Assembly: GCA_017451505.1 (NCBI GenBank)
Contig: JAFTOF010000002.1
Span: 1,042-65,041, forward strand
Source of the DNA: Clostridia bacterium
GTDB taxonomy: Bacteria > Bacillota > Clostridia > UMGS1883
Reading direction: 5' to 3'
Length of the DNA: 64,000 nucleotides
In this document: positions 1 through 64,000 of the stretch, in pieces
Layout of the letters: every line of letters begins with the position of its first letter
Numbering within the stretch: position 1 is the stretch's first letter
The notes under the pieces: model-generated
Database searches by the model: none
Seen by the model: the letters and a program-made list of their open reading frames with translations, nothing else
What the model was told of the DNA's origin: nothing
Program-made: the position numbers and the translations under genes

Positions 1-423
1 ACAACGGCATTATCAATATAATCTGCTCCTGCATTTTTTAAATCATCGGCAATTCCCGGATAGCAAGTCATCTTTTCTCCTTTGGTCACTCCTGCGGAGA
101 TTAATATCTGGGGACCGTGACAGATTGCGGCAATGGGTTTTTGGGCAAGGTAAAAAGCTTTTGTCAGATTTACTACATATTCATTCTGTCTGAGCTTTTC
201 GGGAGCAGAACCTCCCGGCAGCAAAAGTGCATCGTAATCCTTTTCGTCAACCTCAGAAACAGCCGCATCAGCCTCAATCTCAAAAAAATGCTTTGCCTTT
301 ATCACACCTTTGTTAAAGGAAACAATGTCAATATGATAATCTTCCTCTTTTAACCTGTAATAAGGGTAAAAAAGCTCGGTATCGTCGCATTTATCACCTG
401 TGATTATAAGAATTTTTTTCATA
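1..423 (-). CDS. DJ-1/PfpI family protein (C-terminus cut by window edge)
   Basis: Not in the ORF track because it runs off the edge. Reverse-strand translation from ATG 423-421 gives MKKILIITGDKCDDTELFYPYYRLKEEDYHIDIV...LLLPGGSAPEKL...KPIAAICHGPQILISAG. The AICHGPQ Cys-His nucleophile elbow is the PfpI/DJ-1 hallmark. Confidence 0.8.
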
Positions 424-426
424 GAA

Positions 427-1278
427 TCATTCCTCGCATATAGTATAATACTTTTCTTTTCCGTTTTTTGCACAGTCAAAAAGTCCGTAAAGAGCACAGC
501 TTTCCGGATTATCAATGATGCTGTATTTTATGCTGCATTCACTTTCAAAGCCGTGCTTCATTAAATCCCATGAACGGGAAATCTGGCCCCCTATGACAAT
601 CTCGGAAAAGTCATCTGCCTCAGATGCCATTTCCATGCACATTCCAAGATGCTTTCCGTAGTTATAGAAAACACCCCTAAGTGCCTTATCTCCCTCTCGG
701 GCGGTTTCGGCAAGCTCTTTTATGCTTATTCCGCTAAAGCCCAGTTCTTCACACTCTCTTAAAATAGCACGTGTGGAAACATAGTCCTCCGCTGTTGCGT
801 CTAAAAAGCTTCTGTTCCATAAGGGATGCAAGGGAGTATGGCGTTTATTCAGAAGTGCTTTTCCGTTATTTACATAAATATACCCCAATCCTGTTCCCAG
901 CATTACTGCCGCAAACTTTTTTTCTTTAAGATAAGGCATTTTGTTAAGCACACCAACTGCAAATGCCGTTGAATCATGAAGAAAAATTGTTTTTGCTGAC
1001 GGAAGCTCCTTTTTGAGCAAATTCTTTAAGCTTACGTTATACATTGATGAAAGCTTATGTGTCATAAGCGATGTCCCAGTTTCAAAATCAAAGGGACCCG
1101 GGGATGAAACAGCAATCAGTTGGGGCATATGCTCCTTTGAAAAGGAGCATATGCTTTCGGGGATGCTTTCATTTCCGAGGGAATCCTTTACGGGAAATTG
1201 ACCGAATTCTTTATTATTTTCCTGAAATAATCCATATTTAACGGCTGTTCCGCCTATATCTAATGCAAGTATTTTCAT
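427..1278 (-). CDS. ROK-family sugar kinase-like protein
   Basis: 283-aa ORF. N-terminal MKILALDIGGTAVKYGLF matches the actin-fold ATPase phosphate-1 motif, and the overall layout is ROK-like. The canonical CxCGxxGC zinc motif is not visible. Overlaps the upstream isomerase gene by 4 nt (operon). Confidence 0.7.
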   Translation of the reverse strand: MKILALDIGGTAVKYGLFQENNKEFGQFPVKDSLGNESIPESICSFSKEHMPQLIAVSSPGPFDFETGTSLMTHKLSSMYNVSLKNLLKKELPSAKTIFLHDSTAFAVGVLNKMPYLKEKKFAAVMLGTGLGYIYVNNGKALLNKRHTPLHPLWNRSFLDATAEDYVSTRAILRECEELGFSGISIKELAETAREGDKALRGVFYNYGKHLGMCMEMASEADDFSEIVIGGQISRSWDLMKHGFESECSIKYSIIDNPESCALYGLFDCAKNGKEKYYTICEE

Positions 1279-3074
1279 GGTTTTAAGTGTGTCTTGTGAA
1301 TTGTTACCGTACCAACACCCTTATTTACAATTCTGTACTTTCCGAATGCGGCAGGAACAACGATTATATCAAGAGAATTCATATCATAGTATAACTCGGG
1401 GTTATCGATTGATTCAACTCTTACCTTTTCGCCGTCAACAAGTGCAAGAACATGGAAAAGACCGTTTGTTTCGTCGGTAATTTCTTTATCGAAGATAAGG
1501 TTACGAAGTGAGAAGTACAAAAGGTCGTGTTCTCCAACAACGATTTCCTTAAAGCCCTCACCCTCTCTTACAACGCCGCCGTGATTAACAAGATTTTCTT
1601 CTATCCATTCCTTGTCGCGTTCACCGCGAATAACTTCCTTACCCATCTTAAGATGTATGGGACGGGGAACTCCTGTCTGCGGGTCAAGACGCTGATAGTC
1701 ATAAAGCTTATATGTATATGAACCAACTGTAAGAGAGCCAATTTCAAGAATAACCTGATTTCTTCCCGATGCGTGGATTGTACCTGCGGGAATCATAACC
1801 TGTGTCCCCGGTATGGAGTCTACTGCATTTACATACTTTTCATAATCAATAATTTCGTGAGTTTTTTCTGCACGCTCAGCCTCTTCAAAGAACTTTTCAC
1901 AGCTATCCTTTTCATTGAATCCAAGATATGTTTTTGCACCCTGTCCTGCGATAACTACATAATAGCTTTCGTCCTGTCTGCCGAATTCTCCATGATTATT
2001 TACTACATATTCCTCGTGGGGGTGGCACTGAATAGACATATTCCCTGAAGAATGGTATGTATCGTCATAGTTGAATCTGATGGGGAAATATCCGCCGAAC
2101 TCTGTAAATGCACGGTGTCCGAGAAGCTCCTCGCCCATTGCCTGAACAAAGGTAAAGAAGGGTGCTTCAAATTCAAGAGTGTCAAGCTGTGCAACGATAG
2201 AAACCTCGAGAGGAATCATATCAAACACCCACGCACAGTTACGCATTTCTTTTGGAAGATTTCTGAGGCGGTGTACATAATATCCTCCCCAAACGCCCTC
2301 AAGGTATACGGGTCTGCAACGGAAGGGACGAGAGCAAAGTTCTCTGAACAGGTCAAGAACTGCATCAAAGGGGAGCATACTCATTTTTACGGGGTCGTCT
2401 GCTGTGATATAGAAATCGATTTTACGGTTTCTCATCATTTTCCAACGCTGTTCCATCGCCGTTTCAAAGTCAACGTAATAGTTTCTTCTCATCATAAGAG
2501 AATAAGGAAGCTCTTCTGTAAGACCGATGTTTCTGTTTTTACCGTTTTTGCAGTTAAGGACGGCAGTTCTGGGAGTTACATCCATCCATACTCTTACATC
2601 ATATGCGTCCTGAAGCTCTTCCGAAAGGGCACCTTTACCATATACAATAAGCTTCTTTGCCTTTTTGATTTTTTCATTAAGTGCAGCAACCTTTTCTTCG
2701 TCCTGCAAGCCCTTGTAGCCCTCGGTATATCTTCTTCCGTAAAGAAGAACAGGGTCATAATCTCTGTCTTCGGGAAGATAGGGCTTAATCTTTGCCGTAA
2801 TCACTTCAGAGGGAAGCATTACACTGTCGCCATCAATAAACTCAACGCCCTCTGTCGCAAGCTGCTGGCGAAGAACATTAATAAGTGTTTCGTATTCGCT
2901 GCCGGGGTAGGCATCGATACCGATTGTTTTTACTCCATCATCAAACAGAGAAGCAATTTTCTTTCCTACATTTAAAATTCCGTGAACGAGATTCTTCTTA
3001 ACCGACTCAGGAACGTTAACCTTGTTAACTGCATTTGGGTCAGCATAAGGATAGGGATGAAACATAAAGCTCAT
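1275..3074 (-). CDS. Type I phosphomannose-isomerase-like cupin protein with a long N-terminal extension
   Basis: 599-aa ORF. The C-terminal half has PMI/cupin signatures (SIQCHPHEEY, QDESYYVV, IPAGTIHASG). About 270 aa at the N-terminus are of unclear function. Confidence 0.65.
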   Translation of the reverse strand: MSFMFHPYPYADPNAVNKVNVPESVKKNLVHGILNVGKKIASLFDDGVKTIGIDAYPGSEYETLINVLRQQLATEGVEFIDGDSVMLPSEVITAKIKPYLPEDRDYDPVLLYGRRYTEGYKGLQDEEKVAALNEKIKKAKKLIVYGKGALSEELQDAYDVRVWMDVTPRTAVLNCKNGKNRNIGLTEELPYSLMMRRNYYVDFETAMEQRWKMMRNRKIDFYITADDPVKMSMLPFDAVLDLFRELCSRPFRCRPVYLEGVWGGYYVHRLRNLPKEMRNCAWVFDMIPLEVSIVAQLDTLEFEAPFFTFVQAMGEELLGHRAFTEFGGYFPIRFNYDDTYHSSGNMSIQCHPHEEYVVNNHGEFGRQDESYYVVIAGQGAKTYLGFNEKDSCEKFFEEAERAEKTHEIIDYEKYVNAVDSIPGTQVMIPAGTIHASGRNQVILEIGSLTVGSYTYKLYDYQRLDPQTGVPRPIHLKMGKEVIRGERDKEWIEENLVNHGGVVREGEGFKEIVVGEHDLLYFSLRNLIFDKEITDETNGLFHVLALVDGEKVRVESIDNPELYYDMNSLDIIVVPAAFGKYRIVNKGVGTVTIHKTHLKP

Positions 3075-3214
3075 AATTTATCACCTTTCTGTATCTGTAA
3101 TTTAATATAATTTTATCAGATTTTTACTCATGACAAAACCAATTATTTCGACTTTTTATATAATTATATTGACTTTATGCAGTGTTTATTATATTATCGT
3201 AGTGAGGTGATTAT

Positions 3215-4030
3215 ATGCTTGACTTTAATATTCTTGAGTGTAAACGCTTTATTGCACCTTCGGCAAGCTCGGTAATTAAAAGAACGGTCCACAACTATGA
3301 GATTGATTATTATATAAAAGGAGAGCGGATTTTCTATATAAATGATGAGAAATTCGTTACGGGAAGCGGATATATTTGCTTCAGGCACCCGGGGCAGGAG
3401 GTATACAGCTTCGGAGATTACAACTGCTACATTATGACTATAGACTTTTCAAAGAAAACACCTATCGAATCTTATAGCAGAAATTCCACTACTATTGTGG
3501 AAGAAGAATGTGCGGACTCTTTGATTAATTCAATCCCCCCCACTTTTCAGCCTTTTCATTCGGGGGAACTGATGGGGCTTTTTTCTTCACTTTCGGAGCA
3601 AACTGATTTAAACTGCGAAACATCTTATTTTTTGGCTAAGGAAATTCTCTACCTGATTGGCTCGGATGTTTGCCGGCTGAATTTTGAAAACAAAAAGATC
3701 GTACGTACGCCTGCCGACAAGGCTATTCAATATATCAACAAGCACTACTGTGAGAACATCTCTTTAGAGGAGCTTGCACATGCTGTAAACTTAGACAAAA
3801 GCTACCTGTGCAGACTTTTCAAAAAGCGTTTTGGGTTTTCTCCCAACGCATATATTATAACTCAAAGGCTAAATTATGCTCGCAATCTTCTGCTTAACAC
3901 CAATATGTCCGTAAATGAAATTGCTTCAGCATGCGGATATAACAATACGTCATTTTTTATCGAGCACTATAAAAAGTTTTTTAATACATCTCCAGGGCGT
4001 GACAGACAAGAAATATGGGGAGCTTCATAA
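3215..4030 (+). CDS. AraC family transcriptional regulator
   Basis: 271 aa. The C-terminal double HTH is typical of AraC/XylS (ISLEELAHAVNLDKSYLCRLFKK...MSVNEIASACGYNNTSFF), with a cupin-like N-terminal domain. Divergent from the isomerase-kinase operon. Confidence 0.85.
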   Translation: MLDFNILECKRFIAPSASSVIKRTVHNYEIDYYIKGERIFYINDEKFVTGSGYICFRHPGQEVYSFGDYNCYIMTIDFSKKTPIESYSRNSTTIVEEECADSLINSIPPTFQPFHSGELMGLFSSLSEQTDLNCETSYFLAKEILYLIGSDVCRLNFENKKIVRTPADKAIQYINKHYCENISLEELAHAVNLDKSYLCRLFKKRFGFSPNAYIITQRLNYARNLLLNTNMSVNEIASACGYNNTSFFIEHYKKFFNTSPGRDRQEIWGAS

Positions 4031-4062
4031 ACAGAAGAAGCTATCAAATAATTTGCATTAGA

Positions 4063-4106
4063 AACAAAAAAGAAATTCCTCAAATTGAGGAATTTCTTTT
4101 TTGTTT
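4063..4106. terminator. Bidirectional intrinsic terminator
   Basis: Perfect hairpin agaaattcctc/aaatt/gaggaatttct flanked by an A-run and a T-run. It lies between the convergent AraC gene and the feo operon. Confidence 0.8.
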
Positions 4107-4107
4107 A

Positions 4108-4266
4108 TTATTCTTCGTTATTATTGCAATGATTACACTGTGAGCATTTACCACCGGAGGGACAGCCTATGCACTTAACTCCGCGTTTTTTTGATTTTAT
4201 GATAAATGCTACGGCACCGCCTATAATAACGACAAGTATTGCAATAATAATTAAGTCCTTAGTCAT
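4108..4266 (-). CDS. FeoB-associated Cys-rich membrane protein (52 aa)
   Basis: Below the ORF-track size cut-off. My translation is MTKDLIIIAILVVIIGGAVAFIIKSKKRGVKCIGCPSGGKCSQCNHCNNNEE: one TM helix plus a Cys-rich tail. It lies 20 nt downstream of feoB, the usual position for this family. Confidence 0.75.
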   Translation of the reverse strand: MTKDLIIIAILVVIIGGAVAFIIKSKKRGVKCIGCPSGGKCSQCNHCNNNEE

Positions 4267-4286
4267 ACTGCTTCCTCCCCTGCTTT

Positions 4287-6311
4287 TTATTTTGTGAGAA
4301 GCTTTTCTTTTTTTGCATTTATGCTTATTGACTTTTTATTGTTTTTACGGATAAGATAGCCTATTACTCCGCCAAAGGCGATAATTGCAAGAAGTCCGGG
4401 GAAAAATCCTGCACCAACGCTTCCTGTATAAATCAGCGTACCAATCTGATATACTGCAAATGAGACTGTAAATCCCACTGCAAACTGGAGAGCAATTCCA
4501 CCCCACAGCCATTTTTTACTTTTCATTTCTGCATTCATTGCCCCGATTGCCGCAAAGCACGGAGGTGTAAAGAGGTTAAACATCAAATATGCCAGTGCAG
4601 CTACTTTTGTAAGATTCATTGCTGCCATGATTTCCGCACTTCCACCTGACACCTCAAGGTCTTCGTTAATAAACTTAGCAATGGTCGGGTAGACAATAGC
4701 TATAGTACCAACTACATTTTCCTTTGCTATAAATCCTGTTACAGCTGCAGCCGCAAGCTGCCATGCCTTAATTCCGACAACAGGGATAAGTACGTAGGAT
4801 ATTGGTTTTGCAATAGTTGCCAGAATGGAGGTTTCTGCTTTTCCCTCTGCCACTACATTAAAGCTCCACGTGAAATTCTGCATTATTGTAACCGCTGCAT
4901 TACATACAAGAATAATTGTACCCGCCTTTACAATATATGACCAACCACGTGAACACATGGAAAGAAAGGCTCTTTTAAAGCTTGGAATTTTATATTCAGG
5001 AAGCTCGATGATAAAGAAAGACTTTCTATGCTTATAGCCTGTAATTTTATTAATAAGAAGTGCACCAAAGAAGATAATCGCTATACCCATAAAATACATA
5101 AGTGTGCCAACCCAGGAAGCATCCTTAAAGAATACGCCGGCAAAAAGAGCTATTACGGGAAGCTTTGCACCGCAGGGCATAAAAGGTGCAAGCATTGCTG
5201 TGGCTCTTCTCTCCCTTTCGTTACGGATTGTACGGCAAGCCATAACACCCGGAATAGCACAGCCTGTACCAATTACAAAAGGAATGACTGATTTTCCTGA
5301 AAGCCCTACCTTTTTGAAAATGGGGTCAAGCACGACGCTGACACGTGCCATGTAACCGCAATCCTCCAAAAGTGCAATAAGAAAATACATTACCATTACA
5401 AGGGGCAAGAATCCAAGCACGGCACCAACACCGCCTATAATACCGTCCAGAACAATAGCCTGAAGTATGTCGGCACTTCCCTCCATCCAGCCTGATACAA
5501 GCTCTGTAAACGCTCCTATCCAGCCTTCAAGCACGCCTGCAAGTGCTACACCCAAACCGATTTTTGACTCTGCCTGTGATATATGAAAAACAAGGAACAT
5601 TACAACCGCAAAAATCGGAATTCCGAGCCATCTATTTGTAAGAACTGAATCAATTTTATCCTGAAAGTTCTTTTGATTAGTATGTACTTTTCGTGTTTCC
5701 ACCTTTGAAACTATGCTATTTACAAATTCAAAACGTTTTCTGTCTGCGGTTTCAACGGAAAGCCTATCTGTAAGGTCAATATCGTCCTGTAAATACGGAG
5801 CTTTCTGTGCTTTGCCTGAAAGCTTCATCGCCTCTGCTACAACCTCTTTTAATCCTTCGTTCTTTGAAGATGTGGAAACAGTTTCAACAACGGGACAATT
5901 AAGAAGTTTTGATAATGCCGCAGTATCAATCGCAGTTTTTTTCTTTTCATTAACATCACTTTTGTTGAGAGCTACCACAACGGGAACACCCAATTCAAGG
6001 AGCTGAGTTGTAAAAAACAAGCTTCTGCTGAGATTGGTAGCATCGACAATATTTATGATAACATCGGGATTTTCCTTTTTTATATATTCGCTGGTGATGC
6101 TTTCCTCCGATGTGAAAGGAGACATTGAATATGCTCCCGGAAGATCTACCGCCTTAATCTCTTTTCCCTCACAAAAGCTCTTTTTAATCAATGCTTCTTT
6201 TTTATCAACGGTTACGCCTGCCCAGTTTCCAACGCGTTCATTTTTTCCCGTAAGTGCGTTGTACATAGTCGTTTTACCGCTGTTAGGATTGCCTGCAAAA
6301 GCAACTCTCAT
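4287..6311 (-). CDS. feoB: Ferrous iron transport protein B
   Basis: 674 aa. N-terminal G-domain (MRVAFAGNPNSGKTT, DLPG, NKSD) followed by a polytopic membrane domain. Confidence 0.95.
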   Translation of the reverse strand: MRVAFAGNPNSGKTTMYNALTGKNERVGNWAGVTVDKKEALIKKSFCEGKEIKAVDLPGAYSMSPFTSEESITSEYIKKENPDVIINIVDATNLSRSLFFTTQLLELGVPVVVALNKSDVNEKKKTAIDTAALSKLLNCPVVETVSTSSKNEGLKEVVAEAMKLSGKAQKAPYLQDDIDLTDRLSVETADRKRFEFVNSIVSKVETRKVHTNQKNFQDKIDSVLTNRWLGIPIFAVVMFLVFHISQAESKIGLGVALAGVLEGWIGAFTELVSGWMEGSADILQAIVLDGIIGGVGAVLGFLPLVMVMYFLIALLEDCGYMARVSVVLDPIFKKVGLSGKSVIPFVIGTGCAIPGVMACRTIRNERERRATAMLAPFMPCGAKLPVIALFAGVFFKDASWVGTLMYFMGIAIIFFGALLINKITGYKHRKSFFIIELPEYKIPSFKRAFLSMCSRGWSYIVKAGTIILVCNAAVTIMQNFTWSFNVVAEGKAETSILATIAKPISYVLIPVVGIKAWQLAAAAVTGFIAKENVVGTIAIVYPTIAKFINEDLEVSGGSAEIMAAMNLTKVAALAYLMFNLFTPPCFAAIGAMNAEMKSKKWLWGGIALQFAVGFTVSFAVYQIGTLIYTGSVGAGFFPGLLAIIAFGGVIGYLIRKNNKKSISINAKKEKLLTK

Positions 6312-6345
6312 GGTAATTCCCCCTTATGTAAAATAAAATTAATTG

Positions 6346-6364
6346 TTAGTTAGTTGAAGCTAAC
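6346..6364 (-). promoter_or_regulatory. Second, partial iron-box-like site between feoA and feoB
   Basis: TTAGTTAGTTGAAGCTAAC shares the exact 10-mer TTAGTTAGTT with the palindrome upstream of feoA and has GTTAG...CTAAC arms. Confidence 0.4.
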
Positions 6365-6375
6365 CCATTATCAAA

Positions 6376-6401
6376 AATATAAAGCCGTTCGGCTTATATT
6401 T
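6376..6401 (-). terminator. Hairpin / possible internal attenuator between feoA and feoB
   Basis: Reverse strand reads AAATATAAGCC-GAAC-GGCTTTATATTT followed by TTTTGAT, 16 nt after the feoA stop. Confidence 0.45.
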
Positions 6402-6416
6402 TAATAGCAAAAGTAT

Positions 6417-6638
6417 TTAGATAATAATTGCCTGTGCCAGTTCGTTGTCTATATTATATCTCCCATCTTTGATTGAAACGACACAACCGCCCCTCAAATG
6501 AGAAATAACTGTAATCGGCTCACCACTGTAACAGCCAAGGGAGAAAAGGAATGAATTCAATTCTTCGTCATCGGTGTCTATACTTTTTACAATATATTCT
6601 TTTCCTTCAATAGCATCTTTCAAAGTCATTTCTCTCAC
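6417..6638 (-). CDS. feoA: FeoA family protein
   Basis: 73-aa small SH3-like protein directly upstream of feoB. Confidence 0.85.
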   Translation of the reverse strand: MREMTLKDAIEGKEYIVKSIDTDDEELNSFLFSLGCYSGEPITVISHLRGGCVVSIKDGRYNIDNELAQAIII

Positions 6639-6655
6639 CCCTGATGATTTTTTCT

Positions 6656-6681
6656 TTAGTTAGTTTAGCATAACTAACTAA
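6656..6681. promoter_or_regulatory. 26-bp palindromic operator resembling DtxR/IdeR-type iron boxes
   Basis: TTAGTTAGTTtaGCatAACTAACTAA has 22/26 positions self-complementary. It overlaps the spacer and -10 of the feoA promoter. The arm sequence resembles the DtxR/IdeR consensus TTAGGTTAGCCTAACCTAA. Confidence 0.6.
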
Positions 6682-6691
6682 TATTTGTCAA
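6662..6691 (-). promoter_or_regulatory. Sigma-A type promoter of feoA
   Basis: Reverse strand has TTGACA, an 18-nt spacer, then TAAACT, about 25 nt upstream of the feoA RBS region. Confidence 0.55.
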
Positions 6692-6841
6692 CTGTTTTTT
6701 TGAGATTTTTTCATTTTTTTTATCCAATATTTACATAAATGGTTTGCACCGTTTTTGTCGAATAATACTCTTGTGAGGATTTCTGAGGGTCCGCGCAGGA
6801 GTCCAGATAAAATCAGGCGGACGGAAAGGTTATGATACTTT

Positions 6842-8068
6842 ATGAGAGGTAAAAAGATCACTTCTACCCTTACGGCATTTGCACTTCTTTCGTCCAGTGC
6901 AATGGCTGATGTAAGCTATACTGTCCAGAAAGGAGATTCCTACTGGAATATAGCAAAGCGGTTTAACACGAGCATGGAGTCAGTTATGGACGCTAATCCC
7001 GAAAGCTCGTCTTCTTATCTTATTACAGGACAGATAATTAAAATTCCCTCAAACACTTACACAGCACAAAAAGGCGATACATATTACCTTATAGCAAAAA
7101 AGTGCGGTGTTTCTCTCAGCTCACTTCTTAGTGCAAACGGAAAAACGTCAAGCTCTGTCCTGTATCCCGGTCAGACAGTCACAATCCCCGACAGCGGAAA
7201 CGGTTACACAACCTACACTGTGCAGAAAGGTGACACATACTGGATAATATCCCAAAAATACGGCGTGAGCCTTAGTGACTTACTAAGTGCAAACAATGCA
7301 ACAAATAACACACTTTTAAACATTGGTGATAAGGTTAAAATCCCGTCATCATCCGGTACAGGAAGTTCGGGGAATACAAATTCAGGTTCTTCGGGAAGCC
7401 CCTCAAGCGGTCCTTATGTAACCTATGACACATATACTGTGCAAAACGGTGACACTTTCTGGAACATAGCTATAAAACACGGGATTCCTTATTCGGAGCT
7501 TCTTCAGGTGAACTCACTTTCACAGTCCTCTAAAATATATGCAGGAATGAAGCTTACTATTCCAGTACATCACGTTCCTGTAAAATATGCTCCACAGGGG
7601 TACGGCGAGCTTCTCGAATGGTTTAGTGAAGCACAGTATGTAGTCCCGATAAATACAGATTTCAAGGTTGTTGACCTTGCCACGGGAAAGAGCTTTAACG
7701 CCAGAAGAACCGTAGGAAGCGGACACGCTGACTGTGAAACACTGACGGCTAAGGATACTGCAATTATGAAAGAAATCTGGGGTGGGAACTTTAGCTGGAA
7801 TAAGAGAAGCGTTCTCATCGTCGTGAACGGAAGAACTATTGCTGCAAGTGCAGCAGGAATGATGCACGCAGGAAATGATGGTGCTCCCGGCGGTGAGTGG
7901 ACGAGCTGGAGAAGTGATAATTATGGTGAAGGAATAAATTACGACTACATAAAAGGAAATAATGCACACGGACATTTTGACCTGCATTTCTATAAATCAA
8001 TAGGACACAGCAGCGGAGTGGAAAGCTCCGCACATCAGGCTAATGTACTTAAGAGTGCAGGTAGATAA
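6842..8068 (+). CDS. Secreted protein with four LysM repeats and an uncharacterised C-terminal domain
   Basis: 408 aa with a signal peptide and four repeats of YTVQKGD(S/T)(Y/F)W.IA...G...L...N. A Gly/Ser linker precedes a roughly 170-aa C-terminal domain with GSGHAD and HGHFDLHF motifs. Confidence 0.85.
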   Translation: MRGKKITSTLTAFALLSSSAMADVSYTVQKGDSYWNIAKRFNTSMESVMDANPESSSSYLITGQIIKIPSNTYTAQKGDTYYLIAKKCGVSLSSLLSANGKTSSSVLYPGQTVTIPDSGNGYTTYTVQKGDTYWIISQKYGVSLSDLLSANNATNNTLLNIGDKVKIPSSSGTGSSGNTNSGSSGSPSSGPYVTYDTYTVQNGDTFWNIAIKHGIPYSELLQVNSLSQSSKIYAGMKLTIPVHHVPVKYAPQGYGELLEWFSEAQYVVPINTDFKVVDLATGKSFNARRTVGSGHADCETLTAKDTAIMKEIWGGNFSWNKRSVLIVVNGRTIAASAAGMMHAGNDGAPGGEWTSWRSDNYGEGINYDYIKGNNAHGHFDLHFYKSIGHSSGVESSAHQANVLKSAGR

Positions 8069-8075
8069 TAAAATA

Positions 8076-8114
8076 AGGGTGTAAAAAGGCTTACCTTTTT
8101 ACACCCTGTTTTTA
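8076..8114. terminator. Bidirectional intrinsic terminator
   Basis: agggtgtaaaaagg/ctta/cctttttacaccct followed by a T-run, between the convergent LysM gene and cvpA. Confidence 0.8.
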
Positions 8115-8687
8115 TAAAACGGAATTTACTAATTCACTTACTAAATTTTCTGAAGCGAAGAAAGAAGCTAACGAGGATTCTCTTATACTTTCTGCGGCTA
8201 ATGTCCATGTGCCGCTATCTCCCAGTGCAATCAGGACACCGATAACGATATATGTAATAAAAGCACCGCTTATAAGTCCGATGATTCCGCCAAGAAGCGA
8301 ATTTGCCTGCTTTATTATAGGTAGCTTTGATGCAAATTTTGCAACGCTTACCAATAGAGAAACAAGAACCTTAACCAAAACAATTATTAACACAAAGGTG
8401 ATTGCATTAATTATAAGCATTGCTCCGCTTTCGACAGCTGCGGTATTTGCTAAAAGCTCTCCGCCTTTTACATTTTCGGCAAGTGACTTTTCCACCACTG
8501 ACTTTGCAATTTCACCAAGGGGTGATGCGTATAGTACTAAAGCAACGGGCTTATAAACAACAGAGGTAAGTACAAAAGAAATTATTGTGGAGGCAAAGCC
8601 TAAGAGTGTACTTATAAAACCTTTCTTCATTCCCCAAAGCGTAAATATTGCCAGAGTAATTATTAAAACTAAATCAGCCATAATCAT
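8112..8687 (-). CDS. CvpA family membrane protein
   Basis: 191 aa with four predicted TM segments and a CvpA-like N-terminus (LVLIITLAIFTLWGMKKGFI). Confidence 0.7.
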   Translation of the reverse strand: MIMADLVLIITLAIFTLWGMKKGFISTLLGFASTIISFVLTSVVYKPVALVLYASPLGEIAKSVVEKSLAENVKGGELLANTAAVESGAMLIINAITFVLIIVLVKVLVSLLVSVAKFASKLPIIKQANSLLGGIIGLISGAFITYIVIGVLIALGDSGTWTLAAESIRESSLASFFASENLVSELVNSVL

Positions 8688-8695
8688 TTCCCCTT

Positions 8696-9817
8696 TTATT
8701 TAATAATTTTTCCGCCTGAGCCGCTTATTACAAAAACATAATCTTTATCATCAAAAAGCACTATTTTCTTCGCTCCCGATTCACTCATTACACGTTTTTC
8801 TATATCAAGCTCTTTGTCTGCAATATAAATCTCTTTTCCAAAAGCTATAGCAACGGCATTGTCGCCTACACTTATACCGTCGGCAATGTAGTCAAAGGTT
8901 TTTTTACCAATTTCTCTGCCCAGACGGTTCACCGTAACCACCTCTGTAGAATTCCCCTTTACACCGCTTCCCGACTGTTCAAAGGCAAGTACCATAATAT
9001 CGGGATTCGTCACGTCTGCCTTGAGCAGAGTCTTATTTTTATATGAATAGGACCATTTTTTGCTTCCGTCGGAATTATAGTATTCAAGGCTATGACTTCC
9101 CACGGCGGTAAGGGTATTATTCATATTATAATCTACGCTGAAATAAACCTTTGCCTCGCTGCTATGCCTTTCAATTTTCTCTGCCTGTGTAATATCAAGA
9201 ATTAAAATTTCACCCAGAAGTTTCTGGTTGCCCGCCGTTGCCAGAGAAATTGCAATAGCATTATTCTTTGAGTTAATATCACCGTCGAGGAATTGGCTTT
9301 TACTTACATCCCACTTGAAAATGGGTTCTCCCGACTTATTATATACCATACATTCGCAGTTATATCCTTCCTTTTCTGTGGCAAGGAAGAGATAGCCGTT
9401 ACTATTCACTTTTGCTCTTATAATTTTGTTTTTGGTTTTTATGCTGTAACATTCCTTTATGCGTTTGTACACAGTTACATCCATGGAATTTTTATTATAA
9501 CAAACAGCATAATCCCCCTCTGTAAAAAGCACAGGCTCGGACAGGGCTATTGAAATTTTCTCACCGTCTCCGTCTTCGTCAAATATACGCATGGAGGTTG
9601 TTGACACATGCACTACTTCCCCATCTAATCTGGCGGCATCACCTACGAAGAATCCGCTGCTTCCCTCCTGTGTTTCGGTCACAACGCCTTCACTTTCGTC
9701 GGTGCCATTGAATAGGTCAAGGTCTCTGTTAAGGTAATAAATTATCACAAGCATTGAAAGAATAACAATTATTGCAGCTGAATTTTTTAAAATATGTTTA
9801 ATTTTTTCCTTATTCAT
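8696..9817 (-). CDS. Membrane-anchored hypothetical protein (beta-rich, possibly DUF5711-like)
   Basis: 373 aa with an N-terminal TM anchor (AAIIVILSMLVIIYYL) and a beta-strand-rich remainder. Its start overlaps the truA stop, suggesting translational coupling. Confidence 0.6.
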   Translation of the reverse strand: MNKEKIKHILKNSAAIIVILSMLVIIYYLNRDLDLFNGTDESEGVVTETQEGSSGFFVGDAARLDGEVVHVSTTSMRIFDEDGDGEKISIALSEPVLFTEGDYAVCYNKNSMDVTVYKRIKECYSIKTKNKIIRAKVNSNGYLFLATEKEGYNCECMVYNKSGEPIFKWDVSKSQFLDGDINSKNNAIAISLATAGNQKLLGEILILDITQAEKIERHSSEAKVYFSVDYNMNNTLTAVGSHSLEYYNSDGSKKWSYSYKNKTLLKADVTNPDIMVLAFEQSGSGVKGNSTEVVTVNRLGREIGKKTFDYIADGISVGDNAVAIAFGKEIYIADKELDIEKRVMSESGAKKIVLFDDKDYVFVISGSGGKIIK

Positions 9818-10544
9818 AATTCACCTCTACCAAAGAAAGCCCTTGAGGAGGAGCAGTTATCCCCATTAATCTTCTGTCTTTCTTTTCTATAAGCTCGGAA
9901 ATTTCGCTCTCGGAAAGCTTGCCGTTACCCACATAAACAAGTGTGCCTACGATTATCCGCACCATATTGTATAAAAATCCGTCGGCGGCGGCACGCACGG
10001 TTATTAAATCGCCATCTTTTTTGAGCGAAAGCTCAGTAACCGTTCTGACTGTGGACTTAACCACACTCCCTGCTGCACAAAAAGAAGCAAAGTCGTGTTT
10101 TCCCAAGATAAGCTTTGCCGCGTTTTGCATTTTTTCAAAATCAAGTGTTACCGGATAATGCCACGCAAAATTTCTGAGCAGCGGATCCATAAAAGGAGCG
10201 TTAAGGATTTTGTATTCATATGCTTTTGTAACTGTTTCAAATCGGGCGTTAAAGCCCTCATGCATTATCTCGCACTTATAGGCACGAATATCAGGCGGAA
10301 GCATGGTATTAAGAACAAACGGAATCTTATCGCACGGGATTGTGGTTTCTCCTGTAAAGCTGCACACATATATCTTTGCGTGAACTCCCGCATCTGTTCT
10401 GCTGCATCCTGTAACAGTAGTTTCCTTTTTAAAAACCTCGGATAAAATACCCTCTAAAACCTCCTGCACAGTGATGCCGTTTTTCTGACGCTGCCATCCG
10501 TGATAATTTGTGCCGTCATATGCCATTGTAAGTTTATAAGTCAT
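9810..10544 (-). CDS. truA: tRNA pseudouridine(38-40) synthase
   Basis: MTYKLTMAYDGTNYHGWQRQ...CSRTDAGVHA. I chose the internal ATG at 10544, which overlaps the ecfT stop (ATAATG). The ORF-track start at 10598 lies inside ecfT. Confidence 0.9.
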   Translation of the reverse strand: MTYKLTMAYDGTNYHGWQRQKNGITVQEVLEGILSEVFKKETTVTGCSRTDAGVHAKIYVCSFTGETTIPCDKIPFVLNTMLPPDIRAYKCEIMHEGFNARFETVTKAYEYKILNAPFMDPLLRNFAWHYPVTLDFEKMQNAAKLILGKHDFASFCAAGSVVKSTVRTVTELSLKKDGDLITVRAAADGFLYNMVRIIVGTLVYVGNGKLSESEISELIEKKDRRLMGITAPPQGLSLVEVNYE

Positions 10545-11347
10545 TATGATACAACCTCTATCAAAACAAGTGTACACACCATTATGATGCCGAAACAAAG
10601 TGCTGACAAATCATTTATGCCAAATTCAAGCTTCCTGTAGGAAGTTCGGGGTGCATCGCTGTTATAGCACCTGCATTCCATTGCTACCGCCAAATCGTCC
10701 GCACGCCTGAAAGCACTGACAAACAGCGGAACCAAAATTGGAATCATAGCCTTAATACGCTTAATAGGATTTCCATTCTCAAAATCTGCACCCCTTGAGG
10801 TTTGTGCCTTAATTATTTTATCCGTTTCATCAAGAAGTGTGGGAATGAATCGCAGTGCAATGCTTATCATCATTACAAAAACAGAAACGGGAACTCCGAT
10901 TTTCTTAAGCGGTGACAGAAGTGATTCCATTCCGCTTGTTAAAACAGTGGGCGTGGTGCTTAATGTAAGAAGTGATGTTCCCATTATAAGAAGCGTTATC
11001 CTCACCGCCATTTTTATAGCAAGCCATAAGCCCCCCTCTGTAATTGAAAAAATGCCTTTTTCAAAAATCACTTTTCCCTCATCAACCAAAAACAAATTAA
11101 GAAATGCCGTAAATATCACAAGAAAAAGTATTGGCTTTAATCCTCTTAATATATATTTAAGCGGAATATGTGAAATTTTTATAACCATAGCGGTAAAAGC
11201 GATTATTACCCCGTATGAGTATATGCTGTCAACCACAAAAAGCATAACCATATAAAGGAGCGTCCACAAAATTTTTGTTCTGGGATCCATTTTATGAACT
11301 ACTGAATCAGTGCTGTAGTACTGACCGATTGTAATATCACGAATCAT
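10544..11347 (-). CDS. ecfT: Energy-coupling factor transporter transmembrane protein
   Basis: Polytopic membrane protein in the conserved ecfA1-ecfA2-ecfT-truA order. Start MIRDITIGQYY at 11347 overlaps the ecfA2 stop (ATGA). Confidence 0.85.
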   Translation of the reverse strand: MIRDITIGQYYSTDSVVHKMDPRTKILWTLLYMVMLFVVDSIYSYGVIIAFTAMVIKISHIPLKYILRGLKPILFLVIFTAFLNLFLVDEGKVIFEKGIFSITEGGLWLAIKMAVRITLLIMGTSLLTLSTTPTVLTSGMESLLSPLKKIGVPVSVFVMMISIALRFIPTLLDETDKIIKAQTSRGADFENGNPIKRIKAMIPILVPLFVSAFRRADDLAVAMECRCYNSDAPRTSYRKLEFGINDLSALCFGIIMVCTLVLIEVVS

Positions 11348-12195
11348 AATGTCGCCCCCAATCGTTGACATATAACATCAGAGAGCTTTGTTATATCAAA
11401 AATGTTTTCTGGAATATTCATTCCGCCGTCGTTTAAAAGCTTAATAACTTTTGTTATTTCAGGAATCTCAAGACCGCATTTTTTGAGTAAGGCTGCATCG
11501 GAAAATATATTTGAAACCGTGTCATCCTTATACTTTTCGCCATTATTAAGTACGATTATCCTTTCGGCATTTTGTGCAAGGTCCTCCATACTATGCGAGA
11601 TAAGAATAATGGTTGTATTCTGCTCTTTTCTTATTTTGTGAAGCTCGCCCCAGAGTCTCTCCCTGCCCGACGGGTCAAGCCCTGCAGCAGGCTCGTCAAG
11701 TATCAAAACTTCAGGCTCCGTGGCAAGCACGCCTGCGATTGCAACACGCCTCTTTTGACCGCCTGACAGCTCAAAAGGAGATTTTTCAAAAAGCTCCTCC
11801 TTAAGATGTGCAAGGGCGGCACTGCGGCGTACACATTTATCCGTTTCTTCCTCGCTAAGACCTTTGTTTTTAGGTCCGAAAGCTATATCGCGGTATACAG
11901 TTTCTTCAAAAAGCTGATGCTCGGGATACTGAAATACTATCCCTACCTTGCTTCTCAAAACACGTGCGGCAGCCTTATAATCACTGTACTCTATGCCGTC
12001 AACTAAAATAGTTCCGCCACACGGCTTAATAAGCCCTGCAAGTATTTGGGCAACGGTTGTTTTTCCGCTTCCCGTATGGCCTGCAACGCCGATAAATTCA
12101 CCCTTATTAATTTTTAAATTAATATCCTTTACGGCAGCCGCATTATCGCCGATGCTGTCGTTGTAAGAATATGAAACATTCTTAAATTCAATCAT
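11344..12195 (-). CDS. ecfA2: ECF transporter ATPase component 2
   Basis: 283 aa with Walker A GHTGSGKTT, signature LSGGQKRRV and Walker B LILDEP. Confidence 0.9.
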   Translation of the reverse strand: MIEFKNVSYSYNDSIGDNAAAVKDINLKINKGEFIGVAGHTGSGKTTVAQILAGLIKPCGGTILVDGIEYSDYKAAARVLRSKVGIVFQYPEHQLFEETVYRDIAFGPKNKGLSEEETDKCVRRSAALAHLKEELFEKSPFELSGGQKRRVAIAGVLATEPEVLILDEPAAGLDPSGRERLWGELHKIRKEQNTTIILISHSMEDLAQNAERIIVLNNGEKYKDDTVSNIFSDAALLKKCGLEIPEITKVIKLLNDGGMNIPENIFDITKLSDVICQRLGATL

Positions 12196-12210
12196 ACTAA
12201 AATTCCTTTG

Positions 12211-12494
12211 TAGTTAGCGTGATACTAGATATCCAAACCTCGTTTTTTACTTTCTATTTTCCGCCGCTACTGCGTTGAAAGCCTTACCCATACGTCAGTA
12301 TGGGTTGCATTTTCGCCTTGTATCGACGAAAAATAGTTTGTAAAAAATTCTGCGAACCTGAAACGGATGAAATTTTGTGCAGATTTTGGTGCGGAGTTCG
12401 CAGACAGGCTGTCGCCTTTCAAGAACGACAAGCTAAAAGATGCCGAAATTTCACCGTTTCAGGCGGGTTCGGATATCTACTGTCACGCTGAGTA
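12211..12494. mobile_element. MITE-like 284-bp element with 29-bp imperfect terminal inverted repeats
   Basis: Left end is TAGTTAGCGTGATACTAGATATCCAAACC. The reverse complement of the right end is TACTCAGCGTGACAGTAGATATCCGAACC (24/29 identical). It has no credible ORF and sits in the normally tight ecfA1-ecfA2 junction. Both ends carry TA. Confidence 0.6.
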
Positions 12495-13311
12495 TCTCCT
12501 CGGCACATTCCTTGGGTGTAAGAGTCTCTTTTTCAATATTTATTCCCTTTTTTCTAAGTGCATGTACAAGAGCCGTAGAGTCCGGAACGGAAAGTCCTAA
12601 ATCACGAAGTTTTTCTTCCTCTCTGAACACCTCTCTCGGAGGTGCATCAAACCTGACCTTTCCCTTGTCCAAAACAATTACCCGGTCAGCCTTTGCTGCC
12701 TCGTCCATATAATGAGTGATAAGGACAATCGTTATGTTGTTCTCTCTATTTAAGCTCAGGATTGTATCCATAACTTCCCTACGCCCCTGCGGGTCAAGCA
12801 TGGCGGTTGGTTCGTCAAGAACAATGCACCGTGGCTGCATTGCCAGAATTCCCGCAATAGCTACACGCTGCTTCTGTCCGCCCGATAAAAGATGCGGTGC
12901 ACGTTTCCTATGCTCGTACATATTTACGGCTTTAAGTGCTGCCTCAACCCTTCTGTGCATTTCTTCCCTGTCTATGGCAAGGTTTTCAAGTCCGAATGCT
13001 ACGTCCTCCTCCACAATGGTAGCTACAATCTGGTTGTCGGGATTCTGGAATACCATACCTGCACTTTTTCTCAGCTCGTAGAGCTTTTTTTCATCAGAGG
13101 TATCTATTCCGCAGACAGTTATACTTCCTCCGCATGGCAAGAGTATAGCATTTATATGCTTTGCAAATGTACTCTTTCCGCTTCCGTTATGACCTATAAT
13201 TGCAGTAAAACTGCCCTCTTTTATATCTATATTTAATCCGTCAAGAACTACCTTCTCATCATTTTCTCTTTTATATGAAAAGGAAAGCTCCTTTGTTTCA
13301 ATAATATTCAT
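12451..13311 (-). CDS. ecfA1: ECF transporter ATPase component 1
   Basis: 286 aa with Walker [10 protein letters not shown], signature LSGGQKQRV and Walker B IVLDEP. The last roughly 13 codons and the stop lie inside the right inverted repeat of the 12211-12494 element. Confidence 0.9.
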
Positions 13312-13326
13312 AATACCAGTCCAATA

Positions 13327-14190
13327 CTATTTTTCCCATCTTGCAGTTGCTCCGCAGGGAAGCACCATTGATGAGCTTGTAATTTTAAGTCCGATTTCAC
13401 TTGCCTCAATTTTGCCCTCAGGCAGACACATCTGCATGAGGTTGGACATCACGGTGGGAGAAAGCCCTGTGGTATAGGAATTGATTATAAAGAATAAAGG
13501 ATTATCGCTTAAAAGAAGTGCACATCTGTGTACAAAATGGCATATGGAATCCTCTATTTTCCACACTTCTCCCCCTGGCCCTCTGCCGTAAGAGGGTGGG
13601 TCCATTAAAATTGCGTCGTATTTATTTCCACGCCTTATTTCTCTTTCCACAAACTTCATACAGTCATCTACAAGATACCTTATAGGTGCATCGGCAAGAG
13701 AGCTTGAACGTGCATTTTCCTTAGCCCACTGAACCATACCCTTTGAAGCATCAACATGGGTAACCGCTGCCCCTGCCTTTGCACAGGCTACGGTAGCACC
13801 GCCCGTATAGGCAAAGAGGTTTAAAACCTTTGCCCCCTTGCGTCCTTTTATTGTATCCATCATATAATCCCAGTTTACTGCCTGTTCGGGGAAAAGTCCA
13901 GTATGCTTAAAGCCCATGGGTTTAATGTTAAAGGTTAAATTCTTATAGCTGACTGTCCACTGGTCGGGAATACTTTTTTTGTATTCCCACTTTCCGCCGC
14001 CGCTTGAAGAACGGTGATAATGTGCATCTGCCGTTTTCCATACGCCCTTGTTTGCCTTACTGTCCCAGATCACCTGAGGGTCAGGTCTGCACAATATTAT
14101 GTCACCCCAGCGTTCAAGCTTTTCACCGCTTGCGGTATCTATACATTCATAATCTTTCCAATCTTCTGCAACCCACATAGTTTTCTCCAT
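13327..14190 (-). CDS. Class I SAM-dependent methyltransferase (RlmI/RlmK-like core)
   Basis: 287 aa with LNLFAYTGGATVACA (motif I) and ILMDPPSYGRG (DPP motif). Confidence 0.75.
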   Translation of the reverse strand: MEKTMWVAEDWKDYECIDTASGEKLERWGDIILCRPDPQVIWDSKANKGVWKTADAHYHRSSSGGGKWEYKKSIPDQWTVSYKNLTFNIKPMGFKHTGLFPEQAVNWDYMMDTIKGRKGAKVLNLFAYTGGATVACAKAGAAVTHVDASKGMVQWAKENARSSSLADAPIRYLVDDCMKFVEREIRRGNKYDAILMDPPSYGRGPGGEVWKIEDSICHFVHRCALLLSDNPLFFIINSYTTGLSPTVMSNLMQMCLPEGKIEASEIGLKITSSSMVLPCGATARWEK

Positions 14191-14199
14191 TCAAATTCA

Positions 14200-15087
14200 T
14201 CAATCTTCGTAATCTTCAAAATTATATTTATCGGAAAATACAAATCCCACAAGGTCTGGACCGCCGTGACAAGCGATAACCGAGCCGAGCCTTAGCTCTA
14301 TAGTTTTCAGATTCTCAAAGGCAGCTGTAAGCTCGCCCTTTAATTCCTCATCTTTTTCCTTGTATCCAGAGTGAACGGCAAATACGCTCTTGCCCGTCAA
14401 ATCAAAGCCATCTGTCTTGGCTTTTTCGACAAGCTTCTTTAAAAGCTTCTTACTTCCGCGAAGCTTTCCGTCCTGAACTACAAGACCATCCTTGATTGCA
14501 AGAACAGGCTTAATATCAAGCACATTGGCAATCATGAATGTAGCCGCATTTATTCTTCCGCCACGCTTCAGGTAAGTCATATCGCCTACAAGGAAGTATG
14601 CATGCATGGTTGTATACACGTCTTCAAGATAGCTTACAATTTCCTCTTTTGACTTTCCTTCACTGAGCATATGTGCGGCGTGAACCACACCGCCGCCGTA
14701 AAGACATGAATATCCGTGGGAATCAACAACTATAATCTCTCCCCCGCGTTCATCCATCACTTCCTGAGCGGAAAGCAGTGCATTTTGATACATGCCGCTT
14801 CCCGCGGAAGAAATTGTAACAACAATCAAAGTGTCAAAGCCGTTGTCATATTCCTCATTAAAAGCATCGGCATATCTTATGGGAGTAATCTGCGTAGTCT
14901 TGGGAGTCTCACTTTCAGAATCAGACAATCTTGCATAAAACTCATCCTTAGACATATCTATACCTTCCTTGTAGTATGTCTCTCCGTCAAAGGAAAACAT
15001 AATGGGAAGCATTCTGATGCCCAATTTTTCAGCCTGTGCAGTTGTAATATCGCTTCCGCTGTCGGTTAAAATTTTAATCTTGCTCAT
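14200..15087 (-). CDS. DegV family fatty-acid-binding protein
   Basis: Start MSKIKILTDSGSDI is preceded by AAGGAGAGG. DegV-type fold motifs run throughout. The ORF-track start at 15108 is less likely. Confidence 0.85.
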   Translation of the reverse strand: MSKIKILTDSGSDITTAQAEKLGIRMLPIMFSFDGETYYKEGIDMSKDEFYARLSDSESETPKTTQITPIRYADAFNEEYDNGFDTLIVVTISSAGSGMYQNALLSAQEVMDERGGEIIVVDSHGYSCLYGGGVVHAAHMLSEGKSKEEIVSYLEDVYTTMHAYFLVGDMTYLKRGGRINAATFMIANVLDIKPVLAIKDGLVVQDGKLRGSKKLLKKLVEKAKTDGFDLTGKSVFAVHSGYKEKDEELKGELTAAFENLKTIELRLGSVIACHGGPDLVGFVFSDKYNFEDYED

Positions 15088-17353
15088 TATCAAATTCCTC
15101 TCCTTCATTTATAAACTGGGTAGGTGTGATTTCTTCTTTAATTTTATCTGAATTATCTATTGTAACCCCTCTTGTTGCCATTTCCTGCTGTGCCCTTAAA
15201 AGAGAAGCGTAAATGCCATTCTTTTCAAGAAGCTCTTTATGAGTTCCCGTTTCGGCAATTTTTCCGTTGTCCAGCACGAACAGTCTGTCCGCATTTTTAA
15301 GTGTGGATAATCGGTGGGCAATGGCAAATACGGTTTTTCCTTTGGTAACTTTTTTTAACGCATCCTGAATCTTTAACTCCGTATCGGAATCTACAGATGC
15401 GGTTGCTTCGTCCAAAATAAGAATTTTGGGGTTTGCCACAATGGCACGTGCTATTGAGATACGCTGGCGTTCCCCTCCCGAGAGCTTATACCCTTTTTCT
15501 CCCACATAAGTATTATATCCGTCGGGAAGCTCCATTATGAAATCATGTGCGTTTGCCTTCTTTGCGGCAATAATACAATCCTCGAGGGTAGCTTTCGGGG
15601 CGGCATATTTAAGGTTATCGAGGATACTTCCGCTGAAAAGATAGCTTTCCTGCAAAACCACTCCCAGAAGATTCTTGTAGTCCTGCTGATTATATTCCGA
15701 AATGTCGCTTCCGTCAAGCAAAATTTTCCCTCTGTCGGGGCTGTAAAGACGCATAATAAGATTAATCATCGTGCTTTTCCCTGCTCCGCTGTGACCGACA
15801 AGCCCTATCATTTCGCCTTTTTTTACGGATTCTTCTATATTTTTCAGTACACGCCTGTAGCTCTTGTATCCAAAAGAAACGTTATCAAAGGTAAAGCTGC
15901 CCTCTGCCTTATCTGCCGAGGCTTTTATATCACCATCGAGTTGTTCTTCTTCCTCGAGAACCTCAAAAACCCTTTGCGAGCTGACAAGAGCCATAGTAAA
16001 ATGTCTGGGAAGCATACTAAACCACTCAAGCCTGCTGTAGAGGTATCCCCCGTAGGTGGAAAACTGAACAAGCTCGCCCACACTCATGCTGCCGCTGAGA
16101 ACCTTGTTTCCGCCAAAAAGAAGTACAAGATATGCTCCGAAACCCATTATAAACTTAATTATGGGGAATATGGTATAAACATATTTCTCATTTGCACAGG
16201 TAATATTTCTTACATCGCCCGCCGTTTTCTTAAAGCGGTTGATTTCATCATCTTCCCTGCCGAAAACCTTGACAACCTTGATTCCGTTTAACACTTCGGT
16301 AAGGCGATTTGTCATCTTATCCATTTTTCTCCACTGCTTATGATACCTGCTTCGTATATTAAGGCGTATCTTTCCGATAAGATACAATGCAATGGGCATA
16401 GGGAGAAAAATCAAAAGAGACATTTTCGCATCAAGATACACGGTTATAACTGCTATTGCAATAAAGAGGCATATTTCATTCACTGCCATTATGGCAATGT
16501 CCTGAATAAAAGTCTGTATACGCTGTGTATCATTATTGATTCTCTGCATCAAATCGCCCGTCTTTTTTTCTTCAATGTAGCTAAGGGGCATTTTCTGAAG
16601 CTTTTCGTATATATGATTTCTTAAATCCTTAACCAGAAGATTACTTGCCTTTGACGATATAATACTGCGGATAACAGATACAACCATACTGATAACGGTG
16701 GTAAGAAGCATTAGTCCCACTATGATGAGAAGTGTGGTTATGGAAGCATTTTTTATATTCAGCACATCATTTATCAGATGCTTTGAAAGAATAGGCGTAA
16801 CTACCGTCACAATGCTTGTTATCCAAAACAAAAGTAAAAGGGTTATATATAAACCTTTATACGGTTTTGCTATTTTGAAAAGCTTTTTAAAAACAGAAAA
16901 TTTATCACTGCAGTGAGTGCATACGGTGGTATTTTTAATATATGCTCTGCCGCATTTTGGACACACTCTGTCCTCGGCAAAGGCTTTTTCATTAATGACA
17001 GGCTCCAATCCCTTTGCAAGGTCATTAATGATTTCGCACACTGACGTAAATTCCTCAATATGCTTCATAGAAAAACGAACAAGCTGTTTTCTCCCTTTTA
17101 CCGTGAAAGCTTCCAATATTCCTCCGCCTGTATATTCTCCAAGGCAAACCTTTTCAATGTTTTCAATATTTTCCGCAAGAACAAGCCTGCCGTTTTCCAC
17201 CACACAAAGCCTGTGTCTGCTTACGGCAAAAACGCCTTCTGTATATGTGCCGTCTTCCGATACATCATAAAGAAGTGACAGGAGCATTTCTTCCCCATTA
17301 AGTGCAACGGACACAATATCGCTGTATTTAGTTATTGATGCCTTTGCACTCAT
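15074..17353 (-). CDS. ABC exporter (fused TMD-NBD) with N-terminal PH-like domain and zinc ribbon
   Basis: Walker A GHSGAGKST, signature LSGGERQRI and Walker B LILDEA, with six TM helices. The N-terminal roughly 170 aa include CPKCGRAY...CTHCSDK. Start taken as MSAKA (17353) after GAAAGGAG. The ORF-track extension translates a repeat element. Confidence 0.85.
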   Translation of the reverse strand: MSAKASITKYSDIVSVALNGEEMLLSLLYDVSEDGTYTEGVFAVSRHRLCVVENGRLVLAENIENIEKVCLGEYTGGGILEAFTVKGRKQLVRFSMKHIEEFTSVCEIINDLAKGLEPVINEKAFAEDRVCPKCGRAYIKNTTVCTHCSDKFSVFKKLFKIAKPYKGLYITLLLLFWITSIVTVVTPILSKHLINDVLNIKNASITTLLIIVGLMLLTTVISMVVSVIRSIISSKASNLLVKDLRNHIYEKLQKMPLSYIEEKKTGDLMQRINNDTQRIQTFIQDIAIMAVNEICLFIAIAVITVYLDAKMSLLIFLPMPIALYLIGKIRLNIRSRYHKQWRKMDKMTNRLTEVLNGIKVVKVFGREDDEINRFKKTAGDVRNITCANEKYVYTIFPIIKFIMGFGAYLVLLFGGNKVLSGSMSVGELVQFSTYGGYLYSRLEWFSMLPRHFTMALVSSQRVFEVLEEEEQLDGDIKASADKAEGSFTFDNVSFGYKSYRRVLKNIEESVKKGEMIGLVGHSGAGKSTMINLIMRLYSPDRGKILLDGSDISEYNQQDYKNLLGVVLQESYLFSGSILDNLKYAAPKATLEDCIIAAKKANAHDFIMELPDGYNTYVGEKGYKLSGGERQRISIARAIVANPKILILDEATASVDSDTELKIQDALKKVTKGKTVFAIAHRLSTLKNADRLFVLDNGKIAETGTHKELLEKNGIYASLLRAQQEMATRGVTIDNSDKIKEEITPTQFINEGEEFDNEQD

Positions 17354-17380
17354 GTAAATGCTCCTTTCTTTTTTATCGTG

Positions 17381-17404
17381 TATGGGTGAAGCGGCACGCT
17401 TCTT
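17381..17404 (-). repeat. Short form of the stop-proximal repeat family (hairpin module only)
   Basis: Reverse strand reads AAGAAGCGTGCCGCTTCACCCATA, beginning 1 nt after the TAA of the upstream gene. It is identical over 23 nt to the copy at 43132-43154. Confidence 0.75.
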
Positions 17405-17405
17405 G

Positions 17406-17915
17406 TTAGATCCAGATTTCAAGAATTTTTAACGCTTTGTCATCAACCTTTGTAATATCGGGGATATAGTACCTGTTTCCGTAAACATCGATAAGCATAA
17501 TACGGTTATTCCCCATATTCCGCACGTTACTGCTCATGTCTGTAACGGTAAATTCCCGCACTCCCGCCGTGGTCGTAACCTCCCACATTGTATGCCCGAA
17601 TTCCTCGCTGACCTTTTCTACAGAGGTAATTTCGGGAACAAAGTACCGTTTGGCAAGCTCCCTCTTTACCATTTCCAACTGATTTTCGGGAATTTCCGCC
17701 AGCGACCGTAGGATACCTATTTCTTTTTCCTTATCCTCACGGGAATAATTCTCGCTTTTAATACACAAATATTCCTCCTCATACATAAAAGGGAACATTC
17801 TGAGTACGCTTACCCGTCCTATATCCTCCCCTTTGTACTTGAGGCAAAGAAGACCGCTTTTTGTTTCATAAAACAACGTATCGGAAGGACTGATGAAATC
17901 AAGTATATTTTCCAT
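17406..17915 (-). CDS. DUF1854-like protein (ABC-transporter-associated)
   Basis: 169-aa soluble protein sandwiched between two ABC exporter genes. The family assignment is from memory of this conserved context and was not searched. Confidence 0.55.
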   Translation of the reverse strand: MENILDFISPSDTLFYETKSGLLCLKYKGEDIGRVSVLRMFPFMYEEEYLCIKSENYSREDKEKEIGILRSLAEIPENQLEMVKRELAKRYFVPEITSVEKVSEEFGHTMWEVTTTAGVREFTVTDMSSNVRNMGNNRIMLIDVYGNRYYIPDITKVDDKALKILEIWI

Positions 17916-17931
17916 GCTATCTTCATTCCTT

Positions 17932-20118
17932 TCAAATTTCTGCAGTGATGTTTAAACTTTCAAGTTGCTTTTTAGCCATGGAGGCATAGACACCGCCATC
18001 TTTATTAAACAGCTCTTCGTGAGTACCTTCTTCCACCACACATCCTTCTTCCACCACAATCAGCCTGTCGGCATTTTTTAAGGTGGAAAATCTGTGGGCT
18101 ATTGCAATGGTAGTCCTGTCTTTTATAAGAAGCTGCATTGCCTTTTGAATTTGCTGCTCGGTTTTAGTGTCAAGGGACGATGTGGCTTCATCAAAAATCA
18201 ATATCGGCGGATTCATCAAGATTGCACGTGCAATGCTTATTCTCTGTTTTTCACCACCTGATAAATCCATGCCGTTTTTGCCAATGAGTGTATCATAGCC
18301 GTCGGGCAGGTTCATAATAAAATCATGTGCATATGCTTTTTTTGCTGCATCTATAATTTCATCGCGGCTTGCATTTGGTTTTCCGTAGGCGATATTCTCC
18401 GCTATGCTTCCCGTAAAAAGATATGTTTCCTGAAGCACCATTCCTATATTGCTTCTTAAGGTATCAAAGCTAAGTTCCTTCACATTCACGCCGTCAATAA
18501 GCACCTCTCCATCCGAAACATCATAAAGCCGTGTTATAAGATTTGTAATCGTGCTTTTTCCTGCTCCGCTGTGTCCTACAAGACCTACCATCTCTCCGCT
18601 TTCAACCGACAGAGATACATTTTTTAAAACAGGACGGTTGGGTTCATAAGAAAATGTGACATTTCTAAGCTCAACATTACCTTTTAAATTCTCTATTGAT
18701 ATTGGACTATGTGATTCGGGTACATCCGTCTTCCTGTCTATCACTTCAAAAATTCGTTGGGCACTGTTCATACAGCTTGTCCACCAGTCAAAGGTTTTCA
18801 CCATAAAGTTAACTGGGTTGTAAAGCAGGGACAAATATCCAACAAAGCTCATAAGCTCACCAAATGTGAGTTTTCCCGAAACGACCTGTGCTCCGCCCAG
18901 TCCCCATACGACAAGACCGCCAAGAGCCATGATGAAGTTAAGAAGCGGAAAAACCTTCGCCGAGGCAACGCCTTCACGTATACGGTTGTCGCACAGCTCT
19001 TTGCTTGCCTTGCAAAATCTCTCTGTTTCGCTTGTTTCCTTTCCGAAAGCCTTTACCACCCTTATTCCCATCAATGAATCATTGATAACAGAATTCATTG
19101 ACGATGACTTTCTCCAGGAATGCCATTTAAGCTTTTTAAACACACGGACAGATTTCTTGATGATAAGTGCAATCAACGGAAGCGGAACAATTACGGCAAC
19201 CGAGAGCACGGGATTAACGATAAAGAGAAAAAGCCCAACTGAGCAAATTGTTGCCCCATTTATGATGAAATTAGGCAGACCGTCATTTAAAAAATACTGA
19301 ATATCCAGTGCATCGCTGTTAATTCTGTTTAATAGGTTTCCTGTACGCTTTGATGAAAAGAAGCTCATTCCAAGCTTTTGCATAGAGGAAAAAACCTCGG
19401 TTTTAATATCGTAAATAATGTTTCCCGACATTTCTGCACCGATTCTGCCCTGAAGGATTCCCAAAAATGTTGAAAAGGCGGCAATACTCGCAATCAAAAT
19501 TACAAGCTCTGCTATTCTTCCTGAAAACATTCCGTCAGGATTTAATACATGGTCGTACAGAATAGTACCCGTGATATACGGCTGGATAAGATTTATCCCT
19601 GTAATTAAAAATATTATAAGTATCATTTTCACAAGCTGCTTTTTATATTTAGGCACATAGGAAAGCACACGCAAAAACAGCTTTTTTCTGCCCCGATTTA
19701 TATATGAAAAATCGTCGCCTGTTTTTTCCTCCATTTTTACACAGTCGGGATTCTGACCGTCCATGAGCTTTCGCACAAGACTCATAAACTGTTCAATCTT
19801 TGCCGATACTGATAACGTAAAATATGAAAGTGCCATTTCCTCTGTTTGGGTTCTGATTACAACTGCAGCCGAGGAAATATAATTTTCCGTGTTTATACTC
19901 TTTATTTCGGAGTATTTTCTAAGGAGAAACGTACCGTCCTCATAAATCACGCAGATAGCCCCCCTCAAAGCACACAAAACACATGTTCCGTACGTTTCGG
20001 GATGGGACAAATCACAGGTGACGAAAGAGACAAGTTCATCGGCGGCAATGCCGTAAGAATTAAGTTTTTCCGTTATAGTTTCTCTATCCATTTCCATAGT
20101 TTTTTGCAACACTGCCAC
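17932..20118 (-). CDS. ABC exporter (fused TMD-NBD) with N-terminal PH-like domain
   Basis: 728 aa with Walker A GHSGAGKST, signature LSGGEKQRI and Walker B LIFDEA. The roughly 140-aa cytoplasmic N-terminal domain is paralogous to that of the downstream exporter. The exact start is uncertain (GTG/TTG/ATG within 20097-20118, after AAGGAGG). Confidence 0.85.
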   Translation of the reverse strand: MAVLQKTMEMDRETITEKLNSYGIAADELVSFVTCDLSHPETYGTCVLCALRGAICVIYEDGTFLLRKYSEIKSINTENYISSAAVVIRTQTEEMALSYFTLSVSAKIEQFMSLVRKLMDGQNPDCVKMEEKTGDDFSYINRGRKKLFLRVLSYVPKYKKQLVKMILIIFLITGINLIQPYITGTILYDHVLNPDGMFSGRIAELVILIASIAAFSTFLGILQGRIGAEMSGNIIYDIKTEVFSSMQKLGMSFFSSKRTGNLLNRINSDALDIQYFLNDGLPNFIINGATICSVGLFLFIVNPVLSVAVIVPLPLIALIIKKSVRVFKKLKWHSWRKSSSMNSVINDSLMGIRVVKAFGKETSETERFCKASKELCDNRIREGVASAKVFPLLNFIMALGGLVVWGLGGAQVVSGKLTFGELMSFVGYLSLLYNPVNFMVKTFDWWTSCMNSAQRIFEVIDRKTDVPESHSPISIENLKGNVELRNVTFSYEPNRPVLKNVSLSVESGEMVGLVGHSGAGKSTITNLITRLYDVSDGEVLIDGVNVKELSFDTLRSNIGMVLQETYLFTGSIAENIAYGKPNASRDEIIDAAKKAYAHDFIMNLPDGYDTLIGKNGMDLSGGEKQRISIARAILMNPPILIFDEATSSLDTKTEQQIQKAMQLLIKDRTTIAIAHRFSTLKNADRLIVVEEGCVVEEGTHEELFNKDGGVYASMAKKQLESLNITAEI

Positions 20119-20211
20119 CTCCTTAAATCAAGTATACATACCTAAAAGACATTATACACTTTTTGGCAATAAAAAGCAATATAATTATACGGATATAAAC
20201 GAACTTTTTTG

Positions 20212-20258
20212 TAAAAAAAGATAAGGATATAAAAAAGTTTAACTTCCTTATATCCTTA
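20212..20258 (-). terminator. Intrinsic terminator of queA
   Basis: Reverse strand reads TAAGGATATAA-ggaagttaaactttt-TTATATCCTTA followed by TCTTTTTTT. Confidence 0.7.
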
Positions 20259-20279
20259 CGGTTATTGATTTCTAATTCT

Positions 20280-21302
20280 CTATTGTATAAACATCGCATC
20301 GCCAAAGCTGAAAAATCTGTACTTTTCATTAACTGCATGCTCATACGCATTTAAAATATTTTCCTTACCTGCAAGTGCACTTACAAGCATAACAAGGGTG
20401 GATTTTGGCAAATGGAAATTAGTTATAAGTGCGTCTGTCATCTTGAATTTATAGCCTGGATAGATAAAAATATCCGTTTCTCCGCTTTTTGGCAGTAATA
20501 CCCCATTTTCGGAAGCACTTTCGACAGTTCTGCAGCTTGTAGTTCCCACACAAATAACTCTGCCTCCGCTTGCCTTTGTTTCATTTACAATCTTTGCCGT
20601 TTCCTCGGAAACTGTGTAATATTCGGAGTGCATCTTATGCTGAGTTACATCGGTAACCTTTACAGGGCGGAATGTACCCAGACCCACATGCAGTGTCAAG
20701 AATGCAAGCTTTACACCTATTTTTTGAATTTCGTCAAGCAGTTCATTTGTAAAGTGCAATCCTGCCGTAGGTGCGGCGGCACTGCCGTCGTGCTTTGAAT
20801 AAACGGTTTGATAGCGGTTTTTATCCTGTAATTTCTCCTTAATATAGTGCGGAAGCGGCATTTCGCCCAATTCCTCCAGCACGTTTTCAAAAAGTCCGTC
20901 ATAAGTAAATCTGACGCGTCTGTTTCCTCCTTCAAGGATATCCAGAACCTCTGCACAAAGCTTTCCTCCGCCAAATTCAAACTCTGCACCGATTTTGGCT
21001 TTTCTTCCTGGTTTTAAGGCTACCTCCCACTCATCGGTGGAATACCTGTGCAATAGCAGAAATTCAATCGCACCTCCGCTTTCTTTTTTACTGCCGTAAA
21101 GCCTTGCGGGGATAACCCTTGTATCATTTAGAACAAGGCAGTCACCTTTTTTAAGATATGCCTTGATATTCTTAAAGGAATCATCCTTGTATTCTCCTGT
21201 ATTCTTATCAAGCACCAACAGCCTTGATGCAGTTCTGTCCTTAAGGGGCGTCTGTGCAATACGCTCCTCAGGTAAAAAATAATCAAATTCCTCGGTGTTC
21301 AT
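20280..21302 (-). CDS. queA: S-adenosylmethionine:tRNA ribosyltransferase-isomerase
   Basis: 340 aa. [31 protein letters not shown] is the typical QueA N-terminus. Confidence 0.9.
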
Positions 21303-21312
21303 AGTTCCTAAA

Positions 21313-22614
21313 TTACCTCAATTCCAAGCCTGTAAAATAATGCTTTAATATTTCTTCGTATCCAAAGCCGTTTTCCGCCATTCCTCTTGCACCCCACTGG
21401 CTCATACCTACTCCGTGTCCATATCCTCCACCGTCTATAGCATACTTTTCCACACTGCCCGTTGGATTAATATTAAGCTGTGAAATAGCTGAGTTTTCAG
21501 ATATTACGCTAAAGCCTGCCACGCCGAAAGTTCCCTCGGATGAGCAGGCGAAAAGCGGAGCCTTTACCTCTCCCGATGTGGTGATAATTGACAAAACACT
21601 GTCGGGATATATGCTGAACTTCTGACTGTAAAGTCCAAGAATTGTTCTGCACTTTTCACGCTGTACGCTATGTGTGCCATCACTTCCGTGAAAAGTCATT
21701 TTAAGAACTCTTCCACTGTCGGATTTTGAATCAACTGTAATATTATTAAGTGTACCAATGTTAACCCCTGCATCGGAAAGCTTTTTTTCTACTTCCTCTT
21801 TCGTCAGGGTGATATTCCATTTATATTTTGAAGCTTTTTCGGGGTTTTCATAAGTATCGGGAACGGATTTCAAATAATCTATTGAGCTTCCCCATACGTT
21901 TTTAACATCTTCTGTCTGCCCTCCGCTTGTGGCAAAGAAGAAAAGTTCTGCAACCTTATCATTATGATAGCCAAGTATACCCTTTGTTTCATTTACTGCA
22001 GCTCTTGTATTCTCGTGCTCGCTTGCAACGCCGCCGTAAACCTGACAATGAGTGGTGGGACAAACATCGAATCCGTAATTTTTATGTGCACCTGTGCGTG
22101 TAAGCACATAATTTCGTGCACATACCGATTGAGCTTTTAAAGCTTCCTTCGGCCATGTATAGCTCATTTCTTTTCCCAAAACACTTGCCACATAATCATC
22201 TGTTCCCACATAGTTTACTACAAGAAGAGTGCCGTCAGTGCATTTTTCGATATAAATATATCCCCTGTACTCCTTACCGTCACACACCAAGGTTGTTCCC
22301 TGCGGTGGCTGAACGGAAAGCTTTAAAATACCGCTTGCATCAAATTTATTCCACGAAGCAAAACCTGTAGATCCCATTTCTATGTAAAGTTCCTCACCTA
22401 TCTGTGCCTGATACAAAACCGTGCCGACTGCGGCATCGTACACGGTAAGTCCTCCCTGTGAAGAAAGAGTTACACTGTTTCCCGAATTACTGCCATACTT
22501 AATTCCCACGGAAACTTCGCTTCTGTACTCTGATGCCTGTGTTATATTTGCAAAAGCAATAATCGCTGTAAAAATCAAACATATTATGAGAAATTTCTTT
22601 TTCACATTGCCCAC
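21313..22614 (-). CDS. SpoIID/LytB domain-containing protein
   Basis: 433 aa with a signal/anchor sequence and SpoIID motifs ([28 protein letters not shown]). Confidence 0.8.
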
Positions 22615-22695
22615 CTCCCCATATTCGTATCATAATACTTTTTTCGACGAAAATCAAGAAAATCCTTTATTTTTAATAGCTTTTGCCTCAAAAAA

Positions 22696-22724
22696 TTGAC
22701 ATATGAATATTTTAGTGATATACT
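22696..22724 (+). promoter_or_regulatory. Consensus-like sigma-A promoter of dapA copy 1
   Basis: TTGACA (22696-22701), a 17-nt spacer, then TATACT (22719-22724). Confidence 0.65.
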
Positions 22725-22785
22725 GAATAAAAATGAATATTGATTGATAGGCATATTGATTGATATGCATAAGGAGGTATGTCAA

Positions 22786-23679
22786 GTGAGAACTAAGTCG
22801 ATTTTTACAGGCTCTTGTTGTGCCATTGTTACTCCATTTGATAAAAACGGAAAAGTAAATTTTGATGCACTTGAAAAATTGGTTGAATTCCAGATTGAAG
22901 GAAAAACCGATGCCATCTGCGTATGCGGAACAACGGGCGAAGCACCCACCCTTGCAGATGACGAACACCTCAAGGTAATAGAATGTGTTGTAAAAAAGGT
23001 TAACGGAAGAATTCCCGTAATCGCAGGAACAGGCTCCAATGACACAAACCATGCTATTATGATGTCGAAAGAGGCAACGGCGCTTGGTGCTGATGCACTC
23101 CTTCTGGTAACTCCTTATTACAATAAAACTACACAAAAGGGGCTTATCAGGCATTACACTGCTATTGCCGATACACTTGAAATCCCCGCTATCTTGTACA
23201 ATGTTCCGGGAAGAACAAGCGTAAACATTGCCCCCTCAACGCTGAAAGCTCTTTGCGATCACCCCAATATTGCCGCTATAAAAGAGGCATCGGGTAATAT
23301 GGCACAGGTTGTTGAAATGATGAGTCTGTGCGGTGATAAAATTGATTTTTATTCGGGAAATGACGATATAAATGTTCCCATTACCGCCATCGGAGGAAAG
23401 GGTGCAATTTCCGTACTTGCAAACATAGCACCCACTAAGACGCATCAGATGCTTCAGCTCGCACTGGACGGCAATATCAAAGAAGCAACAAAACTGCAGT
23501 TTGAAGCGACAGAGCTTATAGGTGCATTGTTCTGCGAGGTAAATCCCATTCCAGTTAAGGAGGGGCTTAATATCTTAGGCTTTGATGTGGGTATCGGGCG
23601 TCTTCCCCTTTGCGAAATGGATAGTTCCAATGCACAAAAACTTCGCACGTGTATGCAAAATTACGGTTTGATAAAATAG
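22786..23679 (+). CDS. dapA: 4-hydroxy-tetrahydrodipicolinate synthase (copy 1)
   Basis: The GTG start at 22786 lies 8 nt after AAGGAGG. DapA motifs are GTTGE, YNVPGRT and IKEASG. Confidence 0.9.
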   Translation: MRTKSIFTGSCCAIVTPFDKNGKVNFDALEKLVEFQIEGKTDAICVCGTTGEAPTLADDEHLKVIECVVKKVNGRIPVIAGTGSNDTNHAIMMSKEATALGADALLLVTPYYNKTTQKGLIRHYTAIADTLEIPAILYNVPGRTSVNIAPSTLKALCDHPNIAAIKEASGNMAQVVEMMSLCGDKIDFYSGNDDINVPITAIGGKGAISVLANIAPTKTHQMLQLALDGNIKEATKLQFEATELIGALFCEVNPIPVKEGLNILGFDVGIGRLPLCEMDSSNAQKLRTCMQNYGLIK

Positions 23680-23757
23680 AAGCGTGTCGCTTCACCCTCG
23701 TCGCGTTCTGGCTAAAATCAAGATTGGAAAATCTTTTTTGCGATTAAATTACGCAAT
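23679..23757 (+). repeat. Stop-proximal repeat family, full copy A
   Basis: GAAGCGTGTCGCTTCACCCTCGTCGCGTTCTGGCTAA...TGCGATTAAATTACGCAA. It starts at the last base of the dapA TAG. Confidence 0.75.
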
Positions 23758-23820
23758 TTCCTGTACGGTAAAACAGCCGAAAACAATCTATTCTTTTCGG
23801 CTCATCAGGTTATAAAAACC

Positions 23821-23858
23821 AAAATCGTGCCGTATAATTAATTATACGGTGCGATTTT
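23821..23858 (+). terminator. 38-nt near-perfect palindrome / hairpin upstream of dapB
   Basis: aaaatcgtgccgtataatt|aattatacggtgcgatttt. The two imperfect positions become G-U wobbles only in + strand RNA. It ends 18 nt before the dapB RBS. Confidence 0.5.
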
Positions 23859-23890
23859 CATATTCAGATTATACTAAAAGGTGGATTCAT

Positions 23891-24652
23891 ATGATAAAGA
23901 TAGCTTTAATAGGTGCAAACGGAAAAATGGGACAGGTTATAAGCAGACTGCTTGAAGGCAGCGAAACTGCACAGGTTTCATTCGGTATCGATATTAATAC
24001 TGTCTGCAACAGCTCTTTTCCTGTATATCCCTCTCTCTCGGATGCAAAAGAGGAATGTGATGTGATTATAGATTTTTCTCACCCGTCAACATTAGAGGCT
24101 ACTCTTAAATATGCTTCAGAGAATAACAAAGCGGCAGTAATTGCAACTACAGGTCTTGCAAACGAACAAATCGAGGCTATTAAGAAAACAGCTGAAAATA
24201 TTCCTCTCTTTTTCAGTGCCAATATGTCTTTGGGCGTAAACCTGCTTATTGAGCTTGCAAAAAAAGCTACAATGCTTCTTGAGGAAAATTTTGATATTGA
24301 AATTATTGAAAAGCACCACAATCAGAAGATTGATGCTCCAAGCGGCACTGCACTATCTATTGCCGATGCAATTAATGAGACAAGTATAAAAGCAAACGAA
24401 TATGTGTATGACAGACATAGCACACGCAAAAAAAGAAGTAGGAATGAAATCGGTATTCACTCACTCCGCGGAGGCACAATAGTGGGTGAACACAGCGTAA
24501 TATTTGCAGGAACAGATGAAATCATCGAGTTAAAGCACACGGCAACAAGCAAAGAGGTTTTCGCTGTCGGTGCAATAAAAGCGGCAGCGTTTCTTATCGG
24601 TAAAAAACCCGGATTATACAACATGGGCAATCTTATAGAAGGGGTATGTTAA
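23891..24652 (+). CDS. dapB: 4-hydroxy-tetrahydrodipicolinate reductase
   Basis: Start MIKIALIGANGKMG (NAD-binding GxxGxxG) after AAAAGGTGG, with EKHHNQKIDAPSGTA. The ORF-track start at 23849 lies inside the hairpin. Confidence 0.9.
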   Translation: MIKIALIGANGKMGQVISRLLEGSETAQVSFGIDINTVCNSSFPVYPSLSDAKEECDVIIDFSHPSTLEATLKYASENNKAAVIATTGLANEQIEAIKKTAENIPLFFSANMSLGVNLLIELAKKATMLLEENFDIEIIEKHHNQKIDAPSGTALSIADAINETSIKANEYVYDRHSTRKKRSRNEIGIHSLRGGTIVGEHSVIFAGTDEIIELKHTATSKEVFAVGAIKAAAFLIGKKPGLYNMGNLIEGVC

Positions 24653-24655
24653 AAA

Positions 24656-25327
24656 ATGAAAAGAACTTCACTTCGGGACAGAAAGCTCCCCGATTACACC
24701 AAAGGAGAAGAAATTTTTAATATGGTCACCCACATTGTGGGCGGAGCCTTGGGCGTTACTTATCTTGTCCTTTGCGTAATAGTCGCCGCAATGCATGGTA
24801 ACGGCTACGGCGTTGTAGGAAGTGCCATTTACGGATTTTCAGTAATAGTTCTCTTTACAATGTCCAGCATATATCACGGATTACGTCCCGGTATGGCAAA
24901 AAAGGTTTTTCAGGTTATAGACCATTGTACAATATATATCATGATTGCAGGTACTTACACACCTATTACACTTTCGGGTATACGTGCTCTCGACCCGATG
25001 CAGGGCTGGCTTCTTTTCGGGATAGTTTGGGGCATCACCGTTATTGCAATGGTATTTACAGCTATTGACCATAATAAGTTCAGCAAATTTTCAATGGCGT
25101 GCTACGTGGGGCTTGGATGGTTCATAATTATTTTCTGGGATCTTACCTACGCGGTACTGGGTATGGGCGGAACTGTTTTTCTGGCTTTGGGTGGCGTGCT
25201 TTATACAATCGGAGCTGTTTTATACTCCCTCGGCGAAAAAAAGCGTTACATTCACTCCCTGTTCCATATATTTGTGGATTTGGCAAGTCTGATGCATTTC
25301 TTCTGCATACTGTTTTATGTGGTTTAA
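24656..25327 (+). CDS. Hemolysin III / PAQR family membrane protein
   Basis: 223 aa with seven TM helices and PAQR motifs (SSIYHGL, DHCTIYIMIAGTYTP, HIFV). Confidence 0.85.
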   Translation: MKRTSLRDRKLPDYTKGEEIFNMVTHIVGGALGVTYLVLCVIVAAMHGNGYGVVGSAIYGFSVIVLFTMSSIYHGLRPGMAKKVFQVIDHCTIYIMIAGTYTPITLSGIRALDPMQGWLLFGIVWGITVIAMVFTAIDHNKFSKFSMACYVGLGWFIIIFWDLTYAVLGMGGTVFLALGGVLYTIGAVLYSLGEKKRYIHSLFHIFVDLASLMHFFCILFYVV

Positions 25328-25419
25328 GATAGAATTGTATAGAAAAGCTTGGCGAAGATTCATTCTTCGCCAAGCTTTTCTATATAAACAAAAATAATCC
25401 AAAACTTACTATAAAAAAA

Positions 25420-25448
25420 TTGACATATAAATTTATTGGTGCTATAAT
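25420..25448 (+). promoter_or_regulatory. Consensus sigma-A promoter of asd-dapA2
   Basis: TTGACA (25420-25425), a 17-nt spacer, then TATAAT (25443-25448). The upstream A-tract and -35 context (AAAAATTGACATAT.AAT) closely match the dapA copy 1 promoter. Confidence 0.7.
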
Positions 25449-25493
25449 AATATTTAATGTTTTGTTTTATGATTATGAAAGGAATGATATAAT

Positions 25494-26489
25494 ATGAAAA
25501 AACTTAATGTTGCAGTAGTTGGAGCTACAGGTATGGTAGGAAGAACCTTTCTTAAGGTGCTTGAAGAAGAGAACCTCCCTGTAGAAAACTATTATCTCTT
25601 TGCATCTGCACGCAGTGCAGGCTCAAAGGTTGAGTTCATGGGTAAGGAATACACCGTCGAGGAGCTGACTGAAAGCTCTTTTGACAGAGGAATTGATATT
25701 GCTCTTTTCAGTGCAGGCGGTTCAATCAGCGAAAAGTTTGCACCCATTGCTGCAAGCAAGGGATGTATTGTAATCGATAACTCCAGTGCGTGGAGAATGG
25801 ATAAGGAAGTTCCGCTCGTTGTTCCAGAGGTTAATCCCGAGGATATCAAGTGGAACAAGGGTATTATTGCAAACCCCAACTGCTCTACAATTCAGGCTAT
25901 GGTTGCACTTAAACCTCTTGATGACAAGTATAAGATTAAGAGAGTTGTTTATTCAACATATCAGGCAGTTTCAGGTGCAGGTATGGGCGGCTGGAGCGAC
26001 CTTGAAAACGGTCTTAAGGGTGAAGCACCCAAGAAGTTCCCCCACCCCATTGCAAACAACTGTCTTCCTCACATTGATGTATTTCTTCCCAACGGTTACA
26101 CCAAGGAAGAAATGAAGATGGTTAATGAAACAAGAAAGATTTTAGGCAGAGAGGATATCAGAATCACCGCTACGACTGTACGCGTGCCTGTATTCAACAG
26201 CCACAGCGAATCAATCAATGTGGAATTTGAAAAGCCCTTTGACCTTGCTGAGCTTAAGGAAGTTCTCAAGAATGCACCCGGTGTTGTAGTTCAGGACGAC
26301 CCTGAAAACAATGTTTATCCCCTTGCAATCAATGCAACAGGCTCTAACGATACATATATCGGCAGAATTCGCCGTGACGAAAGCGTAGAAAGCGGTGTTA
26401 ACCTTTGGGTTGTTGCCGACAACATCCGTAAGGGTGCTGCTGCAAATGCAGTTCAGATTGCAAAGAAAGTTATTGAGTACATGGACTAA
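25494..26489 (+). CDS. asd: Aspartate-semialdehyde dehydrogenase
   Basis: 331 aa with MKKLNVAVVGATGMVG, active-site NPNCST and YQAVSGAG. Confidence 0.92.
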   Translation: MKKLNVAVVGATGMVGRTFLKVLEEENLPVENYYLFASARSAGSKVEFMGKEYTVEELTESSFDRGIDIALFSAGGSISEKFAPIAASKGCIVIDNSSAWRMDKEVPLVVPEVNPEDIKWNKGIIANPNCSTIQAMVALKPLDDKYKIKRVVYSTYQAVSGAGMGGWSDLENGLKGEAPKKFPHPIANNCLPHIDVFLPNGYTKEEMKMVNETRKILGREDIRITATTVRVPVFNSHSESINVEFEKPFDLAELKEVLKNAPGVVVQDDPENNVYPLAINATGSNDTYIGRIRRDESVESGVNLWVVADNIRKGAAANAVQIAKKVIEYMD

Positions 26490-26504
26490 TTGGAGGTATA
26501 TCAA

Positions 26505-27398
26505 GTGAGAACGAAGTCAATTTTTACAGGCTCTTGTTGTGCCATTGTTACTCCCTTTGATAAAAACGGAAATACAAATTTTGAAGAGCTTAAGAAAATA
26601 GTAGAATTTCAGATTGAAAACAAGACTGATTGTATCTGTGCCTGTGGAACGACGGGCGAAGCTTCTACTTTAAATGACAAAGAGCATCTTGAGGTTATAG
26701 AATTTATTGTTGACACTGTTAACGGAAGAATTCCCGTAATCGCAGGAACAGGTTCTAACGATACAAGACACGGAATCGAGCTTTGTAAGAACGCTTGCAG
26801 CCTTGGTGTAGACGGTCTTTTGATTGTTACCCCCTACTACAATAAAACAAGCCAGAGAGGTCTTATACATAACTACTCTGTTATGGCAGAATGTGTTGAC
26901 AAACCCATTATTCTCTATAATGTTCCCGGAAGAACGGGCTGTAATATCTCTCCCGCAACTCTTAACACCCTTGCAGACCATCCCAATATTGTGGGTATTA
27001 AAGAAGCATCGGGCGATATGTCACAGTTTATTGAAATGATGGCTCTCTGCGGTGACAGACTTGATTTCTATTCAGGTAATGACGACATCAACGTTCCCAT
27101 AATTTCTATGGGCGGTAAAGGTGCTATTTCCGTACTTGCAAACGTTGCTCCCCGTCAGGCACATGATATGGTGCAGTTTGCTTTGGACGGAGATTTCAAA
27201 CAGGCTGCTAAAATGCAGTGTGAAGCACTTGACCTTATCAATTCTCTTTTCTGCGAGGTTAACCCCATTCCCGTTAAAGAGGGCATGAATATCCTTGGTT
27301 TTAATGCAGGTCCTACAAGACTACCTCTTTATGAAATGGCCCCCGAAAACGTGGAGAGACTGAAAAACTCCATGAAAAACTATGGTTTAATTAAATAA
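26505..27398 (+). CDS. dapA: 4-hydroxy-tetrahydrodipicolinate synthase (copy 2)
   Basis: The GTG start at 26505 follows GGAGG, which immediately follows the asd stop. Same DapA motifs as copy 1. Roughly two-thirds amino-acid identity to copy 1 by eye. Confidence 0.9.
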   Translation: MRTKSIFTGSCCAIVTPFDKNGNTNFEELKKIVEFQIENKTDCICACGTTGEASTLNDKEHLEVIEFIVDTVNGRIPVIAGTGSNDTRHGIELCKNACSLGVDGLLIVTPYYNKTSQRGLIHNYSVMAECVDKPIILYNVPGRTGCNISPATLNTLADHPNIVGIKEASGDMSQFIEMMALCGDRLDFYSGNDDINVPIISMGGKGAISVLANVAPRQAHDMVQFALDGDFKQAAKMQCEALDLINSLFCEVNPIPVKEGMNILGFNAGPTRLPLYEMAPENVERLKNSMKNYGLIK

Positions 27399-27411
27399 TA
27401 ACATTAAATAT

Positions 27412-27447
27412 AAAAATACTGCGGTAATTAATTACCGCAGTATTTTT
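27412..27447. terminator. Bidirectional intrinsic terminator
   Basis: Perfect palindrome aaaaatactgcggtaatt|aattaccgcagtattttt between the convergent dapA2 and ftsH genes. Confidence 0.85.
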
Positions 27448-27452
27448 ATGTT

Positions 27453-29327
27453 TTATTCTTTACTTTCTTCTGTATCGCTCTTATTCTCTGTATTAATAGC
27501 TGGGTCTTCCGTTTTTACACCGTTTGAGGAAAGCTCTCCTTTTTCAAAAACCTCTTCAAATTCTGCGGCATCGAGCTTTTCATATTTTATGAGTGCGTTT
27601 GCCACATTATCAAGTTTGTCACGATTGTCGGTAAGAAGCTTCTCACATTTTGCGTAACATTCGTCTACGATTCTCTTGATTTCCTCATCAATAACAGAAG
27701 CTACACTCTCGCTGTAATTTCTGCCCTGTGAAAAGTCTCTTCCCAAAAATACTTCATGGTCCTCACCCGTAAAGGTGATATAACCTAATTTCTCACTCAT
27801 TCCGTACTGCATAACCATTTTTCTTGCAGTCTTGGTAACATGGTCAAGGTCACTTGATGCACCACTGTTTATCTCGTTAAACACAATCTTTTCAGCCGCT
27901 CTGCCTGCAAGGGACATTATAATCTGCTCAAGCATTTCTTCCTTTGAAATGTAGCTCTTGTCAGTATCGGGAAGACTGAGAGTGAATCCGCCTGCCCTGC
28001 CTCTGGGAATGATTGAAACCTGATGAACGTTATCCTGAGTAGGAAGAAGCTTTGCCGCAACTGCATGGCCTGCTTCATGGTATGCAGTCTTTTTCTTATT
28101 GAGTTCATTGTGCTTGCGGTTCTTCTTTTCGGGACCCATAATAACTTTAAGGATAGCCTCGTCAATTTCCTCCTGCTCGATAAGTTTTTTATCTCTGCGA
28201 GCCGTAAGGATAGCCGCTTCGTTAAGAAGATTTTCAAGGTCAGCACCCGTAAATCCGTATGTGGACTTTGATACTGTTTCAAGGGAAACTGTATCGGAAA
28301 CAGGCTTATTCTTTGAATGAACTTTAAGAATTGCCTCTCTACCCTTCTGGTCGGGATAGTTTACCACTATCTGACGGTCAAATCTGCCCGGTCTTAAAAG
28401 AGCAGGATCAAGTATATCGGGACGGTTGGTTGCCGCAATAATAATTACTCCTTCATTCGTTCCGAAGCCGTCCATCTCAACCAAAAGCTGATTTAGCGTC
28501 TGCTCACGCTCATCGTGACCGCCGCCAAGACCTGCACCACGCTGTCTTCCCACGGCGTCAATTTCATCAATGAAAATAATTGCAGGAAGATTCTTCCTCG
28601 CCTGTTCAAAAAGGTCACGCACACGGCTGGCACCTACGCCCACGAACATTTCCACAAAGTCTGAACCCGATATGGAGAAGAAAGGAACTCCTGCCTCCCC
28701 TGCCACTGCTTTTGCAAGAAGCGTTTTACCTGTTCCGGGAGGGCCTACAAGAAGCACACCCTTGGGAATCCTTGCACCCAAATCAATGAATTTCTTCGGA
28801 TTTTTAAGGAATTCAACAACTTCCTCAAGTTCTTTCTTTTCTTCATCTGCACCTGCAACCATATCAAAGTTTATCTTGCTGTCTATGGCAGATTTAGCCT
28901 TTGATTTACCAAAGCTTCCTATGCCGTGACCGCCTGTCTGTGATTTCATAAATGAGAACCAGAAAAAGCCTATTACAAGAATCATGAGAACTGTGGGAAT
29001 AAGAGAAATCCACCATGCAGTGTCTTCGGGTGCCGGGACAGATGTCTTAATCTTACCCTCGGCAATCTGGGATTTTATTTCCTCCCCTGCAACCTCAAAC
29101 AAGATTCCCGGTGTAACCTCTACCTGATACTCCTTACCGTCAATAACAGCCTTTGTAACAGTGTCCTCAATAGTAAGCTTTTCTACCTTTTCATTATTAA
29201 TAGCCGTCACCAATTCAGAAAAAGACTTTACACCTTTTTCCGGCTCGCCGAGCGACATATTCATAAGCAAAATAATTATTATAGGTAAAATTATATAAAA
29301 GCTTATGCCTTTAAAAGACTTTTTCAA
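27453..29327 (-). CDS. ftsH: ATP-dependent zinc metalloprotease FtsH
   Basis: 624 aa with two TM helices, AAA+ motifs ([13 protein letters not shown]) and the zinc motif HEAGHA. Confidence 0.95.
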
Positions 29328-29393
29328 AATTATTACCCCCTTTAAGACTTAATTTTAACACAAGAAAAATTTTTTCACAATCTATTTCACAGT

Positions 29394-29939
29394 TTATTCA
29401 TAATACTCATTTTTAAGCACACCCACAAAAGGATATTGGCGGTATTTGTAATCAAAATCCAGTCCATAGCCCACAACAAACTCATCGGGAACTTCAAAAC
29501 CTGTATATTTTGCCTTAATATCAACCACACGTCTTGAGGGCTTATCAAGAAATGTACATATTTCTACACTTTTTGCCCCTTGTTCCTTAAGATACGCCTG
29601 CATTTTTTCAAGAGTTCTTCCCGAATCAATAATATCCTCAACTATAATTATATCCCTATCCTTAGGCTCAAAACCCTTTCCTGCATGAATTTCTACATTT
29701 CCCGTAGAAACTATTCCGCTTCCGTAGCTTGAAGCAAATAAAAACGATATCTCGGCAGGAATATTAAGCTCACGTATTAAATCAGCGACAAAGATAAAGC
29801 TTCCAGTAAGAACGGAAACAAGCAAAATTTCCCTTCCTTCATAATCGCGGTTAATCTCTGTTGCAAGCTCGCTTATTCTTTCCTTTATTTGTTCCTCGGA
29901 AACAAGGATTTTTTTGATAGGGTCATTAATATTGGACAT
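29394..29939 (-). CDS. hpt: Hypoxanthine phosphoribosyltransferase
   Basis: 181 aa with the PRPP-binding motif IIIVEDIIDSGRT, in the tilS-hpt-ftsH order. Confidence 0.9.
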   Translation of the reverse strand: MSNINDPIKKILVSEEQIKERISELATEINRDYEGREILLVSVLTGSFIFVADLIRELNIPAEISFLFASSYGSGIVSTGNVEIHAGKGFEPKDRDIIIVEDIIDSGRTLEKMQAYLKEQGAKSVEICTFLDKPSRRVVDIKAKYTGFEVPDEFVVGYGLDFDYKYRQYPFVGVLKNEYYE

Positions 29940-29946
29940 TTTCTTC

Positions 29947-31293
29947 TTACCTTTCTTTTGTAGATGTATATTTGATTATCAGACATTTTTTTGTTTTTTC
30001 CGATACATTAAACTTTCCCGACTGCCTAAGTCCGCATAAATATAAAATTTCTCCGTCCTTTTCGACTATGGGGATATAATCTCTTTCGTAACGATTTATT
30101 TTTTCATCGGAAAAAATATCACTTAGTTTCTTCGTTCCGCTGATTCCTTTAAGGCTCATTTTGTCACCGCTTTGCCTGTATCGCACAACAAACGGCGGCT
30201 TAACCTCACCTGCATCAAAGAGTGCCATAGAGTTACCTGTTTTCTTTGTGGGAGTATCCGTAATAATTACTTCAAGCCTCCAACCTTTATCATAGAGGGC
30301 ACTTTCTTCAGTAAGTACAGATGTGCATGACTCTTGCGGCTCGTCTGTCCTGAGGATTACCTTATCATAATTCTTTTCTGCATACACATTTTTGGTAATA
30401 TCAAACCTTTTCCCGCTGTCCTTTTTTAAAAATTTCAAAAAAGACTCAACTCTCTCAAATGTGATTTGCGTATCCCATTCGTTAAGAACATATGCTACTG
30501 CCCTTCTTCCTACGGGCAAAGGCGACTCTATAATGGGATTTACCAGAAGGTATGTTTTAAAGAAGCATTTTTGGAGTAATTTCTCTGCCTCTTTTTCAAG
30601 AAATTCGTTATCCTCTGCAATCATCTTTGATGCCTGTACTACTTTATGGGCGGCACCTTCTGAAATTTCATCAAGCAGAGGAATAACCGACAGGCGGATT
30701 TTGTTTCTGGCATAAATGGGAATTGCATTTGTACTGTCCTCACACCATTTAAGATTTTTGTCCCGTAAATACTTCTCAATTTCGCTTCTCTTCACATCAA
30801 GAAGCGGTCTGATTATATTTTGACGGCTGTATCGGATTCCCTGAAGTCCTTTCGGACTGCTGCCCCTTGCCAGTCTGAAAAGAATGGTTTCGGCACAATC
30901 ATCAAGATTATGTGCAGTGGCAATTTTGGCACTACCCAATTTTCGAGAAACTTCCTCAAAAAATTCGTACCTGAGAATCCTGCCGCACTCTTCTTCACCG
31001 ATTTTTCTTTCCTTGGCAATTCGGGGCACATCATATTCACGGTAGTAGCACTCTACTCCGTAATTACTGCATACTATTTTTACAAATTCACTGTCCCTGT
31101 CGGACTCATCGCCGCGTATCAAATGATTAACATTGGCAACGGCTATTTTAAGGTTAAGCTCCTCTTTAAGTGCAAGCATCACATGCAAAAGGCAAACCGA
31201 ATCTGCCCCGCCCGACACTGCACACAGCACCGTGTCACCCTTATTAATCAAGGAATTTTCATAAATTGTTTTCCTTACTTTTTCAAGCAGCAC
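29947..31293 (-). CDS. tilS: tRNA(Ile)-lysidine synthetase
   Basis: 448 aa with the PP-loop motif AVSGGADS. Confidence 0.9.
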   Translation of the reverse strand: MLLEKVRKTIYENSLINKGDTVLCAVSGGADSVCLLHVMLALKEELNLKIAVANVNHLIRGDESDRDSEFVKIVCSNYGVECYYREYDVPRIAKERKIGEEECGRILRYEFFEEVSRKLGSAKIATAHNLDDCAETILFRLARGSSPKGLQGIRYSRQNIIRPLLDVKRSEIEKYLRDKNLKWCEDSTNAIPIYARNKIRLSVIPLLDEISEGAAHKVVQASKMIAEDNEFLEKEAEKLLQKCFFKTYLLVNPIIESPLPVGRRAVAYVLNEWDTQITFERVESFLKFLKKDSGKRFDITKNVYAEKNYDKVILRTDEPQESCTSVLTEESALYDKGWRLEVIITDTPTKKTGNSMALFDAGEVKPPFVVRYRQSGDKMSLKGISGTKKLSDIFSDEKINRYERDYIPIVEKDGEILYLCGLRQSGKFNVSEKTKKCLIIKYTSTKER

Positions 31294-31299
31294 CCTATA

Positions 31300-32628
31300 T
31301 CAGCTCCTGCTGTCAAGATTCATAAACTTGGTATATTCACCACGCCATGCAAGATTAAATATTCCACATTCACCCGCACGGTTTTTGGCAAGAATACATT
31401 CCACTATATTAGCCGCACTTTCCTCTGCATTTTCTTCTGCAAGAGGTCTGCTGAGCATTATAACAATATCGGCATCCTGCTCAATAGAACCGCTCTCACG
31501 AAGGTCACTGAGCATAGGTCTTCTTGCAAGCTTTTCGGAGGAACGGTTAAGCTGAGAAAGGGTAATTACGGGAACATTCAATTCCTTTGCCATAATTTTA
31601 AGAGAACGTGACATTTCACTAACCTCTTGAGTACGGCTCTCTCCCCTGCGGCTGCTGCCCTGCATAAGCTGAAGGTAGTCAATCACCACAAGTCCAAGCC
31701 CCTTTTCCATTTTGAGACGGCGGCATTTAGCCCTTATCTCCGCCACTGTGATACCGGGGGTGTCATCAATATATACGGGAGCAGTAATTATGTCCTTAAG
31801 AGAATGGGCTATCTTTGTCATATCTGCCGCGTCAATATCGCCCACACGAAGCTTACCCGATTCCACAAGTGCCTCACTTGAAAGGACTCTGTTTACAAGC
31901 TCATCCTTACTCATTTCCAGCGAAAAGATTGCCACGGGGACTTTTTCACGGATTGCGGCATTTTGTGCTATGTTAAGGGCAAAACTGGTTTTACCGACAC
32001 CGGGACGTGCCGCAAGAATAATAAGGTTACTGTTCTGAAGTCCCGCAGTAGCCGCATCAAGCCCTGTAAAGCCTGTGCGTATACCTGTAATTTTACCGCC
32101 GCGGCGTTTACGCTCATCCAGAATTGCAAGGGTGCTTTTTACAACCTCGCCTATATGGGAGAAGCTCTTTGTTCCCTGCTGCTCGGATATTCTAAAAATG
32201 AGCTGCTCGCTCTTGTCAATAATATCGCCTGCCGCAAGCTCGTCCTTCATGCCCATATCCATAATTTCATTTGCCGATTCGATAAGTCTTCTCAAGGTCT
32301 TTTTATCACGGGCAATTTCAATATACTGGTCCAGGTTTTCTTTGGTGAAAACATTCTGGGCAATTTTTGTGATGTAGGCAATACCACCCACGGTATCAAG
32401 CTTATCTCCAAGCTTTTCCGAAAGTGTTACCATATCAACAGGTACGCCCTCTTCAAAAAGAGCGGCTATAGCATTAAATATTGTTTTATTTGCGGTAGCA
32501 TAAAAGCAATCTTCGTCAAGCTTATCCATAGCATTGACGAGAGCTTTTTCGTCAAGAATCATATTTCCGAGAATTGCCGCTTCCGCTTCTAAATTATATG
32601 GCATGGTTCTGCCGATAGGCATGTCCAT
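31300..32628 (-). CDS. dnaB: Replicative DNA helicase
   Basis: 442 aa with Walker A ARPGVGKTSF and DYLQLM. No intein-sized insertion. Confidence 0.95.
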   Translation of the reverse strand: MDMPIGRTMPYNLEAEAAILGNMILDEKALVNAMDKLDEDCFYATANKTIFNAIAALFEEGVPVDMVTLSEKLGDKLDTVGGIAYITKIAQNVFTKENLDQYIEIARDKKTLRRLIESANEIMDMGMKDELAAGDIIDKSEQLIFRISEQQGTKSFSHIGEVVKSTLAILDERKRRGGKITGIRTGFTGLDAATAGLQNSNLIILAARPGVGKTSFALNIAQNAAIREKVPVAIFSLEMSKDELVNRVLSSEALVESGKLRVGDIDAADMTKIAHSLKDIITAPVYIDDTPGITVAEIRAKCRRLKMEKGLGLVVIDYLQLMQGSSRRGESRTQEVSEMSRSLKIMAKELNVPVITLSQLNRSSEKLARRPMLSDLRESGSIEQDADIVIMLSRPLAEENAEESAANIVECILAKNRAGECGIFNLAWRGEYTKFMNLDSRS

Positions 32629-32676
32629 AATATCACCGTATTTCTATAAATTTTCAGGAGTAAAAGAGTCCGCCTA

Positions 32677-33123
32677 TTACTGAGGATTTACAATTACAGT
32701 TATTTTTGCAGAAATTTCAGGATAAATCTTAAGCTCAACTGTGGTTTCGCCTGTTGTCTTTATTCCGTCGGGAAGAACAACCTTTCTCTTATCAATCACA
32801 TAATGAAGCTGCATTTTTACTGCATCTGCAACATTCTGATTTGTGATTTTACCAAAGAGCTTACCGTTGTCCCCTGCTTTTCCGCTGAGAACGATTTTTG
32901 CACCCTCAAGCTTTGCCGCAGCTTCCTTTGCCGCCAGAATTTCCTGCTCTTTATGATATGCCGCCGCTTCGTTCTTTCCTTTTATATTGTTAAGAACATC
33001 TGCAGTTGCAATCTCTGCCATTTTCTTGGGAAGCAAAAAGTTTCTTGCATATCCGTCACTGGCTTCTACCACATCGCCTTTTTTTCCATGACCTTTAACG
33101 TCGGTTAAAAGTACAACTTTCAT
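32677..33123 (-). CDS. rplI: 50S ribosomal protein L9
   Basis: 148 aa. MKVVLLTDVKGHGKKGDVVEASDGYARNFLLP is the classic L9 N-terminus. Confidence 0.95.
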   Translation of the reverse strand: MKVVLLTDVKGHGKKGDVVEASDGYARNFLLPKKMAEIATADVLNNIKGKNEAAAYHKEQEILAAKEAAAKLEGAKIVLSGKAGDNGKLFGKITNQNVADAVKMQLHYVIDKRKVVLPDGIKTTGETTVELKIYPEISAKITVIVNPQ

Positions 33124-33124
33124 C

Positions 33125-35116
33125 TTAAATTACTTCCTTTCCTATTAATTCGTCTATTGCTTGTTTTAATAAATCTCCCGCATCGGCTACAGATGTGCCC
33201 CTAAGCTGTGCACCTGCCACCATCATATGACCGCCGCCGCCAAGCTTTTCAAGCACCATCTGAACATTAACCTCGCCCAAGGAACGTCCGCTGATGATAA
33301 CGCTTCCCTCCTCATCACGGGCAACCACAAAGGATGCTTTTACATCATTGATTTCCAAAAGCTCATCAGCCGCACTTGCAATTACTATATGAGGAACAAT
33401 TCCAGAGAAAAGGGAAATTGCTATGTTATCCGAATAAATCTGTGCCTCTGTTACAATACATGCCTTGTGCTTGTAATTCTCAATAGATTTTCGAAGAAGC
33501 TTCTTTACGTGGAGGGTGTCAACACCTGCGGCTCTTAAATAAGCTGCCGCTTCAAATGTTCGTACGCCTGTTTTAAAGGTAAAGTTCTTTGTATCCACGG
33601 CAATACCGCAGTATAAAGCTTCCGCATCAACGGTGGAAACTGCATAATGAGCGTCAAAATACTGCATGATTTCCGTAACCATTTCACAGGTTGACGATGC
33701 AAACGGCTCGTGATAAACAAGGTCTGCATTTGAAATAAAGCTTTCGCTACGTCTGTGATGGTCAATTACAACCTTGGTTTTTATACTGTCGATAAGCTCG
33801 GGCATTTCGGTATACTCTGGAACGTGAGTGTCACATATAACAAGAAGCGTTCCCTGTGTGATATAATCACGAAGCCCCTGCTTTCCTATGAACATACCGT
33901 CATGATAATGATTTTCCTCAATTTTCTTAAGAAGCAAATGAACTGTGTCATCCTTTGTCACAAGAAGAACCTTTGCTTCTTTTTTAACATAACTTGCCAT
34001 GTTGGCAATACCAATCGCCGCACCAATGGCATCGGCATCACTGTCACGGTGACCCATGATAAGCACATTGTCACATGCGTCTATAAGCTCCCTGAGGTTA
34101 TGTGCCATAATCCTTGCTTTAACCTTGGTACGCTTTTCCGTTTCCTTGGAGTTTCCTCCATAGTAGGAAAATTTCCCGTCCTCTCTGATTACCGCCTGAT
34201 CTCCGCCTCTGCCCAGAGCCATATCAAGTGCCTTTTTCGCGGAAATATTATTTTGATTAAAATTGTCCTCTCCAAATCCGATTCCTATACTTATGGTGGG
34301 AGGCGTTTTCATTCCGGGATTATACTCTTTAACGGTTTTGAGTATTTCAAACTTACCTTCGGTAAATAAGTCAAGCTCCTTCTTAGTGAAAACGCAGAGG
34401 AATTTATCCTTTTCTGTCTTCTTGATAAGCCCGCCTGCATCCTGAATCCAACCAATAATATTTTTATCAAGAAGATTTGCAACATCCAGCCTTTCTTCCT
34501 CATCCACGCTGTCGATAGCTTCATCATAGTTATCAACCATAATATGAGCTACTGCACATTGAGAATTTGCAAGCTCCTCTTTAAGTTTAAGATTCTCCGT
34601 AATATTTTCCATGTAAAGCATAATCGCCGCATGCTCCGCAGATGTTCTCCTTCTTACATTGGCACGAACACTGTAGACTTCCTCACCGATATGGACATTA
34701 ATGCTTTCATTTATGCTTCGGTTATATATGTCGCGTATATTAATTTCGGGCAAAAGCTCGTTTATCTTTTTATCCGAAACCGACTGAAACAATTCCTTGA
34801 AAGCCGAATTGTACCAAGCTACGCTTCCATCCACCCTGATGCCTGCAATGGGGTTCATAGATTTAAAAAGTGCCTCGTTATTTTGAAGCTCGTCCTCGTC
34901 CTTTGCAGCGTTGCTTATATACTCACGCATTTTGCGTATTCTTCCGAAATGCCTTGTCACCTTTTCAAAAAAGATACAAAGCGAGCTTACAAGTACTATT
35001 GATGCCAGGACGTGATTGAAACGAAAAAGGAAAATTGATGAGATAAAAATTATCAGAGAAAAAATCGGTGTGGATATATGGGGAACACTATCAAACATCT
35101 CATTTTTTTGTTTCAT
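33125..35116 (-). CDS. gdpP: DHH/DHHA1 phosphodiesterase, GdpP-type (cyclic-di-AMP phosphodiesterase)
   Basis: Two N-terminal TM helices, a PAS-like region, a degenerate GGDEF-like region, then DHH (GHRDSDADAIG, DHH) and DHHA1 (GGGH). Start MKQKNEM at 35116 lies 8 nt after AAGGAGG. Sits in the yybS-gdpP-rplI-dnaB order. Confidence 0.85.
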   Translation of the reverse strand: MKQKNEMFDSVPHISTPIFSLIIFISSIFLFRFNHVLASIVLVSSLCIFFEKVTRHFGRIRKMREYISNAAKDEDELQNNEALFKSMNPIAGIRVDGSVAWYNSAFKELFQSVSDKKINELLPEINIRDIYNRSINESINVHIGEEVYSVRANVRRRTSAEHAAIMLYMENITENLKLKEELANSQCAVAHIMVDNYDEAIDSVDEEERLDVANLLDKNIIGWIQDAGGLIKKTEKDKFLCVFTKKELDLFTEGKFEILKTVKEYNPGMKTPPTISIGIGFGEDNFNQNNISAKKALDMALGRGGDQAVIREDGKFSYYGGNSKETEKRTKVKARIMAHNLRELIDACDNVLIMGHRDSDADAIGAAIGIANMASYVKKEAKVLLVTKDDTVHLLLKKIEENHYHDGMFIGKQGLRDYITQGTLLVICDTHVPEYTEMPELIDSIKTKVVIDHHRRSESFISNADLVYHEPFASSTCEMVTEIMQYFDAHYAVSTVDAEALYCGIAVDTKNFTFKTGVRTFEAAAYLRAAGVDTLHVKKLLRKSIENYKHKACIVTEAQIYSDNIAISLFSGIVPHIVIASAADELLEINDVKASFVVARDEEGSVIISGRSLGEVNVQMVLEKLGGGGHMMVAGAQLRGTSVADAGDLLKQAIDELIGKEVI

Positions 35117-36107
35117 TATCATCGCCTCCTTTTTTTGTATATCTTCCAATTTTTCTGAAGTTAAACAGCGAGTCTAAAACTGCAAGTGCTATATAACCCG
35201 TATAAGCGTTAAGAAGCGGACTTGCCGCCGCCATCCCTAATGACGAATTAAGAATAAAGAAATGTATCATCACCCTTAAAAACGTTCTTATATTTGATTT
35301 CTGCAAATAGTACTCAACAAATGATATTCCTGCCGCAAGGCAAAACACAGAAATGATGACACTTACATTTAATGCAACGGCATTCAAAGCTCCGCTTAAA
35401 TTAAGATATGAAATAACAATTCCCAGAATCAGCATCAATGACATCGGCAGAGGTATTCTGATATGGGAAAACTTATGTCTTATGGGGTAGAGCGTTTTCT
35501 TAAGCTGTGCATTTACCGCCCACATGGTAACATACCCGATAAAGACAGATAAAACGATTACAAAGCCAGGAACCAATACTCCTGCCAGGGCGGCAGCATA
35601 TTCTGCAATGACATTAAAGGATTCCTGTGTTATCCCCATCCCTGCAGGCACCTGCTCCATGACTATAGTACCTGCCATATTGAAAAGCTCACCTACAGTA
35701 GTCGAAAAATATGCCGATACACTCAGCCCTGCTTCGTTTGAAATATAGTCAATCCATATATAAAGCGGCACAAGCGCACAAAGCGATGCAATCCAGACAC
35801 CGCTGAAAAAATCAACCTTTCTCCTTATGCACTGCATACAGCCCATTGCACACAATATAGAAATAAGTGCCATAAAAAGACCTGTTATCTGAGCACCGTC
35901 TCCAAAAGAAAATCCGTACAGCAGCATTGATATAAGCATTGCACACAATGAACTCACAGTGCAGGTAAGCGGGCCGAATACCACATATGACATGACCAGA
36001 TTATATGCACAAAGAAGCACCGCTATAACGGGCATTCCGAATAGAATCGGAATGAGCGATACCAACATTCGTATTATTACTCCAAAGCCTAATTTTTCCT
36101 GTCGCAT
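35100..36107 (-). CDS. YybS family membrane protein (DUF2232)
   Basis: 335-aa polytopic membrane protein in the conserved position upstream of gdpP. Confidence 0.7.
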   Translation of the reverse strand: MRQEKLGFGVIIRMLVSLIPILFGMPVIAVLLCAYNLVMSYVVFGPLTCTVSSLCAMLISMLLYGFSFGDGAQITGLFMALISILCAMGCMQCIRRKVDFFSGVWIASLCALVPLYIWIDYISNEAGLSVSAYFSTTVGELFNMAGTIVMEQVPAGMGITQESFNVIAEYAAALAGVLVPGFVIVLSVFIGYVTMWAVNAQLKKTLYPIRHKFSHIRIPLPMSLMLILGIVISYLNLSGALNAVALNVSVIISVFCLAAGISFVEYYLQKSNIRTFLRVMIHFFILNSSLGMAAASPLLNAYTGYIALAVLDSLFNFRKIGRYTKKGGDDNETKK

Positions 36108-36309
36108 TTTATCTTTTCCTCAACTTTTATACTCCTGAGCATAAAAACCCAGTTTATCTATATTATGATACCACATATTGCCTACGATGTAAAGATATTT
36201 TAACCAAAAATTCAAGGTTTTAGAATATGTGAGGGATGCCCCTTTTTTGTGTTGATTTTTAGTCTGGAATGTGATAAAATGAAACATATTTTTTATAGGA
36301 TGTGTTTTT

Positions 36310-36573
36310 ATGAAAATAAGTAACGGATATCTGCTCAGAAGTGTGGCAGGTAAAAATATTGTTGTTTCAGTAGGTGCAGACACTAATTTCAGCGGAATGC
36401 TTACGCTTAACGATAGCGGAGTTTTTTTCTGGAATTTACTTAAAGAGGGTACAACCAAGGAAAAAATGCTTGAAGCCGTCTTGAAGGAATATGATGTATC
36501 CCCCGTACAGGCTATGCATGATATTGATGAATTTGTAGAAAAGCTGTATGAAGCAAAAATTCTGGAGGACTGA
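36310..36573 (+). CDS. PqqD family protein (RiPP-recognition-element-like), orphan
   Basis: 87 aa. LNDSGVFFWNLLKEGTTKEKMLEAVLKEYDVSPVQAMHDIDEFVEKLYEAKIL fits the PqqD/RRE pattern. No radical SAM or other maturase gene is adjacent. Confidence 0.65.
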   Translation: MKISNGYLLRSVAGKNIVVSVGADTNFSGMLTLNDSGVFFWNLLKEGTTKEKMLEAVLKEYDVSPVQAMHDIDEFVEKLYEAKILED

Positions 36574-36578
36574 AATTA

Positions 36579-37817
36579 ATGTACATAAATGAAAAAATAC
36601 GAAATCTCGCCACTTCGGTTGAGAAGGAAATAACTCCATATTTTGAAAGAATTGATGAAATCGCACGTTTCAATCAGGAAAAGGTTCTTGATGCATTTAT
36701 AAAAAACCGCGTAGGCGAAAACTGCCTCAATCCTTCCACGGGATACGGCTACGGCGATGTAGGCAGAGAAACTCTTGAAGCAATATATGCTGATGTTTTC
36801 GGTGCGGAGGACGCTCTCGTAAGACATAATATAGTAAATGGCACGCACTGCCTTACAATATCACTCTTTGCAGTACTTCGCCCCGGAGATACACTTTTAG
36901 CCGCTACGGGAAAGCCCTATGATACCTTGGAGGAGGTTATCGGCATTGCGGGTAACAGCGGCGGAAGCCTCAAGGATTTCGGCGTTTCCTATAAACAGGT
37001 TGATTTGATAGACGGTGATGTTGACCTTGAAGGGATTACAAAAGCACTTACACCCGATGTAAAGACAGTAATTCTGCAACGTTCAAAAGGCTACGACTGG
37101 AGAGATACTTTAAGCTGCGAAAAGCTTGGAAAGGCTATCACACATATCAAATCAATAAATCCCGACGTATGTTGCATTGTTGATAACTGCTACGGAGAAT
37201 TTGCAGAAACTACAGAGCCGAGTCAGCACGGTGCAGACCTTGTGGTAGGTTCATTAATCAAAAATCCGGGCGGTTCTCTTGCTCAATCGGGCGGCTACAT
37301 AGTAGGAAAAAAAGAATATGTGGAGCTTGCGGCATTCCGTCAGACTGCACCGGGAATTGGTAAGGAATGCGGTGCAACCCTTGGTCAGAACCGATATATG
37401 TATCAGGGGCTTTTCATGGCACCCCATATTGTGGCACAGGCAATAAAAAGTGCAGTTTTTGCCGGTGCTTTGATGCAAAAGCTTGGATATGAGGTTAATC
37501 CCAAGCCGGAAGCAAATCATTATGACATTATTCAGGCAATAAAATTTAACGATAAGGACAAGCTTATTAAATTTATTCAGGGAATACAAAAGGCGTCCCC
37601 TGTTGACAGCTACGCCCTCCCTATGCCCTGGGATATGCCGGGCTATCAGCATGAGGTAATTATGGCGGCAGGTACTTTTGTATCAGGTGCAAGCATTGAG
37701 CTTAGTGCCGATGCTCCAATTAAACCTCCCTATGTGGGATTTATGCAGGGCGGTATAACATATGAGAGTGCAAGGCTGGCTATAATGAATGCCGCCGCTG
37801 AGATATATGAAGATTAA
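36579..37817 (+). CDS. Methionine gamma-lyase family protein (YnbB / aluminium-resistance-type PLP enzyme)
   Basis: 412 aa. The N-terminus ...FERIDEIARFNQEKVLDAFIKNRV...STGYGYGDVGRE is typical of this family. Confidence 0.8.
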   Translation: MYINEKIRNLATSVEKEITPYFERIDEIARFNQEKVLDAFIKNRVGENCLNPSTGYGYGDVGRETLEAIYADVFGAEDALVRHNIVNGTHCLTISLFAVLRPGDTLLAATGKPYDTLEEVIGIAGNSGGSLKDFGVSYKQVDLIDGDVDLEGITKALTPDVKTVILQRSKGYDWRDTLSCEKLGKAITHIKSINPDVCCIVDNCYGEFAETTEPSQHGADLVVGSLIKNPGGSLAQSGGYIVGKKEYVELAAFRQTAPGIGKECGATLGQNRYMYQGLFMAPHIVAQAIKSAVFAGALMQKLGYEVNPKPEANHYDIIQAIKFNDKDKLIKFIQGIQKASPVDSYALPMPWDMPGYQHEVIMAAGTFVSGASIELSADAPIKPPYVGFMQGGITYESARLAIMNAAAEIYED

Positions 37818-37828
37818 AAATGTATTAT

Positions 37829-37870
37829 AAAAAACAAGACCTGCTAAAAAACAGCAGGTCTTGTTTTTTT
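37829..37870. terminator. Bidirectional intrinsic terminator
   Basis: acaagacctgct/aaaaaac/agcaggtcttgt flanked by an A-run and a T-run. The T-run overlaps the copA stop. Confidence 0.85.
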
Positions 37871-40334
37871 ATAATACCTTGTACCCTTGTGCTTCTACAA
37901 TTTCTTTGAGCGTTTCATAAGAAATTTCTTTGTCGCTCTTTACAATCGCTTCTCCTTTTTCATGGCTGACGATTGCCTCTGTAACGCCCTCTAAAGCTTC
38001 GAGGGTGCTTTTCACTCTTGCCTCACAATGGGGGCACATCATACCTTCAATTTTAATAATTTTTTCCATATGTTTTTTCTCCTTTACTGATTTATTACTT
38101 TTAAAGAAATTTAGCCTGAGTGCATTTGTAATCACACAAAAGCTTGAAAGGCTCATTGCCGCCGCAGCAAACATCGGGCTTAGTCTCCACCCTGTAATGG
38201 GTATCCACACGCCTGCCGCAAGTGGTATTCCTACCACGTTGTAGAAAAACGCCCAGAACAGATTTTCCTTAATATTTTTAAGTGTGGCACGGCTAAGCTT
38301 GATTGCTGTTGCCACACTCGAAAGACTGCTTCCTGTAAGGACTATATCTGCCGATTCTACGGCAATATCTGTTCCTGCTCCTATGGCTATTCCAACATCA
38401 GCGGCAGTAAGTGCGGGAGCGTCATTTATTCCGTCCCCTACCATTGCGGTTTCACCGCTTTCCATAAGCTTACGTATGGCAGCCTCTTTTCCGTCGGGAA
38501 GAACATCGGAAACAACCTCATCGATTCCTGTCTGCTTTGCGATAGCCTGTGCAGTACGCTTATTATCTCCTGTAATCATAACTGTTCTAATGCCAATGTT
38601 TTTTAGTTCTTTTATCGCATCAACGCTGTCCTCTCTGATTACATCTGCCACGGCTATAATTCCGAGAATTTTATTATTTTCCGCAAAAATAAGCGGTGTT
38701 TTCCCTTCTTCGGAAAGCTTTTCTACTTTTTTTATCAGTTCATTACTTACGCTAAGCTGTTCTGACATCAATTTAAGATTTCCGCCAAGAAGTATTTTAT
38801 CGTTGTTCTTTCCTTTTACCCCGCTTCCGGGAAGTGCTGAAAAATCAGTAATACTGTCGGGCGATATGTTCCTTTTTTCACATTCAACGCTTACTGCCTT
38901 TGCCAGCGGATGCTCACTGTTCTTTTCCAGTGTTACGGCTACCTTTAGCAATTCTTCCTCGGTAACATTATCCGCAGGAATAATATCTGTCACTGACGGT
39001 TCGCCCTTTGTAATTGTGCCTGTTTTGTCGAGAGCCACAATTTTTATTCTGCCTGTATGTTCAAGTGCGGCAGAGGTCTTATACAAAATTCCCCGCTTTG
39101 CCCCTACGCCGTTTCCTACCATTATGGCAACAGGTGTTGCCAATCCTAAGGCACAAGGACAACTTATTACAAGAACGCAAATCCCTCTTGCAAGTGCAAA
39201 GCCGAAGCTTTCCTTGAATAAAAGCCATACAATTACTGTAATTACCGAAAGCAAGATAACTGTTGGAACAAAAACCGCCGAAACCTTGTCCGCAATTTTT
39301 GCAATGGGGGCTTTTGTAGCCGCCGCATCGCTCACCATTTGTATGATTTTAGCTAATGTTGTATCACTTCCTACATTAACGGCTCTGCATTTTAAAAATC
39401 CCGATTGATTTACTGTTGCGGCTGATACATTGTCCCCCACAGTTTTATCCACCGGAAGGCTTTCGCCTGTAAGGGCAGATTCATTTACTGCACTTTCACC
39501 CTCTATAACCACGCCGTCTGCGGGAATGCTTTTTCCCGGAGTAACAAGGAAAATATCCCCTGCCAAAACCTCGCTTGCAGGGATAACAAGCTCTTTCCCG
39601 TCACGCACAACGGTTGCCGTTTTCGGGGCAAGCTCCATCAGGCTTTTTATTGCATTGGTGGTTTTTCCTTTTGAGTACGCCTCCAGCATTTTCCCCACCG
39701 TGATGAGGGTAAGAATCATGGCGGCAGATTCAAAATAGAGCTCGTGCATAAGGGCATGAGCCGAAGCAAAATCCCCTTTTACGTATGCTCCCGACATGGC
39801 AAAAAGTGCGTAGGTACTGTAGGCAAAAGCCGCCAAAGACCCCATAGAAACAAGCACGTCCATGTTGGGTGCACGATGGATTGTACTCTTATAGGCACTT
39901 ATAAAAAATTTTTGATTAATCACCATCACCACTGCCGACAGAAGCATTTGTACAATGCCCACCGCCAAGGGATTATGACGGAAAATTCCCGGATATTCTA
40001 TACCGAAAAGCATCTGCCCCATGGAAAAATACATAAGGACAATTAAAAAACCTACAGACCATATAAGTCTTCTTTTCATATTTTTAATTTCGTGCTCTCC
40101 TGAAATATCCTCTGTGGCACTTTTTTTCGATTTTCCTCCATCTTTTGAAGCACCGTAACCGGCATCCTGCACTGCGGATATAATTACATCTGCCTGTGCA
40201 CTACCCTCTACTATCATGGAGTTAGTCAAAAGATTCACACTGCAGCTTGTTACTCCTTCCACACAGGAAACAGCTTTTTCAACACGGGCACTGCATGCCG
40301 CACAGCTCATACCTGTAATATTATATTTCTCCAT
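37869..40334 (-). CDS. copA: Copper-translocating P1B-type ATPase with N- and C-terminal heavy-metal-binding domains
   Basis: 821 aa with an N-terminal HMA ([11 protein letters not shown]), the CPC motif (SCPCALG), [13 protein letters not shown] and a C-terminal HMA ([11 protein letters not shown]). Confidence 0.92.
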
Positions 40335-40504
40335 ATTGCGGTCACCTCACGCCTATCTTATACTTTCAGACAAGAAATGTCAATAGTATTAGATTATACA
40401 AAATATTATTTTTTGTTCAAAAGCGAAAATTTTGATTGAAATTACCACAGTTTTGTTTTATACTTACAATAGGTATAATTATTTTTAGCATTGGAGGAAA
40501 TATT

Positions 40505-41773
40505 ATGTATTCAGAAAAGGTTATACAGTTTGGCGAAGGCGGCTTCTTAAGAGGCTTTGTTGACTGGATGCTCCAGATTGTAAATGAAAAAACAGATTTT
40601 GCAGGCAGCGTTGTTGTTGTGCAGCCTATTGATAAGGGTATGTGCGATATGCTTACTGCACAAGATTGCAAATATACACATATCTGCCGTGGCAGCGAGG
40701 GTGTTGATACAAGAAAGATTGACGTTATCTCCCGTTGTGTAAAGCCCTATGATAATTATGATGAATATCTTAAATTAGCAGAAAAGGCTTCTTTCCGCTT
40801 TATCGTTTCAAATACTACCGAGGCAGGTATTTGCTTTAATGAAAACGATAAGTTTGAAGATGCACCTCCTGCAACTTTCCCTGCAAAGGTTACTCAGCTT
40901 CTTAAAAAGAGATTTGACCTTTCACTTCCCGGTTTTGTTTTCCTCCCCTGTGAGCTTATCGACAAAAACGGTGCTGTTCTCAGGAAAGTAATTCTTCAGT
41001 ATGCAGACCTTTGGAATCTGGGCGATGATTTCAAGGAATGGGTTGAAAAGGAGAATATTTTCTGTAATACACTTGTTGACAGAATTAACACAGGCTTCCC
41101 CAAGGATGAAAAAATCGACCTCGGCTATGAGGATAATATGCTTAATACCTCCGAGTATTTCCATCTGTGGGTTATCGACGGTTATAAGGAGCTTTGCAAA
41201 GAAATTCCTTTCGATAAATGCGACCTTAATGTAATCGTTACAGAAAATCTTGAAATGTATCGCACAAGAAAGGTTCGCATCCTTAACGGTGCACACACCT
41301 CACTTGTTCCCTATGCACTTTTGGAGGGATTTGATACTGTTAAATCCTGCGTGGACGATGAAAAAATGAGAGAGCATATAAGAAAGTGTGTATTTGATGA
41401 AATCATTCCCACACTTGACCTTCCCAAGGAAGAACTTATTGAATATGCAGAAAGCGTAATCACACGTTTTTCCAACCCCTACATAAAGCATTACCTTTCA
41501 TCCATTGCACTTAACTCAGTAAGTAAGTTCAAGGTAAGAGTTCTCCCCTCTATTCTTGAGTATATCAAGCGTTATGACAAGATGCCCGAAACTCTCATCT
41601 TCTCATTTGCAAAGCTGATTGACTTCTACAGAACAGATATGACAAATGATGATAAGGATGTTTGTGAATTTATGAAAACAGCTTCTCTGGAGGAAATTCT
41701 TGCAAACAAGTCACTGTGGGACGAGGACCTTACTTTCCTTTGTGCGGAGGTAAAGAAATATGTTAATAAATAA
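40505..41773 (+). CDS. uxaB: Tagaturonate reductase (altronate oxidoreductase)
   Basis: Start MYSEKVIQFGEGGFLRGFVDWM matches the UxaB N-terminal IQFGEGNFLRAFVDW motif. The ORF-track start at 40436 is an upstream extension without an RBS. Confidence 0.8.
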   Translation: MYSEKVIQFGEGGFLRGFVDWMLQIVNEKTDFAGSVVVVQPIDKGMCDMLTAQDCKYTHICRGSEGVDTRKIDVISRCVKPYDNYDEYLKLAEKASFRFIVSNTTEAGICFNENDKFEDAPPATFPAKVTQLLKKRFDLSLPGFVFLPCELIDKNGAVLRKVILQYADLWNLGDDFKEWVEKENIFCNTLVDRINTGFPKDEKIDLGYEDNMLNTSEYFHLWVIDGYKELCKEIPFDKCDLNVIVTENLEMYRTRKVRILNGAHTSLVPYALLEGFDTVKSCVDDEKMREHIRKCVFDEIIPTLDLPKEELIEYAESVITRFSNPYIKHYLSSIALNSVSKFKVRVLPSILEYIKRYDKMPETLIFSFAKLIDFYRTDMTNDDKDVCEFMKTASLEEILANKSLWDEDLTFLCAEVKKYVNK

Positions 41774-43130
41774 TCTTGACAATGTTGAAATAAACCTTGA
41801 AGACGGTCATAAGTACGCCCGTTTTGACATTAAAGAGGGCGAAAATATTATAAAGTATGGTCAGCCTATCGGACACGCTGTATGTGACATTAAAAAGGGT
41901 GACCATGTACATACTCACAACATGAAAACAAACCTTTCCGGCGAGCTTGAATATACATATGAGCCTGGCGAGGTTAAGCGTGATAAAGTTGCGTCCGACC
42001 TTACCTTTATGGGTTACAGACGCAGTGACGGCAGCGTGGGAATCAGGAACGATGTATGGATTATTCCGACCGTAGGCTGTGTAAATTCACAGGCAAAGGT
42101 TATTGCAGAAAAAACAGGTGCGAAGACATTTACTCACCCCTTTGGTTGTTCACAGCTTGGCGATGACCATGAAACCACACAGCTTGTCCTTAAAGGACTT
42201 ATAAAGCACCCCAATGCAGGCGGTGTTCTTGTACTTGGCCTTGGCTGCGAAAATAATAATATTGACCTTTTCAAAAAGGTTCTTGGCACATGGGATGAAA
42301 GCCATGTGAAATTCCTTAATGCACAGGACGCAAGCGATGAAATTGAGGAAGGAATTGCTATAGTAAAAGAGCTTCAGCAACGTGCGGAAAAAATGCAGCG
42401 TGAGCCCATAAGTATTTCCGAGCTTAAGATAGGTCTTAAATGCGGCGGAAGCGACGGCTACAGCGGAATCACCGCAAACCCCCTTGTGGGAAGGCTTTCC
42501 GACCTGCTTATATCAATGGGCGGAAGCTGTGTTCTTACGGAAGTTCCCGAAATGTTCGGTGCAGAGCATCTTTTGATGAAGCGTTGTAAAAACGAAGAAA
42601 TTTTTGATAAGACAGTTTCTCTCATCAACAACTTCAAGCAGTATTTTATCCGCCACAATCAGGTGGTATATGAAAACCCCTCTCCCGGTAACAAGGCAGG
42701 CGGAATCACAACGCTTGAGGAAAAGTCCCTCGGTTGTGTGCAGAAGGGCGGTTTGTCCGAGGTTGTAGACGTGCTTGACTATGGTGACAAGCTTCAAGAA
42801 AACGGACTTTCACTTCTTAACGGTCCCGGAAATGACATTGTGGCAGTTACAAACCTGACCGCGTGCGGCGTGCATATGATTCTCTTTACAACGGGCAGAG
42901 GTACTCCCCTTGGTGCACCTGTTCCTACAATTAAGATTGCAACAAACCACTCCTTAGCTGAAAGAAAAGCGAACTGGATTGACTTTGATGCAAGCCCCAT
43001 GCTCGACGGAATTGACCCGACACAGGCACTTCTTGACTACTGCATTGAGATTGCAAACGGCAAACAGGCAAAGAATGAAATCAATAAATGCGAGGAAATT
43101 TCCATTTTCAAGGACGGCGTAGTACTTTAA
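41760..43130 (+). CDS. uxaA: Altronate dehydratase
   Basis: 456 aa. SAF-like N-terminus (LDNVEINLEDG...IIKYGQPIGHAVCDIKKGDHVHTHNMKTNL) and a UxaA C-terminal domain. Overlaps uxaB by 14 nt. Confidence 0.85.
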   Translation: MLINNLDNVEINLEDGHKYARFDIKEGENIIKYGQPIGHAVCDIKKGDHVHTHNMKTNLSGELEYTYEPGEVKRDKVASDLTFMGYRRSDGSVGIRNDVWIIPTVGCVNSQAKVIAEKTGAKTFTHPFGCSQLGDDHETTQLVLKGLIKHPNAGGVLVLGLGCENNNIDLFKKVLGTWDESHVKFLNAQDASDEIEEGIAIVKELQQRAEKMQREPISISELKIGLKCGGSDGYSGITANPLVGRLSDLLISMGGSCVLTEVPEMFGAEHLLMKRCKNEEIFDKTVSLINNFKQYFIRHNQVVYENPSPGNKAGGITTLEEKSLGCVQKGGLSEVVDVLDYGDKLQENGLSLLNGPGNDIVAVTNLTACGVHMILFTTGRGTPLGAPVPTIKIATNHSLAERKANWIDFDASPMLDGIDPTQALLDYCIEIANGKQAKNEINKCEEISIFKDGVVL

Positions 43131-43133
43131 AAA

Positions 43134-43210
43134 GAAGCGTGCCGCTTCACCCATTTCGCGTCCTGACTGAATTTAGCATCAATAAATGTTACTCGAGATT
43201 AAATTACAAC
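43134..43210 (+). repeat. Stop-proximal repeat family, full copy B
   Basis: GAAGCGTGCCGCTTCACCCATTTCGCGTCCTGACTGAA...ACTCGAGATTAAATTACAAC. It begins 3 nt after the uxaA TAA. Confidence 0.7.
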
Positions 43211-43228
43211 CAAAACAAAATATATCAT

Positions 43229-43263
43229 TGTAGGGGCGGATAATATCCGCCCCTACAGTTTTC
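43229..43263 (+). terminator. Intrinsic terminator of uxaBA
   Basis: tgtaggggcgga/taata/tccgcccctaca followed by gtttt. Confidence 0.85.
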
Positions 43264-43267
43264 ATTG

Positions 43268-43310
43268 CAAACCAAAACGGAGCAGGAAATTCCTGCTCCG
43301 TTTTGGTTTG
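43268..43310 (-). terminator. Intrinsic terminator of the SLH protein gene
   Basis: caaaccaaaacggagcagg/aaat/tcctgctccgttttggtttg, 8 nt after the stop on the reverse strand. Confidence 0.85.
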
Positions 43311-43317
43311 TATGATA

Positions 43318-45015
43318 TTATTCAAATTTTGTCCAGTCGATATTTTCACTAAGTGAAGTCCACTTTTCATAAACGTGATTCTTCTTGTCGTAGTCATGAC
43401 TGTTTGTAGCTTCCTGAACGGGAATGTAATACCATGCAGCTTCGTCGCTGTTGTCAGACCATTTTTTCATATTATCCAAAAGGTCATTAGTATTCTCGGG
43501 TATACGATTCAGAACACGGTTAATCATTGTCATTGCTTCTGCACGTGTGATAAACTGATTAGGCTTGAAAGTATTATCTTCATAACCTCTTATCCAGCCG
43601 TATTCTGCTGCTTCATAAATTTCTTTTTCTGCCCAGTGACCTGCAACGTCTGTAAATTTATTCACATTTGAAACTTCAGCTTCCACAAATCTTGCACAGA
43701 TTGCGGCAAATTCAGCTCGGGTGATAAACGCATTGGGATCAAAGGTTTCTGAATTTCTTCCGTTAACGATGCCAAGCTTTGCCATAGTTGAAACGGCTGT
43801 GTTGTACCAATCTAAAATATCAACATCGCTGAAATTGTTTTCATGTACAAGGTTCATATTTCTTTCGTTTTCTTTAAGAAGTCTGAAGAATATTGTTGTT
43901 ACTTCAGCACGGGTGATATTATTGTTAGGTTTTACTGTTTCATCAGGATAACCTACAATATATGCAAAGTGATTATCACCGTTAAGGCTTTCGGGAGTAT
44001 CGTAACCGTTTCCTGCAAGGCCGTTATCCTCAACCCAACCTGCATATACGGTTGTGTTCTTTGTCATTTTAACTTCGGTTACTTTCTGAGTAAGCTCCTT
44101 ATCAAGATACCAGCCCTCAAAGATGTAGCCTTCCTTCTTGGGAACCTTTGTCAGCTTAACTGTTGCATTCTTTGCGTAGGTTTCTTTGTCAATAGCTGAG
44201 CCGCCATCAGTTTCATATGTAAGGGCGTATTTTGTTGTACCGCCACCGCCAGGTGAAGAAGTGTAAATCGTTGCCTGGAATGAACCTGCACCGTCATATT
44301 TTACCTTTAACGAAACAGCCTCGCCTGTAATGCCTTGACCGTCAAAAGCAACTGTTGTCGTTGCGTCCATTGTAACGCTTAACGGATATGTGCCTACTGC
44401 TTCATATTTTGCAGCACCGGGAAGTTCAAACGTAAGATCGGATAAATATCCGTTCGGATTACTCAAACTACCGAGAAGCTCCGTCACTGTAATGGCTCTT
44501 TGTTGAGTAAAATGAACTACAATTTGATCAGTGTTAACTTCTCTTTCCGATATTTTTTCATAAAAAAGACCGTTATCATCTGTTAAGCTACCGGCAAGAT
44601 CTGCTCCTGTCACAGTAACACCCGGATGGTTTATCGTAACGTCAATATCTGTAGTTACAGTAGCTCTTTCAAATTCCGATTTGGCATCACTATCTCCTGC
44701 AAGCACGATCCCGATAAAATCGCTGCCGACAAAAAAGTCCCTTAACTGCTTCATATCAAGAGTTGCCGCAAAATCAACATCAACCCCACCTGATACCAGT
44801 AGTTCGGATATAGATCCGGGATATTCAGTTCCGTTTTTGGTAGCCTTGATACTAATCGGCATATTATTAAATTCAAAGAACGGATCGGTTCCTGAGTTTT
44901 TACCAACAAAAACTGAATCCACATAGTGCTTAACCGTAGCTGCTGATGCTGTTGTAAACACTGAAAATACCATCATCAATGTCAATACAACACTTAAAAA
45001 CTTTTTCATTAACAT
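43318..45015 (-). CDS. Cell-surface protein with three C-terminal SLH domains
   Basis: 565 aa with a signal peptide, a Listeria/Bacteroides-type repeat (YIFEGWYLDKELTQKV) and three SLH-like repeats (F.D......WY/WA...V/I......G...G). Confidence 0.8.
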   Translation of the reverse strand: MLMKKFLSVVLTLMMVFSVFTTASAATVKHYVDSVFVGKNSGTDPFFEFNNMPISIKATKNGTEYPGSISELLVSGGVDVDFAATLDMKQLRDFFVGSDFIGIVLAGDSDAKSEFERATVTTDIDVTINHPGVTVTGADLAGSLTDDNGLFYEKISEREVNTDQIVVHFTQQRAITVTELLGSLSNPNGYLSDLTFELPGAAKYEAVGTYPLSVTMDATTTVAFDGQGITGEAVSLKVKYDGAGSFQATIYTSSPGGGGTTKYALTYETDGGSAIDKETYAKNATVKLTKVPKKEGYIFEGWYLDKELTQKVTEVKMTKNTTVYAGWVEDNGLAGNGYDTPESLNGDNHFAYIVGYPDETVKPNNNITRAEVTTIFFRLLKENERNMNLVHENNFSDVDILDWYNTAVSTMAKLGIVNGRNSETFDPNAFITRAEFAAICARFVEAEVSNVNKFTDVAGHWAEKEIYEAAEYGWIRGYEDNTFKPNQFITRAEAMTMINRVLNRIPENTNDLLDNMKKWSDNSDEAAWYYIPVQEATNSHDYDKKNHVYEKWTSLSENIDWTKFE

Positions 45016-45136
45016 TCACTCCTTTAATTATTATGTAAATATAAAATAAAAAACACTGTACATACACTTTTGATTATACACCTAAAGGAAATAAAAGTCA
45101 ATGTTTTTGTTAGTGCTGATTTCACATTTTTTGGCG

Positions 45137-45173
45137 AAAAAAAGGGTGGTACAAAAGCCTGCACCACCCTTTT
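45137..45173 (-). terminator. Intrinsic terminator of the NhaC-type transporter gene
   Basis: Reverse strand reads AAAAGGGTGGTGCAGGCTTTTGTACCACCCTTTTTTT. Confidence 0.8.
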
Positions 45174-45190
45174 AACATTTTATGAATATA

Positions 45191-46786
45191 TTACGCTTTG
45201 TTCTTTGTTATAGCTTTCATAACAAAGAGGAATGCAATTGTAAGCACAATTCCCACAGGAAGAAGAATAAATGCACTCTTGATGAAAGCGGCTAAAACGT
45301 ACATTACAAATGAAATAGCTGCTACACTGATTGCATAGGGCATCTGTGTGGAAACGTGGTTAATGTGGTTACATTCACCGCCTGCGGAGGACATAATCGT
45401 TGTATCGGAAATAGGTGAACAGTGGTCACCGCATACTGCACCTGCAAGGCAGGCAGACATTCCGATTATAAGATTTGCACTTCCAGAGGGGAAAATTGCC
45501 ACAACGATTGGAATGAGGATACCAAATGTTCCCCATGATGTACCTGTTGAGAAAGAAAGGAAGCATGCAACAAGGAATATAATTGCAGGAAGGAAGTTTG
45601 CAAGACCTGCTGCAGCACCCTCCATAAGTCCTGCTACATATGCGTCTGCACCCAGAAGTCCTGTCATATTCTTAAGAGAGGTTGCGAGGGTAAGGATTGT
45701 AATTGCGGGAACCATTGCGACAAATCCCTTGGGAACACAATCCATAGCTTCTTTAAAGGTCATAACACGGCGTGCAACCATGTAAATAATTGTAATAACA
45801 AGAGCGATAAGGCCACCCATGGGAAGACCTATTGTAGCATCTGTATTTGAGAAGGAATCAATAAAGCTTGCACCGTCTAATATTCCGCCTACATATACAA
45901 GTGTAAACACGCAAACTGCGATAAGTACAATTATTGGGAAAAGAAGGTCAATAACCTTACCCTTGGAAGAACCCTGAACCTTCTGACTTTCAGCACGGTC
46001 TCCGCAGGTGTAAAGGTCACCCTTTTCTTTTGCGTTCTTCTCATGAAGTGCCATAGGACCGTAATCAACTTTCATGAGTGTAATAGCTACAACAAACACG
46101 AGAGTGAGAATTGAATAGAAGTTATAAGGAATTGCCTTGATAAAGAGGCTGAGTCCCTGACCTTCGGGAGCAAATTCGGACACTGCCGCTGCCCATGAAG
46201 AAATGGGAGCTATCATACAGATAGGTGCCGCTGTAGCATCAATAAGGTACGAAAGCTTTGCTCTGGAAATTTTGTGTGCATCGGTTACGGGACGCATAAC
46301 GGAGCCTACTGTGAGGCAGTTAAAGTAGTCATCAATGAAGATAAGCACACCGAGAACAAAGGTTGCAAGCATTGCACCTACTCTTGACTTGATGTTTTTC
46401 TTTGCCCATTCACCGAATGCGGCACTGCCGCCTGCCTTGTTCACAAGGGCAACTATCGCACCCAGCACAACAAGGAAAATGAAAATTCCCGCTGTTCCTG
46501 ATACCGCAGCGATAAGACCGTCGTTTACAACGGCATCAATGGTTTTAAGGACATTGAAATTTGCCGCAAAAAGACCGCCCATAAGTATACCTACAAACAA
46601 TGAGCTGTATACTTCCTTTGTAATAAGGGCAAGTCCGATAGCGATAACGGGCGGAACAAGTGACCAGAATGTACCTGCCATTTTACTTGTTACCTCCCCA
46701 TCCTCTGCAAAAGCTGCTAAAGGGCATAGTACGAGCAGCATCAGAACTGTCGTACAGATTGCGAAAAGATTACTTTTTCTTTTCAT
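45191..46786 (-). CDS. Na+/H+ antiporter NhaC family transporter (candidate lysine transporter)
   Basis: 531 aa with about 12 TM helices and NhaC-like sequence throughout. Preceded by a lysine riboswitch. Confidence 0.8.
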   Translation of the reverse strand: MKRKSNLFAICTTVLMLLVLCPLAAFAEDGEVTSKMAGTFWSLVPPVIAIGLALITKEVYSSLFVGILMGGLFAANFNVLKTIDAVVNDGLIAAVSGTAGIFIFLVVLGAIVALVNKAGGSAAFGEWAKKNIKSRVGAMLATFVLGVLIFIDDYFNCLTVGSVMRPVTDAHKISRAKLSYLIDATAAPICMIAPISSWAAAVSEFAPEGQGLSLFIKAIPYNFYSILTLVFVVAITLMKVDYGPMALHEKNAKEKGDLYTCGDRAESQKVQGSSKGKVIDLLFPIIVLIAVCVFTLVYVGGILDGASFIDSFSNTDATIGLPMGGLIALVITIIYMVARRVMTFKEAMDCVPKGFVAMVPAITILTLATSLKNMTGLLGADAYVAGLMEGAAAGLANFLPAIIFLVACFLSFSTGTSWGTFGILIPIVVAIFPSGSANLIIGMSACLAGAVCGDHCSPISDTTIMSSAGGECNHINHVSTQMPYAISVAAISFVMYVLAAFIKSAFILLPVGIVLTIAFLFVMKAITKNKA

Positions 46787-46812
46787 TAATAATTTTCCTC
46801 CTTTATTCCAAC

Positions 46813-46838
46813 AAAAAAGGTCACGGACTACCGTGACC
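46813..46838 (-). terminator. Riboswitch expression-platform terminator
   Basis: Reverse strand reads GGUCACGG-UAGU-CCGUGACC followed by UUUUUUG. Its 5' arm can alternatively pair with AUCGUGA at the 3' end of the aptamer P1 (antiterminator). Confidence 0.8.
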
Positions 46839-46861
46839 TATAATTACACTTTTAGCATAAA

Positions 46862-47022
46862 ATCACGATAGCACTCCACACGTCTGTGACAGTCCGGCAG
46901 ATATTCTCTGACGGCCCAGCATATATGCCTTGGCTGGCAATATACACTTCGGCGGTAATTCCTTTCACTTCTGCCAATATCCATGATGCAAAAGCTACTG
47001 ATAATAACCGCACCTCTACCAA
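46862..47022 (-). promoter_or_regulatory. Lysine riboswitch (L-box / LYS element)
   Basis: Reverse strand reads GGUAGAGGUGCGG...CAGUAGC...GUGAAAGGAAUUACCGCCGAAGUG...GCUGGGCCGUCAGAG...GGACUGUCACAG...UGGAGUGCUAUC. It shares the conserved blocks of the B. subtilis lysC leader as I recall it (AGAGGUGC, AGUA, GAAAGG, CGCCGAAG, CUGG.CCGU, CUGUCA); the 3'-terminal GGAGUGCUAUC matches the general L-box P1 consensus (GGAG.GCUA) rather than my recalled lysC string. Confidence 0.88.
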
Positions 47023-47047
47023 TTTTGTCAATTATTAAGATATTTTT

Positions 47048-47076
47048 ATAATAGCAGACGTTTGTCATTTTGTCAA
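47048..47076 (-). promoter_or_regulatory. Sigma-A promoter driving the lysine riboswitch
   Basis: Reverse strand has TTGACA, a 17-nt spacer, then TATTAT, about 25 nt upstream of the aptamer. Confidence 0.65.
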
Positions 47077-47111
47077 CATAATATGACATTTTTTGTCATA
47101 ATTAATTTTGA

Positions 47112-47140
47112 TTGATTATTGCGGACTTTAATGGTATAAT
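47112..47140 (+). promoter_or_regulatory. Sigma-A promoter (extended -10) of deoD
   Basis: TTGATT, a 17-nt spacer ending in TGG, then TATAAT. Confidence 0.6.
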
Positions 47141-47165
47141 AAAATTAACAAGGAGAGTGATTTTT

Positions 47166-47888
47166 ATGTCAAATTATCCTACTGCTCACATTAATGCAAA
47201 GCCGGAGGATTTTGCAAAAACGGTTTTAATGCCGGGCGATCCGCTAAGAAGCGAATTTATTGCAAAAAATATGCTTGAGGGTGCTGTTTTAGTAAACGAT
47301 GTAAGAGGAATAAAAGGCTATACAGGTTTTTATAAGGGCGAGCGTGTCAGCGTTATGGCAAGCGGAATGGGTATGCCGTCAATTGGCATTTACAGCTACG
47401 AGCTTTTCAATTTCTTTGGTGTAAATAACATAATCAGAGTCGGAACGGCTGGTGCTTTTGACAAAAATCTTAAACTGCGTGATATTGTCTTAGCAATGGG
47501 TGCTTCCACAAATTCTGCATATGCACATCAATACAATCTCCCCGGAACATATAGTGCAATTGCTTCCTTTAAGCTACTTAGTGATGCTCACAACATTGCA
47601 AAGGATAAAAATCTTGCCTGCGTTGTGGGAAATGTGCTTTCATCAGATACTTTTTATGATGCAAATCCGCTTTCCACGGACAAATGGATTGCCATGGGAA
47701 TCAAGTGCGTTGAAATGGAATCTGCGGCACTTTATATGAACGCGGCACGGGCAAATAAGAATGCACTTTCGATACTGACGATTTCGGACAATGTTATAAC
47801 CGGAGAACAGACAACATCTGATGAAAGGCAATCATCATTTACAGATATGGTTACATTGGCACTGGAAACTGCAATTAAGGGAATGTAA
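47166..47888 (+). CDS. deoD: Purine nucleoside phosphorylase DeoD-type
   Basis: Start MSNYPTAHINAKPEDFAKTVLMPGDPLR after AAGGAGAG, with VEMESAAL. Confidence 0.9.
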   Translation: MSNYPTAHINAKPEDFAKTVLMPGDPLRSEFIAKNMLEGAVLVNDVRGIKGYTGFYKGERVSVMASGMGMPSIGIYSYELFNFFGVNNIIRVGTAGAFDKNLKLRDIVLAMGASTNSAYAHQYNLPGTYSAIASFKLLSDAHNIAKDKNLACVVGNVLSSDTFYDANPLSTDKWIAMGIKCVEMESAALYMNAARANKNALSILTISDNVITGEQTTSDERQSSFTDMVTLALETAIKGM

Positions 47889-47966
47889 AAAAACTCCAGA
47901 CTGCAAAAAGGCAACTAAAATATAAATACAGATACCATAGCCATTGATAGCTCTGATATTATTGTT

Positions 47967-48000
47967 GAAAAATCGCTTTCTATGCGATTTTTCTTCTTTT
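47967..48000 (+). terminator. Intrinsic terminator of deoD
   Basis: gaaaaatcgc/tttctat/gcgatttttc followed by ttctttt. Confidence 0.8.
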
Positions 48001-48011
48001 TATGCCTTTTT

Positions 48012-48112
48012 GCTACGAACAAACTTCGCCTCTCGACGTACCCACGTACGCCTTCGGGTAACCTTACAAAGCCTATATATAGGCTTTGTAAGCTCAGTTT
48101 GTCCGTTCTGAA
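48012..48112. repeat. Nested palindromic intergenic element (~100 bp)
   Basis: Outer inverted repeat is ACGAACAAACT (48015-48025) / AGTTTGTCCGT (48097-48107). Inner perfect 30-bp palindrome is cttacaaagcctata|tataggctttgtaag (48063-48092). The segment CTTCGCCTCTCGACGTACC resembles CTTCAGCCTCGTCGCGTACC of repeat copy C. Confidence 0.55.
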
Positions 48113-48129
48113 GCTTTTTTCCTATCCCT

Positions 48130-48891
48130 TTAAAGCTTGATGCTTACATCTCCGCTACATACATTCTCAATTTCGCCGTTTTCTTTCCGAACAATAAGGG
48201 AGTAATCTTCATTTATCCCGATAGCTTTTGCACCTTCTTCTCCATCGTTTCGCAAAATTAGAATATCCTTTCCTATTATCATTGACCTTTTTTTGTATTC
48301 CTCAAAAAGAAGCGATCTTGCGGGATTTCCATATGTATTAAAAAACTCACGAAGAAGCCCAATGATAACTTCTTCCCTTATAAAAGGACTGTCCTCCGTA
48401 AAAACCGCCCCTGCTCTGTTTTTTATATCCTCCGGAAAGCCTTCCTTTGGGGGCAGAACGTTCACACCGATTCCGAGTACTGCAAAAGGTTTATCTCCTA
48501 AGCACGACTCAGTAAGGATTCCGCAAACCTTTTTTCCGTTCATATAGATGTCATTTACCCATTTGATTTCTGCGTTTTTCCCCGTCATTTTTTCAAAAAC
48601 ACGGGCACAGCAAACCGCCGCATCGGTAGTTATATTAAGGGGATTTGTGCCTTTTTTCGGACGAAGCAGAATACTCATATATATCCCTGTGTTCTTCGGG
48701 GAATAAAAATTTCTTCCCATTCTTCCCCGTCCTCCGCTTTGTGAAGAGGCAATCAAAACGCTGTACTCCTCCCCATTATTATGCCCGTATTCTTTCATCA
48801 GTGTGTTTGTGGAGGACACAGTTTCTTCTACCTGAATTTTAAAAGGAAGCTCCATTAGCCTTTCTTCTATATACTCTTTTGATAAATCCAT
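48130..48891 (-). CDS. birA: Biotin--[acetyl-CoA-carboxylase] ligase (no N-terminal HTH domain)
   Basis: 253 aa with the GRGRMGRNF biotin-binding loop. Too short to carry the repressor wHTH domain (class I BirA). Confidence 0.85.
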   Translation of the reverse strand: MDLSKEYIEERLMELPFKIQVEETVSSTNTLMKEYGHNNGEEYSVLIASSQSGGRGRMGRNFYSPKNTGIYMSILLRPKKGTNPLNITTDAAVCCARVFEKMTGKNAEIKWVNDIYMNGKKVCGILTESCLGDKPFAVLGIGVNVLPPKEGFPEDIKNRAGAVFTEDSPFIREEVIIGLLREFFNTYGNPARSLLFEEYKKRSMIIGKDILILRNDGEEGAKAIGINEDYSLIVRKENGEIENVCSGDVSIKL

Positions 48892-48948
48892 TTCAACACC
48901 TCTTTTATAATAATACCATACTACACCCTTTTAGTCAAAGCAAAAACT

Positions 48949-48978
48949 GTAATAAAGCTTGCACCATCCTCATACAAT
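48949..48978 (+). promoter_or_regulatory. Candidate sigma-E-type sporulation promoter of spoIVA
   Basis: CATACAAT (48971-48978) matches the sigma-E -10 consensus CATACA-T. An AT-rich GTAATAA lies about 16 nt upstream. The site is 33 nt before the spoIVA ATG. Confidence 0.4.
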
Positions 48979-49010
48979 GTACCAAACTATACAAGTATGG
49001 AGGAATTTTT

Positions 49011-50489
49011 ATGGAGCAGTACAAGATATATCAGGACATTGCCGAGCGTACACAGGGGGATATTTATATCGGCGTTGTAGGTCCTGTCAGAACGGGAAAA
49101 TCCACATTTATCAAAAGATTTATGGATATGATTGTTCTACCAAATATTGAAAACGAGCATATTCGAAGCAGAACAACGGATGAGCTTCCCCAAAGCGGAA
49201 GCGGAAAGACAATAATGACAACGGAGCCGAAATTTATTCCCAATGAAGCTGTACGTATAAACGCATGGGAAAACGCTTCTTTTAATGTGCGAATGATTGA
49301 CTGCGTTGGCTACTGTGTCAACGGTGCACAGGGACACACCGAGGACGGACAGCCCAGAATGGTGACCACTCCGTGGTTTGAGGAGGATATTCCTTTTGAC
49401 AAGGCCGCAGAAATCGGCACTGAAAAGGTAATCAGGGAACACAGTACAATCGGGCTTGTGGTTACAACTGACGGAAGCATCTGTGATATTGACCGCTACG
49501 AATATGTATCTGCGGAGGAACGGGTTATATCGGAGCTTAAGGAGATAAATAAGCCTTTTATCATCTTACTTAACTCTGCAATCCCCGAAAGCGACAGTGC
49601 AAAAAAGCTCAAAGACGAGCTTGAGGAAAAATACGGTGTACCCGTTTTCCTTTGCTCCTGTTCTGAAATGCGTATTGAGGATATTAACTCAATAATGCAG
49701 AGTATTCTGTTTGAATTTCCGCTTAGAGAGCTTTCAATAAATCTCCCCGGCTGGATAGACGCTCTTCCCCAGAAGCACTACCTTAAATCCTCAATTTTTG
49801 AAACTGTTCGCACCGCAATACAGGGCATACATAAGCTTAGCCACGTAAACTCTGTATGTCCTCTGATTGCAGAAAATGAATATCTTTCAAACGCAAGAAT
49901 AAATGAAATTTCCTTAGGAAAAGGAACTGCACAGATACAAACCGAGGCTGTTGAAGGACTTTTCTACAATGTGCTCGGGGAAACCACAGGGCTTGAAATT
50001 TCCAATGATGAAGAACTGGTTTCCATGCTCTGCTCTCTGTCCGAAGCGAAGCATGAATATGATAAGGTTGCAAACGCTCTCGCTCAGGTAAGGCAAACAG
50101 GGTACGGAATTGTATCTCCGTCAATTGATGAGCTTTCGCTTCAGGAGCCTGAAATTATACGCCAAGGCGGAAGATATGGGGTAAGGCTTCGTGCAAGTGC
50201 TCCCTCCATTCATCTCATCCGTGCAGATATTCAAACAGAGGTAAATCCTATAGTGGGAAGCGAAAAACAATCGGAGGAATTAGTGCATTATCTCCTCAGT
50301 GAATTTGAAAGCGACCCTGCAAAAATATGGGAGTCGAATATTTTCGGCAAGTCCCTACATGAGCTTGTGAACGAGGGACTGCAATCAAAGCTTTCCAAAA
50401 TGCCCGACGATGCCAGAGGAAAAATTCAGGAAACTCTTACAAGAATTATTAATGAGGGCAGTGGCGGCTTGATTTGCATTATATTGTAA
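49011..50489 (+). CDS. spoIVA: Stage IV sporulation protein A
   Basis: 492 aa from MEQYKIYQDIAERTQGDIYIGVVGPVRTGKSTFIKRFM (Walker A), after GGAGG. The ORF-track start at 48879 is an unsupported upstream extension overlapping birA. Confidence 0.93.
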   Translation: MEQYKIYQDIAERTQGDIYIGVVGPVRTGKSTFIKRFMDMIVLPNIENEHIRSRTTDELPQSGSGKTIMTTEPKFIPNEAVRINAWENASFNVRMIDCVGYCVNGAQGHTEDGQPRMVTTPWFEEDIPFDKAAEIGTEKVIREHSTIGLVVTTDGSICDIDRYEYVSAEERVISELKEINKPFIILLNSAIPESDSAKKLKDELEEKYGVPVFLCSCSEMRIEDINSIMQSILFEFPLRELSINLPGWIDALPQKHYLKSSIFETVRTAIQGIHKLSHVNSVCPLIAENEYLSNARINEISLGKGTAQIQTEAVEGLFYNVLGETTGLEISNDEELVSMLCSLSEAKHEYDKVANALAQVRQTGYGIVSPSIDELSLQEPEIIRQGGRYGVRLRASAPSIHLIRADIQTEVNPIVGSEKQSEELVHYLLSEFESDPAKIWESNIFGKSLHELVNEGLQSKLSKMPDDARGKIQETLTRIINEGSGGLICIIL

Positions 50490-50492
50490 AGC

Positions 50493-50535
50493 AAAAGAAG
50501 GTGTAAAAAAGTCAGACTTTTTTACACCTTCTTTT
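50493..50535. terminator. Bidirectional intrinsic terminator
   Basis: aaaagaaggtgtaaaaaa/gtcagac/ttttttacaccttctttt. The vanZ 3' end reads into it. Confidence 0.85.
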
Positions 50536-50998
50536 TTGCTTTTATATTTTTAATGACATAATTGCAGATATTAAAAACCGAAACACCGAAAGCAGCACCT
50601 AAGGTATCAATTCCCACATCACGCATTCCCCCTGCCCTTCCCGCAACAAAGGTCTGGTGGAATTCATCGCTGCACGCGTACAGTCCCGACAGCGTAACGG
50701 CAAATATCATAGCATGAATATTTCTAAATCCATATTCCTTTAAAAGAAGATAAATAGGAATCGAAAGCAGTGCATAAGCACAAAAATGTGCACCCTTTCT
50801 TACAAAATGATTAAGATTATCCGCAATAGTTTCAATTTCTTTTTCCGACAACCTATCTGCCACATCTATTATACGCACTACTTTTTTTGTAAAGCCCGTG
50901 CTTGATTTATTGGATTGTGCGGCAGGCTGGGCGGAAAAGAAAAAGATCATCGCCGCCCATAATATTACAAGCATCCACAAAATTATCTTTTTCCTCAT
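50522..50998 (-). CDS. VanZ family protein
   Basis: 158 aa with four TM helices and a VanZ-like core (KGAHFCAYALL, DEFHQTFV.GR). Confidence 0.8.
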   Translation of the reverse strand: MRKKIILWMLVILWAAMIFFFSAQPAAQSNKSSTGFTKKVVRIIDVADRLSEKEIETIADNLNHFVRKGAHFCAYALLSIPIYLLLKEYGFRNIHAMIFAVTLSGLYACSDEFHQTFVAGRAGGMRDVGIDTLGAAFGVSVFNICNYVIKNIKAKKKV

Positions 50999-51066
50999 AT
51001 CACACTCACCCTATATGGTAATATCATATACCCTATAGAGAAAAATGTCAAGCTATCTGTCGGCTA

Positions 51067-51612
51067 TCAATCTTCCATATGCTTCCCCAAAAAGCCTGCG
51101 GCACTTTGGCAAAGCTTTTTTTCAACCTCGCCCACAGGCATTGTTTCCTTATCCGACACCATCATTACGCTACCGATAATATCGCCCTCACTGACAATGG
51201 GAGCCACCACGCCTGCAAAATATTTTTCCGAGCCGTCAACTACGGGAAGTCCGCTTCCGTCCCTTGAATCAATGGCAAATACTATTTTCTTTTCCATCAT
51301 TTTTTCTACATCTTCGCTGATGCGTTTTTCCACAAGCTCTTTTTTGGGAGCACCCGATACTGCAATTACACTGTCCTTATCGGTAATAACTACGGGAAGT
51401 CCGCTGGTTTTTGCCAGGGTTTCGGCATATCCCGCGGCAAATTCACCAAGTTCTCCGATTGGAGAATACTTTTTGAATATCACTTCGCCGTCTCTTTCTG
51501 TAAATATTTCCAGTGGGTCTCCTTCCCTAATCCGCATGGTGCGACGAATTTCTTTGGGTATTACAACACGACCAAGGTCATCTATTCTTCTTACAATTCC
51601 TGTTGCTTTCAT
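51067..51612 (-). CDS. spoVT: Stage V sporulation protein T
   Basis: 181 aa. AbrB-type N-terminus MKATGIVRRIDDLGRVVIPKEIRRTMRIREGDPLEIF plus a GAF-like C-terminal domain. Confidence 0.9.
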   Translation of the reverse strand: MKATGIVRRIDDLGRVVIPKEIRRTMRIREGDPLEIFTERDGEVIFKKYSPIGELGEFAAGYAETLAKTSGLPVVITDKDSVIAVSGAPKKELVEKRISEDVEKMMEKKIVFAIDSRDGSGLPVVDGSEKYFAGVVAPIVSEGDIIGSVMMVSDKETMPVGEVEKKLCQSAAGFLGKHMED

Positions 51613-51744
51613 ATAATTAGTCTCCTTTATTATGCGGCTCGTCGGAAACCGCCGAACCCTATATTTTGAATTTACAAAATTATTTTGTGCAAGTGAGGAA
51701 TTTTTATGTAATGAAAAAATTGGGAAATATCAATTAAAATAATT

Positions 51745-51786
51745 AAGAAAGCGTGCCGGTATTTTTAACCGACACGCCTGTTTTTA
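51745..51786. terminator. Intrinsic terminator downstream of the PFL-family gene
   Basis: gcgtgccgg/tatttttaa/ccgacacgc with flanking A/T runs. Confidence 0.7.
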
Positions 51787-51799
51787 TATTATAGCATAT

Positions 51800-53152
51800 T
51801 TAATTTTTTAAGCTATGCATAGGAGCAGGGATTCTGCCGCCACGGCTGATGAAATCCACGCAGCCATAGGGATTTACAGGCATTACGGGACCTGTACCTA
51901 AAAGTCCGCCGAATTCCACGGTGTCCCCCACCTTTTTCCCGGGTGCAGGAATAATTCTGAGTGCCGTTGTTTTGGTATTTATAACACCGATTGCAACCTC
52001 ATCTGCCAAAATTCCCGATATTGTTTCTGCCGAAGTATCTCCGGGAACAACAACCATATCTATACCAACCGAGCAAACACATGTCATTGCTTCAAGCTTT
52101 TCAAGAGAGAGTGCTCCGCATCTTACCGCATCAATCATACCTGCATCTTCACTAACAGGAATGAATGCACCGCTGAGACCGCCTACATAGGAGGAAGCCA
52201 TTACGCCGCCTTTTTTCACGGCATCGTTAAGCAGGGCAAGAGCCGCCGTAGTTCCCGGTGCTCCGCATTTCTCAACGCCCATTTCTTCAAGAATATGTGC
52301 CACACTGTCACCGATTGCGGGAGTAGGTGCCAGGGAAAGGTCTACAATTCCTGACTGTGCACCGAGCCTTTTTGCAGCTTCACCTGCCACAAGCTGACCC
52401 ATGCGGGTGATTTTAAACGCGGTCTTTTTGATAGTATCTGCTACAACTCCGAAATCAGCACCCTTTACCTTTTCAAGTGCCTTTTTTACAACGCCGGGGC
52501 CGCTTACTCCAACGTTTATTACACATTCACCCTCACCCGTCCCGTGAAACGCACCTGCCATAAAGGGGTTATCCTCAACAGCATTTGCAAACACCACAAG
52601 CTTTGCACAACCAAAGCCGTCACGGTCTTTTGAAAGCTCTGCCGTTCTCTTAATAATTCTTCCCATGTGTGCCACAGCATCCATGGAAATACCTGCCTTT
52701 GTTGAGCCTACATTTACACTGGAACAAATCTTGTTCGTGGTGCAAAGGGCCTCGGGAATGGTTTCAATAAAGTCATATTCCCCTTTGGTATATCCTTTCT
52801 GTACCAGTGCGGAATAGCCGCCGATAAAATTAACACCCGTAGCATCCGCTGCACGGTCAAGTGCCTTGGCAAATTTAACATAATCGCCACAGGCAGAGCC
52901 TACAATTGAAATGGGCGTTACCGAAATTCTCTTATTTATAATCGGTATACCAAGTTCTCTTTCAAGCTGCTCCCCTACGGGGACAAGATTTTCTGCAAGG
53001 CGGGCTACCTTATCATAAACCTTCTGTGAAGCAATATCTGAATCCTGACCAATGCAGTCAAGGAGAGAAATTCCCATTGTGATTGTTCTTATATCAAGAT
53101 GTTCATTATCCACCATATTAATGGTTTCCATTATTTCAAAAGGATCTATCAT
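51800..53152 (-). CDS. PFL family protein (UPF0210 / DUF711)
   Basis: 450 aa with the typical N-terminus ...[15 protein letters not shown]. Confidence 0.8.
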
Positions 53153-53164
53153 TTCGCTACCCCC

Positions 53165-53434
53165 TTAAATTCTGTGCATTGAATCAAAAACTTTTTTGTT
53201 GCGAACCTGAATTTTCTGACCAAGTTCTTCACCCAAAGCCTTTAATTCATTTACCGTTTGGGCAAATGATATGTTGGAATTTTTCATATCCACTATCATC
53301 ACCATTAAAAACTGATTTTCATATGTAGTTTGTGAAATATCAATTATATTAATTTCATTTTTGGCAAGAAGTTCACTTACCTTTGCTATGATACCCACGC
53401 TGTCCTTACCCATAACCGTTATAACCGATTTCAA
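53165..53434 (-). CDS. ACT domain-containing protein (UPF0237)
   Basis: 89 aa, MKSVITVMGKDSVGIIAKVSELLA. This is the conserved partner gene upstream of the UPF0210 gene. Confidence 0.8.
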   Translation of the reverse strand: MKSVITVMGKDSVGIIAKVSELLAKNEINIIDISQTTYENQFLMVMIVDMKNSNISFAQTVNELKALGEELGQKIQVRNKKVFDSMHRI

Positions 53435-53449
53435 AAGTATTCCCCCTTA

Positions 53450-53492
53450 AAAATAAAACCATGCAGCTATTATAACACCACATGGTTTTTAT
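53450..53492 (-). terminator. Intrinsic terminator of abrB
   Basis: Reverse strand reads AAAACCATG-(17 nt)-CATGGTTTT followed by ATTTTT. Confidence 0.6.
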
Positions 53493-53498
53493 TTCAAG

Positions 53499-53753
53499 TC
53501 AAATTACAGTTTTTTTAATGTCATCTATACAATTGCCGCAAACATTCTTTCCCTGATATACGAAGATGTTTTCTTTAGCCCCGCAGAAAATGCAGGTCGG
53601 ATTGTATTTTCTTAAAATAATATTCTCTCCCTCGACGTAAATTTCAAGAGGGTCACGAATTGCAATATCCAAAGTACGCCTCAGTTCAATGGGAAGCACT
53701 ATTCTTCCAAGCTCATCAACTTTTCTGACAATACCTGTCTCTTTCATAGCCAT
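53499..53753 (-). CDS. abrB: AbrB family transition-state regulator (clostridial type with CxxC...CxxC tail)
   Basis: 84 aa: MAMKETGIVRKVDELGRIVLPIELRRTLDIAIRDPLEIYVEG, then CIFCG...CGNC. Confidence 0.88.
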   Translation of the reverse strand: MAMKETGIVRKVDELGRIVLPIELRRTLDIAIRDPLEIYVEGENIILRKYNPTCIFCGAKENIFVYQGKNVCGNCIDDIKKTVI

Positions 53754-53940
53754 TTCCTCCTCGTTTGTTCTTTATAGATACAATATACCAAATTTTGTCT
53801 GTATGGTCAACAGATAATCTGTTAATAATTTGTAAATTCCGACAATTTTTTCATTCTTTTTCATTTTTGAACTGTTGCAATTTAAACGACTGTATGTTAT
53901 TATATAATAGTTGAAAAATACAAAATGCGAGGTGCAAATT

Positions 53941-55347
53941 ATGTTAAAAAAATCATTAGCCTTACTTACATGTTTAATAATGCTTTTCACATCTGCCGTT
54001 TTTGCGGAAGATGTAAAGTCTGAGGAAAATATAAACACGGAAATTCAGATTGTTATAGATGGAGAAAATCTCATTCCCAAAGACGTTAACGGTAAAATTG
54101 TACATCCGTTTCTCTTAGAGGGAACCACATATCTGCCCGTCCGTGCCGTGTCCGAGGCATTGGGACAGCAGGTAGAATGGGACGGCATAAACCGAATTGT
54201 TTACATTGGTGAAAAGCCGTCAGTGGCATTGGAAGCCGCCGATGTTATTAAAATTGTGATAAATGGCACTTTAATAGAACCTAAAGATGTCAACGGAAAA
54301 GTTGTAAATCCGTTCCTTATTGATGGTACAACCTACGTCCCTGTCCGTGCAATCACCGAGGCTCTGGGCAAAAAAATAGATTGGGACGGTGAAACAAGAA
54401 CCGTTTATATAACAGGGGATTTTTATAAGGTTGACCTTGGCACGTTAAAAGCTTTTTCCGACAAAACATTGATTAAGGTTGACTCACAAGCGATTAACGC
54501 CGGTCTTTTCAATATGCTCCTTTATAATTTCACAACGGATGAATTCATGAAAGAGACTTGCGATAATTATACCCCTGACGCTACTTTGCAGACTCTTACC
54601 ATTGATTCTGTGCCTGCCGCACAAATGCTTACTTCCGAAATTGAAAATACCATTACCCAGATTTATGCCCTTTGTGCTTATGCGGAGAAAATTAACATTA
54701 CATTTGATGAGGAATTCAAAAAGTTTTCAGCTGAACTGCTTGGTTATATAGAGCAAGAATTGGCAAAGCAGTACAATGCCGATAAAGCTATTGAGGCTGG
54801 GATTATAAGTAAAGAAGAATTTCAGGATTTTGCAAATAAATTCCTTATTTATGTGATAACAGCTCAAACAATTCAGGAGGATGCAGCAAAGAAGGATTAC
54901 GATATTTCCGAATATGAAAAAATCTTCCGTACAAATTATATCACCGCAAAGCATATTCTTGTAGAGGATGAGGCTCTTGCTAAAGAGCTTATCTCCCGCA
55001 TTGAAAAGGGAGAAAGCTTTGACACGCTTATGAAAGAGCATAACATTGACCCCGGTGCTACCGAGGAGGGTTATACATTTACCATGGGAGAAATGGTAGA
55101 GCCTTTTGAAAAAGCAGCATTTGCTTTAAAAGAGAATGAGTATACAAAAGCACCTGTAAAAACCGATTTTGGTTATCATATTATTTTGCGTATGCCCTTA
55201 AGCGAGAAAGAGCTTTCCGAAGCTAAAAATTATTGGATAAACCTCCTTGCACAAAATGCCGCACAGGAGGAAATTAACAAAATAATTGAAAGCTCAAAGG
55301 TCGAGCATACGACCGATTACGAAAATTATATAAAAACAATTAAGTAA
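53941..55347 (+). CDS. PrsA-like parvulin peptidyl-prolyl isomerase fused to two copper-amine-oxidase-N-like (stalk) repeats
   Basis: Start [16 protein letters not shown] (signal peptide). Two repeats of VNGK.V.PFL..GTTY.PVRA..EALG...WDG. C-terminal PpiC domain (AKHILV...FGYHIILRM). Confidence 0.8.
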
Positions 55348-55357
55348 GGACTTTATT

Positions 55358-57742
55358 ATGGCAACAAAAAAAGAAATATTACCTATTATTCCCGTACGCG
55401 GATTTGTGATTTTTCCGAAAACGGTATTTCACTTTGACGTGGCAAGGGAAAAAAGCAAAAATGCAGTGCTCAAAGCAGTTTCATCAAACGGGCTTATCTT
55501 CCTTGCCACGCAGAAGAATGATGCAATAGAGGAGCCAAGCGAAAGTGACGTAAATGCTTTTGGTACAATTGCAAAAATAAAACAAATTCTTAAGCTTCCC
55601 GACGGGTGTCTTCGAATCCTTGTTGAGGGAGAAGCACGCGGAAAGCTTAATGGTTCTTTTGTCTGTGAAAATCTCTATGAAGGTTGTGTTGTATATAAAA
55701 ATTCTTCCGACAGAGATTTATCGGTTGAAGAATATTCAGCATTTCTTAATCAGATACACTATCTGATTAATGATTATATTGAGCTTAATCCTAAGCTATC
55801 TACAGAAAGCTTTCTAAAGGATTTGCCCGAATCAAGTCCGTCGGATTTTTGCGATACAATTGCTTTTAATTTGATTCGTGGTAACGAGGATAAGCAGGAG
55901 CTTCTTCAGACTACAAATGTTAAAAAGAGACTTCTTAAACTCATTGACATTATGACAAAAGAGGTTAAAATCCTTGATGTGGAAAGTATCATCGCCGCTA
56001 AGGTAAAGCAGCAGATGGATGACCACAATCATGAATATTATCTTCGGGAACAGCTTCGTGCAATAAGAGAAGAACTGGGCGATGATAAGGAAGACGAAGT
56101 GTCGGAGCTTAGAAATCGTATTGAAAGCACCCCTCTGCCGGAAGAAGTGTACCAAAAAGCGATGCGTGAGCTTAATAACTATGAAAAGCTTCCTCCCTCA
56201 TCTCCGGAAAGCAGTATTGCAAGAAATTATTTAGAGCTTATCTGCGACCTGCCTTGGGAAACATATACTGAAGAGAACAAAGATCTTGACTGTGCAAGAA
56301 AAGTTCTTGAACGCGACCATTACGGTATGGAAAAAGTAAAGGAAAGAGTTTTGGAGCAGCTTGCAGTCATTAATCGAACAGGGAATCCCACAGGAAGCAT
56401 ACTTTGTCTTCACGGAGCACCGGGTGTAGGAAAAACCTCAATCGCGAAATCAATTGCAGAAGCTACAGGGCGAAACTATGTACGAATCAGTCTTGGTGGA
56501 ATGAAAGATGAATCAGAGCTTCGAGGACATAGAAAAACCTATGTGGGGGCAATGCCCGGAAGAATTGTAAATGCTCTTAAAAAAGCAAAATCCTCAAATC
56601 CATTGATTCTTCTTGATGAAATTGATAAGGTCGGCTCCGATTACAAAGGTGATCCCTCCTCTGCCCTACTGGAAATTTTGGACAGGGAACAAAATTCATC
56701 ATTCAGGGATAACTATCTTGAGCTTGGCCTTGATTTATCGAAGGTGCTTTTTATTGCAACTGCTAACGATACCTCTACAATCCCCCGACCGCTTCTTGAC
56801 AGAATGGAGGTATTAGAGCTTTCAAGTTATACAGACGATGAGAAATTTAACATAGCAAAGTTGCATCTTCTTCCCAAGCAGATGCAGCGGCACTGTCTGG
56901 ATAAAAAGGACCTTAAGCTTTCCGACAAAGCCATAAAGACTATAATTGAATGCTATACAAAGGAATCAGGAGTAAGAAAACTGGAGCGTGAAATTGAAAA
57001 AATTTGCAGAAAAGCCATTATTGCACAGGCGAAAAATGCAGGCTCTATATCGGTTACAGAAAAAAATCTTTCCGATTTCCTCGGCGAGAAAAAATATATA
57101 GAAAATTCAGTAGATACAAAGCCTGCTATAGGCGTGGTAAACGGGCTTGCATGGACGCAGGTTGGCGGGGAGATACTTCAGTGTGAGGCAATTTCTCTCC
57201 CCGGAAGCGGAAAAATCCAAATTACCGGTAAGCTTGGGGACGTAATGAAAGAGTCAGCTCAGGCGGCGGTTTCTTTTATCCGTTCTATTTCTGACACTCT
57301 TAATATACAGCACGACTTTTATGAAAAAAGAGATATACATATACACTTCCCTGAGGGTGCAGTCCCAAAAGACGGCCCCAGTGCAGGTATCACAATAGCA
57401 ACTGCCGTGGCAAGTGCACTTTCGGGCATATATGTACGCAGTGATATCGCCATGACAGGCGAAATATCACTTACAGGCAGAGTTTTGCCTATCGGCGGGC
57501 TTAAGGAAAAGGCTCTTGCGGCGTATCGAAATAAAATTACTAATATAGTTATTCCGCATGGTAATATTAAAGACCTTGAAGAAATTCCTCCCCACATTCG
57601 CAGTGAGATTAATTTTATTCCTGTTAAAAGCTGTGATGAGGTTTTAAAGCTTGCACTGCTTAATAAAACAAATGTGGAAAAGGTTAAACAAGCTTCTCTG
57701 CCGCTAAGAAAGGAAAGGGGCATGACGCATGAATATTCATAA
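55358..57742 (+). CDS. lon: Endopeptidase La (Lon protease)
   Basis: 794 aa with LON N-domain, AAA+ GAPGVGKTS and protease motif DGPSAGIT. Confidence 0.95.
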
Positions 57743-58322
57743 TGTAAGCCTTACAATATCGGCAGTTTCGCCAAAGCAATATCCCGATACCCAATTTCCC
57801 GATATTGCATTTGCAGGGCGAAGCAATGTGGGAAAAAGTTCATTTATTAATAAGATGCTTAATCGCAAAAGCCTTGCCAGAACCAGTTCAAAGCCCGGTA
57901 AAACCGCAACAATTAATTTCTACAATATTGACGATACATTGAATTTCGTTGATTTACCCGGTTACGGTTACGCAAAGGTAAGTAAGGATGAAAAGAAAAA
58001 ATGGGGCAATATGATTGAAACATATCTTGACAGCCGTGAAACGCTTGCCTGCACTGTTCTTCTCGTTGATGCAAGGCATAAGCCTACAAATGATGACTTG
58101 ATTATGCTTAACTACATTCGCGAAAGACACGGATTTGCTTTTGTGGTTGCTACCAAGTGCGACAAAATTGCTAAAACAAAGCTTAATGAGCATCTTGATG
58201 AAATCTACTACACGCTGGAGCTTGAGGATGATGACATTATGATGCCCTTCAGTGCGGAAACAGGTATGGGAAGCGAGGATATCTGGGAAGCCATTTATGA
58301 GGTTTGCGAGATAAAAATATGA
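57729..58322 (+). CDS. engB: Ribosome biogenesis GTP-binding protein YsxC/EngB
   Basis: 197 aa with [20 protein letters not shown] and TKCDK, in the conserved lon-ysxC order. Confidence 0.92.
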
Positions 58323-58330
58323 TTTTATTA

Positions 58331-58351
58331 TGTAAAATGAATAATTTTACA
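58331..58351. promoter_or_regulatory. Palindromic candidate operator upstream of rubrerythrin
   Basis: TGTAAAAT-gaata-ATTTTACA (8-bp perfect arms), 35 nt upstream of the rbr ATG. AT-rich Fur-family (PerR-like) style. Confidence 0.4.
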
Positions 58352-58385
58352 TTTAAAAAAAATAATATTAAATGAGGTGTTTTAA

Positions 58386-58919
58386 ATGAAATTTGAAGGA
58401 ACAAAAACCGAAAAAAATCTTCTTGCCGCATTTGCAGGTGAATCACAGGCAAGAAACAAGTACACTTATTTTGCATCAGTTGCAAAAAAAGAAGGCTACC
58501 AGCAGATAGCCGCAATCTTTGAAGAAACTGCAAATAACGAAAAAGAGCATGCAAAGCTTTGGTTCAAGGCTCTTGAGCTTCTCGGCGGCACAAAGGAAAA
58601 CCTCCTTGCAGCAGCAGAGGGCGAAAACTACGAATGGACAGATATGTATAAGACCTTTGCGGAAGAAGCTGAGGAAGAAGGCTTCACAGCTCTTGCAGCA
58701 CAGTTCAGAGCCGTTGCCGCAATCGAAAAGACACACGAGGAAAGATATCGTGCACTTCTCAGCAATGTGGAAATGCAGAAGGTATTTGAAAAGGCAGAGG
58801 AAGCAATCTGGGAATGCAGAAACTGCGGTCACCTTGTAATGGGTAAAAAGGCTCCTCAGGTTTGCCCCGTATGTGCTCATCCTCAGGCATATTTTGAAAT
58901 CAGAAAAGAAAATTATTAA
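58386..58919 (+). CDS. rbr: Rubrerythrin
   Basis: 177 aa with diiron ferritin-like motifs (E..A...Y, EKEHAK, EKTHEE) and a C-terminal rubredoxin-like CRNCG...CPVC. Confidence 0.92.
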
Positions 58920-58997
58920 GGCGTGCCGCTTCAGCCTCGTCGCGTACCGACTAAGGCTAAAGTTTGACAAAAGCTACTCGCGATTAAATCACGCAAA
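58918..58997 (+). repeat. Stop-proximal repeat family, full copy C
   Basis: AAGGCGTGCCGCTTCAGCCTCGTCGCGTACCGACTAAGG...ACTCGCGATTAAATCACGCAA. It starts within the rbr TAA. Confidence 0.75.
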
Positions 58998-59009
58998 TTT
59001 TTATATGAT

Positions 59010-59038
59010 AAAAAACGGCTCAATATGAGCCGTTTTTT
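59010..59038. terminator. Bidirectional intrinsic terminator
   Basis: aaaaaacggctc/aatat/gagccgtttttt. Confidence 0.85.
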
Positions 59039-59125
59039 ACTTGGGCTTTTTTACCTCAAGCTATTGAAAACAGGTGTTGTTTGTGATAGAATTAGGCAGA
59101 AGTCACCGAAGGGAGATGACAAAAT

Positions 59126-59674
59126 ATGTTCTTCAAAAAACCGGTTAATAAAGTTGATAAAATTGAATCTCTATATCATTCATACGGAAAACTGTTGTTT
59201 GTCGTGGCATTTGAAATACTTGAAAATCAACATGCGGCAGAAGATGCCATACATGAAACCTTTGAAATATTACTTAGGGGCAATTTAGAAAAAATTGCCC
59301 AACCAGAGTCTATTGCAACACGAAACTACCTGTGCACAATATGCCGTAACGTTGCCCTTAAACTTTATAATAAACAAAAAAGGCATGATTTGAATAATAC
59401 AGACGAAATTGAGCTTTCCCCCAAAAACGTGTTTACTCCGGAAGAGCTGGTGCTGAATAAGGAGGCTGTAAAAAATGTTTCGGATGCTATATATCATATG
59501 GATATTAAATACAGAGAGGTTCTTTTGCTTTCAAGAGTACATAAATTGAGCATAACTGAAATTTCCGAAATTACAGGGTTACAATCCGAAACTGTCAAAA
59601 AGCGTTTACAACGAGCTAAGCACATACTAAAAAAAGAATTGGAAAGGAGGAAAAGCATAAATGAAAAGTGTTGA
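59126..59674 (+). CDS. RNA polymerase sigma-70 family (ECF-type) sigma factor
   Basis: 182 aa with region 2 (AEDAIHETFEILL...YLCTICRNVALKLY) and a region 4 HTH (LSITEISEITGLQSETVKKRLQRAK). Confidence 0.8.
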   Translation: MFFKKPVNKVDKIESLYHSYGKLLFVVAFEILENQHAAEDAIHETFEILLRGNLEKIAQPESIATRNYLCTICRNVALKLYNKQKRHDLNNTDEIELSPKNVFTPEELVLNKEAVKNVSDAIYHMDIKYREVLLLSRVHKLSITEISEITGLQSETVKKRLQRAKHILKKELERRKSINEKC

Positions 59675-60371
59675 TAATTTATATAGCAATGCAGTAGAAA
59701 ATTCTATTGACAAGGCTTTTGAAGCTGTGATTGATGAAGCCACAGTTTTAGCTGATGAAAGAATCTGCATTGAATATGATTTAGAGAAATCACAAGTAGA
59801 ATTTTCTCAGGAGCACACAAAAAAAATGAAGGCACTTTTCAGTCGCGAACGGCGTAAGCAAAAATTGCTCAAGGCTATGGTTTATACTAAAAGAGCGGCC
59901 TGTTTCCTCCTGATATTCGCCGCGATAATGACAGTGGCTGTTTTTTCCGTAGAAGCTTGGAGAATAAAATTCATGAATTTTATTTTTGATGCCGATGCCC
60001 CTGATACAAAAATAAGCTTCACAGATAAAAAGCAAGGAGAAATATACGATGGTATGGTAGACCTTAAGTATATTCCGGAGGGATTTGTTTCAGAGGAAAG
60101 CAGTGTTTCCAGCAGGATGGTGAGCTTATCTTTCTTAAACAAGGATAAATATTTTCAATTTAGACTTGGTAAACTTGATGTAAATTCCGCAGTAGATACT
60201 GAAAATGCCGTTGTGGAAAACATTACGATAAATGGCTATGATGGCATCTATATATCAAAGACGGATAGAAATATGCTGATATGGCATAATAGTTCATATA
60301 CTTATCGAATTACAGCAAACATTGAAAAAGACGAAATAATTAAAATTGCTGAAAATATTATAGTTAAATAG
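59661..60371 (+). CDS. Anti-sigma factor-like membrane protein (DUF4367-like C-terminal domain)
   Basis: 236 aa overlapping the sigma gene by 14 nt. It has a single TM helix (AACFLLIFAAIMTVAVFSV). The extracytoplasmic tail INGYDGIYISK...LIWHNSSYTYRITANIEKDEIIKIAENI fits my memory of the DUF4367 pattern. Confidence 0.65.
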   Translation: MKSVDNLYSNAVENSIDKAFEAVIDEATVLADERICIEYDLEKSQVEFSQEHTKKMKALFSRERRKQKLLKAMVYTKRAACFLLIFAAIMTVAVFSVEAWRIKFMNFIFDADAPDTKISFTDKKQGEIYDGMVDLKYIPEGFVSEESSVSSRMVSLSFLNKDKYFQFRLGKLDVNSAVDTENAVVENITINGYDGIYISKTDRNMLIWHNSSYTYRITANIEKDEIIKIAENIIVK

Positions 60372-60503
60372 TAACATAGTAAAGCGCAAACCGGTAAACG
60401 GTATGCGTTTTATTTTTTTACAAAAATTTTAGAAATTTTGTCCCCTTTTTAGCTTTTCGAGGATTATTATATATGAAATCTAAAATGAAAGGGGATTTTT
60501 TCC

Positions 60504-60953
60504 ATGAAAAAATCAAACAAAAACTATGTTAAACGCATTACTTCCCTTATTGTTGCAACAGTAGGCTGTGCATCAATGTCAATAACTGCTTTAAACACCT
60601 TTGCTGCTACTCCGGTAAGTAATGCAAGTATTGTAGCACCTGCAAATATTATTATTACCTCCACCGAAAACGATTTCGTACTTAAATCCGGAGGAATATT
60701 TGAGTGCTACGGAGAAACAAATGTACCTGTAGGATATACCGCATATGTATCAGTTGCATTACAGCAAAAAGGAAGTAGTTGGAGTTCAATTAAAACCTGG
60801 AGCGATAAAGGAGGCTCCAATGCATTTGTAGATGAAAAATACGCCGTTGCAAAAGGCTATTCCTATCGTCTAAAGCTTACTCACAAGGCGTACGACAGCA
60901 ACGGCAACTTGATTGAGACAATAACCAAATACAGTGATGTAATTAATTATTAA
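60504..60953 (+). CDS. Small secreted hypothetical protein
   Basis: 149 aa with a signal peptide (...SITALNTFAA) and a beta-rich mature part. Good RBS (AAAGGGGA). Confidence 0.6.
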   Translation: MKKSNKNYVKRITSLIVATVGCASMSITALNTFAATPVSNASIVAPANIIITSTENDFVLKSGGIFECYGETNVPVGYTAYVSVALQQKGSSWSSIKTWSDKGGSNAFVDEKYAVAKGYSYRLKLTHKAYDSNGNLIETITKYSDVINY

Positions 60954-61083
60954 TTTTGTTCTTTACCTATATGTGAGGTGATTCCGTTGCACAATATATG
61001 AGAAAACAACTAAGCCTTAAAATTCAACTCTAAGTGGTTGAAAAAAACGAAATCTTATGATAAAGTAAAGGAGAAAAGATTAT

Positions 61084-62172
61084 ATGAAAAAAATAATAGC
61101 AATTTTAACAAGCTTGGTTTTATTAGCCGTTTCTGCATCGGCAGAGACTACCAAAGCTACTACAAATCAATTTGAATTATCGCTTAGCAAGGAAACGCTC
61201 AGTTTTTTGTCTGCTCATAATGTTGATTTAGAATCACTGTCTGTTAATGCACAAACAAGAGCTTCGTTCTCTGAAAATTGTTTGTCTATCTCTGAATATT
61301 ATGAAAGTGCAATTAAATCTATCCAAAAAGAGGCAGAAGTGTATGGTTTTACTTCTAAGCAAATAGAAAACTACATAAATGCTACGCTATCGTCCACCCC
61401 AAAAATATTAAGAAGCAAAGCAGATGCCGAAAAGGAAGCCTTGGAAGATAAAGCTTCACCCCTCGATTATTATGCTGATAATAAACCTAAGGAAGATGGA
61501 ATTGGTTGGGAGGTAAAATCCTTACCTCAATTTTCCCACGCAACTACATTTGTGACATTACCAACTGTACAGAATAAAACCAGCAATGCTGCCCCTTATT
61601 TATTTTATACCGTTGCAAATCCTAATGAAAGCTGGGGAATAGACTTAGGCGTAGGATATGAATATGGAGATACCGGACTGAAATGGAGAGGCTTCCATAA
61701 AACAACCGGGAATAAATTGCAGTATGACAAAAACGCTGAAATAATGTCAAACAATCTATACTTTAAAGCATTTCTTTATCCTGAAGACCACGAGTATTAT
61801 GGATATTTAAATTTCACTGTGTGCGATGGCGATGATATAGATACTATTTATTTTAATTATCTATACTATGTGGCTGACCATAATATATATCCTATCAATG
61901 GCACTTTTATAAAACAAGTTACGCTGTGTGATAATCTGAAACAATATAATTGTGGAATGAAAATATTAAACGCTCAATTTTCGCAGTCATATTTATATTC
62001 AACTCCTAATAACACTAACAGCTTAATGCTTCCGTCGAACTGTGAGGACGGGGAAACTGCGAACGAACCAAACAGATGCGGCAAGTTTGGAACAAATAGC
62101 AATAATGCGGAACAAGTAACACAAAACTCCAGTACAAAGTGGCACACTGAAAACATATCAATATCATTCTAA
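61084..62172 (+). CDS. Secreted hypothetical protein
   Basis: 362 aa with a signal peptide (LLAVSASAET) and RBS AAGGAG. No domain recognised. Confidence 0.65.
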   Translation: MKKIIAILTSLVLLAVSASAETTKATTNQFELSLSKETLSFLSAHNVDLESLSVNAQTRASFSENCLSISEYYESAIKSIQKEAEVYGFTSKQIENYINATLSSTPKILRSKADAEKEALEDKASPLDYYADNKPKEDGIGWEVKSLPQFSHATTFVTLPTVQNKTSNAAPYLFYTVANPNESWGIDLGVGYEYGDTGLKWRGFHKTTGNKLQYDKNAEIMSNNLYFKAFLYPEDHEYYGYLNFTVCDGDDIDTIYFNYLYYVADHNIYPINGTFIKQVTLCDNLKQYNCGMKILNAQFSQSYLYSTPNNTNSLMLPSNCEDGETANEPNRCGKFGTNSNNAEQVTQNSSTKWHTENISISF

Positions 62173-62208
62173 AATGAATATATCACATGTTAAGGCGGTG
62201 GATTTTCT

Positions 62209-63105
62209 ATGAAATATGCAAAAATAATTTTAGGAATAATTTCTATGGTTCTTTGTTTGCAGATACAAGGTTTAGCATCAGATGTCTATGTCACAATTCC
62301 GGAATTTGATATTACCCTTAACGGGGAGATTCTTGATAGCGAAAACAGTGAATATCCTGCGATTATATACAAGAATATTACCTATATTCCTCTTTCATGG
62401 AACATGAGTCAATTTATGGGGATTGTAACAGAGTTTGAGCCTTACGGATACAATGCTGTCCGCCCTGACAGATTTTATGTAGGAAACAGTGCAACTCGTT
62501 CAGAAACCCTTGTGCTTGATATTGCAACAGACAAAAATTGTCGAGAAAAGGAATATTCCGCCACTATTGCAGATTATCAAATTTATATAGGTAATGGTGT
62601 CAGTGTTAAAAATTCTATTAAGGAGCATCCTTTTCTGAATTTCCGTGGGGTAACATATCTTCCGCTTACTTGGGAATATGCCTATGATGTGTTTGACTGG
62701 GACTATAGCTTTGATAATGAAAAAGGACTTATTATAAATACGGTTGATGCTGTTCGTCCGGAGTGGAATTACTGGCAATTATGGAACACCTCTCCACACG
62801 GAGAATATGATAAATATTTGTTCGGACGCCGTTGGTATATAGGTTATCCTGATGACACTTATGGCGAAACAGATGACTTTGTGATAAAACGGCAGGGAGA
62901 GGAAGAAAAACGTTTTAACATTAAAGAAAAGCTTTTCGAACTCCATATATCATATCTCGCAACCCAGCCCCTTAATGAGTTTTCATGGATAGCAAAAGAA
63001 CCAACCTTTGACGGAAGGTATCTTGAAATCCACTGCCGGAACGGCAATATTCCTATAATTTTAACAATTGATATGGATAGCGGAGAAATTGTAAATGTCA
63101 AGTAA
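62209..63105 (+). CDS. Secreted hypothetical protein, paralogue 1 (stalk-like repeats)
   Basis: 298 aa with a signal peptide. Contains two I.LNG......YP......ITY.PL-type segments. Clear similarity to the next ORF (EHPFLNFRGVTYLPLTWEY...DW.YSFDNEKGL versus EFPFLMFRGIKYLPLTYKF...DWSITFDAEKGL). Confidence 0.65.
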   Translation: MKYAKIILGIISMVLCLQIQGLASDVYVTIPEFDITLNGEILDSENSEYPAIIYKNITYIPLSWNMSQFMGIVTEFEPYGYNAVRPDRFYVGNSATRSETLVLDIATDKNCREKEYSATIADYQIYIGNGVSVKNSIKEHPFLNFRGVTYLPLTWEYAYDVFDWDYSFDNEKGLIINTVDAVRPEWNYWQLWNTSPHGEYDKYLFGRRWYIGYPDDTYGETDDFVIKRQGEEEKRFNIKEKLFELHISYLATQPLNEFSWIAKEPTFDGRYLEIHCRNGNIPIILTIDMDSGEIVNVK

Positions 63106-63259
63106 TTTGCGAAAGACTTCAATTCTCCGTTAGAGCAGTTTGGGGACGAGGCAGATTCCACTAACGTATATAAAGTAACAATTAATGACCACGAAGAATG
63201 GTGGGAAGACGATATAAGCATAGATTTTGATTAACTTTTTTAAGGGTGTGACTGAATTC

Positions 63260-64000
63260 ATGAAAAAACTTTCAATCATTTTGAGTTGCATATTAATTTT
63301 ACAAGCATTTTTTGCGGCAAGTATATATGCAAAGTCAAGTCAAGTTAATGTTATAACCCCTCCGTTTCAGGTCACAATAAATGATACCGTTATTGATTCT
63401 CCAGGCAGTGACTATCCCCTACTATTTTTTGACGGAATAGTTTATTACCCGTTGACTTACTACGGAAATAAATTTGCAGGCTTACAAATTTATAATTTAT
63501 CCAAGGAAAGCCTCCGTCTGATGGGAGACAGCGATATAACCTTTGTGGGCAATTCTCAAATAACAGAGAATGAATATTTTAGTTATGCAGGAAATTATAA
63601 AAACTCCCCTGTCATGAGTGCTGACATTTTAGACGGACGTATTGCATTAAACGAATTAAGGTTAAGTAAGTTTATCGAAAATGAAAAAAATGAATTTCCG
63701 TTTTTGATGTTCCGCGGAATTAAATATTTGCCTTTAACCTACAAATTTGCCACTGAGCAGCTCGACTGGAGCATTACATTTGATGCAGAGAAAGGATTGA
63801 ATATTGATTCTCGTGATGCAAACAGGCCTTTTCTCAATCCTTCACATATTTCACGTGGGAATAATTTAGGAATGACCGAATATGTTTACGGAGAGAATGC
63901 ATATGCAGGATATCCTCCAAACACATTAAACGGGAATTATACGTTTATTTACAAGGAGAAAGGGCAGGATGCAAAATCGTTCTCCCTTTCCGAAAGCAAT
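63260..64000 (+). CDS. Secreted hypothetical protein, paralogue 2 (3' end beyond the window)
   Basis: Not in the ORF track because it has no stop inside the window. ATG at 63260, then MKKLSIILSCILILQAFFAASIYA, open for 247 codons to the window edge. Confidence 0.65.
   Translation, partial: MKKLSIILSCILILQAFFAASIYAKSSQVNVITPPFQVTINDTVIDSPGSDYPLLFFDGIVYYPLTYYGNKFAGLQIYNLSKESLRLMGDSDITFVGNSQITENEYFSYAGNYKNSPVMSADILDGRIALNELRLSKFIENEKNEFPFLMFRGIKYLPLTYKFATEQLDWSITFDAEKGLNIDSRDANRPFLNPSHISRGNNLGMTEYVYGENAYAGYPPNTLNGNYTFIYKEKGQDAKSFSLSESN

Follow-up and report, generated by a model that had tools for sequence, protein, structure and literature searches.

What separates ecfA1 from ecfA2 in the ecf operon of this Clostridia bacterium, and where does the present 3′ end of ecfA1 come from? 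A preliminary description of the window, by which we mean the whole stretch of 64,000 nucleotides that was analysed, had reported a 255-nt gap between the two genes and had ascribed it to a MITE-like element of 284 bp with 29-bp inverted termini at positions 12211-12494. The gap does measure 255 nt (12196-12450). The minus strand is the sense strand of the ecf operon, and all genes here are located on it:

12451-13311, minus strand: ecfA1, 286 aa, with a chimeric 3′ end
11344-12195, minus strand: ecfA2, 283 aa, 255 nt downstream of the ecfA1 stop codon, overlap lost
about 10544-11347, minus strand: ecfT
about 9810-10547, minus strand: truA

We compared EcfA1 with its 120 best homologues, which carry the following C-terminal tails:

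P0001-P0010, 91-100% identical to the window protein, 286 aa: …EEIL-SVTVD[I/V]RTRLKR
P0011-P0015 and P0017, 91-94% identical to the window protein, 281 aa: …EEIL-[K/R]YKGNLV
more distant homologues of lower identity, 277-294 aa: native tails of the EIL[K/R/N]xxK type

The tail found in the window is therefore restricted to 10 of the 120 best homologues, all of them at least 91% identical. Within the clade this filled allele is the majority, accounting for 10 of 17 protein clusters. Empty sites were found in close relatives (L011, L012, L027 and L029-L031), in which EcfA1 has 281 aa and the ATGA overlap with ecfA2 is intact. Conservation of the insert at the ecfA1-ecfA2 junction across distant relatives, which had been named as a sign of a dedicated structured RNA, was not observed, since distant relatives lack it.

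A comparison of filled and empty alleles identifies three short features at the two edges of the insert:

12451-12489, minus strand: element-encoded EcfA1 C-terminus of 12 residues with its TGA stop codon, a tail carried only by P0001-P0010
12192-12215, minus strand: fossil of the native ecfA1 3′ end, AAC TAC AAA GGA ATT TTA GTA TGA (NYKGILV*), 21 nt (12195-12215) without the stop codon
12203-12209, minus strand: Shine-Dalgarno sequence of ecfA2, AAAGGAA, within the fossil tail

The TGA of the fossil tail overlaps the ecfA2 ATG (12193-12195) as ATGA. Removal of positions 12216-12489 (274 nt) joins …GAG ATA CTC to AAC TAC… and yields …EEIL-NYKGILV*, a protein of 281 aa with an ATGA overlap. Because length, frame and overlap are those of the empty alleles, the native tail persists as a fossil behind the insert. 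The empty alleles and this surviving fossil bear out the earlier suggestion that the native 3′ end of ecfA1 was displaced. The tail and stop codon had been traced to the right repeat, and the last 12 codons plus TGA do come from the arm at 12451-12489. The share of the ecfA1 reading frame that lies in the insert is smaller than the 44 nt given before, namely 39 nt in the 274-nt block (38 nt in the 272-bp core defined below).

The filled L015 and the empty L027 are nearly isogenic, differing at only 81 of about 5050 positions (1.6%). At the site itself, apart from the 274-nt insertion, they differ solely at –1 and +3, with the next mismatches beyond it at –60 and +151. In a third allele (P0016; L013 and L014), which reads ATACTT-AGTATCACGCT-AACTAC, 11 nt of the element are left and the tail is frameshifted, SITLTTKEI. 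Here the element was deleted between the TAG of the left junction and a TAG of the right repeat, two microrepeats at the base of the stem. As for the protein, the alignment of EcfA1 to the solved structure 4huq_B stops at residue 265, and the new tail lies beyond it. This region varies in both length and sequence among homologues, and the new tail is probably tolerated rather than functional.

The inverted repeat between 12211-12239 and 12466-12494 was confirmed as a pair of 29 nt with 24 of 29 complementary positions (83%). Searching the 64-kb window with the 24-mer of the right arm returned only the two arms at up to three mismatches, with 0.00 matches expected from shuffles. The existence of an element with inverted termini thus stands, but its limits had to be redrawn. 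In an alignment of independent copies with their flanks, homology is limited to 12216/12217 through 12488/12489; the core is 12217-12488, and the outer 4-5 nt of each 29-nt arm belong to the flank. The element and its borders are composed as follows:

12217-12488, minus strand: MITE-like element core, 272 bp, GCGTGA…TCACGC, limits from homology with copies L003, L005, L006 and L008
12217-12239: terminal inverted repeat, ecfA2-proximal arm, with 3 of 23 positions non-Watson-Crick against the other arm in the window
12466-12488: terminal inverted repeat, ecfA1-proximal arm, invariant in all six copies first aligned
12215-12216: TA next to the element towards ecfA2, putatively one copy of the target dinucleotide, TA in every ecf-locus copy examined at this junction
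12489-12490: flanking dinucleotide on the ecfA1 side, TG on the + strand in the window and TA in L007, L013 and L028
12243-12347, minus strand: internal imperfect palindrome, arm A of a Y-shaped fold
12349-12463, minus strand: internal imperfect palindrome, arm B of the same fold

The terminal inverted repeats are 23-24 bp long. In the window they are complementary at 20 of 23 positions, in the L003 copy at 25 of the 27 terminal bases (93%). Of the three arm mismatches, those at 12223 and 12225 give way to a proper pair in some orthologous copies, while the one at 12235 forms a G-U wobble in the mRNA sense. For matching the ends of candidate IS elements, the terminal sequence is TAGCGTGACAGTAGATATCC.

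TA had been noted at both ends of the element. The dinucleotides that adjoin the element are those at 12215-12216 (TA) and 12489-12490 (TG in the window), not those at 12211-12212 and 12493-12494. Among all visible flanks of GCGTGA…TCACGC, there are only two exceptions to TA: three ecf lineages have CA next to the ecfA1-side end, and L003 has TG on the far side (+ strand of L003), which corresponds to the ecfA2-side TA and reads CA in the + orientation of the window. The dinucleotide at 12489-12490 is putatively the second copy of the target TA, synonymously mutated (Leu CTT to CTC). The net insertion of 274 nt equals 272 + 2, and the palindrome TA-GCGTGA…TCACGC-TA spans 276 nt. At the insertion point, the sampled empty alleles read CTGAAG (CTG-AAG) or CTCAGA (CTC-AGA), and none of them contains TA. 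A TA target duplication would require a hypothetical, unsampled ancestor with CTT-AAY (Leu-Asn) at this position. Such an ancestor is plausible, since K, R and N all occur at codon 275 and some relatives have tails of the EILN… type. The TA duplication is plausible but putative.

We scanned the GTDB species representatives, one genome per species, for the exact 19-mer repeat core. This identified the orthologous locus in a Clostridia MAG (L007) and four contigs of a second MAG, T1900044646 (L003, L005, L006 and L008); L002, L004, L009 and L010 (4-5 matches) belong to unrelated phyla and were dismissed as chance. The other copies expected of a mobile element therefore exist: T1900044646 harbors one full copy (89% identical), at least two partial copies and one degenerate remnant, all at unrelated loci. 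The full copy in L003 lies downstream of recG, between recG and an unrelated gene. Altogether, copies occupy at least three loci (downstream of recG, the start of L005 and the end of L008) with a possible fourth at the start of L008, and L005 also carries the degenerate mini-remnant. The contigs L005, L006 and L008 end inside the element, as would be expected of an assembly broken by a repeat. By eye, a GATATCCGAA stretch in the right flank of L003 repeats part of the inverted repeat. The GTDB representative with the filled site yielded a single copy whose termini are intact. No diverged copies were picked up in the 347 kb of sequence that we scanned with an nhmmer profile of four copies. A second locus with filled and empty states was sought among RecG relatives of L003, the nearest of which (87% identity) have different downstream genes and no copy.

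An autonomous IS partner, which the preliminary description had suggested looking for, was found neither in the window and about 280 kb of related loci nor in GTDB, JGI, IMG/VR, PLSDB and INPHARED; in the large collections we searched for exact matches to the 19- or 24-nt terminus, so that diverged ends would be missed. The exact inverted-repeat 24-mer and a conserved internal 24-mer gave 0 matches in the JGI metagenomes, and the former also gave 0 matches in IMG/VR. When PLSDB and INPHARED were searched by blastn, neither the complete element nor its inverted repeat on its own produced anything but chance matches. A Pfam scan of 10 window ORFs detected no transposase (eight housekeeping or DUF proteins, two ORFs without a match), and there is none in the gene tables of the related loci. 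A 328-aa ORF within a 1.4-kb insertion in L020/L021 was considered as a candidate transposase and rejected, as it encodes an unrelated, AT-rich membrane protein.

Both internal structures reported before, the repeat pair CCTGAAACGG/CCGTTTCAGG and the hairpin ACCCATAC-GTCA-GTATGGGT, are present, the latter at 12286-12305 at the apex of arm A. The predicted fold is a three-way junction (Y) consisting of an outer stem formed by the termini and two long imperfect internal hairpins. Over 296 nt, we calculated –113.7 kcal/mol for the mRNA sense (z = –9.4 versus dinucleotide shuffles) and –126.6 kcal/mol for the antisense strand (z = –10.4). A comparison of the two strands gave –112 and –120 kcal/mol for the window and –106 and –109 kcal/mol for L003. 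That both strands fold about equally is expected of a DNA palindrome. The idea that arms A and B are diverged duplicates was rejected, since their alignment scores no better than shuffles.

Across nine sequences, standard pairs occupy 97.7% of the cells of the 102-pair Y structure, and sliding of the pairing partners reduces pairing to about 40%. Two-sided pair changes were observed four times versus 0.7 ± 0.8 in shuffles (1/500). A compensatory C-G to A-U change is found in arm A of L003 and two compensatory pairs in arm B, in copies L003 and L008. These substitutions indicate that the fold is maintained among paralogs differing by 8-15%. Of six transitions that affect paired positions in the orthologous copies, five create G-U on the mRNA-sense strand, a suggestive bias that falls short of significance (p about 0.1). 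Rfam covariance models had no match at E ≤ 1 on either strand of positions 9000-16000. In agreement with the preliminary description, the element contains no credible ORF: the longest ones (63-70 aa) are interrupted or without a start codon in L003, and a six-frame concatenate of the element has no homologue in the protein collection searched.

To which class does such an element belong? A 272-bp element plus a duplicated TA, as known from IS630/Tc1-mariner and Correia elements, would fit the lengths of the insertion and of the palindrome. Prokaryotic MITEs are defined as non-coding elements of <500 bp with terminal inverted repeats of about 4-30 bp and several copies, and further by flanking direct repeats in young copies and a stable stem-loop transcript (PMC10969869). 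With its 272 bp, terminal inverted repeats, lack of a conserved ORF, dispersed copies, presence/absence polymorphism and stable fold, the element is a non-autonomous MITE; the low-copy family to which it belongs, found in uncultured gut-type Clostridia, had not been described before. The initial MITE-like reading is thus supported by inverted termini, dispersed copies, empty sites and the lack of an ORF. Of the more specific IS630/mariner-type assignment, the TA-flanked architecture with terminal inverted repeats holds and the matching partner is missing, so that the assignment to IS630/Tc1-mariner is made by analogy and should be regarded as tentative. Bacterial MITEs of this type, such as the cyanobacterial Nezha and Chunjie, likewise have terminal inverted repeats, an adjacent TA on both sides, no coding capacity and <500 bp, but the element described here has no known IS630-family partner with matching ends.

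The Correia elements of Neisseria (CREE/NEMIS) are similarly small, non-autonomous and TA-adjacent, with inverted repeats of roughly 25 bp, and form a long stem in transcripts shared with neighboring genes, a co-transcription that we infer here. They come from a different phylum, have no sequence similarity to the Clostridia element, reach >100 copies per genome as opposed to the one to a few seen here, and carry promoters and an IHF site, neither of which was detected in our element. Transcripts containing Correia elements are cut by RNase III at the inverted repeats (PMC10969869). Rickettsia palindromic elements (RPEs) and intragenic ERIC/BOX elements are palindromes in coding genes that add translated residues (PMC10969869). 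RPEs resemble the present case as palindromic mobile insertions that contribute residues to a host protein. However, they are in frame and read through as internal peptide segments, whereas this element truncates the ORF, adds a 12-residue C-terminus with a stop codon and parts two coupled genes. The pneumococcal RUP, BOX and SPRITE elements are small interspersed repeats with strong RNA structure in another Gram-positive genome (Firmicutes). They are often located at gene ends or terminators and are sometimes nested, to which the L003 copy in a terminator-like hairpin and the L005 remnant may be compared. They differ by an unrelated sequence, and here the structure is a three-way junction of two unrelated palindromes and the copy number is much lower.

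The history of the insert was examined in five filled lineages (the window, L007, L015, L017/L020 and L028). Here, ecfA1 and ecfA2 differ by 9-12% and four-fold degenerate sites by 19-41%, whereas the elements differ at only 1-7 of 274 positions and are 97.4-99.6% identical. The element is therefore 15- to 70-fold less diverged than the four-fold degenerate sites, and precisely at its edges identity climbs abruptly from about 0.8-0.9 to about 1.0. In the EcfA1 distance matrix, filled alleles are scattered among empty ones: the filled P0003 is only 2-3 residues away from the empty P0013-P0015. We did not see a shared haplotype tract beside the element among filled alleles, which already differ from each other by 12.7% in the first 25 nt upstream; this is awkward for a simple recent sweep. 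The flank haplotypes are mosaic. The operon contains a second insert of 175 nt, unrelated in sequence and located 1.7 kb away at the ecfT-truA junction. All four combinations of presence and absence of the two inserts occur, and the 175-nt insert is about 98% identical between backgrounds whose truA genes differ by 28-29% at four-fold sites.

Two details of the flanks suggest that the element was inserted once: the derived dinucleotide CA instead of TA is common to three filled lineages, and the first fossil codon is AAC or AAT (Asn-type) in all filled alleles and in no empty allele. Based on these observations, we favour a young insertion allele whose flanks were shuffled by homologous recombination; selection on the element may add to its excess conservation.

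The abrupt contrast at the element edges could also be caused by function. A MITE by origin, the insert might by now be an exapted structured RNA of the ecf transcript that is held under strong purifying selection, for example one that affects processing or stability of the transcript between the two cistrons, or one that sets the EcfA1:EcfA2 expression ratio. The compensatory changes that keep the fold among paralogs, the predominance of G-U among transitions at paired positions and the majority status of the filled allele would all agree with such a role. However, constraint on structure alone cannot freeze loops and bulges, and the rate required here, about 1-4% of the neutral rate over 274 nt, is tighter than that of the flanking coding sequence. 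The unrelated insert between ecfT and truA is equally over-conserved, which argues for a population-genetic cause. Moreover, empty and deletion alleles persist in the clade, some of them near-isogenic with filled ones, indicating that the element is dispensable. With both strands folding about equally well, a G-U bias short of significance and no matching Rfam family, we consider an exapted RNA unlikely.

The interleaving of filled and empty alleles on the EcfA1 tree, the lack of a flank haplotype common to the filled ones and the much younger appearance of the insert could alternatively be accounted for by a site-specific mobile element that entered the same ecfA1 position independently in several lineages, with a structure of its RNA or DNA as the guide, comparable to IS110/IS1111-type or homing-type systems. 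All filled copies also show the same orientation. Against this, the shared derived CA in three lineages and the common AAC/AAT codon speak for one event, the paralogs reside at unrelated sequences with TA as the only common feature, and long terminal inverted repeats are typical of DDE cut-and-paste elements. By eye, no internal segment matches the flanks, except for GATATCCGAA in the right flank of L003. Repeated entry is therefore distinctly improbable. Taken as one broader proposition, namely that the insert is either an intercistronic RNA domesticated by the ECF-transporter operon or a mobile RNA/DNA element guided to one specific site, we attach only a small chance to it. That the insert is spliced from the transcript, as a group I or II self-splicing intron or as some other intervening sequence at the RNA level, so that the tail and the ATGA overlap would be restored, can practically be dismissed: the exact 274-nt removal does restore frame and overlap and the RNA is highly structured, but frame restoration is expected of any clean insertion, Rfam gave no intron or ribozyme match at E ≤ 1, the three possible boundary registers end in U, C or A and none in G (omega-G, group I), no register starts with GUGYG or ends with AY (group II), 274 nt is far too small for group II, and the paralogs are intergenic and TA-adjacent with terminal inverted repeats.

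In our opinion, the insert is thus quite probably an undescribed low-copy MITE with terminal inverted repeats that was inserted once into the end of ecfA1 and later spread over different backgrounds by recombination. A transposase acting in trans, possibly of the IS630/Tc1-mariner type, would have integrated the element once at a TA located seven codons before the ecfA1 end, in an allele whose sequence at this point was probably CTT-AAY. The insertion severed the native tail [K/R/N]YKG[N/I]LV, and in its place EcfA1 now has 12 residues and a stop codon derived from the inverted repeat. The filled allele would then have risen to become the commoner allele in the clade and would have moved onto many diverged backgrounds by homologous recombination of its flanks. 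Such recombination of the flanks would explain why the insert is about 99% but its flanks only about 90% identical: recombination would import flanking sequence from a pool of old, diverged alleles, while no diverged alleles of the insert would be available for import, and conversion tracts from empty donors would have to stop at the heterology. One lineage lost the element again, by the deletion between the TAG…TAG microrepeats at the stem base.

For the operon, the immediate effect of the insertion is the loss of the ATGA translational coupling between ecfA1 and ecfA2 that is found in the empty alleles. A 255-nt, very stably folding intercistronic gap now lies within the operon transcript. 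We searched the sense strand of the element for a terminator-like site and an internal promoter and found neither; its sole terminator-like hairpin reads on the antisense strand. The element is presumably co-transcribed by read-through of the operon, in the orientation that has no terminator on the sense strand. In the predicted fold of 391 nt, the ecfA2 Shine-Dalgarno sequence is unpaired, and ecfA2 translation presumably initiates independently, from this sequence surviving in the displaced tail. By analogy to Correia-containing transcripts, RNase III might plausibly cut the outer stem of 23 bp.

The element is a rare addition to a well-known class, and its insertion is essentially ordinary and does not overturn the current understanding. 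It adds a MITE family for the uncultured gut-type Clostridia, in which such elements have been little studied, and provides a case that can be followed base by base, in which a MITE rewrites a C-terminus, donates the stop codon and uncouples two ABC-ATPase genes while an essential operon survives. Empty, filled and secondarily deleted alleles are all available in near-isogenic backgrounds. The contrast in conservation between insert and flanks is either a marker of very frequent homologous recombination across a species complex of roughly 90% ANI or a hint of exaptation. If domestication were true, few natural cases would show as clearly how an RNA of transposon origin comes under rRNA-like constraint (≤ 2.6% divergence) within an mRNA.

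At the ecfA1-ecfA2 junction, which carries the MITE in the window, two related ecf loci (L013 and L014) show a third allele:

L013 about 1000-1030 and L014 about 998-1028: third ecfA1-ecfA2 junction allele, encoding the EcfA1 homologue P0016

In this allele, a deletion between TAG direct repeats (3 nt) at the stem base has removed all of the MITE except an 11-nt remnant, AGTATCACGCT, and P0016 (283 aa) ends in the frameshifted tail SITLTTKEI. A further aberrant C-terminal tail, …EELLRLRGVDQSYTKEIKYD, is present in the EcfA1 homologue P0018 (290 aa, 86% identity to the window protein). Judged from the protein, it may stem from a separate insertion, or from a rearrangement, at the ecfA1-ecfA2 junction.

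The ecf loci harbor a second polymorphic insert, which is unrelated to the MITE:

L012 12489-12663; L017 and L020-L023 12763-12937: 175-nt insert at the ecfT-truA stop/start overlap
Window about 10590-10600: matching empty ecfT-truA junction

Some relatives have this insert, whereas the window, L011 and L015 lack it. The insert provides the last codon and the stop of ecfT (…EVIT* versus …EVIVQ*), and its start is a mini-palindrome, TA-ACGTGA-AAAA-TCACGT-TA, similar to the MITE termini. Between backgrounds with 28-29% difference at truA four-fold sites, only three of the insert's 175 positions vary. The two inserts occur in all four presence/absence combinations.

Paralogous MITE sequences in another Clostridia MAG (T1900044646) include those on contigs L003 and L005:

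L003 5930-6260: full MITE copy, downstream of recG
L005 1-217: partial MITE copy in which 54 nt are inserted apically in arm B, one of the two internal imperfect palindromes
L005 5766-5835: degenerate MITE remnant of roughly 70 nt, composed of inverted-repeat-like sequences

A terminator-like hairpin (CGCCTTCGG…CCGAAGCG, then a T-run) holds the full copy in its loop, and in the right flank of this copy, GGGATATCCGAA, 10 nt of the MITE's own inverted repeat recur. This setting may mean that the MITE entered an older remnant or that it prefers hairpins. The degenerate remnant on L005 lies immediately behind a terminator.

Further sequences of note were located in two related loci and in the window:

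L020 16589-18000, also in L021: 1.4-kb insertion adjoining spoVT
Window 61084-62172 and 62209-63105, + strand: neighboring ORFs of 362 and 298 aa

The 1.4-kb insertion, which L017 lacks, has no relationship to the MITE. A duplicated 5' part of spoVT flanks the insertion, and its 328-aa ORF, AT-rich and membrane-protein-like, has no recorded Pfam hit. The two window ORFs gave no Pfam match at E <= 1e-5, and every remaining window ORF tested matched housekeeping or DUF families.

Within the MITE, the apex of arm A, the other internal palindrome, resembles an intrinsic terminator:

Window 12286-12305, + strand: arm A apex hairpin, then TGCATTTTCG, scoring intrinsic-terminator-like

Because this site reads antisense to the ecf operon, a MITE inserted in the opposite orientation might be polar on ecfA2.

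Follow-up and report, generated by a model that had tools for sequence, protein, structure and literature searches.

Bacterial MITEs such as Correia, RUP, bcr1 and ERIC are non-coding, multicopy, intergenic sequences of ~100 nt that are present or absent between relatives, duplicate their target site, depend on an enzyme encoded elsewhere, and are often co-transcribed with neighboring genes. REP and BIME sequences, which are associated with RAYT, are hairpin-based extragenic elements of 20–40 nt that often lie after genes or between convergent genes, singly or in clusters, with a hairpin conserved within the lineage; they usually form inverted pairs, carry a 5’ GTAG-type motif and generate no target duplication. 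Integron attC sites are structured sites of 60–140 nt that follow gene 3’ ends in one orientation, with conserved ends and a variable paired center, and can form arrays. Bacterial class C group II introns, ribozymes of ~0.7–2 kb that usually contain a reverse-transcriptase ORF, home to intrinsic terminators, each a stem-loop followed by a T-run, always in the same orientation to the terminator, and insert without duplicating the target. Eukaryotic SINEs, which have LINE partners, lack terminal inverted repeats, are flanked by direct repeats and have homopolymer-rich targets and junctions; their truncated copies keep one end, and different families share one terminal stem-loop. SPRITE, an interspersed Firmicute repeat reported in 2011 (PMC3049150), does not fold via terminal inverted repeats, is terminator-like and is strongly enriched near gene 3’ ends; it consists of an 18-bp duplex and a long U-rich tract, such that the element itself is the terminator.

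The window analyzed here, a 64,000-nt stretch of the Clostridia bacterium contig JAFTOF010000002.1, contains a repeat whose 5’ module, GAAGCGTGYCGCTTCASCC, is found by sequence match at four positions:

17384–17402, minus strand, 5’ module after the DUF1854 gene
23679–23697, plus strand, 5’ module after dapA
43134–43152, plus strand, 5’ module after uxaA
58918–58936, plus strand, 5’ module after the rubrerythrin gene

Only 0.01 matches are expected by chance and none of 100 shuffles reached four, so the repeat family proposed in an initial annotation of this DNA is real. The copies are spaced 6–20 kb apart, and three of the four are part of units ~95 nt long. The upstream genes are those originally named, coding for a DHDPS/DapA protein, altronate dehydratase (UxaA), rubrerythrin and a DUF1854 protein. 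As first described, all four copies are sense to the upstream gene, each starts 0–3 nt past the stop codon or overlaps it, and a terminator hairpin is present downstream of all three long copies. The original alignment of the long copies also holds, with 73% identity over 79 nt between the dapA and uxaA copies and 79–85% among the three over their first 34 nt. A family profile recovers the dapA copy at 23673–23773 (E = 1e-22), the rubrerythrin copy at 58919–59014 (E = 1e-19), the uxaA copy at 43129–43207 (E = 8e-19), and the short form after the DUF1854 gene (E = 3e-5). The unit length first given, ~78 nt, is too short, as the unit continues via ACGCAAATTCCTATAcggt and an A-run to about 23773 and 59014. 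From the four-part architecture put forward with it, the 5’ hairpin module stands, whereas the 3’ motif by itself is not significant: it has six matches with up to three mismatches against 2.07 expected, and 3 of 100 shuffles reached six. In addition, the 3’ end of the uxaA copy, which matches profile positions 3–81 only, is degenerate, and the rubrerythrin hairpin is mutated (AAGGCG).

The repeat is abundant in uncultured gut and rumen Clostridia. The family comprises at least 86 full units in 69 arrays, drawn from several metagenomes and from ~15 genomes of uncultured Clostridia/Oscillospiraceae. It has apparently not been described before; literature searches for the hairpin sequence and for terminator-targeting small repeats turned up no account of it, with SPRITE as the nearest analogue. 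In order, a unit contains an 8-nt A-rich direct repeat (YAAAAAAG), the hairpin P1 (GAAGCG/CGCTTC), ACCCA, P2, a variable center, a ACGCAAATTCCTATA tail and the second copy of the repeat, for a length of ~88 nt plus the 8-nt duplicated A-rich target. P2 is a 5-bp long-range stem (TCGCG/CGCGA) that encloses the variable center. P1 is paired in 99% of cells, a value inflated by the retrieval of loci via an exact P1 match (only 10 units are free of this bias), and P2 is paired in 94%, versus at most 56% with the partner column slid. Compensatory P2 variants include TCGCA/TGCGA, TCTCA/CGAGT, TTGCA/TGCAA, TCGGG/CCCGA in locus L063, and CCGCG/CGCGG in a GC-rich lineage. The four nucleotides at the tail-side end vary (CGGT, AGGT, AATT, CAGT) and are inherited within subfamilies. 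In type A centers a covarying direct repeat (GAC..GAC, TAC..TAC, AAC..AAC, TGG..TGG) was spotted by eye and is inconsistent across copies, and a tRNA-like minihelix reading of P1 plus ACCC is speculative. A small ORF in the unit is excluded by frame-breaking indels of 1–6 nt between copies.

Repeats with different bodies share the same P1 end (L063, L084, L092 and the JAZRVE lineage). This 19–22-nt P1 module heads different-bodied repeats in Oscillospiraceae, in a GC-rich Eubacteriales lineage where no T-run lies beside P1, and in one Gastranaerophilales (Melainabacteria) genome. A metagenome scan for P1 plus ACCCAA returns mostly another subtype of the same repeat family. Plasmid and phage collections give no match to the repeat, and viral contigs scanned for P1 give chance matches only, in GC-rich coding DNA. 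A gathering-threshold Rfam scan of the window identifies only a lysine riboswitch (46861–47026) and no repeat copy, and permissive scans of the uxaA copy and a three-unit array yield sub-threshold noise only.

The initial annotation could assign the repeat to no known class, and comparison with Rfam, attC and REP sequences bears this out. Like MITEs, the element is small, non-coding, multicopy and polymorphic, with a target duplication of fixed length, but it lacks terminal inverted repeats: no register makes the consensus ends, AAGCGTGCCGC... and ...TTCCTATACGG, complementary, and an inverted-repeat scan inside units finds only P1. It further differs from MITEs in its fixed orientation beside a terminator stem and in having its strongest conservation in a hairpin at just one end. 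Elements that move by cut-and-paste and leave a fixed 8-bp duplication seldom lack terminal inverted repeats. The resemblance to SPRITE, a stem and U-rich tract at gene 3’ ends, is functional only; there is no sequence similarity, the 6-bp hairpin and T-run form one end of an ~88-nt unit beside a separate terminator, and tandem arrays and the 8-nt flank repeat are features of the element described here that are not known from SPRITE. Unlike REPs, units are ~88 nt long, lie head to tail, have A-rich flank repeats and carry an A-run rather than GTAG before P1; the REP/RAYT palindrome is absent, and no RAYT gene is present in the 8-kb stretches around copies. Nor does the unit look IS200/IS605-derived (PATE), with P1 unlike the 3’ hairpin (GCG..CGC) and flank repeats that extend past the A-run. 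In contrast to class C group II introns, it is ~88 nt, has no Rfam intron match and is flanked by a duplication. Unlike for SINEs, the host is bacterial, no reverse-transcriptase partner is known, the repeat length is fixed at ~8 nt and there is no internal promoter; the likeness is an analogy and not evidence. Unlike attC sites, the consensus has no R’’/R’ core sites (RYYYAAC/GTTRRRY) and the flanks carry an A-rich duplication; copies are scattered after housekeeping genes, as with the four window copies after dapA, uxaA, rubrerythrin and DUF1854 genes, and do not form one cassette array beside intI. A CRISPR-like or TIGR-like array was rejected because the “spacers” are a few subfamilies and the arrays are dispersed, and a stop-codon recoding signal (SECIS/PYLIS-like) because the stops are TAA or TAG and relatives lack the element.

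The copies are best explained, with a probability of roughly three in four, as a small, non-coding, non-autonomous mobile element of ~88 nt that almost always sits, with its 8-nt duplicated target, at the feet of terminator hairpins. A site-specific miniature insertion element was the third candidate raised in the initial annotation, and it is now supported by empty sites, by the 8-nt flank repeat and by arrays of mixed subfamilies. The parts of the window copies are as follows:

17384–17402, minus strand, short form with P1 and ACCC only, between the DUF1854 stop codon (17406–17408) and the RBS of the next ABC-transporter gene
23672–23774, plus strand, full dapA unit, from the profile and the comparison of filled and empty alleles
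23672–23679, plus strand, left repeat TAAAATAG of the dapA copy, containing the dapA stop codon TAG
23679–23693, plus strand, P1 of the dapA copy, followed by ACCC at 23694–23697
23701–23705 and 23739–23743, plus strand, P2 arms of the dapA copy
23751–23769, plus strand, tail of the dapA copy
23769–23776, plus strand, right repeat TAAAACAG of the dapA copy
23775–23802, plus strand, hairpin AGCCGAAAA..TTTTCGGCT at the tail of the dapA copy
43128–43130, plus strand, uxaA stop codon TAA, overlapping the A-run 5’ of P1
43129–43133, plus strand, A-run directly 5’ of P1 of the uxaA copy
43134–43148, plus strand, P1 of the uxaA copy (GAAGCG-TGC-CGCTTC)
43149–43198, plus strand, ACCCAT linker, P2 arms and variable center of the uxaA copy, read from the sequence
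43156–43160, plus strand, P2 5’ arm TCGCG of the uxaA copy
43194–43198, plus strand, P2 3’ arm CGAGA of the uxaA copy, degenerate
43199–43226, plus strand, decayed tail region of the uxaA copy, in which the profile match stops at 43207
43227–43259, plus strand, terminator hairpin adjoining the uxaA copy
43266–43312, plus strand, second terminator after the uxaA copy
53456–53469, plus strand, empty target site CCCCCTTA^AAAATAAAACC, then a hairpin; the orthologous site in L125 holds two tandem units
58918–59015, plus strand, rubrerythrin copy, from the profile and the empty allele in L127
58918–58932, plus strand, mutated P1 (AAGGCG) of the rubrerythrin copy, overlapping the stop codon TAA (58917–58919) and followed by AGCC
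58940–58944 and 58979–58983, plus strand, P2 arms of the rubrerythrin copy
58991–59009, plus strand, tail of the rubrerythrin copy, followed by an A-run at 59010–59015
59016–59038, plus strand, bidirectional terminator (CGGCTCA-ATA-TGAGCCG plus T-run) adjoining the rubrerythrin copy and predating its insertion

Comparisons with relatives show that the repeat is an insertion and not a fixed 3’ UTR motif. The initial annotation had suggested comparing orthologous intergenic regions, and all three full window copies prove to be missing at the same site in close relatives. First, the uxaA site is empty in L128, L129 and L130. (L008, L076 and L116, which carry homologues of a 565-aa SLH-domain gene, are not orthologous to this site.) Second, the rubrerythrin site is empty in L127, where the DNA is 90% identical and the encoded rubrerythrin is identical; an orthologue of the hairpin at 59016–59038 is present in this empty allele. 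Third, the window and L141 carry the element at the dapA–dapB site, whereas L142, L143 and L144 do not. The empty allele L142 lacks both the element and the adjacent hairpin at 23775–23802, and so either two events or co-mobilization of the hairpin are needed at this site. Conversely, window positions 53456–53469 are empty where L125 carries two units. Most truncated copies have lost the tail but retain the P1 end; among them are the short form in the window, which is conserved at the orthologous locus L053, as well as copies in L073, L027 and L137 and two in L139. Only one solo tail is present, in L029, and no long elements bounded by P1 and the tail were found.

The rule governing orientation is that the tail and A-run point towards the foot of a terminator hairpin, and agreement with the gene is weaker. 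A hairpin of ≤ −12 kcal/mol lies within 58 nt past the tail in 56 of 64 arrays and upstream of the unit in 4 of 64 (Fisher p = 3e-22), while 19% of random 58-mers contain one. Independent metagenome copies (L131–L140) obey the same rule, and in L106 two units lie tail-to-tail on both A-tracts of one bidirectional terminator. Based on gene calls from a crude ORF picker, the upstream gene is co-oriented with the array in 34 of 50 cases, with the remaining 16 arrays facing that gene’s start; 18 of 47 arrays lie antisense to the genes on both sides. In 41 of 51 arrays (p = 1.5e-5) the next gene downstream lies on the other strand, and divergent intergenic regions hold only 2 of 47, placing the arrays at gene 3’ ends. 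The claim that copies follow transcript orientation and stop codons is therefore correct for the four in the window but not general. Thirty of the 69 arrays do start, in sense, within 25 nt of the upstream stop codon. Terminator A-tracts in these genomes often begin at a TAA stop, which makes such adjacency frequent, and stop-codon adjacency is a by-product of terminator targeting.

These counts bear directly on the RNA-level role in the 3’ UTR that the initial annotation favored, in which the repeat is a cis-acting 3’ UTR or intercistronic RNA under host selection, serving transcript stabilization or protein or sRNA docking, with its spread secondary. Such a role would account for the co-orientation seen in all window copies and in 34 of 50 arrays, for the 30 stop-adjacent arrays, and for the conservation of P1 and P2 with compensatory changes. 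It would also fit the orthologous dapA copies, which retain P1, both P2 arms and the tail despite ~17% divergence in the center, and the short form kept in two species. However, the same genes lack the element in close relatives, the upstream genes are unrelated in function, arrays hold 2–3 units of mixed subfamilies, and many arrays are antisense to both neighbors or face the upstream gene’s start. Mismatches in P1 and P2 also show no strand asymmetry (~9–10 top-strand G.T versus ~8 A.C/C.A, the other strand’s equivalent of G.T), and so the mRNA strand does not stand out. As a primary explanation an RNA-level role is improbable. Mobile copies that lie in 3’ UTRs may have a secondary RNA role, although nothing here requires one. 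As a counterpoint to the mobile element, conserved structure and sense, stop-adjacent arrays also fit a selected RNA role.

The position of the repeat also invites the view that it is an opposite-strand sRNA gene or a pure spare terminator, selected to stop antisense transcription or read-through into the neighbor, as proposed for pneumococcal SPRITE. In every unit examined, the opposite-strand reading of P1 and its T-run is called as terminator-like (in the uxaA copy, GAAGCGGCACGCTTC plus TTTTT on the minus strand). In the 41 of 51 arrays noted above, units follow closely on the terminator that ends the opposite-strand gene downstream, and SPRITE is an earlier published case of an interspersed, terminator-like repeat with enrichment at the 3’ ends of genes (PMC3049150). 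Yet P1 has a stem of just 6 bp and lacks an adjoining T-run in the GC-rich lineage, no sRNA promoter was identified, and the conserved P2, ACCCA and tail are left unexplained. This view, which describes a possible consequence of the element and not its mode of spread, has little chance of being the main explanation.

Significant but modest statistics, drawn from A-rich flanks of low complexity, indicate that units are flanked by direct repeats: the mean best 9-mer match is 6.82, compared to 6.51 ± 0.075 with flanks shuffled between copies (0 of 2000 shuffles reach it), and 25 units have a flank repeat of at least 8 nt, compared to 11.6 expected (maximum 20 in 500 shuffles). The modal length of the exact repeat is 8 nt, and repeats of at least 9 nt show no excess (5 against 3.7 expected). 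Roughly one copy in five has no matching flank repeat. Informative non-consensus examples are TAACAAAG (L113), TTAGAAAG (L125 unit 1), ATTAAAAAG (L042) and GCACAAAAAA (L030), and the window dapA copy provides another, TAAAATAG/TAAAACAG. Head-to-tail arrays of 2–3 units with mixed subfamilies are found in L058, L096, L108 and L125. Since unit 1 of L125 has its own repeat, it inserted upstream of unit 2.

The flanks help to weigh a further proposal, in which a Y1 HUH transposase mobilizes the repeat as single-strand DNA, in the manner of IS200/IS605 or REP/RAYT elements. Here the hairpins would be recognized and cleavage would occur at a nearby short sequence, with insertion 3’ of a T-run target in one orientation and no true duplication. 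Consistent with this, hairpins are present and terminal inverted repeats are absent, insertion is strictly oriented beside a short motif, and tandem arrays form. The bottom-strand geometry is also like that of IS608 ends, with a cleavage site, ~15 nt and a hairpin P3 (GCG..CGC) at one end and P1 with a 6–7 nt T-run at the other, and the sequence-specific conservation of P1 across lineages fits protein recognition of the hairpin. However, the flank repeats correlate beyond the A-run (as in GCACAAAAAA, TTAGAAAG and TAACAAAG), which argues for a real target duplication of a kind that IS200/IS605-type elements do not make. P1 and P3 do not resemble each other as the hairpins at IS200/IS605 ends do; the repeat has no GTAG-type REP signature, and no tnpA or RAYT gene is present near copies, in stretches within 8 kb. 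We regard this proposal as very unlikely.

For the terminator-targeting mobile element, a plausible mechanism is that a trans-acting enzyme encoded elsewhere recognizes the conserved core (P1, ACCCA and P2) and integrates the element by a staggered cut of ~8 nt in an A-tract (a T-tract on the other strand) beside an intrinsic-terminator stem. Insertion at such a site would set orientation by the polarity of the target and not by the gene. The left repeat and P1 of the landed element, an A-tract followed by a hairpin, would then constitute a new target, allowing further copies, often of other subfamilies, to land immediately upstream and generate head-to-tail arrays. Because P1 and the T-run on the opposite strand read as an intrinsic terminator, the element would carry a spare terminator with it, and copies inserted at TAA-linked A-tracts would join the 3’ UTR of the upstream gene. 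Clustering of 848 ORFs taken from 74 loci shows recurrence of host genes only (SLH-domain surface proteins, a histidine kinase, AraC regulators and an amidohydrolase), and no mobilizing enzyme or autonomous partner is present among the recurrent ORF families within 8 kb of copies.

A bolder mechanism is a SINE-like retroposon whose sense strand is the bottom strand. A small RNA would end at its own terminator (the P1 hairpin and U-tract), the U-tract would base-pair with an A-tract that had been nicked at the base of a different terminator, and a reverse transcriptase recognizing the P1–ACCCA–P2 3’ end would copy the RNA by target priming, with a staggered second nick yielding the flanking repeat. 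Direct repeats flank the unit without terminal inverted repeats, and the junction between the A-run and GAAGCG is exactly what A-run priming on a ...CGCUUCUUUUUU-3’ RNA predicts. Truncations that retain P1, with the L029 solo tail as the one exception, fit incomplete reverse transcription, although they could be ordinary internal deletions (L036, L117). The far-end 4 nt are variable, as might be expected from such a process, but these variants are inherited within subfamilies. The P1 end common to families with different bodies recalls how SINEs share a LINE 3’ tail. Against this, no reverse transcriptase is present near any copy (stretches within 8 kb), no promoter is evident for such an RNA, and the sharply modal repeat length of 8 nt, with longer repeats not enriched, looks like a fixed transposase stagger. 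We know of no description of such an element in bacteria. On balance the retroposon is unlikely. The same low standing applies to the broader idea of which it is the boldest form, namely that P1–ACCCA–P2 is the handle of an unrecognized terminator-homing mobilization system; if so, the distribution of the P1 module across lineages would mean horizontal spread of the partner enzyme.

Duplication without terminal inverted repeats, a covarying core, and an end hairpin common to unrelated families across phyla together suggest that the mobilizing enzyme is not one readily apparent from known IS families. The family offers a ready strain-typing marker, and in these metagenome-assembled genomes it also gives rise to broken assemblies and faulty annotation. 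If the main reading is correct, the repeat is a compact mobile element for which intrinsic terminators are safe places to land and whose arrival recreates a terminator as well as its own target, which would explain its tolerance at high copy number behind housekeeping genes. Each unit would lengthen the 3’ UTR by ~95 nt, put a conserved hairpin at the stop codon and add a terminator on the opposite strand. The element could thereby influence expression across many genes of the abundant, uncultured Clostridia that inhabit the rumen and gut.

The 5' module of the repeat, GAAGCGTGYCGCTTCASCC, is found by motif search at four positions in the window, compared with 0.01 matches from shuffled sequence:

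17384–17402, minus strand, short form following the DUF1854 gene
23679–23697, plus strand, dapA copy
43134–43152, plus strand, uxaA copy (focal)
58918–58936, plus strand, rubrerythrin copy

A repeat finder pairs the dapA and uxaA copies over 79 nt at 73% identity, and groups the three long copies over 34 nt at 79–85% identity. The motif count and these alignments bear out the repeat described in the initial annotation. Its upstream genes (coding for a DHDPS/dapA protein, altronate dehydratase, rubrerythrin and a DUF1854 protein) are likewise as described, and all four copies are sense to the gene and start 0–3 nt past its stop codon or overlap it. The proposed unit architecture stands in its 5' module; the unit is longer than described, and the 3' motif is not significant by itself (6 hits with ≤3 mismatches versus 2.07 expected, a count reached in 3/100 shuffles).

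A scan for the 5' module, restricted to one genome per species, returned at least 120 loci. Among the matches listed, ~70 are from uncultured Clostridia/Oscillospiraceae genomes of ruminant and other animal guts, and the rest of those listed match by chance within GC-rich coding DNA. A profile made from the aligned units counts at least 86 full units in at least 69 arrays, and scores the window copies with E values of 1e-22 (dapA), 8e-19 (uxaA), 1e-19 (rubrerythrin) and 3e-5 (short form). Further members built in the same way come from an independent metagenome scan; nothing resembling the element turns up in the plasmid, phage and viral collections, a literature search gave no match to the P1 hairpin sequence, and Rfam scans of the window, the uxaA copy and a three-unit array gave no family match for the repeat. 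The consensus unit reads (T/C)AAAAAAG, AAGCG-TGC-CGCTTC (the P1 hairpin), ACCCAT(G/T), TCGCG and ~35 variable nt, followed by CGCGA, TAAAATT, ACGCAAATTCCTATA-CGGT and (T)AAAAAAG. Head-to-tail arrays of 2–3 units, with a period of 92–97 nt, number 15 among the arrays listed. Since subfamilies are mixed within arrays (L058, L096, L108, L125; L-numbers denote loci from other genomes or metagenomes), these are not products of local duplication.

Five comparisons of filled and empty alleles at the same site show that the element is an insertion, present or absent in relatives, and thus that a site-specific miniature insertion element, one of the candidates first offered, was the right one. First, the site at 53456–53469 (CCCCCTTA^AAAATAAAACC, then a hairpin) is empty in the window, and the orthologous L125 site holds two units. 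Second, the rubrerythrin site is empty in L127, where the protein is identical and the DNA 90% identical; after the stop codon come TAAAAAAC... and then the same terminator hairpin as in the window. Third, the uxaA site is empty in three relatives with altronate dehydratases 86–91% identical, each having TAA, then an A-run and terminator hairpin. Fourth, the dapA–dapB spacer measures 211 nt where it carries the element (the window and L141 of genome JAZQAB, loci of which are ~88–91% identical to the window) and 77–86 nt where it lacks it (L142 and two outgroups, L143 and L144). Fifth, a private tail variant, CCTGTACGG, is common to the window and L141 dapA copies, so this insertion is older than the split of the two species; the copies differ at ~17% of the centre, 1/19 positions of P1 and 0/30 of the tail. 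The adjoining hairpin is missing from the empty dapA allele along with the element, which calls for two events in succession or for joint mobilisation of hairpin and element.

The surroundings of these sites have features of their own. The unoccupied site is flanked by a MazE/AbrB-type antitoxin-like gene (53499–53753, minus strand) and an ACT-domain gene (53165–53434, minus strand); in L125 the inserted pair is antisense to both genes, with the terminator of the antitoxin-like gene on one side and the ribosome-binding site of the ACT-domain gene on the other. Convergent with uxaA (plus strand) is a gene for a 565-aa SLH-domain surface protein (minus strand), and two strong terminator hairpins stand back to back between the two genes (43227–43259 and 43266–43312). 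A 135-nt run that leads from the element tail to the dapB start codon and takes in two hairpins (window 23770–23905, L141 1380–1515) is 100% identical, against 9% divergence in the flanking dapA coding sequence and ~17% in the element centre; either recent recombination or strong constraint on a dapB leader could account for it. In L142 the hairpin at ~23826–23858 has compensatory changes. Two dapA (DHDPS) paralogues, 22744–23679 and 26490–27398, lie 3.7 kb apart with 70–79% identical DNA, and upstream of both the first dapA (at 22690–22722) and the gene at 25494 (at 25414–25446) stands a near-identical 33-nt promoter-like sequence (AAAAAATTGACATAT...). The lysine-pathway cluster (dapA, dapB, and asd in relatives) appears partly duplicated. 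The sole Rfam hit in the window is a lysine riboswitch (RF00168, 109 bits) at 46861–47026 on the minus strand, upstream of the minus-strand gene 45191–46786.

Gene context was taken from a crude ORF caller. The upstream gene is co-oriented in only 34/50 arrays (p = 0.015); in 41/51 the downstream gene lies on the other strand (p = 1.5e-5).

Gene context of the 47 arrays with both neighbours called
Between convergent genes: 19/47
Antisense to both neighbours: 18/47
Sense to both neighbours: 8/47
Between divergent genes: 2/47

The invariant feature is structural, a strong GC-rich hairpin directly 3' of the tail and A-run. Mean folding energy is -19.8 kcal/mol for the 58 nt downstream and -5.3 kcal/mol for the 56 nt upstream, and a hairpin of -12 kcal/mol or stronger occurs downstream of 56/64 arrays, upstream of 4/64, and in 19% of random 58-mers (p = 3e-22). 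Many are bidirectional terminators, with the A-run paired to a T-run. The hairpin is also there in the empty allele at both the rubrerythrin and the 53.46 kb site and is therefore older than the element. In L106, two units lie tail-to-tail on both A-tracts of one terminator. Because the hairpin is invariant and gene orientation is not, the element is locked to the terminator rather than to the gene, and the earlier rule that orientation follows the transcript gives way to one in which the tail faces the terminator hairpin. Its position behind stop codons (in 30 arrays the profile match starts ≤25 nt from a co-oriented one) follows from the frequent start of terminator A-tracts at TAA in these genomes. 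Members of a second repeated hairpin family, GGATGTAAAAA..loop..TTTTTACATCC, form the terminator-like hairpin beside the element in several genomes (L012 3576–3608, L113 5917–5942, L120 142–171; variants in L059, L106 and L080); these may be palindromic repeats in their own right.

The core of the element is structured and covarying. P1 is paired in 99% of cells, and the long-range stem P2 (TCGCG/CGCGA) in 94%, versus 10–56% with the partner columns slid. P2 shows compensatory change from G-C to A-T in 15 distinct units, and in single units from G-C to T-A (L050) and C-G to T-A (L091); other lineages have TCGGG/CCCGA (L063) or CCGCG/CGCGG (GC-rich JAZRVE), and in L083 and L093 P2 is cut down to a short capped hairpin immediately 3' of ACCCAT. 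Mismatches in the two stems comprise ~9–10 top-strand G.T and ~8 A.C/C.A (G.T on the other strand), an absence of clear asymmetry that indicates neither the folding strand nor RNA versus DNA. Loci were fetched by exact P1 match, which biases P1 conservation; 10 units are free of this bias, and their identity to the consensus falls from 0.93 in P1 + ACCC and 0.86–0.92 in the P2 arms to 0.85 in the tail and 0.58 in the centre. In type A centres (for example L008 5526–5626, L037 1455–1552, L079 2227–2327, window 23706–23730), two short segments ~17 nt apart seem to co-vary as a direct rather than inverted repeat (GAC..GAC, TAC..TAC, AAC..AAC, TGG..TGG), in a pattern inconsistent between copies.

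A 19–22-nt module, P1 + ACCC, also heads repeats of different body in several lineages:

L084, Gastranaerophilales genome, 63-nt tandem units
L063, Neglectibacter
L092/L134, Clostridium sp.
a 57% GC Eubacteriales genome

In L084 (Gastranaerophilales, Melainabacteria; ~2500–2720, minus strand), at least four tandem 63–64-nt units directly past a gyrB-like stop codon start with the identical P1 hairpin and ACCC before a different body, so the module extends across phyla. JAZRVE (55–59% GC; L016, L035, L083, L115, L122) has a GC-rich version of the family, with P1 + ACCCAT and then a CCGCG..CGCGG stem, without the A-run and with P1 immediately 3' of a GC hairpin; its 39-nt mini-units consist of P1, ACCCATAC and a GC hairpin. 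Several JAZRVE copies adjoin a longer repeated segment, which may border an rRNA or tRNA operon and in which an ORF encodes a tRNA-like peptide motif (GGFEPPT).

The element is bounded by an A-rich direct repeat of ~8 nt. The 9 nt before P1 match the post-tail sequence with a score of 6.82, versus 6.51 +/- 0.075 for flanks shuffled among copies, a value reached by 0/2000 shuffles. Exact repeats have a modal length of 8 nt, and repeats of at least 8 nt occur in 25 units versus 11.6 in shuffles (maximum 20 in 500); those of at least 9 nt show no enrichment over shuffles. Informative repeats are those departing from the A-run consensus:

TAACAAAG, L113
TTAGAAAG, both sides of L125 unit 1
ATTAAAAAG, L042
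GCACAAAAAA, L030
TAAAATAG/TAAAACAG, window dapA copy

Terminal inverted repeats are absent in any register, by repeat scan and in the consensus unit. Insertion regenerates its own target, in that the left repeat and P1 form an A-tract followed by a GC hairpin. With its own repeat at both flanks, L125 unit 1 entered the A-tract just upstream of resident unit 2, and this rebuilding of the target accounts for head-to-tail arrays of mixed subfamilies.

An enzyme encoded elsewhere would recognise the element core and integrate the element through staggered cleavage of the A/T tract at the stem foot. The ORF families recurring near copies are all host genes, with no partner enzyme among them, and none of the loci has a long element bounded by P1 and tail. 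The sharp 8-nt mode points to a DNA transposase or recombinase with a fixed 8-bp stagger, which may move the element. Read on the opposite strand, P1 and its T-run are flagged as terminator-like in every case. SINE-like retroposition, in which a small RNA with P1 and a U-tract at its end would prime on the A-tract, fits the lack of inverted repeats, the retention of P1 by most shortened copies and the end module common to different repeats, but is improbable given the fixed repeat length and the lack of a reverse transcriptase near copies. An IS200/RAYT-type single-strand mechanism is less probable still, as target duplication does not fit it, although hairpins and oriented insertion do.

In its apparent homing to terminators the element resembles class C group II introns. 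It behaves like MITEs and other small interspersed repeats, but lacks the terminal inverted repeats that define MITEs. It also lacks defining features of REP/RAYT repeats, IS200-derived elements and attC sites, and fits no Rfam family. The pneumococcal SPRITE, an interspersed repeat, is similarly linked with terminators (PMC3049150). The element is a terminator-homing miniature element, without inverted repeats and with a structured core, that is apparently undescribed.
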